DNA from: a virus
Lineage: Duplodnaviria; Caudoviricetes
Length of the DNA stretch: 26,690 nt
Strand: one strand, 5' to 3'
Virus record (IMG/VR): IMGVR_UViG_3300049187_000061
Span: 1 to 26,690 of that record
Part shown: positions 1 to 26,690 of the stretch, piece after piece
How the letters are laid out: every line of letters begins with the position of its first letter
Position numbering within the stretch: position 1 is the first letter of the stretch
Position numbers and translations under genes: made by a program
Notes under the pieces: model-generated
Database searches by the model: none
What the model was told of the DNA's origin: nothing
Seen by the model: only the letters and a program-made list of their open reading frames with translations

Positions 1-46
1 ACCCCCAAGCACCCCCTGCCCCCGGACGACACCCAGGAGCCGGACC

Positions 47-574
47 GTGGCTGACCAGGACACCCAGGGCAAGCACCCGGGCGGGCGCCCTACCACCTTC
101 ACCCCCGATGTCCTCCGCTACACCGAGGAGTACTTCGAGACCTACGAGGCCTGGTACGAATCCCCCGTCGAGACCCAGGACAAGCAAGGCAACGTCACCA
201 CCCGCATGGAGCGCCACCCCAACCCGCCCCCTTCCGTCCTCGACCTCCATAGGTACTTGAAAAACAAGGGGTTAACAGTTTCTCGCTGGTCTCTATACGA
301 TTGGTGCGACCTCGGAAAGCCTTCGGAAATCCCCGAGTTTTCCCAAATCATAAAAAAGGCCGCTGAGCGTCTCTATCCCGAAGTCCTCCAGGAGAACGCG
401 ATCATGGGTCGCTACTCCAACCCCTTCGCCATTTTCGCCGCCAAGAACCGCATGGGCTGGCACGATAAGCAGGAGGTGGACCACACCCACAAGGTGGAGC
501 CCCTGATCCTCCAGACCCTGGACGGCAAGCCGCTCATCACCCTCGGATCCGGCGTTGGAAATAAAGCTTCATAG
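47..574 (+). CDS. terS: Terminase small subunit (P22 gp3-like DNA-packaging protein)
   Basis: GTG start after AGGAG; N-terminal GGRPT motif; C-terminal AIFAAKNRMGWHDKQEVDH typical of gp3-like TerS; overlaps the large terminase gene. Confidence 0.85.
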   Translation: MADQDTQGKHPGGRPTTFTPDVLRYTEEYFETYEAWYESPVETQDKQGNVTTRMERHPNPPPSVLDLHRYLKNKGLTVSRWSLYDWCDLGKPSEIPEFSQIIKKAAERLYPEVLQENAIMGRYSNPFAIFAAKNRMGWHDKQEVDHTHKVEPLILQTLDGKPLITLGSGVGNKAS

Positions 575-1868
575 GTTCCAGCAGGACGCCCTGTTCTCCG
601 ACAAGCGGATCACCTCTCTTGTCGCCGGGAAGCAGGGGGGGAAAACCTTCATCGGCTCCATCTGGGCTCGCATGAAGGCCAGCCTGTTCAAGGAACCGAA
701 GGATTGCGGGATCATCACCGCACCCACCCACAAGATCCTAAAGCAGGCCACCCTCCCCCGACTTCTTCAGACCTTCGACGGCCTCGGGAAGTGGCGGGAG
801 TCCGACAGCATCTACGAGATGCGCAACGGTCAGCCCATCTACGTGCGCACCATGCACGACGTGAACACCATCGAGGGTATCACGCGATGCCGGTGGATCT
901 GGGGGGATGAGGCGGGCCAATACAAGGCCATGGCCTGGGACAACATCCAGGGTCGCGCCGCCCCGATGGAAGCGGACATCTTCCTCACTACCACCCCCTA
1001 CGCGCTCAATTGGCTTTACAAAGACCTCTACCGCCCCTGGAGCCAAGGGAAACGGGATGACGTGCGATTCGTCCAGTTCCGCAGCATCGACAACCCCTAC
1101 TTCCCGCCGGCCGAATATGAGCGCCTAAAGAAAATCATGGACCCCCGCATCTTCGCGATGCACTTCGAGGGGCGATTCCAGCAGATGGCGGGCCTGGTCT
1201 ATCCCGAAATAGATGAGGTCAAGAATTACGAGGACCCCTTCGGTCCCAACCCGCGGGACTACTTCATCTGCGCCGGGGTCGATTTTGGCTTCACCAACCC
1301 CTTTGCCGTTTCCATCCGCGCGATACACCGGAAGCAGGCGAGGGATTACCAGGTCGGGGAGTTCTACAAGACCGGCCTGCTCCTGGACGATATGGTCCGC
1401 ATCCTGGGGAAGATGCAAACCCAGCTTGGCGTCGAAGTCTTCTATGCAGACTCTGCCGAGCCCCGCACCATTGCCGACCTGTCCGCCCGCGGGATCCGCA
1501 TCGTCGGCGCTGCCAAGGGCCCCGATAGCTTGAAGAATGGGATTTCGGTGCATGGCGAGCTGATCCGCACCTGCGAGTACAAGATGTTCCGGGGCAAGTG
1601 CCCCCACACCGAGGACGAATACAGCACGTACCACTACCCCGAGGACAAGGGGCTGGAGATCAATTTCGCGGAGAATCCGGTGGATGCGAATAACCACCTG
1701 ATGAACGCGAATATGTACGTGTCCTCCATGACCAAGGAATTCCGCCGCAGCCGCGCAGAGCAGGCCGCGCCAGTCCTGGTGAAAAACGACCTGGAAGAAT
1801 TGCTCTCCGGGGAGTGGGCGCAAAAGACCTTTGGAAGGCAGGTTGGGGATGACTGGTACAACGGATAA
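555..1868 (+). CDS. terL: Terminase large subunit (PBSX/SPP1-like)
   Basis: Walker A AGKQGGKT, Walker B WIWGDEAG, coupling motif TTTP, DNPYF, nuclease motifs GVDFGFTNP and FYADSAEP, C-terminal NHLMNA. Confidence 0.95.
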   Translation: MEIKLHRFQQDALFSDKRITSLVAGKQGGKTFIGSIWARMKASLFKEPKDCGIITAPTHKILKQATLPRLLQTFDGLGKWRESDSIYEMRNGQPIYVRTMHDVNTIEGITRCRWIWGDEAGQYKAMAWDNIQGRAAPMEADIFLTTTPYALNWLYKDLYRPWSQGKRDDVRFVQFRSIDNPYFPPAEYERLKKIMDPRIFAMHFEGRFQQMAGLVYPEIDEVKNYEDPFGPNPRDYFICAGVDFGFTNPFAVSIRAIHRKQARDYQVGEFYKTGLLLDDMVRILGKMQTQLGVEVFYADSAEPRTIADLSARGIRIVGAAKGPDSLKNGISVHGELIRTCEYKMFRGKCPHTEDEYSTYHYPEDKGLEINFAENPVDANNHLMNANMYVSSMTKEFRRSRAEQAAPVLVKNDLEELLSGEWAQKTFGRQVGDDWYNG

Positions 1869-2178
1869 CGGCACCCCTGCAACCCCGTCCGGTGTAGCCT
1901 TAGCCATCCTCCGTAAGGACGGCCTTTTGGGCCTCTTCCTCTGCCTCCTCTGCTACTTCATCTGGGCGGATAAGAATGACGACCGGCAGGAGCGCGAGCG
2001 CACCGCAGCCTTCCAGAAGGAGATGTTCGATTCCCTGAGCGAGTCGCATAAGCGTGAGGGGCTGGTGACGACCCAGGCCATCGAAGCGATCCGGACCAAT
2101 ACTGCCTCCATCGACAACACCCGCAAGGCGCTCCTGTACGTCGAGCGGTTCCACCACCGCGCGGAGAGGGAGAACTGA
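1849..2178 (+). CDS. Holin-like single-TM protein with coiled-coil tail (BhlA/UviB-like architecture)
   Basis: One hydrophobic helix GLLGLFLCLLCYFIW followed by charged DKNDDRQERER; ATG at 1849 preferred over TTG at 1831. Confidence 0.5.
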   Translation: MTGTTDNGTPATPSGVALAILRKDGLLGLFLCLLCYFIWADKNDDRQERERTAAFQKEMFDSLSESHKREGLVTTQAIEAIRTNTASIDNTRKALLYVERFHHRAEREN

Positions 2179-2558
2179 TGCCGGCGTACCCCTATCGATG
2201 CCCCTGCGGCTATCACGGGGACGTGATCAAACCCATCAAGGATTGCGACTCCCCCGAGCCCTGCCCGAAGTGTACCGCGCTGATGGCTGTGGACTACTCG
2301 GACAAGGGCTGGGCCAAGCAGGGTGCCGTGGTGTTCAAGGGGCACTTCAATGCCTCCCTGGGTCAGTACATCGGCAGCAAGGCCGACATCCGCGAGGCCC
2401 AGAGCAAGATCGAGGACAAGACCGGCTCCCGTCCCGTCGAGATCGGGGACCAGAAGCCCAAGTACAACCCGCCGAAGCATGACGTGGACATGCGCGAGGT
2501 GCTGGCCTATGCGGAGAAGCTGCAAACCGATCGCGGGGAGACCGTGAACAATGGCTGA
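2178..2558 (+). CDS. FmdB-family zinc-ribbon protein
   Basis: MPxYxYRCxCG...PCPKC signature; TGATG coupling with upstream gene. Confidence 0.8.
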   Translation: MPAYPYRCPCGYHGDVIKPIKDCDSPEPCPKCTALMAVDYSDKGWAKQGAVVFKGHFNASLGQYIGSKADIREAQSKIEDKTGSRPVEIGDQKPKYNPPKHDVDMREVLAYAEKLQTDRGETVNNG

Positions 2559-2994
2559 CCCCGCAGCGGTTGGGCGGGCGATTATGGCTCAACCCAAAAA
2601 GGCGCCGCCAGCGTTCGACACGCCCTTGTCAGAGACCGAGCAACAGCTTTACGCCGATTGGCTAAAAAATGAATCGGAGCGCCGGGGTCGAGATCTAAGC
2701 AAGGATATCGAGGACTACGATCTCCAGGGGTACTGGAAGTCGGGTGCGGCAAAGGACACTACAACCAACGGGCATATGCCCGACACCTTTAAGAAGCCGA
2801 ACCACCCCACGTTTTCGGTTGAATCCCAATATCACGGAGCGGAAACGCCTGAAGGGATTGCTGCGGGTGGAAAATGGGAGGGCGATACCGTTTTTGTGCC
2901 TGGGCCCACGAACCTGAGCGTTCGGTCTTTTACGGATCTCCTGAAATATTTCGAAGCCTATGAACCTGGCGTCAAGCTCCGGAAGGAGAAGTAA
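2551..2994 (+). CDS. Hypothetical phage protein (DYDLxGYW / GHxPDxFKxPNHPTFS motifs)
   Basis: ORF overlapping both neighbours, globular-looking motifs; start could be ATG 2584. Confidence 0.65.
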   Translation: MADPAAVGRAIMAQPKKAPPAFDTPLSETEQQLYADWLKNESERRGRDLSKDIEDYDLQGYWKSGAAKDTTTNGHMPDTFKKPNHPTFSVESQYHGAETPEGIAAGGKWEGDTVFVPGPTNLSVRSFTDLLKYFEAYEPGVKLRKEK

Positions 2995-4892
2995 TGGCTG
3001 ACCCGAGACCCGCCGACCTCTACCTGGGCCCCAACAAGCCCGTGGACATGACCCAGGGCGCCCCTCCGCAGGCCGCGACCGATGATGAGCTGCGCGAGAT
3101 CAAGATGATCAAGGCGTGGCACCAGGAGGCGGACAATGCCCGCGAGCCCTACGCCAAGCAATGGGCGGAGCGGAAGAAGGCCTACAAAGGCAGGACCTGG
3201 CAGAATCAGAAGTCCAGCAACCAGAAGTCGCAGCCCGAGATGAACCTGATCCGGGTGGTGGTGCAGACCATCCTCCCCATCCTGACCGACGCGAACCCGG
3301 GCTTTGGTGTCCTGCCGAAGGACCCGACCGACCTGAAATTCGTGCAAATGCTCTCCGACTCCCTGGAGAACTTGTGGGATCGCCTTGGCATGCCCATCCG
3401 CATTATCGAGGTGCTGATGGATCAGTCCGTCCTCGACTGCGGCATCCTCAAGGTCTACTGGAACCCCGACCTGGAGGACGGGCGGGGGGATATCGACATC
3501 GAGGTTAAGGACCCGGAAAACATCTGGGTCAACAAGGGCGCCATCGACTTCGACCGCGAGTGCAAGTACGTGATCGAGCGGGTCAACAAGACCGTGGGCG
3601 AGTGGAAGCGCCTTTTCCCCCACAAAGCCAACCTGATCAAGGCCGACAGCACCTCCGAGCAGAAGCAGAAGGACGAGGCAGCCCGCCCCACCGCGGAAGT
3701 AACCCTCGTGTCCCCCGTGGACCAGGACAAGGGCAAGACCGCCGACCCCGGGAACCCTATTGGGGATGACAACGGCTATGCTGAGGGGTGGGAGGTCTGG
3801 TACCTGGACGATTCCGTGGAGGAGTACGAGATGGAGAAGCAGGAGCCGGGTATGCCGGAGAAGGGATACCGGAAGAAGTTCCCGAACGGCCACCTGACCA
3901 CGATTCTACCCCACCAGAAGATCGTCCTGCAGTCCACCCAGAACCCGAACGAGGGGCCGAACTTCAATCCCTACGTCCGCTTCGTGGATACTGTCATGCC
4001 CCGCGACTTCTACGGCGAGGGCCTGGTCGAGTCCCTGATGGACATCCAGAAGATGCTCAACAAGGTCGCTCAGACCATCGCCGAGTACCTGCGGCTGATG
4101 TGCAACCCCATCTGGATTATCGACAAGAATTCCGGGGTCAAGCCCGACCAGATCACCAACAAAGTCGGCCTGGTTATCCAGAAGGAGCCGGGGACCGAGG
4201 TCCGCCGTGACTTCCCGCAGCCCATTCCGAACTACGTGTTCGAATTCTTCCGCCTGCTCCAGCAGTTCGGGGATACGGCTGCCGGCGTCCATGACGTGAC
4301 CCAGGGGCGGAAGCCCGCCGGCATCACCGCCGCCGAGGCAATCGACTCCCTGCAGGAAGCGGCCCATACCCGGGTGCGCCTGAAAGAGCGGAATATGACC
4401 GTGAGCCTATCCAAGCTGGGCCGACTGACCATCGCGATCATGCTCCAGCGATACCGGGCGGCTAGGTACCAGCGCGTGGCCGGCAACGACGCCGAGCCCC
4501 CGACCTTTGTGGAGTTCTCGATCGATGAAGTCCAGGACCCGAGCGGCCAGCCCGGCAACAAGCTGGAAATCAAACGCCGGAGCTACGTCTTCGACCCGAA
4601 AACCCAGCAGTATGTCCCGTCCCCGCTGGAGACCGCGCAGGCCGTCAAAAGCCTGTTCGACGTGAAGGTCCAGGCCGGTACCGCCATGCCCTTCGCGAAG
4701 GCTCAGAGGGGCAACTTGGCCCTCAAGCTCTACCAGGACAAAGCCATCGACCAAAAGGCCCTTCTCGAAACCTTGGAATGGCCCAAGGCGGAGGAGGTTC
4801 TCGGCCGGATGGAGCAAAAAGCCCTGCAGGAAGCGCAGGCAGCGATGAACCCGGCGGGAGCCCCGCCTCAATCCGCGGCCTTAGCCGCATAG
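2994..4892 (+). CDS. Portal protein (P22-like)
   Basis: 632 aa between terminase and scaffold/capsid; portal-like motifs N-L-I-R, G-I-L-K-V-Y-W, FYGEGLVESLMDIQKMLNK, AGVHDVTQG, FDVKVQAG. Confidence 0.9.
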   Translation: MADPRPADLYLGPNKPVDMTQGAPPQAATDDELREIKMIKAWHQEADNAREPYAKQWAERKKAYKGRTWQNQKSSNQKSQPEMNLIRVVVQTILPILTDANPGFGVLPKDPTDLKFVQMLSDSLENLWDRLGMPIRIIEVLMDQSVLDCGILKVYWNPDLEDGRGDIDIEVKDPENIWVNKGAIDFDRECKYVIERVNKTVGEWKRLFPHKANLIKADSTSEQKQKDEAARPTAEVTLVSPVDQDKGKTADPGNPIGDDNGYAEGWEVWYLDDSVEEYEMEKQEPGMPEKGYRKKFPNGHLTTILPHQKIVLQSTQNPNEGPNFNPYVRFVDTVMPRDFYGEGLVESLMDIQKMLNKVAQTIAEYLRLMCNPIWIIDKNSGVKPDQITNKVGLVIQKEPGTEVRRDFPQPIPNYVFEFFRLLQQFGDTAAGVHDVTQGRKPAGITAAEAIDSLQEAAHTRVRLKERNMTVSLSKLGRLTIAIMLQRYRAARYQRVAGNDAEPPTFVEFSIDEVQDPSGQPGNKLEIKRRSYVFDPKTQQYVPSPLETAQAVKSLFDVKVQAGTAMPFAKAQRGNLALKLYQDKAIDQKALLETLEWPKAEEVLGRMEQKALQEAQAAMNPAGAPPQSAALAA

Positions 4893-4900
4893 GAGACGAT

Positions 4901-5284
4901 ATGGCCAACCCCGATGCCGTGATGCGCGCCGCGCAGAAGCCCCCGATGCCCTCCGGAGCCCCGATGGGAGGCGGAATGCCGCCTGAAATGCCCCCGAAAT
5001 CTCCGGATGGGGCTGGAGCCCCGCCCATGGCCGGCAAGCCGCCCGAAGCCGGCCAGGGCATGGACGGCATGGTCGAGAACCTGAAGGGCGTAGGCGAGTT
5101 CCTGCAGGCCCAGGGGCCCGCGGCCCAGGAGGCGATGGGGCATTTCCAGGCCCTCCTCCAGTCCATGGCCAAGCTGAGTGGTGGGGAGGCTCCGCAGGGC
5201 GGCGCGCCCATGCCGCTCTCGAAGAACGGCGACGGCCCCGGCCGGATCCACGAGTCCCGTGCCCCGGGCGTCCAGGTCCTTTGA
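4901..5284 (+). CDS. Hypothetical Pro/Gly/Met-rich protein
   Basis: ATG at 4901 after AGGAG that overlaps the portal stop; low-complexity protein in the usual post-portal position. Confidence 0.7.
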   Translation: MANPDAVMRAAQKPPMPSGAPMGGGMPPEMPPKSPDGAGAPPMAGKPPEAGQGMDGMVENLKGVGEFLQAQGPAAQEAMGHFQALLQSMAKLSGGEAPQGGAPMPLSKNGDGPGRIHESRAPGVQVL

Positions 5285-5353
5285 GGAGCGGTCTTTTAGT
5301 GCTTGAAACCTCATGTACCACATCACATCTTAATCGCAATACAAGGAGCGTTC

Positions 5354-5578
5354 ATGGCTTCCAATGGAATCGACTTCACCGGTAACGGGGCGGATGACGC
5401 CTCCAACGCCAATCCCCGCACCCAGAGTTTCGCCAACCGTGGGGCCCAGGGCCCAATCAACATGACTGGCGATGGCGGCTCGGACGTGGGCGGCACCATC
5501 GGCATGAATGACCCCTCTGGCGACATGCCCCCCAAGGGTGGCGGTGTGGAATTCACCGGCGACGTGGGGCACGAGTAG
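5354..5578 (+). CDS. Hypothetical Gly/Asp-rich small protein
   Basis: AAGGAG RBS before ATG 5354; three (I/V)x(F/M)TG(N/D) motifs; codon usage like neighbours. Confidence 0.7.
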   Translation: MASNGIDFTGNGADDASNANPRTQSFANRGAQGPINMTGDGGSDVGGTIGMNDPSGDMPPKGGGVEFTGDVGHE

Positions 5579-5579
5579 C

Positions 5580-6416
5580 ATGACCATAGCCAACGGAAAT
5601 CCGTCCGACGACGAAATCCTCGGCTCCCTTTCCCAACCCTCCCCTGGAACCCCGGAGGAGCCGGCCGCCGCCGCTCCTGCGGAAGCCCCGGCCCCGGTCG
5701 AGCAGCCGTTCGACCCGAGCGCATGGAGCTACAAGTTCCGCAACGAAACGGTCCACCCGAAGGACCGGAACGACATGACCGAGCTGTTGCAGCTTGGCCA
5801 CTCTTATCGGGTCAACAAGCCGAAGTGGGAGAAGGATCAGCAGACCCTTCAAGCATACGAGGCCCGCAAAGCGGACTACCAGCGGTACGACCAGCTTTCG
5901 GAAGCTCTCAAGGCGAACCCGGCCTTTCAATCCGAACTTGAACAACTGGCACAAAAATACAGCGGCCAGCCCTCCCAGCCTGCGCAACCCGCCAACCTGG
6001 CGGAGGACCCGCGGCTCAAGCAATTCGAGGAGTTCATCGAGCAGCAACGGCAACGCGAGGCCGATACCGAACTGGCCCGCGAGCTGGACGAGCTTGAGAA
6101 GACCGAGGCGCGCTTCGACTGGAAATCCGATTCCGGCGAAGGCAACTTACGCAATCAGCTTCTCAGGTACATGAGCGAGAACAAGATCTATAACGCCCGG
6201 GTGGCGTTCCGCGACATGAAGTGGAACGAGGCCCAGGAAAAGAAAGAGTTCGAAGCCCGCCGCAAGGCCGAGGAGGACGCCGCCCGAGCCCGCAAGCTCG
6301 GTACCGTCGCACCCGGTACCGCCCCGGCGCCGTCCGCCCAGCCGAAGCCGATCGACTACCGGAACGCCTCCTATGAACAGCTTGAGCAGATGGCCGTGGA
6401 GAGCTTGGGTCGATAG
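5580..6416 (+). CDS. Capsid scaffolding protein
   Basis: ATG 5580; acidic Pro-rich N-terminus, long helical Glu/Gln-rich body, immediately upstream of the major capsid gene. Confidence 0.8.
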   Translation: MTIANGNPSDDEILGSLSQPSPGTPEEPAAAAPAEAPAPVEQPFDPSAWSYKFRNETVHPKDRNDMTELLQLGHSYRVNKPKWEKDQQTLQAYEARKADYQRYDQLSEALKANPAFQSELEQLAQKYSGQPSQPAQPANLAEDPRLKQFEEFIEQQRQREADTELARELDELEKTEARFDWKSDSGEGNLRNQLLRYMSENKIYNARVAFRDMKWNEAQEKKEFEARRKAEEDAARARKLGTVAPGTAPAPSAQPKPIDYRNASYEQLEQMAVESLGR

Positions 6417-6428
6417 GAGAATTTCAAA

Positions 6429-7349
6429 ATGCCTTTGACTAACAGCGATATCGACTCGATTACGCGTCGGTACTTCCACCCGAAGATGCAGGACAACATC
6501 TTCGCCTCCAACGCCGGCCTCCAGCGGGCGAAGAAGAAGTGGTACGGGTCCCTGGACGGCGGCACCAAATTCGTCGTTCCCCTCGCCTACGCGACCAACA
6601 CGTCGGTCACCCGCTATACCGGCGGCACCTTGAATGTGACCTCCAACAGCAAGAAGACCTCGGCCGAATTCGAGTGGAAGCGCTACAACGCTGCCATCGT
6701 GATCGACGGCCTGGACGAGCTGAAGAATTCCGGCGACAAGGCCGTGATTTCGCACGTCCGTTCCGAGGTCCAGCTCGCGGAGAAGTCCCTGGCCGACGCC
6801 TTGGGAACCGACCTGTTCTCCAACGCGACCGGCACCTCCACGGACGGAATCATCGGCTTCAAGTCGATGGTTCTCAACTCCGGGACCTACGGCATCATCG
6901 CCCGTTCCTCCAATTCCTGGTGGAACGCCCAGGTGGATTCGACCACCACCACCCTCTCCCTCACGAAGATGCAGGCCCTGTTCGGCGACTGCACCGTGGA
7001 CAACGACAAGCCCACGGTGATCTTCACCACCCAGGACTCCTACGACGACCTGTACGGGCTCATCCAGCCCCAGCAGCGTTTCGGGGATGAGGAGACCATC
7101 AAGGCCGGCTTCCTCAACATCCTGTGGAACGGCGTGCCGGTGATCGTGGACTCCCACGTCTCTTCCGGGTACCTGTACATGATCAACGAGCGGTACGTGA
7201 TGCTGAAGCACCACAAGGACCGCAACTTCGTCCTTACCCCGTTCCAGCAGCCCACCAACGAGGACGCGAGTTACGCCCACGTCCGTTGGGCTGGAATGCT
7301 CGCCGGAAACAACTGCCGCATGCAGGGCGTCATGACTGCGCTCACCTAA
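6429..7349 (+). CDS. Major capsid protein (HK97 fold)
   Basis: Strong AGGAG RBS, highly biased codons, motifs DNIF, AEFEWK, GIIGFKSMV, YGIIARSSNSWW, AGFLNILWNGVPVIVD, NCRMQGV. Confidence 0.9.
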   Translation: MPLTNSDIDSITRRYFHPKMQDNIFASNAGLQRAKKKWYGSLDGGTKFVVPLAYATNTSVTRYTGGTLNVTSNSKKTSAEFEWKRYNAAIVIDGLDELKNSGDKAVISHVRSEVQLAEKSLADALGTDLFSNATGTSTDGIIGFKSMVLNSGTYGIIARSSNSWWNAQVDSTTTTLSLTKMQALFGDCTVDNDKPTVIFTTQDSYDDLYGLIQPQQRFGDEETIKAGFLNILWNGVPVIVDSHVSSGYLYMINERYVMLKHHKDRNFVLTPFQQPTNEDASYAHVRWAGMLAGNNCRMQGVMTALT

Positions 7350-7366
7350 GAGGAAAAGGAAAAAAC

Positions 7367-7852
7367 ATGGCAGGCATCGGCTATACCCAGGTTCTGACGC
7401 GGGGCATCTCCCACGTCACCGCGACCCCGACCAACAAGCTCGGGGACCGCGTTCTCTTCGACGGCGGCGACTACGTGTACGTCCTCAATCGCTCCTCCGA
7501 CCTCACGGCCAAGGTGGGCTATGCGATGGTCGTGAGCAACAACACGGACTATTCGTGCGTCATCTCCGGGACCACCAACATCGGCGCCGTTGTCGGCGTG
7601 GTTCATCACACCGACATCCCGGTCAACGAATACGGCTGGATCCTCTCCCGAGGCATCGGCTATATCGCGGCGGGCAACAACACTGGCCTCGCGGTGAACG
7701 ACATGGTGGTGTTCGTCGGTACGAGCAATACCGGCAACCTCTCCCGGCTCCAGCAGCAGACCGTCTATTCCAACAGCCCGACCCCCAGGATCCACGGCGT
7801 GGTGATGGTGGCGACCGGGACCGGCGGAATCGGCGAGGCCCTTTACTTCTAG
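7367..7852 (+). CDS. Capsid decoration/cement protein
   Basis: ATG 7367 after AAGGA; directly follows MCP; LGDR...YVYV, VGVV..DIP..EYGWI..RG beta-rich pattern of post-capsid decoration proteins. Confidence 0.65.
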   Translation: MAGIGYTQVLTRGISHVTATPTNKLGDRVLFDGGDYVYVLNRSSDLTAKVGYAMVVSNNTDYSCVISGTTNIGAVVGVVHHTDIPVNEYGWILSRGIGYIAAGNNTGLAVNDMVVFVGTSNTGNLSRLQQQTVYSNSPTPRIHGVVMVATGTGGIGEALYF

Positions 7853-7878
7853 GAGGCTCCTATTTCCGAAGCGACTCT

Positions 7879-7909
7879 GGCGGCTCCGATCAACGGATCG
7901 GAGTCCGCC
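7879..7909 (+). terminator. GC-rich hairpin after the capsid/decoration genes (attenuator or mRNA stabiliser; no U-tract)
   Basis: GGCGG-CTCCGATC-aacg-GATCGGAG-t-CCGCC. Confidence 0.5.
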
Positions 7910-7927
7910 CACCCGGAGACCGAGAAC

Positions 7928-9064
7928 GTGAACCCTGTGAATCCTCCCGCCCCTCAGGCGGTGTATGTGTCGCGGGTCAACGGACAGGCATTCGAATCCC
8001 AGGAAGCCTTGCAGGCGCACTATGCGCAATGCAAGTACCTTCCCGAGGGGGCGATCGTCCTGTACCCGGAGTTTCAGAGCTACATCCCCGCTCCTCCCGC
8101 AAGGAAAGAGGATCTGCGGGCAACGTACTCTCGGAACGACGAGATCACGGTCAATTCCTGGCTGCCGGAGTGGCGCGGAAACAAGAAAGCCAACTGGCAG
8201 GCTTTTGACGTTCCCGGTAATTCGGTCCTGACCCAGCATGCGAAATGGGCCTACAAGCCCGTGATCATCGCCGGAGCGGGACCGTCTCTCAAGCGGAACG
8301 CGCATCACCTGTTGAAGCGTGGGGGCATGGGGCTTGTTTCCTGCCTCCACAACTTCGGCTTTTTCCATGACCTTGGAGTCAAGCCCGACTACTACCTGAA
8401 CCTTGACGCGGGAGACATCACGATCCCGGAGATGGCACAGGGTGGGAAGCGGGACGAGGAGTACTACTGGGAGGCATCCAAGGATTACACCCTGGTCACC
8501 GCCCTCCATTGCAATCCGAAGCTCCACAAGAAGTGGAAGGGCAAGATCCTTTGGTACGACACCTACCTCCAGGGGCTGAACGAGGCCCTGGAGGCTGAGT
8601 GTCCAGGGATCTCGGACTTCCGCATGTACTTCCAGACCGGCGGGAATACCCTCGGCGCCTGTCACTACATGGCCAAGGCCATTCTCGGGGCGTCTCCGCT
8701 GGTCTTTGTCGGGGCGGACTTCAGCTTCTCCTACGATAAGAAATTCCACCCCTTCGACACCCCCTACGACAAGCAGTTTGCGGGCGTGGTCCCCTGCCAT
8801 GACGTTTTCGGGAACAAGGTGGCGACTTGGCCGAGCTATTTCGGGTTCAAGGCGTGGTTCGAATGCCAGGCCCTCGGCGGCCAGGGGAATACGCCCGGCA
8901 CCTACATCAACTGCACCGAGGGCGGAATCCTGGGAGCCTATGCGGACGGCAATATCATGCAGATTGCCCAACGCAAGCTCTTGGATGTCATAACCGAATA
9001 CACCCTGCATGAGATGCTACCCGGCCTGGTCGCGGATAAATCCCGCATCATGCTGCTGTACTAG
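7928..9064 (+). CDS. Maf/DUF115 (MptE-like) family protein, putative CMP-nonulosonate glycosyltransferase
   Basis: PVIIAGAGPSL, GVKPDYYLNLDA, GGNT..A...A..ILGASPLVFVGADFSF and YINCTEGG motifs characteristic of motility-associated factor/DUF115 proteins. Confidence 0.8.
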   Translation: MNPVNPPAPQAVYVSRVNGQAFESQEALQAHYAQCKYLPEGAIVLYPEFQSYIPAPPARKEDLRATYSRNDEITVNSWLPEWRGNKKANWQAFDVPGNSVLTQHAKWAYKPVIIAGAGPSLKRNAHHLLKRGGMGLVSCLHNFGFFHDLGVKPDYYLNLDAGDITIPEMAQGGKRDEEYYWEASKDYTLVTALHCNPKLHKKWKGKILWYDTYLQGLNEALEAECPGISDFRMYFQTGGNTLGACHYMAKAILGASPLVFVGADFSFSYDKKFHPFDTPYDKQFAGVVPCHDVFGNKVATWPSYFGFKAWFECQALGGQGNTPGTYINCTEGGILGAYADGNIMQIAQRKLLDVITEYTLHEMLPGLVADKSRIMLLY

Positions 9065-9075
9065 GGAGACTGCAC

Positions 9076-9336
9076 ATGGCAAATTCATTCGCGCCCGACT
9101 CGAAAGCTGATCCGGCAACCGTCTGCGGAAACCTCCGCATGGTGATCGGCGTCCTGACCATGGGCGACGGCGGCGCCGGCCTCGCGGCCACCTGCTCGCT
9201 TGACAGCATCTGCGGCGGCACCCTGACGCCCCGCGCTGCCGCCAACGGCTCCGCCCTCACCTTCGTGAGCGGCGGGTTTAAGGCAGGCACCGCGACCTCC
9301 GGTGACACCTTCAACGTCGTTCTGTTCGGGACCTAA
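9076..9336 (+). CDS. Small Gly/Ala/Thr-rich putative virion protein
   Basis: GGGAG RBS; GNLRMVIG and SGDTFNVVLFG beta-strand pattern. Confidence 0.65.
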   Translation: MANSFAPDSKADPATVCGNLRMVIGVLTMGDGGAGLAATCSLDSICGGTLTPRAAANGSALTFVSGGFKAGTATSGDTFNVVLFGT

Positions 9337-9339
9337 TGA

Positions 9340-9765
9340 ATGGAGTGGCGGGAGGGTTGTGAGCAGGGTGCCGCGGGGTTCCTGGGGTACGGGCTCCTGG
9401 CGTGCACCCTTGCGCCGAGCCCCATCGGGATAACCGCCTCCGCTCTGGTCGGGGGATTGGTGCATTACGGCTTGGCCCTGGGGCTTCGGTTCCCGTGGCG
9501 CCGCGCCTTCCATCAATCCACGTCCGCCTGCGTTTCCGTGACTCCCGGACAGCTTTTCTTCCGGGAGGTCTCCGCCGCCAGTTTCGAGCGGATCGGGTAT
9601 ATCCGGGTCCAAAACCTGGACGCCAAGGAGCTTCTCCGCCGGCTGCAGGGGAAGAAGCTGGACGAGGACACCATCCCCTACCACATGCGGGTAGCCTTGG
9701 AGGAAAGGCGCGCCCTGAGCCTCCCCTGGGAGGCACTGGAGCCCTTCCTCAAGGCGGTAGCATGA
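9340..9765 (+). CDS. Hypothetical membrane protein (two N-terminal hydrophobic segments)
   Basis: Fills the gap exactly, ATGA overlap with next gene; hydrophobic residues approx. 11-49. Confidence 0.55.
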   Translation: MEWREGCEQGAAGFLGYGLLACTLAPSPIGITASALVGGLVHYGLALGLRFPWRRAFHQSTSACVSVTPGQLFFREVSAASFERIGYIRVQNLDAKELLRRLQGKKLDEDTIPYHMRVALEERRALSLPWEALEPFLKAVA

Positions 9766-10181
9766 TCCGCTACCGCGACCTCCATGCCTACAAGTACCAG
9801 CTTTTAGAGACCTACGAGGTCTACGTCGGCATCGAGCCCCGGGGCCCCGACATCCGCACGGACTTGATCGACCTGACCCGCGAGGGCGTCCTCAAGGTGC
9901 GTCGGGGCTATTGCTGGGATGGCCCGAGCGGGCCCGCCATCGACACCAAAAGCTTCATGCGCGGGTCGTTGGTCCATGACGCTATTTACCAACTGATTCG
10001 CATGGGGATGCTTCCGGCCGACCGGAAGACCAAGGCTGACGAGGTACTGAAGCGGATGTGCCTGGAAGACGGGATGCTCCCGGTCCGGGCGGGCTGGGTA
10101 CGCCTGGCTTTGGGCCTTTTCGGCAGCCGCAGGACCCGGCCGCTGGTGCGCGACTCTATCCAGGTTCTGGAGGCTCCGTAA
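9762..10181 (+). CDS. DUF1353 family protein
   Basis: ATG 9762; WDGPSGP, SLVHDAIYQ, RKTKADEVL...LEDG motifs. Confidence 0.75.
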   Translation: MIRYRDLHAYKYQLLETYEVYVGIEPRGPDIRTDLIDLTREGVLKVRRGYCWDGPSGPAIDTKSFMRGSLVHDAIYQLIRMGMLPADRKTKADEVLKRMCLEDGMLPVRAGWVRLALGLFGSRRTRPLVRDSIQVLEAP

Positions 10182-10183
10182 AT

Positions 10184-10579
10184 ATGGCCAACAAGGCAAT
10201 CATCTTCGACGCAAACCGCGTGGTGGTGGGTGTGACCACCGAAGCCTCCCCGACCCTTCCGGCCGGGTTCTCCACCGTGGACTTCAATCCCGATTTCACC
10301 CTGGCGGGTGGACCGTGGAAGCTCGACGCCCAAAACAACAAGGTCGCCGCCACCCTGGCCGAGTACCGCGCCACGGGCCGGGACGAGGCGTACAACGCCC
10401 AGCAGGAGGATCAGCTCCTGGCCGACTTCCGAACCGCCGCGCAGGCTGCGAGGGTGGCCTGGCGCGCCGTGGCGAACGCCTCCGGCACCCCTTCGGCCGC
10501 CCTGTTCAAGGCTGCGGCCACGGCTCAGGATGACCTCAATACCGCGACGGCGCGGCGGTGGAAGGCCACGTTATCGTGA
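10184..10579 (+). CDS. Hypothetical phage protein (possibly tail-associated)
   Basis: ATG 10184 after GGAGG; beta-rich N-half, Ala-rich helical C-half. Confidence 0.65.
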   Translation: MANKAIIFDANRVVVGVTTEASPTLPAGFSTVDFNPDFTLAGGPWKLDAQNNKVAATLAEYRATGRDEAYNAQQEDQLLADFRTAAQAARVAWRAVANASGTPSAALFKAAATAQDDLNTATARRWKATLS

Positions 10580-10734
10580 AGCCGCTCTCACTAATCGATT
10601 CAACTCGGCCGCCTGACTGGGGGCCCGTGGGCGGCGCGGGAACGAGGGACGTGCGCCCTGTAAGGCGCTCATGCTCCGGATCGATCGGCCTCCGCCATCG
10701 TCCCGAACTGGAAAACGGATCGCCTTCTAGCATT

Positions 10735-10992
10735 TCATCCCTCCTTAATCTCAAATCCAAATTGAGCCGCCTGCTCCTTGGTGGGGATCCATTTAGGCGT
10801 GACGCCATCGACCTCCGCAAGAGTTTCCACAAGACCCTCAAGGTCATCCGGGGACTCTATGCGCGTCACATCGAGATTGCAGCAAATGGTCCAGTAGTCG
10901 CCGACCGCCGGCTTCCAAGCTTCCTGGATCGCCTTAGCGTGGCAGGCCGCAACGTAATCCTCGGTCATGTAGTCCAGGGCCAAGCTCGGCAT
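10735..10992 (-). CDS. Antisense hypothetical protein, 85 aa (moron-like)
   Basis: AGGAGG 5 nt before ATG at 10992; YVAAC..KAIQEAWKPAVGDYW...WIPTKEQ reads as a real phage protein; fills the gap in the plus-strand operon. Confidence 0.7.
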   Translation of the reverse strand: MPSLALDYMTEDYVAACHAKAIQEAWKPAVGDYWTICCNLDVTRIESPDDLEGLVETLAEVDGVTPKWIPTKEQAAQFGFEIKEG

Positions 10993-11012
10993 ATGCGCCT
11001 CCTGATAGGGGA

Positions 11013-11041
11013 AATATAACCCCATGGCCTTCTCCGCGAAA
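11013..11041 (-). promoter_or_regulatory. Putative sigma70-type promoter for the antisense gene
   Basis: Minus strand TTTCGC-17 nt-TATATT just upstream of the AGGAGG RBS. Confidence 0.45.
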
Positions 11042-12280
11042 GTCGGCTCCTTCGCCCAGCCTACCTCCACCGGCAATAGCTCGGTGACGGGCGTTGGATT
11101 CCAGCCGAAGCTCATTCTCCTGTTCGGCAACTCGCGGACTTCCGACGGCTCTACGGCTTTGGGCCAATTCAGCTTCGGCGTGGGCGTTTCCAGCTCTGAC
11201 CGGCGGGCGGGCTCCTATGCCTCGACGGACAACACCGCCGGGGGGCAAGTCGGCTTTTCCGAAGGCAATACTCGGTGCTGGCGCCTCGGCGACGGGACGG
11301 GAAACAACCTCTCCCAGGCCGATTTCGTGTCGATGGACGCGGATGGCTTCACGCTGAATTGGACGGTTGCAGACGCCTCAGCCCGGATCGTGAACTACAT
11401 CGCCCTGGGCGGAACCGACCTGACCAACGTCAAGTCCGGCTCCAACGCCATGCGCACCAGCACCGGAAACCAGTCCTACACGGGCATGGGGTTCCAGCCG
11501 GACGCGATGCTGTTCTTCTTCACGCACTACTCGCAGAGCACCAACGGCGGTACGAATACTGGCGCAGCTCGGTTCACCATCGGATATGCCAATTCGGCCA
11601 CCTCGCGCGGATACTCCGCCTGGCTGTCTCGCAATGGGGATAACCCCACCGTCACCAACCGGGTCCAGAAGACCAACCGGTGTTTCGGCCAGCTCACCAC
11701 CGATTCCCTGCTGTCCGAGTTTGACCTTGTTTCCTTCGATGCGGACGGGTTCACGGTCAACCAGACCACGGCCTCCGGTACGGCCGACAGCTTCTATTGG
11801 GTAGCCCTGAAGGGGGGCCAATTCAAAACGGGCTCCTTCAATCAGGCGACCAGCACCGGAAGCCAAGCGACTACCGGCGTTGGGTTCCAGCCCTCGGCCC
11901 TGATCCTTCAGTCTATCAACAACGCCACCTCGGCCTCGGTATTGGCCAATTCCCGCAACAGCTTTGGCGCGGGCTCGTCCTCCTCTGCCCGAGCTGCGGT
12001 CTGGACCGGCGACCGGGACAACGTCGCAACCTCCATCACCGACCAAAACTTGGACCAAACCTCCATCTGTCGGCTGATGACGGAGACCACCCCGACTCTG
12101 GACGCGGACGCGGACCTGACCACCCTAGACTCCGATGGGTTCACCCTCGACTGGACCACGGCAGACGCGACGGCGCGCGAGATCCTGTACTTCGCCGCGG
12201 GCGCGACGGGTGGCGGAGGTGGCGGCTCGAATAATGGGGCAGCAATGCATCACTACATGACCCTGATGGGGGCGCATTGA
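11024..12280 (+). CDS. Ser/Thr/Gly-rich virion protein with three tandem approx. 131-aa domains
   Basis: TG(V/M)GFQP three times at 393-nt spacing; (M/F/L)D(A/S)DGFT(L/V) three times; Gly linker and short C-terminal tail. Confidence 0.8.
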   Translation: MAFSAKVGSFAQPTSTGNSSVTGVGFQPKLILLFGNSRTSDGSTALGQFSFGVGVSSSDRRAGSYASTDNTAGGQVGFSEGNTRCWRLGDGTGNNLSQADFVSMDADGFTLNWTVADASARIVNYIALGGTDLTNVKSGSNAMRTSTGNQSYTGMGFQPDAMLFFFTHYSQSTNGGTNTGAARFTIGYANSATSRGYSAWLSRNGDNPTVTNRVQKTNRCFGQLTTDSLLSEFDLVSFDADGFTVNQTTASGTADSFYWVALKGGQFKTGSFNQATSTGSQATTGVGFQPSALILQSINNATSASVLANSRNSFGAGSSSSARAAVWTGDRDNVATSITDQNLDQTSICRLMTETTPTLDADADLTTLDSDGFTLDWTTADATAREILYFAAGATGGGGGGSNNGAAMHHYMTLMGAH

Positions 12281-14040
12281 TGAACTTCCTCCGACAATCC
12301 ACCGCCTCTCAGAGCCGGATGATTGGCCCCTTTGTGGATGACACCGATTTCAAAACGCCTGAAACCGGACTCACCATCGCCAACACCGACGTGAAGCTGT
12401 GTATCAACGGCGCAGCGTCCGCGAACAAGAATTCTGGCGGCGGGACCCATCGCGTGAGCGGGTTCTACTCCCTCACCTTTGACGCCACCGACTCGGCTAC
12501 CGTGGGTGAGATGGAGGTGATCGTTGCCGTTTCCGGGGCCCTGGTGGTCAAAAAGACCTTCTATGTCCTGGAGGAAGTGGTCTTTGACGCCCTCTTTGGG
12601 GCCTCGGCTCTGGGCTATGTCGCAAACGCCCCCGTCAACGTTGCGCAGTTCGGCGGCACCAATGGGACGTTCTCAGGCGGGCGTCCGGAAGTCAACACCA
12701 CCCACGCAGCAGGCACCGCATGGGGGTCCGGGGCCATCACCGCCGCCTCAATCGCATCGGACGCCATCACCGCCGCCAAGATTGCGGACGGAGCTATCGA
12801 CGCCGGAGCCATTGCATCCGACGCTATTACGGCAGCGAAAATCGCCTCTGATGCCATCACCGCGGCCAAGATCGCGACGGGCGCCATTACAGCCGCCAAG
12901 TTCGCCGCAGGCGCCATTGATGCCGCTGCCTTGGCTGCGGACGCAGGAGCAGAGATTGCCGATGCCGTCTGGGACGAAGTCATTACTGGTGCCCAACACA
13001 ACGTCAACAATTCCGCGGCCAAGTTCCTGCGCGAGGCTTCGGAGGCCGTGGCTCTCACCGGCACGGCCCAAGCGGGAGCCAATGGGTCAATCACCTTGGC
13101 GGCCGGTGCCTCCGCCTCCAACGAGCTCTACAAGGGGGAAAAGGTGGAGATCATCGAGGGGACGGGCGCCGGCCAAAGCCGCCTCATCACTGCCTATAAC
13201 GGTACCTCGAAAGTGGCGACCATTGATCGAAATTGGGTCGTTAACCCCGACAGCACCTCCGTCTATGCCATTTCCGGCGCCGATGCGGATGTGCAGCTCT
13301 GGCGCGATGCGCAACCCGCAACCCTGGCCGACACGGACAAGATTCCCGCCAGCGTGCAGCACATGGCAAACAACGTGATGACCGCCGCCGCGGCGAATGC
13401 CGATCTGACGACGGAACTGCAAAGCGGGCTGGCTACTGCGGCGGCCTTGAGCACGCTGACCACGACCATCGGGACCCCCGTCGGCGCTTCCGTCTCCGAG
13501 GACGTGGCCGCCATCAAGACCGACACTGGGAACCTGGTCACCCGCATCCCCGCCGCCCTTTTCTCGGGCATTACCTCATTGGCTCACTGGCTTGGGGCGC
13601 TGGCTGGAAAGCAGACTGCAAACGCTACCGCTCAGACCGAAATCCGGGCCACGGGTGCGGGATCCGGCACCTACGACCCGACCACCGACAGTCAGGAGGC
13701 GATCCGCGACCGCGGAGATGCAGCCTGGACCACGGCCACCGGATTCTCTACTCATTCCGCCGCAGATGTGTGGGCGGTGGCCACGCGCGCCCTTACCGAC
13801 AAATCCGGCTTCCGGCTTTCGACAACCGGCGTGGCCGACATCTGGGCCTATGTCATCGAAGGAACCTGGACGGCGGTTCAATTCATGCGCCTGTTCGCCT
13901 CCGCGCTCCTGGCTAAGTGCTCGGGGATGGGGACGACCACCGCGGTATTCCGGGATGTGGACGACACCAAGAACCGCCTGAGCGTAACCGTGGACGTGGA
14001 TGGGAACCGGTCGGCCTTTGGCACAAGGGATGGTGACTGA
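12277..14040 (+). CDS. Ala/Thr-rich tail or head fibre-like protein with AITAAKIA repeats
   Basis: ATGA overlap; N-terminal PETGLT...GFYSLTFDATD domain, decapeptide repeats, repeated ADxW motifs, C-terminal FRDVDDTKNRL. Confidence 0.75.
   Translation: MMNFLRQSTASQSRMIGPFVDDTDFKTPETGLTIANTDVKLCINGAASANKNSGGGTHRVSGFYSLTFDATDSATVGEMEVIVAVSGALVVKKTFYVLEEVVFDALFGASALGYVANAPVNVAQFGGTNGTFSGGRPEVNTTHAAGTAWGSGAITAASIASDAITAAKIADGAIDAGAIASDAITAAKIASDAITAAKIATGAITAAKFAAGAIDAAALAADAGAEIADAVWDEVITGAQHNVNNSAAKFLREASEAVALTGTAQAGANGSITLAAGASASNELYKGEKVEIIEGTGAGQSRLITAYNGTSKVATIDRNWVVNPDSTSVYAISGADADVQLWRDAQPATLADTDKIPASVQHMANNVMTAAAANADLTTELQSGLATAAALSTLTTTIGTPVGASVSEDVAAIKTDTGNLVTRIPAALFSGITSLAHWLGALAGKQTANATAQTEIRATGAGSGTYDPTTDSQEAIRDRGDAAWTTATGFSTHSAADVWAVATRALTDKSGFRLSTTGVADIWAYVIEGTWTAVQFMRLFASALLAKCSGMGTTTAVFRDVDDTKNRLSVTVDVDGNRSAFGTRDGD
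12733..12942 (+). repeat. Seven 30-nt coding repeats (AITAAKIASD consensus)
   Basis: AITAASIASD AITAAKIADG AIDAGAIASD AITAAKIASD AITAAKIATG AITAAKFAAG AIDAAALAAD. Confidence 0.9.
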
Positions 14041-14174
14041 TGTTCGGATCCCGATACTTCGGTAACCGCTATTTCCCGGGCCGGTACTTCGGACACGTCG
14101 GGGCGACGGCGATCCCAGGTACAGATTCCGGAGGGGTGGCCGCCATGTTCATTTTCGATGATGAGGAGGATTAG
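14040..14174 (+). CDS. 44-aa microprotein with RYF repeats (not in ORF track)
   Basis: TGATG coupling; MFGSRYFGNRYFPGRYFGHVGATAIPGTDSGGVAAMFIFDDEED-TAG, abutting the next ATG. Confidence 0.75.
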   Translation: MFGSRYFGNRYFPGRYFGHVGATAIPGTDSGGVAAMFIFDDEED

Positions 14175-14543
14175 ATGAGAGGTCAATCTCTGCACCAGAC
14201 CCAGGTGGTCACTTTCGCGTCCGGCGCGTCCGTTTCCGCCGTATGCCCTATCGACGGGGCGAACCGCGTGGCCATCGAATTCCCTTCCTTCGGGAACGAC
14301 CTGGCCGCGGCTGCCGCCAATGCCTACGTGCAAGTGGGCGTGGCGGCAGGCGGCACGTTCCGGCGCCTCCAGGACATGGGGATCTACTCCGCCAGCTCCG
14401 GCCTGCGGGATTGGGAGATCCCTAGCTTCAGCGGGGATAGGACCGTCCTTTGCCGTCCTGTGGTGGGGTTCGATTACATGAAGGTCCACCTAGGAACGGC
14501 CGCCACCAATGGCTATTCCGTGACCGTCCATAAACTGTTCTAA
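14175..14543 (+). CDS. Hypothetical beta-rich putative virion protein
   Basis: GAGGAGG RBS; beta-sandwich-like alternating pattern. Confidence 0.65.
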   Translation: MRGQSLHQTQVVTFASGASVSAVCPIDGANRVAIEFPSFGNDLAAAAANAYVQVGVAAGGTFRRLQDMGIYSASSGLRDWEIPSFSGDRTVLCRPVVGFDYMKVHLGTAATNGYSVTVHKLF

Positions 14544-14557
14544 TCCAAGGAGGGCCT

Positions 14558-14929
14558 ATGGCCAGAGACAGAGAATACCGCGAAGTAATTTACGGTGGAG
14601 ACGCCGAGTACAAGGAAGAGTTCAAGGGGGATATCCTGGTCTTCCAGCCTGGCGAGCGGAAGGTGATGGAGCGGCGCGATGCCGTCCATTTCCTGGCGCA
14701 GTACAAGCCCTTCGACCGCGAGAAGTCCACGGGCGACAAACCCTTCTCCTGGCGCCCCGCGCCTCCGGGCGCAAAGCCCTCCGTGCAAGTTGCGGCGGTG
14801 GTGGAGGATACCCCCGAGTTCGTCAATCATGCCACGGGTGCGAAACTCGCTTCCAAGGATGACCTGGACAAGGACTTGGAAGGATTCCAGCACCTCAAGC
14901 TCAAAGAAGACGAGCCCAGGAAGAAGTAA
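14558..14929 (+). CDS. Hypothetical charged protein
   Basis: AAGGAGG RBS before ATG; coding-like codon usage. Confidence 0.7.
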   Translation: MARDREYREVIYGGDAEYKEEFKGDILVFQPGERKVMERRDAVHFLAQYKPFDREKSTGDKPFSWRPAPPGAKPSVQVAAVVEDTPEFVNHATGAKLASKDDLDKDLEGFQHLKLKEDEPRKK

Positions 14930-14932
14930 CCC

Positions 14933-15583
14933 ATGACGCCGGCCCAGGCCCTCACCCGGACAAGGCTGCAACTGAACGAGACCACGGCGGCCTTCTGGAC
15001 CGACGCGGAAATCTGTGGGTATATGTGGGAGGCGGAATGCATCCTGGCGGGGAAGCTCGGCCTCTTCCAGGCTGTGACCGCTCACACTACGGTCACGGGC
15101 ACCTCGGCATATACCTTTCCGGATAGCCTGATCCGTGTTTCCCGCCTCACCTACGACGGGAAGAAGCTCAAGAAAATCGACTTCACCGAGCGGGACTACC
15201 TGGACGGCACCAACTACGGCTCCACCCGGCAGACCGGCCAGCCGGAAGCGTATGCCGAGTGGGGCCAGTCGGTGTATTTGCAGCCTGTCCCCCAATCCGC
15301 CGCCGCCCTGCAGTGGTTCTTTCTCAAAGCTCCGGCCGAAATCACTGCAGCGGGCGCTTTCTCCATCAAGGATGAAACCCTGCAGCAGATGATCCCGGAC
15401 TATTGCGTGTACAAAGCCTCGATGAAGGATGGGGAGTTGAACCGGGCGGATAGGCACTATCGGGCTTGGGAGGCGAATGTCCTTCGTGCGGAGTCCATGT
15501 GGATGGACAAGAAGGGCGAAGACCGGGTCTACCATGTCCGGGATGAGGATGAGTTTGCGGGCGGGGTGCTCGGGATAGACTGA
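14933..15583 (+). CDS. Head-tail adaptor (P22 gp4 / T7 gp11-like position)
   Basis: FWTDAEI..Y..EAE, GTSAYTFP, GQPEAY, VYLQPVP and IPDYCVYKA motifs of podovirus adaptor proteins; precedes nozzle gene. Confidence 0.75.
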   Translation: MTPAQALTRTRLQLNETTAAFWTDAEICGYMWEAECILAGKLGLFQAVTAHTTVTGTSAYTFPDSLIRVSRLTYDGKKLKKIDFTERDYLDGTNYGSTRQTGQPEAYAEWGQSVYLQPVPQSAAALQWFFLKAPAEITAAGAFSIKDETLQQMIPDYCVYKASMKDGELNRADRHYRAWEANVLRAESMWMDKKGEDRVYHVRDEDEFAGGVLGID

Positions 15584-17523
15584 TGGCGGACAACAAGCAT
15601 ATCATCGAGGTTTCCGTCTTCGATGCCGGGTTGAACACCAAGGCGCAGGCCATCAATTTGCCCCCTGGGCAGTCTCCTGACCTGAAAAATGTAGTCTTCG
15701 ATGATTTCGGCTCGGTCTCCATCCGCCCCGGAATCAAAACCCACAACTCAAGCATCATGTCCAGCTTTGCGAGCGGGAGTTGGGCGGTGATGGGGCTCAC
15801 CTCTTATAAACCCTCCACCATGTCCGCGCTCTTGCTGGCGTTCTCCAATGGGACGACTTGGGTTTTGACAGGAAACGCGACCAGCCCGGCATCTGTCCCG
15901 TCCTCCACAGGGGTATGGCCGCTCAACCAGTATGTGGAGTCCGTGGTATTCCAGGAGCTTTGCTTCATGGTGTCCAAGGATTACCAGCCCTACAAGTTCA
16001 ACGGCGTCGAGTTCACCAAAATGGGCGTGTCCGCGCCGACTTGGCAGGCGGCGTTTACCTCCGATGCCGTAGGCAATCTGGACGGCGCCTACAAATACGT
16101 CTTCTGGGGCGTGAATTCTTATGGCGCCGAAGGGGACTATGGCGTGGAGACCGCAGAAGTCACGCTCACCAGCGGCCAGGCAAGGATTACCGGCATAAAC
16201 ACCGCCCCCATTTCGGCAGGAATCAACACCTGGAAGGTGGGCCGGAACAGCGCGGGCGCTACCGGAGTCTACTGGTACCTGACGGATGTCACCAACGGAA
16301 CCACCTCCTTCACCGACAATCTTGCTGACAGCAGTTTGGTCGAACTTGCGCCGATCGATCAGGGGTATCCTCGCCAATTCCAGTTTATAACCGCCTATGG
16401 GGGTCGGGTCTGGGGCGCCTACCAGGATTATTTGTGGTTCTCCAATTCCAACCAGCCCGAGGAATTCCCGTCGGAGAACTTTATCCGCGTGGGACGTGGC
16501 GATGGAATGGACATCTCCGCCATTACCCCCTTCATGGGCATGATCGTCATTTCCAAGGCGGACAACGCGGGGCAGACCTCGCTATACACCTTGGTCATTG
16601 GGGATTCCGTCACCTTCGCCGACCCTGAGAGCTGGTACCTCAAGTTCATATCCAACGGGTCCGGCGCCGAGTCGCACCGTGCAGTTGTTGCATTTTCCAA
16701 TTACCTCATGCTTCCCAACCGCTACGGGGTCCACCTGTTTGACGGCAACGCGATTGCCTTGGCGGCAAGTGAATCCTCAAATGGGGTGATTGCCAGCGAG
16801 AATATTGCCAACGCCGTGAGCGATCGGTTCAAGATGAGCTTGCCGGCCTCCACCACCGTCCCGATGAAAGCAGAATCCGCAATAAAATGGGACGGAAGGA
16901 TCCTTCTCTCCCACCCGCGAGACACCGATCAGGCGTATCGAAACTCCCAAACCCTGGCTTATGACTACCAGCGAGTGGGGGGTAAAGGGGCAAGAAACGG
17001 ATCGTGGACCGAGTTCCCGTCCCGCGCCGCTTCGCAGTTCGCGATTCACGAGGGAAAGCTGTTCGGAGGTGGGCCTGATTCCGGGTACATCTACCAATGG
17101 GATAACGGCGAGCAGTACCAAAACTTCCTGGACCTAGGAAGCCTCATGGCCGCCTATTACGTCACTGCGCCGTTCCATGGGGCTGATGGCCACGAAAGCT
17201 ACAGTAAAGATTTTCGGTGGGTCATTTTCAGCGAAAGGGGCGGGCAACCTGGCGGGGATTCGAATAACCCCGTAGTCACGGCCACTTTTTATGTGGATGG
17301 GTCAAGCCTATCGACGGCCACCCTTATCCACACCGAAACCTACTCCATTGGCACGTCAGGCCGCGATTACAAAATACTCCTCCCCGCCGTGGCTCGGGGA
17401 AAGAGACTCTGGATCAAATACTCCTGGGTCGGCCCAAACAGCAGCTACTACCCCCCGGAAGCCGCCTGCAAGCTATCCCGTATCAAAATCTGCTACAACA
17501 TGCGAGGGCTCAGAAATGCCTGA
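15583..17523 (+). CDS. Tail nozzle / head-completion protein (P22 gp10 / T7 gp12-like beta-propeller)
   Basis: FDAGLNT...SPDLKNVVFD..GSV..RPG start, GRVW..LWFS...PEEF blade motifs, GKRLWIKY near C-terminus. Confidence 0.75.
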   Translation: MADNKHIIEVSVFDAGLNTKAQAINLPPGQSPDLKNVVFDDFGSVSIRPGIKTHNSSIMSSFASGSWAVMGLTSYKPSTMSALLLAFSNGTTWVLTGNATSPASVPSSTGVWPLNQYVESVVFQELCFMVSKDYQPYKFNGVEFTKMGVSAPTWQAAFTSDAVGNLDGAYKYVFWGVNSYGAEGDYGVETAEVTLTSGQARITGINTAPISAGINTWKVGRNSAGATGVYWYLTDVTNGTTSFTDNLADSSLVELAPIDQGYPRQFQFITAYGGRVWGAYQDYLWFSNSNQPEEFPSENFIRVGRGDGMDISAITPFMGMIVISKADNAGQTSLYTLVIGDSVTFADPESWYLKFISNGSGAESHRAVVAFSNYLMLPNRYGVHLFDGNAIALAASESSNGVIASENIANAVSDRFKMSLPASTTVPMKAESAIKWDGRILLSHPRDTDQAYRNSQTLAYDYQRVGGKGARNGSWTEFPSRAASQFAIHEGKLFGGGPDSGYIYQWDNGEQYQNFLDLGSLMAAYYVTAPFHGADGHESYSKDFRWVIFSERGGQPGGDSNNPVVTATFYVDGSSLSTATLIHTETYSIGTSGRDYKILLPAVARGKRLWIKYSWVGPNSSYYPPEAACKLSRIKICYNMRGLRNA

Positions 17524-18928
17524 AGTTGCCGCTCCGACCGCCCCTACCAAGAGCCCCTACGACCTGCAAAGGCAGCGGATCGCTGCCGATGCCGCAGCCG
17601 CCGAAAAAGCGCGCCAAGACGCCGTGGAACGGCAACTCACGAATCAGAACATCGGGGATTCCGGGATCCGGCTAGCCCAGCAACGGCACGCGGCGCAGGA
17701 CGTGCGAATGTCGGCCGCACGCGAGCGGGGACAAGTTGACATCAACGAAGGCATGGCCGACGAGAGTCGTCGGGAGGCCGCGTTGGCTCGCGCCCTGCAG
17801 GAGAAGTTAGCGGCGCAGAGCGATGAAACGACCCGCCGCGGTCAGGACATCTCCAAGGAATTAGGCGTGGGAGGGTTGGCCCTGCAGGAGCGCGGAATCA
17901 ATCTGAGCGAGAAGGCGCAGGCCGATTCCCTGGAGCTGGCCAAACAGGGCCTTAACATGGACCAGATGCGCATCGCCCTCCAGGAGCGGGGTATGAACCA
18001 GCAAGACGCTCAGTATTACGCTGGCCTCTCTCAATCGAAAATCCTGGCTGAGCGCGGACTCGATCAGGACGCCATCCGGATCGAACTGCAGAAGCAGGGC
18101 ATGAGCCAACAGGACGCCCAGTACTACGCCGGGCTGGAGCAGCAGGCGACCCAGTTCGACCAAACCCTGCAGGAGCAGAAGACCGCGCGCAACCAGCAAA
18201 ACGCCCAGTTTTACGCCGGACTGAACCAAGCTCGTGAATTGGCCGAGGCGGGCCTCAGCATCCAGCAGCAGCAGGTGGCCCTGCAAGAACAGGGTATGAA
18301 CCAGCAAGACGCGCAGTTCTATTCGGGCCTGCACCAATCCTATGTGCTCGCTCAGCAGGGGATCACCATGCAAGAGGCGGCCATGGACCTCCAGCGCCAA
18401 GGCATGGACCAGCAAAACGCGCAGTTCTATGCCGGCCTTGGGCAGTCCCGAGAGCTCGCGGAACGGGGGTACGGCATCCAGGAAACGGCGCAAGAGCTGC
18501 AGCGGCAGGGCATGGACCAAGAGCAGGCGCAATTCTACGCCAGCCTTTCCCAGGCGAGGTACCTGGCGGAAAAGGGGCTGGATCAGCAGGCCGTTTCCCT
18601 CGCCCTTCAGGAGAAGGGGATGGATCGTCAATTGGCGCAATTCAATGCAACCATGGCCTTCAACTACACCCAGCTCGCCCAGCAGAAGGACTTGACTCAG
18701 AGCGGGCTCACGGCGGACATCCAGAAGGGTGTTCTCGTGGATCAGATGTCGCGGATCAGTACCAGCGACCCGAATTACGGGTCCAAGATGTACGACCTGC
18801 TTAGCAACTTCGGCCTTGCCGCGTCGGTGTTCCCGGGAGGTCGCCCGGCCCTGGCTGAGACGGTAACTGTCACACCCACGACCGATTCCACTCAAACCAC
18901 GACAACCTACCGCGGGCAAAGATACTGA
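17516..18928 (+). CDS. Putative DNA-ejection (pilot) protein, Gln-rich with 36-aa repeats
   Basis: ATG 17516 after GAGGG; IGDSGI motif, helical Gln/Ala-rich repeats; first gene after the nozzle. Confidence 0.7.
   Translation: MPEVAAPTAPTKSPYDLQRQRIAADAAAAEKARQDAVERQLTNQNIGDSGIRLAQQRHAAQDVRMSAARERGQVDINEGMADESRREAALARALQEKLAAQSDETTRRGQDISKELGVGGLALQERGINLSEKAQADSLELAKQGLNMDQMRIALQERGMNQQDAQYYAGLSQSKILAERGLDQDAIRIELQKQGMSQQDAQYYAGLEQQATQFDQTLQEQKTARNQQNAQFYAGLNQARELAEAGLSIQQQQVALQEQGMNQQDAQFYSGLHQSYVLAQQGITMQEAAMDLQRQGMDQQNAQFYAGLGQSRELAERGYGIQETAQELQRQGMDQEQAQFYASLSQARYLAEKGLDQQAVSLALQEKGMDRQLAQFNATMAFNYTQLAQQKDLTQSGLTADIQKGVLVDQMSRISTSDPNYGSKMYDLLSNFGLAASVFPGGRPALAETVTVTPTTDSTQTTTTYRGQRY
17978..18650 (+). 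repeat. 108-nt degenerate coding repeats (LQxQGMxQQxAQFYAGL...)
   Basis: Units start at 17978, 18086, 18281, 18389, 18497, 18605, with one extra shorter unit between 18086 and 18281. Confidence 0.9.
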
Positions 18929-18943
18929 GGATAAGGAGAACCC

Positions 18944-19222
18944 ATGCCACTTCCACTACTCCCTATCATTGGCGCAGCCCTCCTTGCGAAGGCGGGCGCA
19001 GACATTTATTCCGGCGTCCGGAGCTCCCGAGCGGCGGATCGGGCTGCTGAGGCCGCCAAGAAGGATGCGCGCCGGGCCGCTATTGAGCGCGCCATGGGCG
19101 GAACCGCCCTTGGTCGCGGACCCACCATCGTCAACCCACCCGACTTGACCATCCCCAGCGTCTTCGGAGGGTTGGCTGGTGTGGCAGGGTCGGTTGCGGG
19201 AATGAAATACGGCGGAGGGTAG
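18944..19222 (+). CDS. Small putative ejection protein
   Basis: TAAGGAG RBS; hydrophobic Gly/Ala N- and C-termini around a basic helix, like small podovirus internal proteins. Confidence 0.65.
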   Translation: MPLPLLPIIGAALLAKAGADIYSGVRSSRAADRAAEAAKKDARRAAIERAMGGTALGRGPTIVNPPDLTIPSVFGGLAGVAGSVAGMKYGGG

Positions 19223-20434
19223 ATGCCCACATATTACGACACCGAGCTAGAGAACCAGCAGAAGACGGGCAAGTTTACCAACGTCGCCCTGCCCGTGCTG
19301 GCAGCTCTGGAGGCCATTGGGACAAGCATTGCCACCAAGGGGCACAATCCCTCCTCTCATGCCCTAGGAATCTACAAGGACATCCAGAGCGCCCGGAGCG
19401 CAGCATTGGAGCGCGCGTTAGGCCGCGATAAGGCCAAGGCCGACACCGACCGGGATTCCAAGCTCCTGGGCTTCCAGGAGGCCGAGGAAGGCCGCCGAAA
19501 GTCCGAGCATGAGCGCGAGAACAAGACCCGGGAAGCGGAAAAACTGAGGGTGGATGCCATCCGGCGGAAGCTTCTGGGTTCCCCAGCGGAAATGGATCCT
19601 ACGGGGGTCGAAGCCAAACCCGCGGTCCCGGGGGTAGCGGACCTGACCGATCTCGACAAGGCCGCCATCGAGGCAGATCCGATCGGGTGGTTGACCAACA
19701 AACTGAAGCCGCAATCCGTCAGCGTCCTCGCGGCCGATGGCGGGTTCTTTACCATGCCGAAGGCAGGAGGGGTCGCGACCCCCGTGCAGACCGCCGGGGG
19801 AGCCCCCGTCAAACCCGCGCCGCGTCCGGTGGGGGTTGGTAAAACCCCCGAGCAAATCGCCGCCGAATCTAAAGCCCGCGCCCTGGGCGCTGCCGAGGCC
19901 GAAAAGGAGGTCGCCGGTAAGACCTCTATCCCAGGTCTTGCCGCCCTGCCTGGCGCCACCATCACCAATGATGGGATCAAGAAAGTCCAGGACATCGCCA
20001 TCCGCAAAGACGAGTTGGTCAAGTCAATCGACCGGCTTCAGCAACTCTACAAGCAGCACGGTACAGAGATTTACGGTGATGCGGCCCGCGAGATGGAGAG
20101 CTTAGTCAAAGGCATCCAGCTCACCGCCAAGGAATTCTACAACCTCGGTGTCCTGAACGGTCCGGACTTGGGGCTCATGGAAACCATGATCGCCAATCCT
20201 ACCGGCATGAAGGAAAAACTGATCAGCATGACTCCAGGCGCCGGGGATCCGGTGCTGCCGAAGCTGAAAGAGGCCAAAAGCCTGATTGACAACCGGTTCA
20301 AGTCCACGATCAACCGCTATGGGTTCCAGGAGGCGGGCGGGAATTCCGGCCAAATCCCCGAAGGAACCGAAAAGATCAACGCCCAGGGCGCCAAGGTGAG
20401 AATGACGGGTGGAAAATGGCAAGTGGTGCAGTAA
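19223..20434 (+). CDS. Putative ejection/internal virion protein
   Basis: GGAGG RBS; 403 aa mostly helical; KEFYNLGVLNGPDL motif; C-terminal G.KVRMTGGKW. Confidence 0.65.
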   Translation: MPTYYDTELENQQKTGKFTNVALPVLAALEAIGTSIATKGHNPSSHALGIYKDIQSARSAALERALGRDKAKADTDRDSKLLGFQEAEEGRRKSEHERENKTREAEKLRVDAIRRKLLGSPAEMDPTGVEAKPAVPGVADLTDLDKAAIEADPIGWLTNKLKPQSVSVLAADGGFFTMPKAGGVATPVQTAGGAPVKPAPRPVGVGKTPEQIAAESKARALGAAEAEKEVAGKTSIPGLAALPGATITNDGIKKVQDIAIRKDELVKSIDRLQQLYKQHGTEIYGDAAREMESLVKGIQLTAKEFYNLGVLNGPDLGLMETMIANPTGMKEKLISMTPGAGDPVLPKLKEAKSLIDNRFKSTINRYGFQEAGGNSGQIPEGTEKINAQGAKVRMTGGKWQVVQ

Positions 20435-22599
20435 AAACCGATTGGTCGCGCTATGAACTGGACGACAACGGCGATTTCCTGACCGACGACGAGGGGAACT
20501 TTGTTGAAAGGGCCGTCCCAGCCGCGCCCAAATCCAACCTTCGTGAGGACGTGACATTTGCCGGCTCCGAGAAAGCGGGCAAGGGAGCATCCGCTGTCTT
20601 TCCCCGCACCGCCAAAGCCGTTGGTGAAGGAAAGGGGTACGGATCCCAGGCGCTTGCCGCGGGCGTGGACCTCCTCAGTCTTCCGGGCCGGACGATTGCC
20701 TCCACCCGAGGCGGAGAGGCGGGCGCAAATCCTTTTTCCTACGGCAAGCCGTTTGGCTTTAACCCCGAAGCGCTAAGAGCCTCGCCGGGAAGTGGCGAAT
20801 CACTGGAGGCGCTGGCCGAAACCAAGGGAAAAAGCTTCGGCGGTCGCATTGTCCGCGATCCGGGCATGGCCGCCGCGCTTCTATTGGCTCCGTTTACGGG
20901 TGGTCTCTCGTCGCTTCCCGTCTATGGCCGCTTGGCCGCCCAGGGGACCGCCGCTGGTGCCGCGAGCGCAGGCGCGCACCAAGCGGACAACGTTCTGGAA
21001 GGGGAGGGAGTCAAGGCCGGCCAGGCCCTGGGCGAGATCGCGTTGAACGCCCTAATCCCGATGGCGGGCAAGGCCATCGCCCAGCCGTTGAAAAAGGCAG
21101 GGGTGAAGATTCTCCATTCCGTCATCAAGCCGGAAAAGGCCGTTCTGAAAGCCGGGTATGGCCGTCCTGGGGACGCTATGCACGGCACCCGCGCCATCCT
21201 GGAATCCGGACGCGGGGGGACCTTGAAAAGCTCCCTGGAGCAGGTGGAGAGTCGCGCGGATGAATTAGGCGATCTGGTCGAGGATATCCTCCTCCAGAAG
21301 TCCCGCAAGGCCACGATTACGACCCCCGGCGCCAAGCCCGCCCCCTCCGCCACTCCGCGCGGCGTGGAAACCACCGGCCGCCCGGTCTCCGAAGCTGCCG
21401 ACGACGTGATCTTCACCGGGACCCCTGGGAAACCGGCCCTGGGCGGCCTCCAGGCGCTTCCCGAGTCTACGGTACCCGGAGCCCCGGACGTGGTTCCGGC
21501 TGGCCCTCCCACCTCTCCGGCTCTCCTAGAGCGGACCCGCGGGACGCCTGAAGTCCTGACCACCCCGCCCCCGCGCCCTCGCTCCCAGCCTCCGGAGGTG
21601 GTCATCCCGCCCAATCGGACGGCGATGCCGAACCAGATCGATCCGCGGTTTGTGCGCCCGCAGGCGCGCAGCACCACTAACCAACCTCCCATTCCGGACG
21701 CCCTGCCTGGCGAAGCCTACGGAGTCCCCTCCGGGCGTAACCTTCCCGCTGCTTTGGGGAATCGACAGGTTCAGGGCGTCGCCGAAGCCGCCGAAGACCT
21801 AGCCGAAGCCGTAGGTGCGACTCCCGAGGAGGTCTTACGCTTCATCGAGGCGCCCGCGGGAAAGCCGACCGTGCAGGCCGGCGGCGCCTCCGCAGGTGCT
21901 GCGCCCCAAGGCCGCGCCCTGCCGCCCGGAGCCCAGGACCCCCCCGGGACTACCCGGGACATTACCAAAATCGTAGACCTTTTAGGCGCCCTGCAGGGGG
22001 CAAAGAAAGGCCTCGGCCAGGAAATGGCCGCCTATGAGCATGCCGGGCTCCTCGATGACATTGGCTCCGGCGTTTCCCAATGGGCCGATGATATTGGCGC
22101 CCGCGGTACCGGCGTAGTCACCCCGCTTCAGGCGCTCAAGTACCAGCGTGGCGTGGGCAAGTTCGGGAAATTCGACTACGGTCAGAACCCCCAGCTTATC
22201 CCGCCAAAATCTCGAGTCGCCAATAAATTCTACGAGCGTATCGGTGACAAGCTGGAGGAGGTGGCCCCCGAAATTGGACCCCTTCGCCGCGAGCAGTCCG
22301 AGCTGATCCCTCAGCGCATGGCCCTGATGGCGGCTCTGGCCAGGACGGATAAGAATTTCGCCTTGCAGCTCAAAGAAGCAATTGCCGCAGCAAGCGCCAT
22401 GGCGGGCGCGGGAGCGGCAGGGCCTGCAGGCGCCCTGCCCGGCCTCAGCTTGGCGGGAACGATTCACGCTTCGCAAAGCCCTCGTGTTGCCAATGCCTTG
22501 TACAAGGCGGGCGGGTCACTGGACAGAGAAAGTGCGATGCGGGATGCAGTGAAGCGGCTCCTGCTTCAGGCGGGATTCAGCGAGCCCCAAGAGCCATGA
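20416..22599 (+). CDS. Large putative ejection/internal virion protein
   Basis: 727 aa, Gly/Ala-rich membrane-like segments, central Pro-rich tract, SPRVANALYK near end; exact start uncertain. Confidence 0.65.
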   Translation: MASGAVKTDWSRYELDDNGDFLTDDEGNFVERAVPAAPKSNLREDVTFAGSEKAGKGASAVFPRTAKAVGEGKGYGSQALAAGVDLLSLPGRTIASTRGGEAGANPFSYGKPFGFNPEALRASPGSGESLEALAETKGKSFGGRIVRDPGMAAALLLAPFTGGLSSLPVYGRLAAQGTAAGAASAGAHQADNVLEGEGVKAGQALGEIALNALIPMAGKAIAQPLKKAGVKILHSVIKPEKAVLKAGYGRPGDAMHGTRAILESGRGGTLKSSLEQVESRADELGDLVEDILLQKSRKATITTPGAKPAPSATPRGVETTGRPVSEAADDVIFTGTPGKPALGGLQALPESTVPGAPDVVPAGPPTSPALLERTRGTPEVLTTPPPRPRSQPPEVVIPPNRTAMPNQIDPRFVRPQARSTTNQPPIPDALPGEAYGVPSGRNLPAALGNRQVQGVAEAAEDLAEAVGATPEEVLRFIEAPAGKPTVQAGGASAGAAPQGRALPPGAQDPPGTTRDITKIVDLLGALQGAKKGLGQEMAAYEHAGLLDDIGSGVSQWADDIGARGTGVVTPLQALKYQRGVGKFGKFDYGQNPQLIPPKSRVANKFYERIGDKLEEVAPEIGPLRREQSELIPQRMALMAALARTDKNFALQLKEAIAAASAMAGAGAAGPAGALPGLSLAGTIHASQSPRVANALYKAGGSLDRESAMRDAVKRLLLQAGFSEPQEP

Positions 22600-22714
22600 G
22601 GACAAAAACGCCGAGAATGATCCAGTAGTAGGGATTCCCCCAATCCTTGGCATAGGTATTGAAGATCACGAAAATGACCGCCGCCACAAAACCAAGGACA
22701 ATCAAGGCCTCCAT
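22577..22714 (-). CDS. 45-aa two-TM antisense membrane protein, candidate superinfection exclusion factor (not in ORF track)
   Basis: MEALIVLGFVAAVIFVIFNTYAKDWGNPYYWIILGVFVLMALGAR-TGA; own promoter; lies between ejection genes and tailspike. Confidence 0.7.
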   Translation of the reverse strand: MEALIVLGFVAAVIFVIFNTYAKDWGNPYYWIILGVFVLMALGAR

Positions 22715-22721
22715 CTTGGGA

Positions 22722-22750
22722 AAGCTATTTCAGCCCATTACAGCAGTCAA
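22722..22750 (-). promoter_or_regulatory. Sigma70-type promoter giving a probably leaderless mRNA
   Basis: Minus strand TTGACT-17 nt-TAGCTT, then 7 nt to ATG; no Shine-Dalgarno. Confidence 0.65.
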
Positions 22751-22775
22751 CCTCAAATCCCGCAAGGCCCTGTAA

Positions 22776-25214
22776 GTGGCCGCCGGGAAGCGATACAAGC
22801 GGTTTGCCGGCCATTCGGTCAACAACGCCAGTTACCATAACGAGAACTGGGACCGATTCCACGGCGGAAACGAGCTGCGGGATGTGGCTTTTGACTCGCT
22901 TGCAGACGCTTTAGCAGACATCGGTACAGCGACTAAAACTCTTTATGTCACCACCCAGCACCGGATTGCCCGGAGCACAATCATCCCCGCCAATGTCACC
23001 CTGATTCCCCTGGTTCCGCGCTGCATTGCCCTGGGGAATGGCGTCACGCTCACCATCAACAGCCCGTTCCCGGACGTGGATTTTCAGGTCTTCACCCGCA
23101 CCGGGACGGGGACGGTGCTATTTGGCCCCGACTCCACCCCCTGCCCGAGTTCCCGGTGGTTCGGGTCCGCCAGCCTCACAGATTCCACGTCGGCCATCAA
23201 TTGGGCGATCAGCGTGGTTGTTGCCTCCGCTTCGAACTTTGTCCGCAAGCTCCGGATCCCGGCCGGCTATCACTACATCTCGGGCCGCTTGGCGTTAGAC
23301 CGGAACTCCATCTCGATTTGTGGCGACGGGCAACAGGCTACCTTCCTGGCCTTCCGGGTCGAAACCACCCTTTCCTTTGCCTCCACCGGCTTCACCGGCT
23401 TCGTTAATGGGGATGTCACCAAGACCATCCGCTCGACTACGGTCATGCTGCGGATGTCCTCCGCGGGCTACACCACCTCAACCTCTACCGATATCGGAAA
23501 AGAGGTCCAGAACGGCACCGGAGGAACGGGGATCCTGGTGCGGCGAGACAATAGCGGGGTGCGCCCGTTCTGGGAGATCCGGGTCACGGCCGGCAGCTTC
23601 GCGAATGGGAATTCCGTCTCCATCCCTACCGGAACCGGGGCGGGGACGGTCGATGCGGCGCCCGAGACCATCACCAACGAAGGCACCATTACCGCCATCG
23701 ACAATACCGCCCGGACCTGTCGGGTCCAGATGACCGCCGGGTACTTCTGGGCCCACGCCTCCGCCGCGGTGGTGAGCGGCATTGGCGGCGGGACCCTTTC
23801 GGCGGACGCGGTGGATGACGCGGATTCGTGCATTGCCATTTCCCCCGATGGGTCTGGAGACCGACACGAATATTGCAAGATCACGGATATCGGCTTTGAC
23901 TGCGTGTACAAAAGCAAATCCGTCGCCATCGACATCAGCAACAGCCCGAACACCACCATCCGGGACTGCTACGCCACCGGGTTCTGGGATGGGCTCCAGG
24001 GCGGGGACTGCTGGAACTCCAAGTTGGACGGGTTCACGTCGATTCTCAACCGCCACCATGCGATCAGCCTCCCGGCCAATTCCAACGCCATGACCCTCCT
24101 CGGGTGCGTGGCGACGTGCGAGGAGGCGACGGGCACCCGGGACCTCTATGTGGAGTCCTCCAAGGGTGTCAACGTCATCGGGGGCTCTTGGGAAGACGCC
24201 CAATGGGCGGTGGAAATCCAGGCCAGCCAGGTCACCTGGAGCGCCTACAGCGTCGAGTCCTGCACCGATGGAGCCTTTGCCATCACCGGGAATGACTCCC
24301 TGCTCAAGTACATCGGCGGGCTCATCTTTAACCCCGGCACCGTGGCGGTGTTCAAATCCTCGGCCAGCGATGCCTTTATTGACGTGGATACCCTGAAGCT
24401 CGAAACGCCCTCGGTGGACCCGGCGAAGGTCTTTGTGATGGCTGGCGCATCCTCCGTGGCCTTTGGAAAAATCAGGGCGGACGAGGCGCGTTTTGAGGAG
24501 GGGGGGGCGGACTTCTACACCGTCGCCACCGGCACCGTCAAGTCCAAGGTCAATTCCAACATCTTCTCGAACCCCTACAGCTCCTCTGCGCATACCACGG
24601 AGATCCAGGCCGCGACCACGGGGTTTGGCTCGTACCTCACCAACCTGATTGGCAACGGCGGGTATTACGCTAAGGCGGGAAACAACAAGACCAATGACGG
24701 GACCGAGGCGGAGTTTGAAGGGCGGGATATCGCCGATGAGCTACTGTTCCGCGTCAACTCGGGCGGCCTCACGGAGATCCGCCAGCCGGTCGCCGGCACC
24801 AAGATCCTCAGCCTGAAGACGCAGGCGACCAACGATGACGTAGAGGAAATCACCTACCAAAACCGCGTGGCCACCGTCGATGCCACCGTGACCACCCTCC
24901 ATACCTTCATCCTCTCCGCTTCCGTGACCCATGCCATCGAGGCCATCGTCATCGCGCGGCGCACCGGAGGGGCAGCGGGCACGGCCGAGGACGGGGCCCG
25001 GTATCGCATGTCAGCGGCCTTCAAGATGGTCGCGGGGGTGGCGACGATCATTGGGGCCGCCACCATTCTCGCCGACGAGGACCAGCCGGCGTGGGATGCC
25101 GCCTTTGTGTCCTCGGGACTGGCGGACGGGGTGCTCCGAATCCGCGTCACGGGCGCGGTGGACAACAACATTACCTGGCATATGGTCGCCCGGACCTACA
25201 TCGTGTCCACCTGA
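22776..25214 (+). CDS. Tailspike / receptor-binding protein with pectate-lyase-like beta-helix
   Basis: DSTSAINWAI, LRIPAGYHYI, ISICGDG motifs followed by Asn/Cys-ladder beta-helix repeats and a C-terminal beta domain (LRIRVTG...ITW); GTG start uncertain. Confidence 0.8.
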   Translation: MAAGKRYKRFAGHSVNNASYHNENWDRFHGGNELRDVAFDSLADALADIGTATKTLYVTTQHRIARSTIIPANVTLIPLVPRCIALGNGVTLTINSPFPDVDFQVFTRTGTGTVLFGPDSTPCPSSRWFGSASLTDSTSAINWAISVVVASASNFVRKLRIPAGYHYISGRLALDRNSISICGDGQQATFLAFRVETTLSFASTGFTGFVNGDVTKTIRSTTVMLRMSSAGYTTSTSTDIGKEVQNGTGGTGILVRRDNSGVRPFWEIRVTAGSFANGNSVSIPTGTGAGTVDAAPETITNEGTITAIDNTARTCRVQMTAGYFWAHASAAVVSGIGGGTLSADAVDDADSCIAISPDGSGDRHEYCKITDIGFDCVYKSKSVAIDISNSPNTTIRDCYATGFWDGLQGGDCWNSKLDGFTSILNRHHAISLPANSNAMTLLGCVATCEEATGTRDLYVESSKGVNVIGGSWEDAQWAVEIQASQVTWSAYSVESCTDGAFAITGNDSLLKYIGGLIFNPGTVAVFKSSASDAFIDVDTLKLETPSVDPAKVFVMAGASSVAFGKIRADEARFEEGGADFYTVATGTVKSKVNSNIFSNPYSSSAHTTEIQAATTGFGSYLTNLIGNGGYYAKAGNNKTNDGTEAEFEGRDIADELLFRVNSGGLTEIRQPVAGTKILSLKTQATNDDVEEITYQNRVATVDATVTTLHTFILSASVTHAIEAIVIARRTGGAAGTAEDGARYRMSAAFKMVAGVATIIGAATILADEDQPAWDAAFVSSGLADGVLRIRVTGAVDNNITWHMVARTYIVST

Positions 25215-25417
25215 TGCGCGGCCCCCTGCTCTTTGCCCTGGTTCTGGCGGCCTGTAGCGGCGGCCGGCCCCTGGAGTACACCGACGACCCGCCTGCCCCT
25301 GTGGACAGCTCCCGGGCGCTCCAGGAGGCCCTACAGCGGGCCCTGGACAGCCTGGAGCGGGAGCGGTGCAAACCGCCTACTTGCTACCCGGATCCGAAGC
25401 CTCCCGCCCCTCCGTGA
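25214..25417 (+). CDS. Small Pro-rich lipoprotein (o-spanin-like architecture)
   Basis: TGATG coupling; signal MRGPLLFALVLAA-C lipobox; 67 aa with Pro-rich, two-Cys tail. Confidence 0.6.
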   Translation: MRGPLLFALVLAACSGGRPLEYTDDPPAPVDSSRALQEALQRALDSLERERCKPPTCYPDPKPPAPP

Positions 25418-25460
25418 CCGGGGACACTTTCCAGCCCCCGGGGAATCCTATTTTCCCGCC

Positions 25461-25700
25461 ATGGACCTCTCGCAGCACCGGACCACCGAGCTTCAGGCGA
25501 CCCTGATCTCCACCCTCAGCTATGCGGAGAAATGGGAGGCCAGGTGGAACGCGGCTACCACGGCCCAGGAGAAAATGGACGCCTTCCTAAGCTGGGACGC
25601 CATGTACCGAGCCAAGGAAGAGATCAAAGCGGAGCTGAGGCGCAGGGGTGAGCCGGCGAACGACTGGACGGACCCGAAGCCGCCGAGGCGGTTGCCGTAG
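25461..25700 (+). CDS. Hypothetical helical protein, 79 aa
   Basis: ATG 25461 six nt after TATTTT (leaderless-type layout); ends IKAELRRRG... Confidence 0.6.
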   Translation: MDLSQHRTTELQATLISTLSYAEKWEARWNAATTAQEKMDAFLSWDAMYRAKEEIKAELRRRGEPANDWTDPKPPRRLP

Positions 25701-25723
25701 CGAAATTAGAGCTTCTTGCGGTT

Positions 25724-25755
25724 AGTATACGAAATTTGATCAAATTCGGTATACT
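25724..25755. promoter_or_regulatory. 32-bp AT-rich imperfect palindrome, candidate operator
   Basis: AGTATAC-GA-AATTTGATCAAATT-CG-GTATACT, upstream of an HTH gene. Confidence 0.6.
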
Positions 25756-25794
25756 GCCTACACAAATCGCCTCTTGTACGTATATTGAGTCAAG

Positions 25795-26217
25795 ATGTCG
25801 GCTCAAGCGGAACTCGGGAAACGTGAAATTGCGCAGGGGTTGCGGCGCGAAGCTCAAAAACTGCTCGTTCAGGCCAAAGAGCTGGAGTCAAAGGCCGCTT
25901 CACTTTTCCAGTCCGCCGCCATCCTGGATGGCCATGAGGTCCAGCTCAATTTACCCCTCGACCCGGCGCCCATCGCCGACGGCGGGCCACCCCCGCCGCG
26001 AGCCCCGAAGGGTACGCGCCGTTCCCAGGTGAGGGGCCTGATTCTGCTTGCCGGCCCGCTCTCGCGCGCGCAAATCCGGGAGCAGACCGGTATCCCCAAA
26101 GGTACCCTGGATCACCTGCTGAATGAGAAAAACGGATTCCTCCCGATGCCGGACGGCCGGTGGGATCTGATGCCGGACAAGGCCAATGAAACCGCGGAGG
26201 ATGTTCTAGGGATATAA
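25795..26217 (+). CDS. Coiled-coil plus C-terminal winged-HTH DNA-binding protein
   Basis: N-terminal heptads, Pro linker, GPLSRAQIREQTGIPKGTLDHLL...DGRWDL wHTH pattern; TATATT 8 nt before ATG. Confidence 0.7.
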   Translation: MSAQAELGKREIAQGLRREAQKLLVQAKELESKAASLFQSAAILDGHEVQLNLPLDPAPIADGGPPPPRAPKGTRRSQVRGLILLAGPLSRAQIREQTGIPKGTLDHLLNEKNGFLPMPDGRWDLMPDKANETAEDVLGI

Positions 26218-26220
26218 AAG

Positions 26221-26252
26221 AGAAAACCCACCCGGATAGGGGTGGGTTTCTC
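26221..26252. terminator. Intrinsic terminator, possibly bidirectional
   Basis: AAACCCACCC-ggatag-GGGTGGGTTT 10-bp stem immediately after the HTH gene stop. Confidence 0.7.
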
Positions 26253-26258
26253 GAAGGT

Positions 26259-26332
26259 GGGCCGTTAGGTTAACTGGTAAACCAGGTGTCCTCCCCAGGC
26301 GCCAAATGTCGGTCCGAACCCGACACGGTCCA
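26259..26332 (+). tRNA. Atypical tRNA-like gene: CCC anticodon, Ala-type acceptor stem
   Basis: Acceptor GGGCCGT/ACGGTCC-A; D arm GGTT-AACTGGTA-AACC; 6-bp anticodon stem GGTGTC/GGCGCC with loop CTCCCCA; T arm GTCGG-TCCGAAC-CCGAC; followed by CCT. Confidence 0.7.
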
Positions 26333-26446
26333 CCTTTAAACAATACTCGATTCCAACGAATCCGGCAATACAAAGGATGGTGATTATGCTAAATGCCATG
26401 CCGCCCCTCGCGTAGGCGCGTGAGTTCGGCGGGATACAAATAAGAC

Positions 26447-26490
26447 GGCCCCCGGTAGATTTATGCCTTGCGAGCGGTCTACCGGGGGCC
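26447..26490. other. 13-bp perfect hairpin between the two tRNA-like genes
   Basis: GGCCCCCGGTAGA...TCTACCGGGGGCC plus two G.U pairs on the plus strand. Confidence 0.75.
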
Positions 26491-26517
26491 CAGCCTGTTA
26501 CAGCCCGAGAAGTGTTC

Positions 26518-26585
26518 GGGGGTAGCTTGGTGCAGGCGAGGGCTCTAGATCCGTCCGCCCGGCGGTTCGAATCCGCCTACCTCCA
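26518..26585 (+). tRNA. Atypical compact tRNA-like gene: CUA (amber) anticodon, Ala-type acceptor stem
   Basis: Acceptor GGGGGTA/TACCTCC-A; D arm GCTT-GGTGC-AGGC with no connector; bulged anticodon stem GAGGG/TCCGTC with loop CTCTAGA; canonical T arm GGCGG-TTCGAAT-CCGCC; followed by GCA. Confidence 0.65.
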
Positions 26586-26690
26586 GCACTTTTCGTATCC
26601 AACAATTTATCCGATTTCGCTCCAGATTGCAACGCTCCAAATCCACGCCATTAAAACCCGCCTCCCGGGGAGGTCTAGGGGGTGGGGGTC

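Follow-up and report, generated by a model that had tools for sequence, protein, structure and literature searches.

Transfer RNAs whose identity disregards the anticodon have been described in soil bacteria as allo-tRNAs and as the polycistronic irregular tRNA0, tRNA1 and tRNA2 (Mukai et al., PMC5389517; this and the other cited works were compared in part, and statements about them refer to those parts). Their anticodons are diverse, G3:U70 examples occur among them, they are linked to transposases and toxin-antitoxin (TA) genes, and they form tandem genes; in all of this they resemble the RNA family reported here. The G3:U70 allo-tRNAs insert alanine and a serine-identity allo-tRNA killed E. 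coli, while some irregular tRNAs are charged yet unused in translation (PMC5389517). Allo-tRNAs have 8/4 or 9/3 folds with a long variable arm and a long D stem, whereas members of the present family have 7/5 folds, are 67-70 nt long and possess neither element. Family members adjoin Mukai-type RNAs at two loci (a Leu-body UUA RNA at L335 and an E-loop-type RNA at L402). Four D-element motifs of the family gave 0 matches in a term search of the supplement to that study, and an antisense partner is absent from the passages compared (PMC5389517).

Enlarged anticodon loops and missing D stems also have precedents. The sufD qtRNA-Gly-GGGG and engineered qtRNAs (PMC9094753), like yeast mitochondrial tRNA-Thr(UAG) (PMC3113583), share with the family four bases between U33 and A37. 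An alanine qtRNA stopped growth (PMC9094753), and the yeast tRNA indicates that an 8-nt loop can read triplets and need not shift frame (PMC3113583). The 8-nt-loop tRNAs in the passages compared have normal bodies and other identities, and no +1 target was found for the family. D-armless mitochondrial tRNA-Ser and the synthetic mini HisT indicate that a tRNA can lose its D stem and still be accepted for charging, by EF-Tu and by the ribosome, and a tRNA without a D arm is active in E. coli translation (PMC11551756). According to the same 2024 paper, all known bacterial tRNAs are cloverleaves and natural armless tRNAs are mitochondrial only; the family differs from the latter in keeping a D hairpin of 2-4 bp with GG, besides a canonical T loop.

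Two further classes are close. The TLD-only tmRNA of phage DS6A and the CDS-less organellar tmRNAs, like the RNA designated RNA2 below, are ~65-70 nt long and have an alanine acceptor and T arm but no D stem; DS6A alone is named as a phage source in the parts compared (PMC4131195, PMC11915505). Unlike a TLD-only tmRNA, RNA2 has neither the tmRNA D-loop nor the GAC connector, and a tRNA-type loop ends its long helix. Type VIII TA systems (CreTA, SdsR-RyeA) consist of two small RNAs lying within 200 bp of each other on the same or opposite strands, and would be the nearest likeness if the toxin reading developed below is right; note that CreT sequesters a tRNA and depends on CRISPR-Cas, whereas the toxin proposed here is a chargeable tRNA mimic (PMC10767807). 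The type VIII layout of two adjacent pairing RNA genes is found in the family; in the window the pair is a candidate only. C4 (P1/P7) and CI (P4) are processed phage RNAs of tRNA-like shape that recognize a target RNA through loop pairing. Unlike these, the family has no Rfam C4 match, carries alanine identity and has a partner that looks like a separate short gene.

The window analyzed here is the whole contig (26,690 bases) of a podophage-like virus, in which terminase, P22/SU10-type portal, capsid and adaptor genes lie on the plus strand; its best sequence matches are soil metagenomes, and no RNA dataset appears among the matches listed. The virion gene block contains an MptE-like/MAF-type protein (7928-9064). 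Both RNAs lie within the last 450 bases, behind a 140-aa ORF, among the following features:

25725-25754, no strand assigned: imperfect inverted repeat just 5' of the promoter, read from the sequence, a possible operator
25759-25786, plus strand: sigma-70-like promoter match (9/12), 8 nt ahead of the ORF start
25795-26217, plus strand: 140-aa ORF, likely with a C-terminal winged helix-turn-helix (HTH)
26223-26250, minus strand: hairpin 5' of RNA1, resembling a terminator on this strand (z -3.9)
26259-26332, plus strand: RNA1, an irregular cloverleaf with alanine acceptor (G3.U70, A73), trailer CCT
26291-26297/8, plus strand: RNA1 anticodon loop with CCC(C)
26447-26491, no strand assigned: long hairpin between the RNAs (z -4.9), with a U-rich tail after it on the minus strand
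26506-26517, plus strand: RNA2 5' leader, pairing with discriminator and trailer (26585-26596) at -13.2 kcal/mol
26518-26585, plus strand: RNA2, 68 nt, member of the D-stemless alanine-identity family, trailer GCA
26525-26533, plus strand: RNA2 mini D element
26534-26560, plus strand: RNA2 long irregular anticodon helix, abutting the T stem
26543-26550, plus strand: RNA2 loop
26619-26646, minus strand: candidate antisense partner of RNA2, whose letters 26646 to 26634 pair over the loop without a break (13 pairs, 4 G.U)
26650-26677, minus strand: possible promoter of the candidate partner (TAGACC, 16 nt, TTTAAT), found by eye

The promoter scan gave 1 match, against 0.3 +/- 0.5 in shuffled sequence. 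The 140-aa ORF has no match in Pfam or PHROG and 2 relatives at 63-70%; compared with ESM Atlas structures it resembles IclR/MarR-type HTH proteins at TM 0.39-0.48, values that serve as a lead only. It is a possible regulator of the RNA genes. No homologue was found in the flanks of RNA family members, and no loci came from neighbor-based searches that used the 140-aa or the 812-aa protein. In run X1 the read depth falls from 94 to 51 at 25246-25415 and other contigs diverge at 25415, so that the HTH-RNA block looks like an accessory region. The hairpin at 26447-26491 would end an antisense transcript crossing RNA2, and the RNA2 leader would extend the acceptor helix until processing. The last codons of the HTH gene (26203-26217) include CTA and GGG, which are codons that the two RNAs would read. 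A cognate codon at the end of the upstream gene was rejected as a family rule (2 and 5 of 62, versus 4.8 and 4.5 expected).

RNA1 and RNA2 each have a perfect 7-bp acceptor stem, a 5-bp T stem and the tRNA-Ala identity set (G3.U70, A73, G1-C72, G2-C71), and a scan for this acceptor/T-arm combination matched twice in the window and never in 300 doublet shuffles. AlaRS identity resides in G3.U70 and A73, and the anticodon is not read. A preliminary description of this DNA had listed these shared positions, together with trailers CCT and GCA and a 7/5 fold unlike the 8/4 or 9/3 of allo-tRNAs; all were read in both RNAs, and neither has a long arm. Its expectation that structure would favor the plus strand was borne out, as the top half pairs on that strand with probabilities of 0.6-1.0 in RNA1 and 0.9-1.0 in RNA2 and the minus strand has no such fold. 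It had also spoken of two cloverleaves. RNA1 is one, if irregular; RNA2 is not, having no U8/R9 linker, a D element of only 2 bp and no variable loop. Neither has the full canonical set of linker, D stem, 5-bp anticodon stem, 7-nt loop and purine 37. Nor are they a pair in the sense of one family, since RNA1 scores 15.6 bits and RNA2 73.4 bits (E 5.5e-16) with R1, a model of the RNA2 family built without RNA2. Other soil runs confirm the letters: RNA2 is fully covered in X2, X5 and X6 with 0 differences, and RNA1 is covered by X6 and X2 together, except position 26292, also with 0 differences; reads of runs X4, X7 and X8 do not cover the RNAs.

RNA1 is called tRNA-Gly(CCC) by ARAGORN but falls under the Rfam tRNA (RF00005) cut-off. 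Its T stem and 3' acceptor strand are identical to those of an annotated tRNA-Ala of phage Mendera. The T loop carries C55, and the anticodon arm has one base too many, which places C at position 37 in the 7-nt reading. Folding energy prefers the 7-nt loop (-28.7 vs -24.8), so that the 8-nt loop favored for RNA2 and its family is disfavored by energy here; the triplet is CCC in either register, as had been proposed, and the CCCC of the longer reading is the sufD anticodon (PMC9094753). BLAST of RNA1 gave a 27-nt tRNA-Ala match and weak matches in phages and none in plasmids, and the homologue pattern reached RNAs with a gap of 50-62, RNA1's own gap being 49, so that relatives of RNA1 length lie outside its reach. 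An unannotated tRNA(CAU) of Vibrio phage QD01 (L096:301-380) has a D arm like that of RNA1. By analogy, RNA1 is likely a full-cloverleaf form of the functional class of RNA2, reading GGG or GGGG.

RNA2 belongs to a real and widespread RNA family that is uncatalogued in Rfam; the function of the family is predicted. ARAGORN does not call RNA2, even at -ps90, and in Rfam it comes closest to the tmRNA ends, with 26.2 bits where 47 are required; at 68 nt it has no tag reading frame. Over the last 31 nt it agrees with a phage tmRNA at 30/31 positions. It departs from the family in C51-G63 and a mismatch at the base of the arm. The most likely loop has 8 nt (C-U-C-U-A-G-A-U); a 7-nt reading gives a canonical-looking CU-CUA-GA loop that is 1.7 kcal/mol worse. 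The CUA anticodon of the preliminary description is therefore one of two registers and the less favored, and the codon predicted from the loop model is CUA or CUAG (8-nt register) rather than UAG. A likeness to tRNA-Pyl (G73, a 3-nt variable arm, a 6-bp anticodon stem, CUA) was rejected, as RNA2 has A73 and no variable loop (PMC7609411).

Family members were collected with pattern scans that fixed G3, U70 and A73. The viral scan yielded 46 unique RNAs, about 21 with RNA2's build by eye; the genome scan yielded 115 (21/64 parts scanned; about 370 stretches estimated) and the metagenome scan 75 with RNA2's D motif, the latter two sets together comprising 183 unique RNAs. Carriers are phages, IS elements and chromosomes of Patescibacteria, and record titles name Patescibacteria groups, Acidobacteriota, Alphaproteobacteria, Actinomycetota and Verrucomicrobia. 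Base pairs covary strongly across the family, whose members lack both the D stem and the variable loop and have an anticodon loop that varies and mostly measures 8 nt. For the alignment and model R1, 45 hand-picked 68-nt members were used, which align without gaps and from which RNA2 was left out. In these, 94.1% of cells are paired, 14 pairs show two-sided changes, and the covariation score was reached by 0/500 shuffles. Two-sided changes occur in the acceptor, the T stem and the 5-bp helix abutting the T stem. From core to loop the helix appears to comprise about 8 pairs plus an internal loop, roughly the length of a D plus an anticodon stem.

CCA is encoded in 53/183 members, and leader-trailer pairing averages -3.87 versus -2.53 +/- 0.13 when permuted (n=182). 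G51-C63 is present in 171/190 rows; this pair has a role in EF-Tu binding. In two sets of 20 loci Rfam returned nothing but tRNA at cut-off, and one member, L422, reaches 33.7 bits as tRNA. Records for 45 of 80 capsid-related loci (13/45 of them >=90% complete) were searched with the model, and the 1 match, at 32 bits, resembles the 3' part of a long-arm tRNA. No family member was found among those 45 related phage records. No description of the family or of the RNA pair was found in the literature searched, with incomplete coverage of subscription papers.

Transposases lie near many loci (IS1/IS240-like at 26/163, IS1595 at 24/163), as do some TA genes; no nuclease or defense gene recurs in the neighbor clusters. 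A recurring cassette places an HTH_3 gene divergent from the RNA (L231, L280, L307, L314, L342, L401, L440, L456), with a Gp49/HigB-like gene in 3 and an IS1- or IS1595-type transposase following in most. Other identity-mismatched tRNAs, with Leu-, Ser- or Arg-like bodies as judged by eye, often adjoin family members (L438, L384, L276, L433, L416, L436, L468, L487, L335, L402). Phage tRNA-Ala(UGC/GGC) genes in tRNA clusters (L140, L161, L139, L202, L007, L247 and others) have no U8/R9 linker and a short D hairpin; such linker-less genes are a plausible structural ancestor of the family, whose simplest origin would be a tRNA-Ala with an expanded anticodon. Also found was a full phage tmRNA of 87 bits overlooked by ARAGORN (L008:1498-1898, minus strand).

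That alanine identity is kept while the anticodon varies, as first proposed, was examined with a model search that favors G3.U70 but does not demand it: in the class of G047, 22/151 genomes matched with 44 matches, and all 40 that were read have G3.U70 and A73 (27 short members, 1 irregular cloverleaf and 12 ordinary tRNA-Ala). In the phylum of G046, 6/151 genomes matched; one was the seed and one, unpublished, was left aside, and of the other four, all new, 3 had the pair. A3-U70 occurs in two second copies located near members. Homologues of RNA2 found with the covariance model thus retain G3.U70 and the fold as the anticodon changes, and alanine codons are avoided: loops of the 8-nt class correspond to codons for Asp, Gly, Val and Arg, and to Ala in 2/89. 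Given these features, charging by AlaRS and CCA maturation are predicted for these RNAs.

The ends of the loop follow tRNA rules, with U and A invariant and four bases between them in 45/45 members. Closure 25-34 is Watson-Crick in 34/45; closure 25-33 is so in 18, with 17 G.U. Energy prefers the 8-nt loop in 29 and the 7-nt loop in 12 of the 45, and a 7-nt reading would place C at 37 in 32/45 members, compared with 4/581 ordinary tRNAs. Over 183 members, 80 allow only the 8-nt register, 27 only the 7-nt register, 9 both, and 67 have no clean register.

Many members lie beside a putative gene for a short RNA whose 5' end is complementary to the loop. A perfect complement of >=10 nt was found on the same strand in 40/212 members (1.6 permuted) and on the other strand in 23/212 (1.1 permuted). 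With G.U allowed and a score >=12, 54/179 members have such a partner, versus a background of 0.9%. All of these partners (54/54, against 18% in background) lie behind TAnnnT, which would be their own -10 box, and for most of the 14 inspected a terminator-like hairpin follows within 75 nt. In 35/35 the paired stretch takes in the loop. Another 121/179 members score <10 for any partner yet keep fold and loop. Partner and transposase are mutually exclusive, an IS1/IS1595-type element being nearby in 0/54 members with a partner and 44/121 without.

In G160 all six copies have their own 15-16-nt partner, one copy being a full cloverleaf like RNA1, whereas the two normal tRNA-Ala genes of that genome, used as controls, have none. 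Each G160 partner starts right at the loop, with GAC in five of six and GAT in one. The cloverleaf at G160:C1:204256-204329 (minus strand) has G3-C70, A73, a GUC anticodon and its own 15-nt partner, a normal tRNA-Asp being encoded elsewhere; the anti-tRNA module therefore extends beyond alanine identity. Three full cloverleaves with G3.U70/A73 have anticodon arms that are broken or not for alanine: L240:1999-2071 has a perfect 14-nt partner, L097:401-471 and L148:401-471 have none.

For RNA2 itself the candidate partner starts 61 nt past the 3' end; in 10 family loci opposite-strand partners start 62-77 nt past the RNA end. Pairing is worth -29.2 kcal/mol, a value reached by 2/178 other arms and 3/249 other windows, and a second site of 9 pairs lies at 26627-26619. 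Note that this pairing (p about 0.01) is wobble-rich and was found after the family test. The putative -10 box lacks A at position 2 and is not called by the promoter scan, and the 11 close relatives checked have partner scores <=9; for these reasons the RNA2 partner is a candidate only. It is overlapped on the minus strand (26607-26651) by a Trp-rich ORF of 14 codons that has a ribosome-binding-like site. A plus-strand partner at 26667-26680 was rejected as being at chance level (21-47% of permutations). For RNA1 the best pairing in the spacer is 5 pairs, and scores within 150 nt are <=8.

The reading that we favor, though we give it somewhat less than an even chance, is that the RNA is charged with alanine and acts as a toxin, by mis-decoding or frameshifting, under the control of an antisense antitoxin, toxicity being predicted. 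The RNA2 transcript would be processed by RNase P and given CCA, AlaRS would charge it with alanine regardless of the anticodon, and EF-Tu would carry the alanyl-RNA2 to the ribosome. There RNA2 would either place alanine at a codon for something else or cause a frameshift. This action would likely be toxic and is probably kept in check by a small antisense RNA, the putative antitoxin, that is predicted to cover the loop. In this virus a minus-strand transcript starting near 26646 and converging on RNA2 would supply the restraint, and the upstream HTH protein possibly adds repression. Such a module would act in addiction or abortive infection by means of RNA alone. That a separate RNA is devoted to hiding the loop implies a loop that does the work and has to be restrained; this, with anticodon-blind charging, the CCA and T-stem features, the avoidance of alanine codons and mobile carriage, makes the toxin-antitoxin reading the likeliest. 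A broader form, in which programmable D-stemless alanine tRNAs with four-base anticodons are each silenced by a co-evolving anti-anticodon RNA, as a protein-free toxin-antitoxin system that phages and IS elements disseminate and that is amplified in Patescibacteria chromosomes, is put forward tentatively as unlikely in full. Pairing has no direction, and the partner could be the effector.

Decoding should leave traces, and several were sought. At +1 junctions, cognate four-base words numbered 8 observed versus 18 permuted (n=86), giving no +1 target; transposases beside members are single ORFs, one with a -1 break. Cognate codons are marginally rarer in flanks (p 0.07, n=57). In G160, where six copies share one loop, codon reassignment was rejected, as GAC still aligns to Asp and ACA/ACG to Thr, and GAC-purine is not depleted. 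That genome has no tRNA-Thr(UGU) gene, probably due to incompleteness, since tRNA-Tyr is missing too. With no programmed target found for the family and, in G160, a normal code, tmRNA and SmpB, the RNAs do not recode constitutively. Replacement of tmRNA was likewise rejected, since 5/5 family-bearing genomes have normal tmRNA and SmpB. This lack of a decoding footprint in G160, and the lack of a partner for RNA1, count against the toxin reading.

The same G160 result favors the main rival, which we consider unlikely though clearly the strongest: a stable tRNA-body scaffold, processed, alanylated and protected by EF-Tu, with a U-turn loop for RNA-RNA recognition that regulates or sponges a partner or leader and does no decoding, in the manner of C4 and CI. 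Perfect pairing of 15-18 nt that co-varies with the arm is what such a scaffold would show, and 67/183 arms lack a clean register. Since G160 partners begin GAC or GAT at the loop, the conserved loop bases may reflect the partner start site. However, the partners inspected are short and mostly terminated, the 121/179 members scoring <10 for a partner retain fold and loop, and a pure scaffold needs neither avoided alanine anticodons nor tRNA-like loop ends.

It is quite unlikely that the RNAs are charged but do no decoding and serve as decoys for anticodon nucleases or other toxins directed at tRNAs. Same-loop copies in one genome (six in G160, four in G141) suit a decoy, as do a loop identity of 0.74 among copies, versus about 0.4 for stems, and loops that often resemble those of ordinary tRNAs and whose enlargement could make the RNAs safe. 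A decoy does not, however, need an antisense RNA hiding its loop, no nuclease or defense neighbor recurs, and some loops are AUC or ACC in the 8-nt register; to our knowledge these anticodons match no usual bacterial tRNA. This option and that of non-ribosomal alanyl donors, both raised at the outset, fit the data less well than does a cognate antisense RNA aimed at the anticodon loop.

It is improbable that the RNAs are beneficial mis-decoders, RNA2 as an amber suppressor (UAG to Ala) and RNA1 reading Gly GGG as Ala. The small energy penalty of the CU-CUA-GA loop, two TAG stops in frame with the next gene (6416, 19222) and clean 7-nt loops with stop anticodons in some members would permit suppression. 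The family nevertheless favors closure 25-34, with C37 in most members under the 7-nt register; stop anticodons are not enriched (10 vs 8.3), and none of the 45 related phage records searched has a member. Phage genes are whole under table 11, TAG is an ordinary stop and no needed read-through was found, so that the UAG-to-Ala proposal is weak. A CTAG at 7849 was rejected as a target, being a stop that overlaps a ribosome-binding site.

Decayed pseudo-tRNAs or integration scars are very improbable as an explanation of both RNAs and unlikely for RNA2, but for RNA1 alone decay or a scar is an unlikely outcome with appreciable weight. The 3' ends of tRNA and tmRNA genes commonly serve as att sites. 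RNA1 has C55, an odd anticodon arm, no partner and no homologue found, and neither RNA encodes CCA. Compensatory changes across the family, intact 5' and 3' acceptor strands and leader-trailer helices speak against decay, and there is no integrase match among the window ORFs tested.

It is most doubtful that RNA2 is a TLD-only tmRNA titrating SmpB, as proposed for phage DS6A, even though tmRNA ends are its best Rfam match and it shares 30 of its 31 terminal nucleotides with a phage tmRNA. The UCGA-type D loop and the GAC connector are tmRNA motifs. Both occur in the 14 TLD-only RNAs from the viral collection (11 assigned by rule, 3 by eye) and are absent from RNA2, which retains a tRNA-type loop; the tmRNA and SmpB of the 5/5 genomes neither support nor need an SmpB role. 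As an observation in its own right, TLD-only mini-tmRNAs are common in phages, making up 14/109 unique short alanine-identity RNAs in 5/64 viral-collection parts (L203, L102, L111, L112, L120, L178, L108, L192, L162, L115, L127, L173, L156, L170) and 3/5 matches of another scan (L001:1501-1578, L002:1501-1580, L004:1501-1578). Private alanyl donors for a non-ribosomal transferase are scarcely credible: anticodon-independent charging and a non-standard body would suit them, but there is no Fem/MprF-like gene in the window or among recurring family neighbors, G51-C63 is kept, and the loop is under selection and has antisense partners.

In its identity mismatch the system resembles allo-tRNAs and in its layout type VIII pairs, but it does not fit allo-tRNA, tmRNA or TLD-only tmRNA, tRNA-Pyl or canonical tRNA. 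The family would be a natural bacterial and phage near-exception to the cloverleaf rule, mostly missed by standard annotation. If the toxin reading is true, it represents a new kind of RNA-only toxin-antitoxin module and explains identity-mismatched tRNAs on mobile elements, a question left by the allo-tRNA work. It would further supply natural scaffolds, numbering in the hundreds and each carrying its own off switch, for quadruplet or alanine-inserting suppression. On the scaffold reading, too, it is an uncatalogued RNA pair.

Follow-up and report, generated by a model that had tools for sequence, protein, structure and literature searches.

What an RNA with an amber anticodon could be doing at the end of a phage genome is the question raised by this locus. 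The window, by which we mean the whole 26,690-nt stretch of DNA that was analysed, is a 26.7-kb linear virus record from soil metagenomes (~74% complete, ~61% G+C) that encodes the packaging machinery and virion of a tailed phage, with terminase, a P22-like portal and capsid. A cluster of RNA elements lies at its right end, in the order hairpin, tRNA, two hairpins and compact RNA (Table 1), and the window ends 105 nt after the compact RNA. Since contigs from two further soil runs cover positions 26530–26680 and 26508–26658 with zero differing letters, the compact RNA is not an assembly artefact. A first-pass annotation had given it a tRNA-like shape, an acceptor/T half of alanine type and an amber triplet, a description borne out by the sequence and by the relatives reported below. 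What it had read off the letters was also recovered: a length of 68 nt, zero nucleotides between the acceptor and D stems, the CU-CUA-GA loop (26543–26549), A73 and an 11-bp flanking stem.

Table 1. Coordinates of the compact RNA, its parts and the neighbouring features in the window.
Feature	Position	Strand	Details
140-aa gene	25795..26217	+	Predicted coiled coil and C-terminal helix-turn-helix; directly upstream of the RNA cluster
Strong hairpin	26219..26252		Separates the upstream gene from the RNA cluster; resembles a terminator on the minus strand
Partner tRNA	26259..26332	+	ARAGORN call Gly(CCC); alanine-type body with G3:U70, G2-C71 and A73
Two unexplained hairpins	26400..26492	+	26401-26432 and 26447-26490 (15 bp); between both tRNA-like genes
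Flanking stem	26506..26595	+	Leader 26506-26516 with A73/trailer 26585-26595; 11 bp, two G-U pairs, C26517 bulged
Compact tRNA-shaped RNA	26518..26585	+	68 nt, G26518 to discriminator A73
Acceptor, 5' strand	26518..26524	+	7 bp with 26578-26584: G1-C72, G2-C71, G3:U70, G4-C69
Minimal D hairpin	26525..26533	+	2 bp, 5-nt loop with GG (G18/G19 equivalents); zero connector to the acceptor
Long interrupted anticodon arm	26534..26560	+	Outer helix 26535-26538/26556-26559; 1x3 internal loop 26539/26553-26555
Anticodon arm, inner part	26540-26542/26550-26552	+	Inner stem, then 7-nt loop
CUA triplet at the anticodon position	26545..26547	+	Would read UAG; flanked by C32, U33, G37 and A38
T arm, canonical	26561..26577	+	5 bp, UUCGAAU loop

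Fold of the compact RNA and its surroundings

The compact RNA was missed by ARAGORN at default settings and by Rfam at gathering score, and relaxed ARAGORN runs on the window returned noise. CCA is not encoded; A73 is followed by GCA. The 90-mer at 26506–26595 folded with a z of -3.68 against shuffles, and the RNA scored 78.5 bits with our family covariance model R2, in whose training set it was included. Single-sequence folding left the D stem undecided, with pair probabilities of about 0.46 vs 0.40 for the two candidate structures. The fold was read from covariation among the 38 family members that share the window's spacing and align without gaps. The first-pass model of a 4-bp D stem, a 5-bp bulged anticodon stem and a 5-nt variable loop was contradicted by this alignment: the 4-bp D stem was paired in 44.7% of cells, with pair 22:37 in 12/38, whereas an alternative was paired in 90.8% at D pairs 8:16 and 9:15 (retained in 35/38 and 34/38, with G12 invariant) and in 83.2% across the arm that joins 17–21 with 39–43. 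Compensatory changes were observed at all seven alternative pairs, i.e., both in the D stem and all five in the outer arm, although the family pair 17:43 at the junction is an A-C mismatch in the window RNA. Over the whole alternative fold, 95% of cells were paired and the covariation was 0.528, vs 0.133 in shuffled and about 0.1 in slid alignments. RNAalifold, unaided, returned the same structure.

The fold of the 38 members hence comprises a 7-bp acceptor, zero connector, a 2-bp D hairpin with GG, an arm of 5 bp, a 1x3 loop and 3 bp, 0–1 variable nucleotides and a T arm, so that the compact RNA is a four-way junction without linkers. A long hairpin in place of the cloverleaf had been listed beforehand as an outcome that would refute the first-pass reading. 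The hairpin is what covariation supports, and CUA still sits in its 7-nt tip loop. Across the family, the lengths of the 5' and 3' arms of the core were anticorrelated (rho -0.45), which was not imposed by the search pattern, and the D pairs and arm added up to 11–13 layers in 169 of the 180 parsed members, a range partly bounded by the pattern; for D-stem vs outer-helix length the correlation was rho -0.14 (p 0.06). By the rule of 12-layer compensation that Steinberg and Cedergren reportedly formulated for the L shape of tRNAs, the compact RNA, with its short D stem and long arm stacked to ~12 layers, would have a normal elbow-to-anticodon distance.

The flanking stem appears to be a property of the window copy. 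A stem of at least 9 bp was found in 5/187 members vs 0.22 in shuffles, and one of at least 6 bp in 9/187 vs 3.7 +/- 1.8; it is missing from most members and was rejected as a family trait. Leader hairpins can slow RNase P in designed constructs (PMC8925977), and by analogy the stem would slow 5' and 3' maturation of the window copy, for which a damping role is plausible. The maturation gating that the first-pass annotation had proposed is thus possible for this copy and is no family mechanism.

As to the surroundings, no promoter was evident directly upstream of the compact RNA in the window, and the hairpins between the two tRNA-like genes had no Rfam match. The product of the 140-aa gene matched neither Pfam nor PHROG; it has two other close relatives, and the Atlas gave a structural lead to IclR/MarR-type helix-turn-helix proteins with a TM under 0.5. 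Upstream of this gene, a palindrome (25720–25765) beside a weak sigma70-like site (25759–25786) is a candidate operator. Within the virion gene block we also noted an MptE-like (PF01973) gene at 7928–9064, which is retained in the related phage L398 (52% identity; L numbers denote loci).

The family, its alanine acceptor and its anticodons

A first pattern for compact amber RNAs retrieved four viral contigs with three distinct RNAs. An anticodon-free pattern, with a chance expectation of 0.17 in 596 Gb, retrieved 27 stretches from viruses, 90 from 185,579 species genomes and at least 119 from metagenomes (about 220 estimated). Together these gave at least 193 distinct RNAs; leaving out four with broken or mis-registered stems and the non-member L219 resulted in at least 188 members, of which those listed comprise 94 from metagenomes, 79 from genomes and 14 from viruses, plus the window. 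Most are 67–70 nt long. Because the pattern imposed G3:U70, A73, Y32-U33, the 7-nt loop and the inner stem, these cannot be counted as conserved. The 80 genome titles listed included Proteobacteria, Acidobacteria, Actinomycetota, Chloroflexota, Verrucomicrobiota, Planctomycetota, Bacteroidota and others, with archaea at 0/80. When 34 candidates were scored per genome, each of five carriers had a single copy, and the family proved rare (0/150 other Verrucomicrobiota and 3/150 other Acidobacteriaceae). A covariance model R1 with only 8 pairs was set aside and R2 used.

The family was not matched by any Rfam family at gathering score, BLAST against annotated plasmids and phages gave short T-arm matches only, and a literature search, mostly of papers outside subscription, found no description of it. 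ARAGORN called 26 of the 188 listed members and labelled five amber members 'tRNA-Pyl' by the anticodon alone, so that claims of pyrrolysine or recoding drawn from such labels can be false. Overall, the window RNA is an amber-anticodon member of a compact alanine-identity tRNA family of phages and insertion sequences.

The acceptor of the window RNA differs by one pair from that of E. coli tRNA-Ala. When compared with a table of bacterial alanine identity elements, it carries A73, G2-C71, G3:U70 and G4-C69, and G20 is not placeable (PMC9976931). An acceptor-free scan, for which the anticodon arm and T loop were the sole anchors, returned 25 stretches, including 10 distinct compact RNAs with an intact acceptor; G3:U70 together with A73 occurred in 8/10 and G3-C70 in 2/10. 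The same bases were present in RNAs found by adjacency (the upstream copy of L139, the partner in L209 and the window tRNA at 26259), and three members found by the family model in other genomes had both features, which the model rewards. The window RNA departs from canonical tRNA-Ala in being without an NGC anticodon, a U8-A9 connector, a 4-bp D stem and a 5-bp anticodon stem. Separately, many phage tRNA-Ala(UGC) genes without the U8-A9 connector and with reshaped D arms were observed (L013, L021, L034, L036, L081, L106, L110, L113 and L120); these may be forms that link ordinary tRNA-Ala to the compact family.

The family carries over 30 anticodons (38 among the at least 193 raw matches). 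Among the 188 listed members, stop anticodons formed the largest class with 39 (CUA 27, UUA 8, UCA 4), and the sense anticodons included Gly (30), Glu (24), Arg (17), Ser (13), Gln (10), Cys (9), Ala (8) and Tyr (8); Lys (UUU) and Met were each seen once, and Trp, Phe and Asn not at all. CUA was found 27 times vs 7.5 expected from position frequencies (3.6 times), and CUC, CCC, CCA and CUU had a count of 0 vs about 20; neither value was reached in 10,000 permutations, a test that relatedness inflates. CUA occurs in 22–23 separate scaffold clusters, and C34 is almost confined to amber (27/42), sense triplets having mostly U34. A38 was present in 180/189, which the pattern did not impose, and C37 in 88/189; by textbook rules, C37 is poor for decoding. 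The triplet bias is what selection on codon reading would give, with the relatedness of members as a caveat. Triplet turnover between close relatives ran at about the same pace as that of other unpaired bases, as drift would give. These counts describe one sub-family, since the pattern forced the loop and stems, and looser compact relatives with 8-nt loops do carry CUC and CCC (L066, L093). L066, L093 and L114 are compact alanine-acceptor RNAs with 8-nt anticodon loops and may be frameshift suppressors. The correlation between target amino acid and tolerance of Ala was weak (rho 0.47, p 0.04 raw; rho 0.31, p 0.19 per codon) and was set aside.

The partner tRNA has a phage tRNA-Ala-like D arm in which CCC replaces the Ala triplet, a 6-bp anticodon stem and C37; the bacterial Gly identity set is missing, and its leader pairs with its A73 and trailer over 6 bp. 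Its D-arm/acceptor pattern gave 18 viral matches, 16 of which were read by eye as Ala UGC/CGC (L402 was not; L400 is CGC). Alanine bodies with foreign anticodons were seen elsewhere as well, in the partner of L209 (UUA) and in L372/L379 (UUG).

Mobile DNA around the RNA and the search for targets

IS1-like or IS1595 transposases were found in 59/188 listed loci and in 43/99 of those with at least 1 kb on each side. They lie up- or downstream of the RNA, on either strand and often 20–400 nt away, and the RNA is often placed between a cargo gene and the transposase. Terminal inverted repeats enclosed RNA and transposase in 13/23 long loci vs 1/23 of the shuffled control, which makes the RNA of these relatives a passenger. 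Neither a transposase nor terminal inverted repeats were found in the window, where 105 nt follow the RNA. Descriptions of IS1595-type transporter elements in ISfinder/TnPedia are said to mention tRNA-like sequences. Ten loci (L161, L168, L174, L182, L198, L211, L214, L217, L220 and L229) are IS1-like/IS1595 transporter elements of 1.9–3.3 kb with the RNA and uncharacterised genes as cargo, and a 100–125-aa protein without a Pfam match recurs near 13 loci.

Some phage members lie near integrase genes, and a sigma70-type promoter was detected 10 nt before some of them (7/187 vs 1/364 control windows). In L001/L135, L003/L143, L002/L139, L155 and L262 we observed a phage early operon that consists of a promoter, the compact RNA and a conserved 213–228-aa SprT-like HExxH protein. 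Another ARAGORN tRNA within 200 nt was present for 27/171 members vs 2/241 control windows, 3 of the 27 being ordinary tRNA arrays, and several of these neighbouring tRNAs are irregular. Tandem compact pairs with different or equal anticodons occur in L139 (2501–2648, UAA then CUA), L158, L353 and L208.

A target within the carrying element was sought in several ways. None of the 11 transposases adjacent to amber members contained an in-frame TAG, so transposase read-through was rejected. A codon cipher was likewise rejected, with 0/117 matched codons at Ala-rich columns vs 2.2 shuffled. In the window, 2/6 TAG stops share the frame of the gene that follows, as chance gives, and read-through fusions were rejected, since the scaffold-TAG-capsid frame is not kept in the sole related phage L398; there the scaffold TAG precedes the capsid start by 8 nt, is out of frame and overlaps a ribosome-binding motif, and TAA closes the other junction. 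Pfam scans of 21, 90 and 106 neighbour proteins (the 106 from 142 candidates) revealed no recurring partner toxin or synthetase. The carrying element can thus be decoded without the RNA, and this suggests that the RNA acts in trans.

Candidate functions and known systems

The leading reading, to which we give an even chance from sequence evidence, is that the window RNA acts on host translation by suppressing amber weakly, with alanine inserted; suppressor and mimic, the two roles named by the first-pass annotation, are still the live candidates. Host RNases would trim the RNA and host enzymes would add CCA; the host alanyl-tRNA synthetase would charge it via G3:U70/A73, leaving the anticodon unread, and the charged RNA would deliver alanine to some of the UAG stops in host mRNAs. 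Together with the partner tRNA, whose alanine body bears a Gly anticodon, it would make up a mistranslation cassette of two RNAs directed at the host proteome, not at the element's own genes, and the flanking stem and weak G31-U39/G37 loop may keep its activity low. This reading builds on the fold, the identity bases, the family, the mobile context and the non-random anticodons; transcription, processing, charging and decoding are its predicted steps. GGG occurs 173 times in the genes of the phage itself; the phage would hence suffer if Gly were strongly misread as Ala, and misreading must be slight or timed. The benefit to the phage is the weakest link, no beneficiary having been found in the targets examined. 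There is precedent in G3:U70 allo-tRNAs, which suppress amber with Ala in E. coli (PMC5389517; PMC7609411), and in tRNA-ProX, which mistranslate (PMC10404621). On the other side, several of the irregular tRNAs that Mukai et al. tested proved inactive, or were charged without being used (PMC5389517).

A non-decoding mimic, whether charged or not and with alanine never delivered, would instead bind and soak up a tRNA-attacking toxin or defence nuclease, or tie up AlaRS/EF-Tu; we regard this as unlikely but worth serious thought. The mobile and phage context, C37, the odd core and scattered PemK, HicB and AbiEii-type matches near members are consistent with it, as are charged-but-unused irregular tRNAs near toxin-antitoxin genes (PMC5389517). 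However, the stop anticodons copy no host tRNA and no toxin family recurs among the 217 neighbouring proteins scanned. Lys UUU is the commonest target of tRNA nucleases, yet it was seen only once in the family. The position of the RNA between cargo gene and transposase, the fast anticodon turnover and the encoding of CCA in only 49/189 members could also be expected of a processing or insulating signal, where RNase P and RNase Z cuts would separate or stabilise element transcripts and the triplet would be neutral. We hold this to be improbable: transposases occur on either side and strand, cleavage would not require G3:U70, and the triplet-level bias and A38 conservation argue against neutrality.

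The best Rfam match of the window RNA is tmRNA (RF00023; 26.2 bits, E 1.6e-8), along the acceptor and T arm, and the RNA could be the tRNA-like domain of tmRNA reduced to a minimum, which would bind SmpB and either enter stalled ribosomes or compete with the tmRNA of the host. G7-C66, a tmRNA-like end, is present in 110/189 members, and U8-A9 is absent. The match is nevertheless under the gathering score of 47, the mRNA domain is missing, the RNA has a D stem that covaries and an anticodon-type loop of 7 nt, and a separate phage class with a tmRNA-type D loop and a 3-nt connector looks different, all of which make this explanation very unlikely. Resemblance of the 3' half to tmRNA/tRNA-Ala ends, the nearby contig end and the integrase genes near some phage members would fit an attachment-site remnant or a decayed, functionless tRNA/tmRNA end as well. 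That reading, already largely refuted by covariation, is hardly tenable, given that in the 188 listed members neither acceptor strand is broken and each of the four helices is preserved, with compensatory changes, at the low chance expectation quoted above.

Least credible of all is a tRNA-Pyl charged by a host pyrrolysyl-tRNA synthetase. The CUA, G1-C72, missing connector, small D loop and broken anticodon stem do recall Methanomethylophilus tRNA-Pyl (PMC7609411), and the first-pass annotation had proposed a Pyl-like core, for which covariation substitutes the long hairpin. It had further set the A73 of the window against G73 in tRNA-Pyl. The A73 stands, but the G73 rule has a published exception, the A73 of the HMET1-type pair, and so A73 alone is not the decisive difference (PMC9071458). 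Against the Pyl link, the same scaffold carries over 30 anticodons, with 161/188 listed relatives other than amber, and PylRS was not found: the suggested pylS search gave nothing over the cut-off in the 74%-complete window nor in 10/10 amber-carrying genomes, themselves incomplete, while a control gave a Methanosarcina-type signal in 1/14. In addition, the 3-nt variable loop and 6-bp stem are lacking, the GG and UUC loops are kept, and archaea are absent from the genome titles listed.

Should the suppressor reading extend to the family, phages and insertion sequences may carry an undescribed tRNA class, with a tmRNA-derived alanine acceptor, a 2-bp D stem and a swappable anticodon, that rewrites host decoding in trans without an enzyme of its own; we put this forward tentatively and with more doubt than conviction. 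If true, UAG would be read through and Gly, Glu, Arg and Ser replaced by Ala, a transposable natural 'alanine scan' of the proteome, and programmed mistranslation and stop suppression would be cargo of the smallest mobile elements in many phyla. The fold, a perfect four-way junction with a 2-bp D stem and an 8-bp broken anticodon arm, would then be new to bacterial tRNAs and would probe how far the tRNA L shape can be rebuilt and yet decode. At 68 nt, free of any synthetase and with 30-odd anticodon variants found in nature, such an amber suppressor would also offer code engineering a ready chassis. Cultured carriers exist, namely Marivivens marinus (L211) and a Nitratireductor (L183), which makes the question directly testable.

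Among known systems, the compact family shares with the allo-tRNAs and polycistronic irregular tRNAs an identity uncoupled from the anticodon (Mukai et al., 2017; PMC5389517). Some of these tRNAs have G3:U70 and insert Ala at amber, 35 anticodons occur, and the genes come from soil metagenomes and lie near transposon and toxin-antitoxin genes. Several partners of compact members resemble its tRNA0/tRNA1 types by eye (L342, L201). In contrast, the acceptor branch of allo-tRNAs is 8/4 or 9/3 and their variable arm is long, compared with 7/5, 0–1 variable nucleotides and a 2-bp D stem in the compact RNA, and no sequence in the supplement text starts with any of six common compact-family starts (PMC5389517). 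Like tRNA-ProX, the compact RNA combines the body for one amino acid with the anticodon of another, in a setting of programmed mistranslation (Schuntermann et al., 2023; PMC10404621; PMC11415595). The tRNA-ProX have proline identity, three anticodons and an adjacent dedicated ProRS isoform and are confined to Streptomyces/Kitasatospora, whereas the compact family is alanine-type, needs no synthetase of its own, has stop anticodons and is spread over many phyla on mobile DNA; the window RNA has an alanine acceptor in place of proline identity elements, and no synthetase gene was found among the scanned neighbours.

The tRNA-like domain of tmRNA (RF00023) has the same alanine acceptor and T arm, no U8-A9 and a long helix in place of the anticodon arm, and is a possible ancestor of the compact family. 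The compact RNA differs in its short D stem, in the anticodon-type loop that caps the helix and in having 28 nt where the model has 328; ARAGORN at default settings made no tmRNA call in the window. A separate and common phage class of 62–69 nt was observed, with an alanine acceptor, an unpaired D loop ending in UCGA, a short capped helix, a 3-nt connector, a T arm and no mRNA part (L006, L010, L012, L023, L028, L031, L039, L051, L053, L054, L067, L071, L075, L077, L084 and others); these tmRNA-like RNAs are candidate SmpB decoys. With Methanomethylophilus/Methanomassiliicoccus tRNA-Pyl the window RNA shares CUA, the missing acceptor-D connector, a tiny D loop and a lengthened, broken anticodon stem, and it differs in the 2-bp D stem, the 8-bp interrupted arm, A73 with G3:U70, and the GG and UUC loops. 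Animal mitochondrial tRNA-Ser types I/III also offset a shortened D region with a longer anticodon stem and keep the L shape (PMC7609411), but the compact family belongs to bacterial mobile elements, has alanine identity and a variable anticodon, and takes the compensation further (2 + 8 bp). We therefore place the compact RNA as a structural variant of dual-identity tRNAs, one that falls outside the structural definitions of allo-tRNA, tRNA-ProX, tRNA-Pyl and tmRNA.
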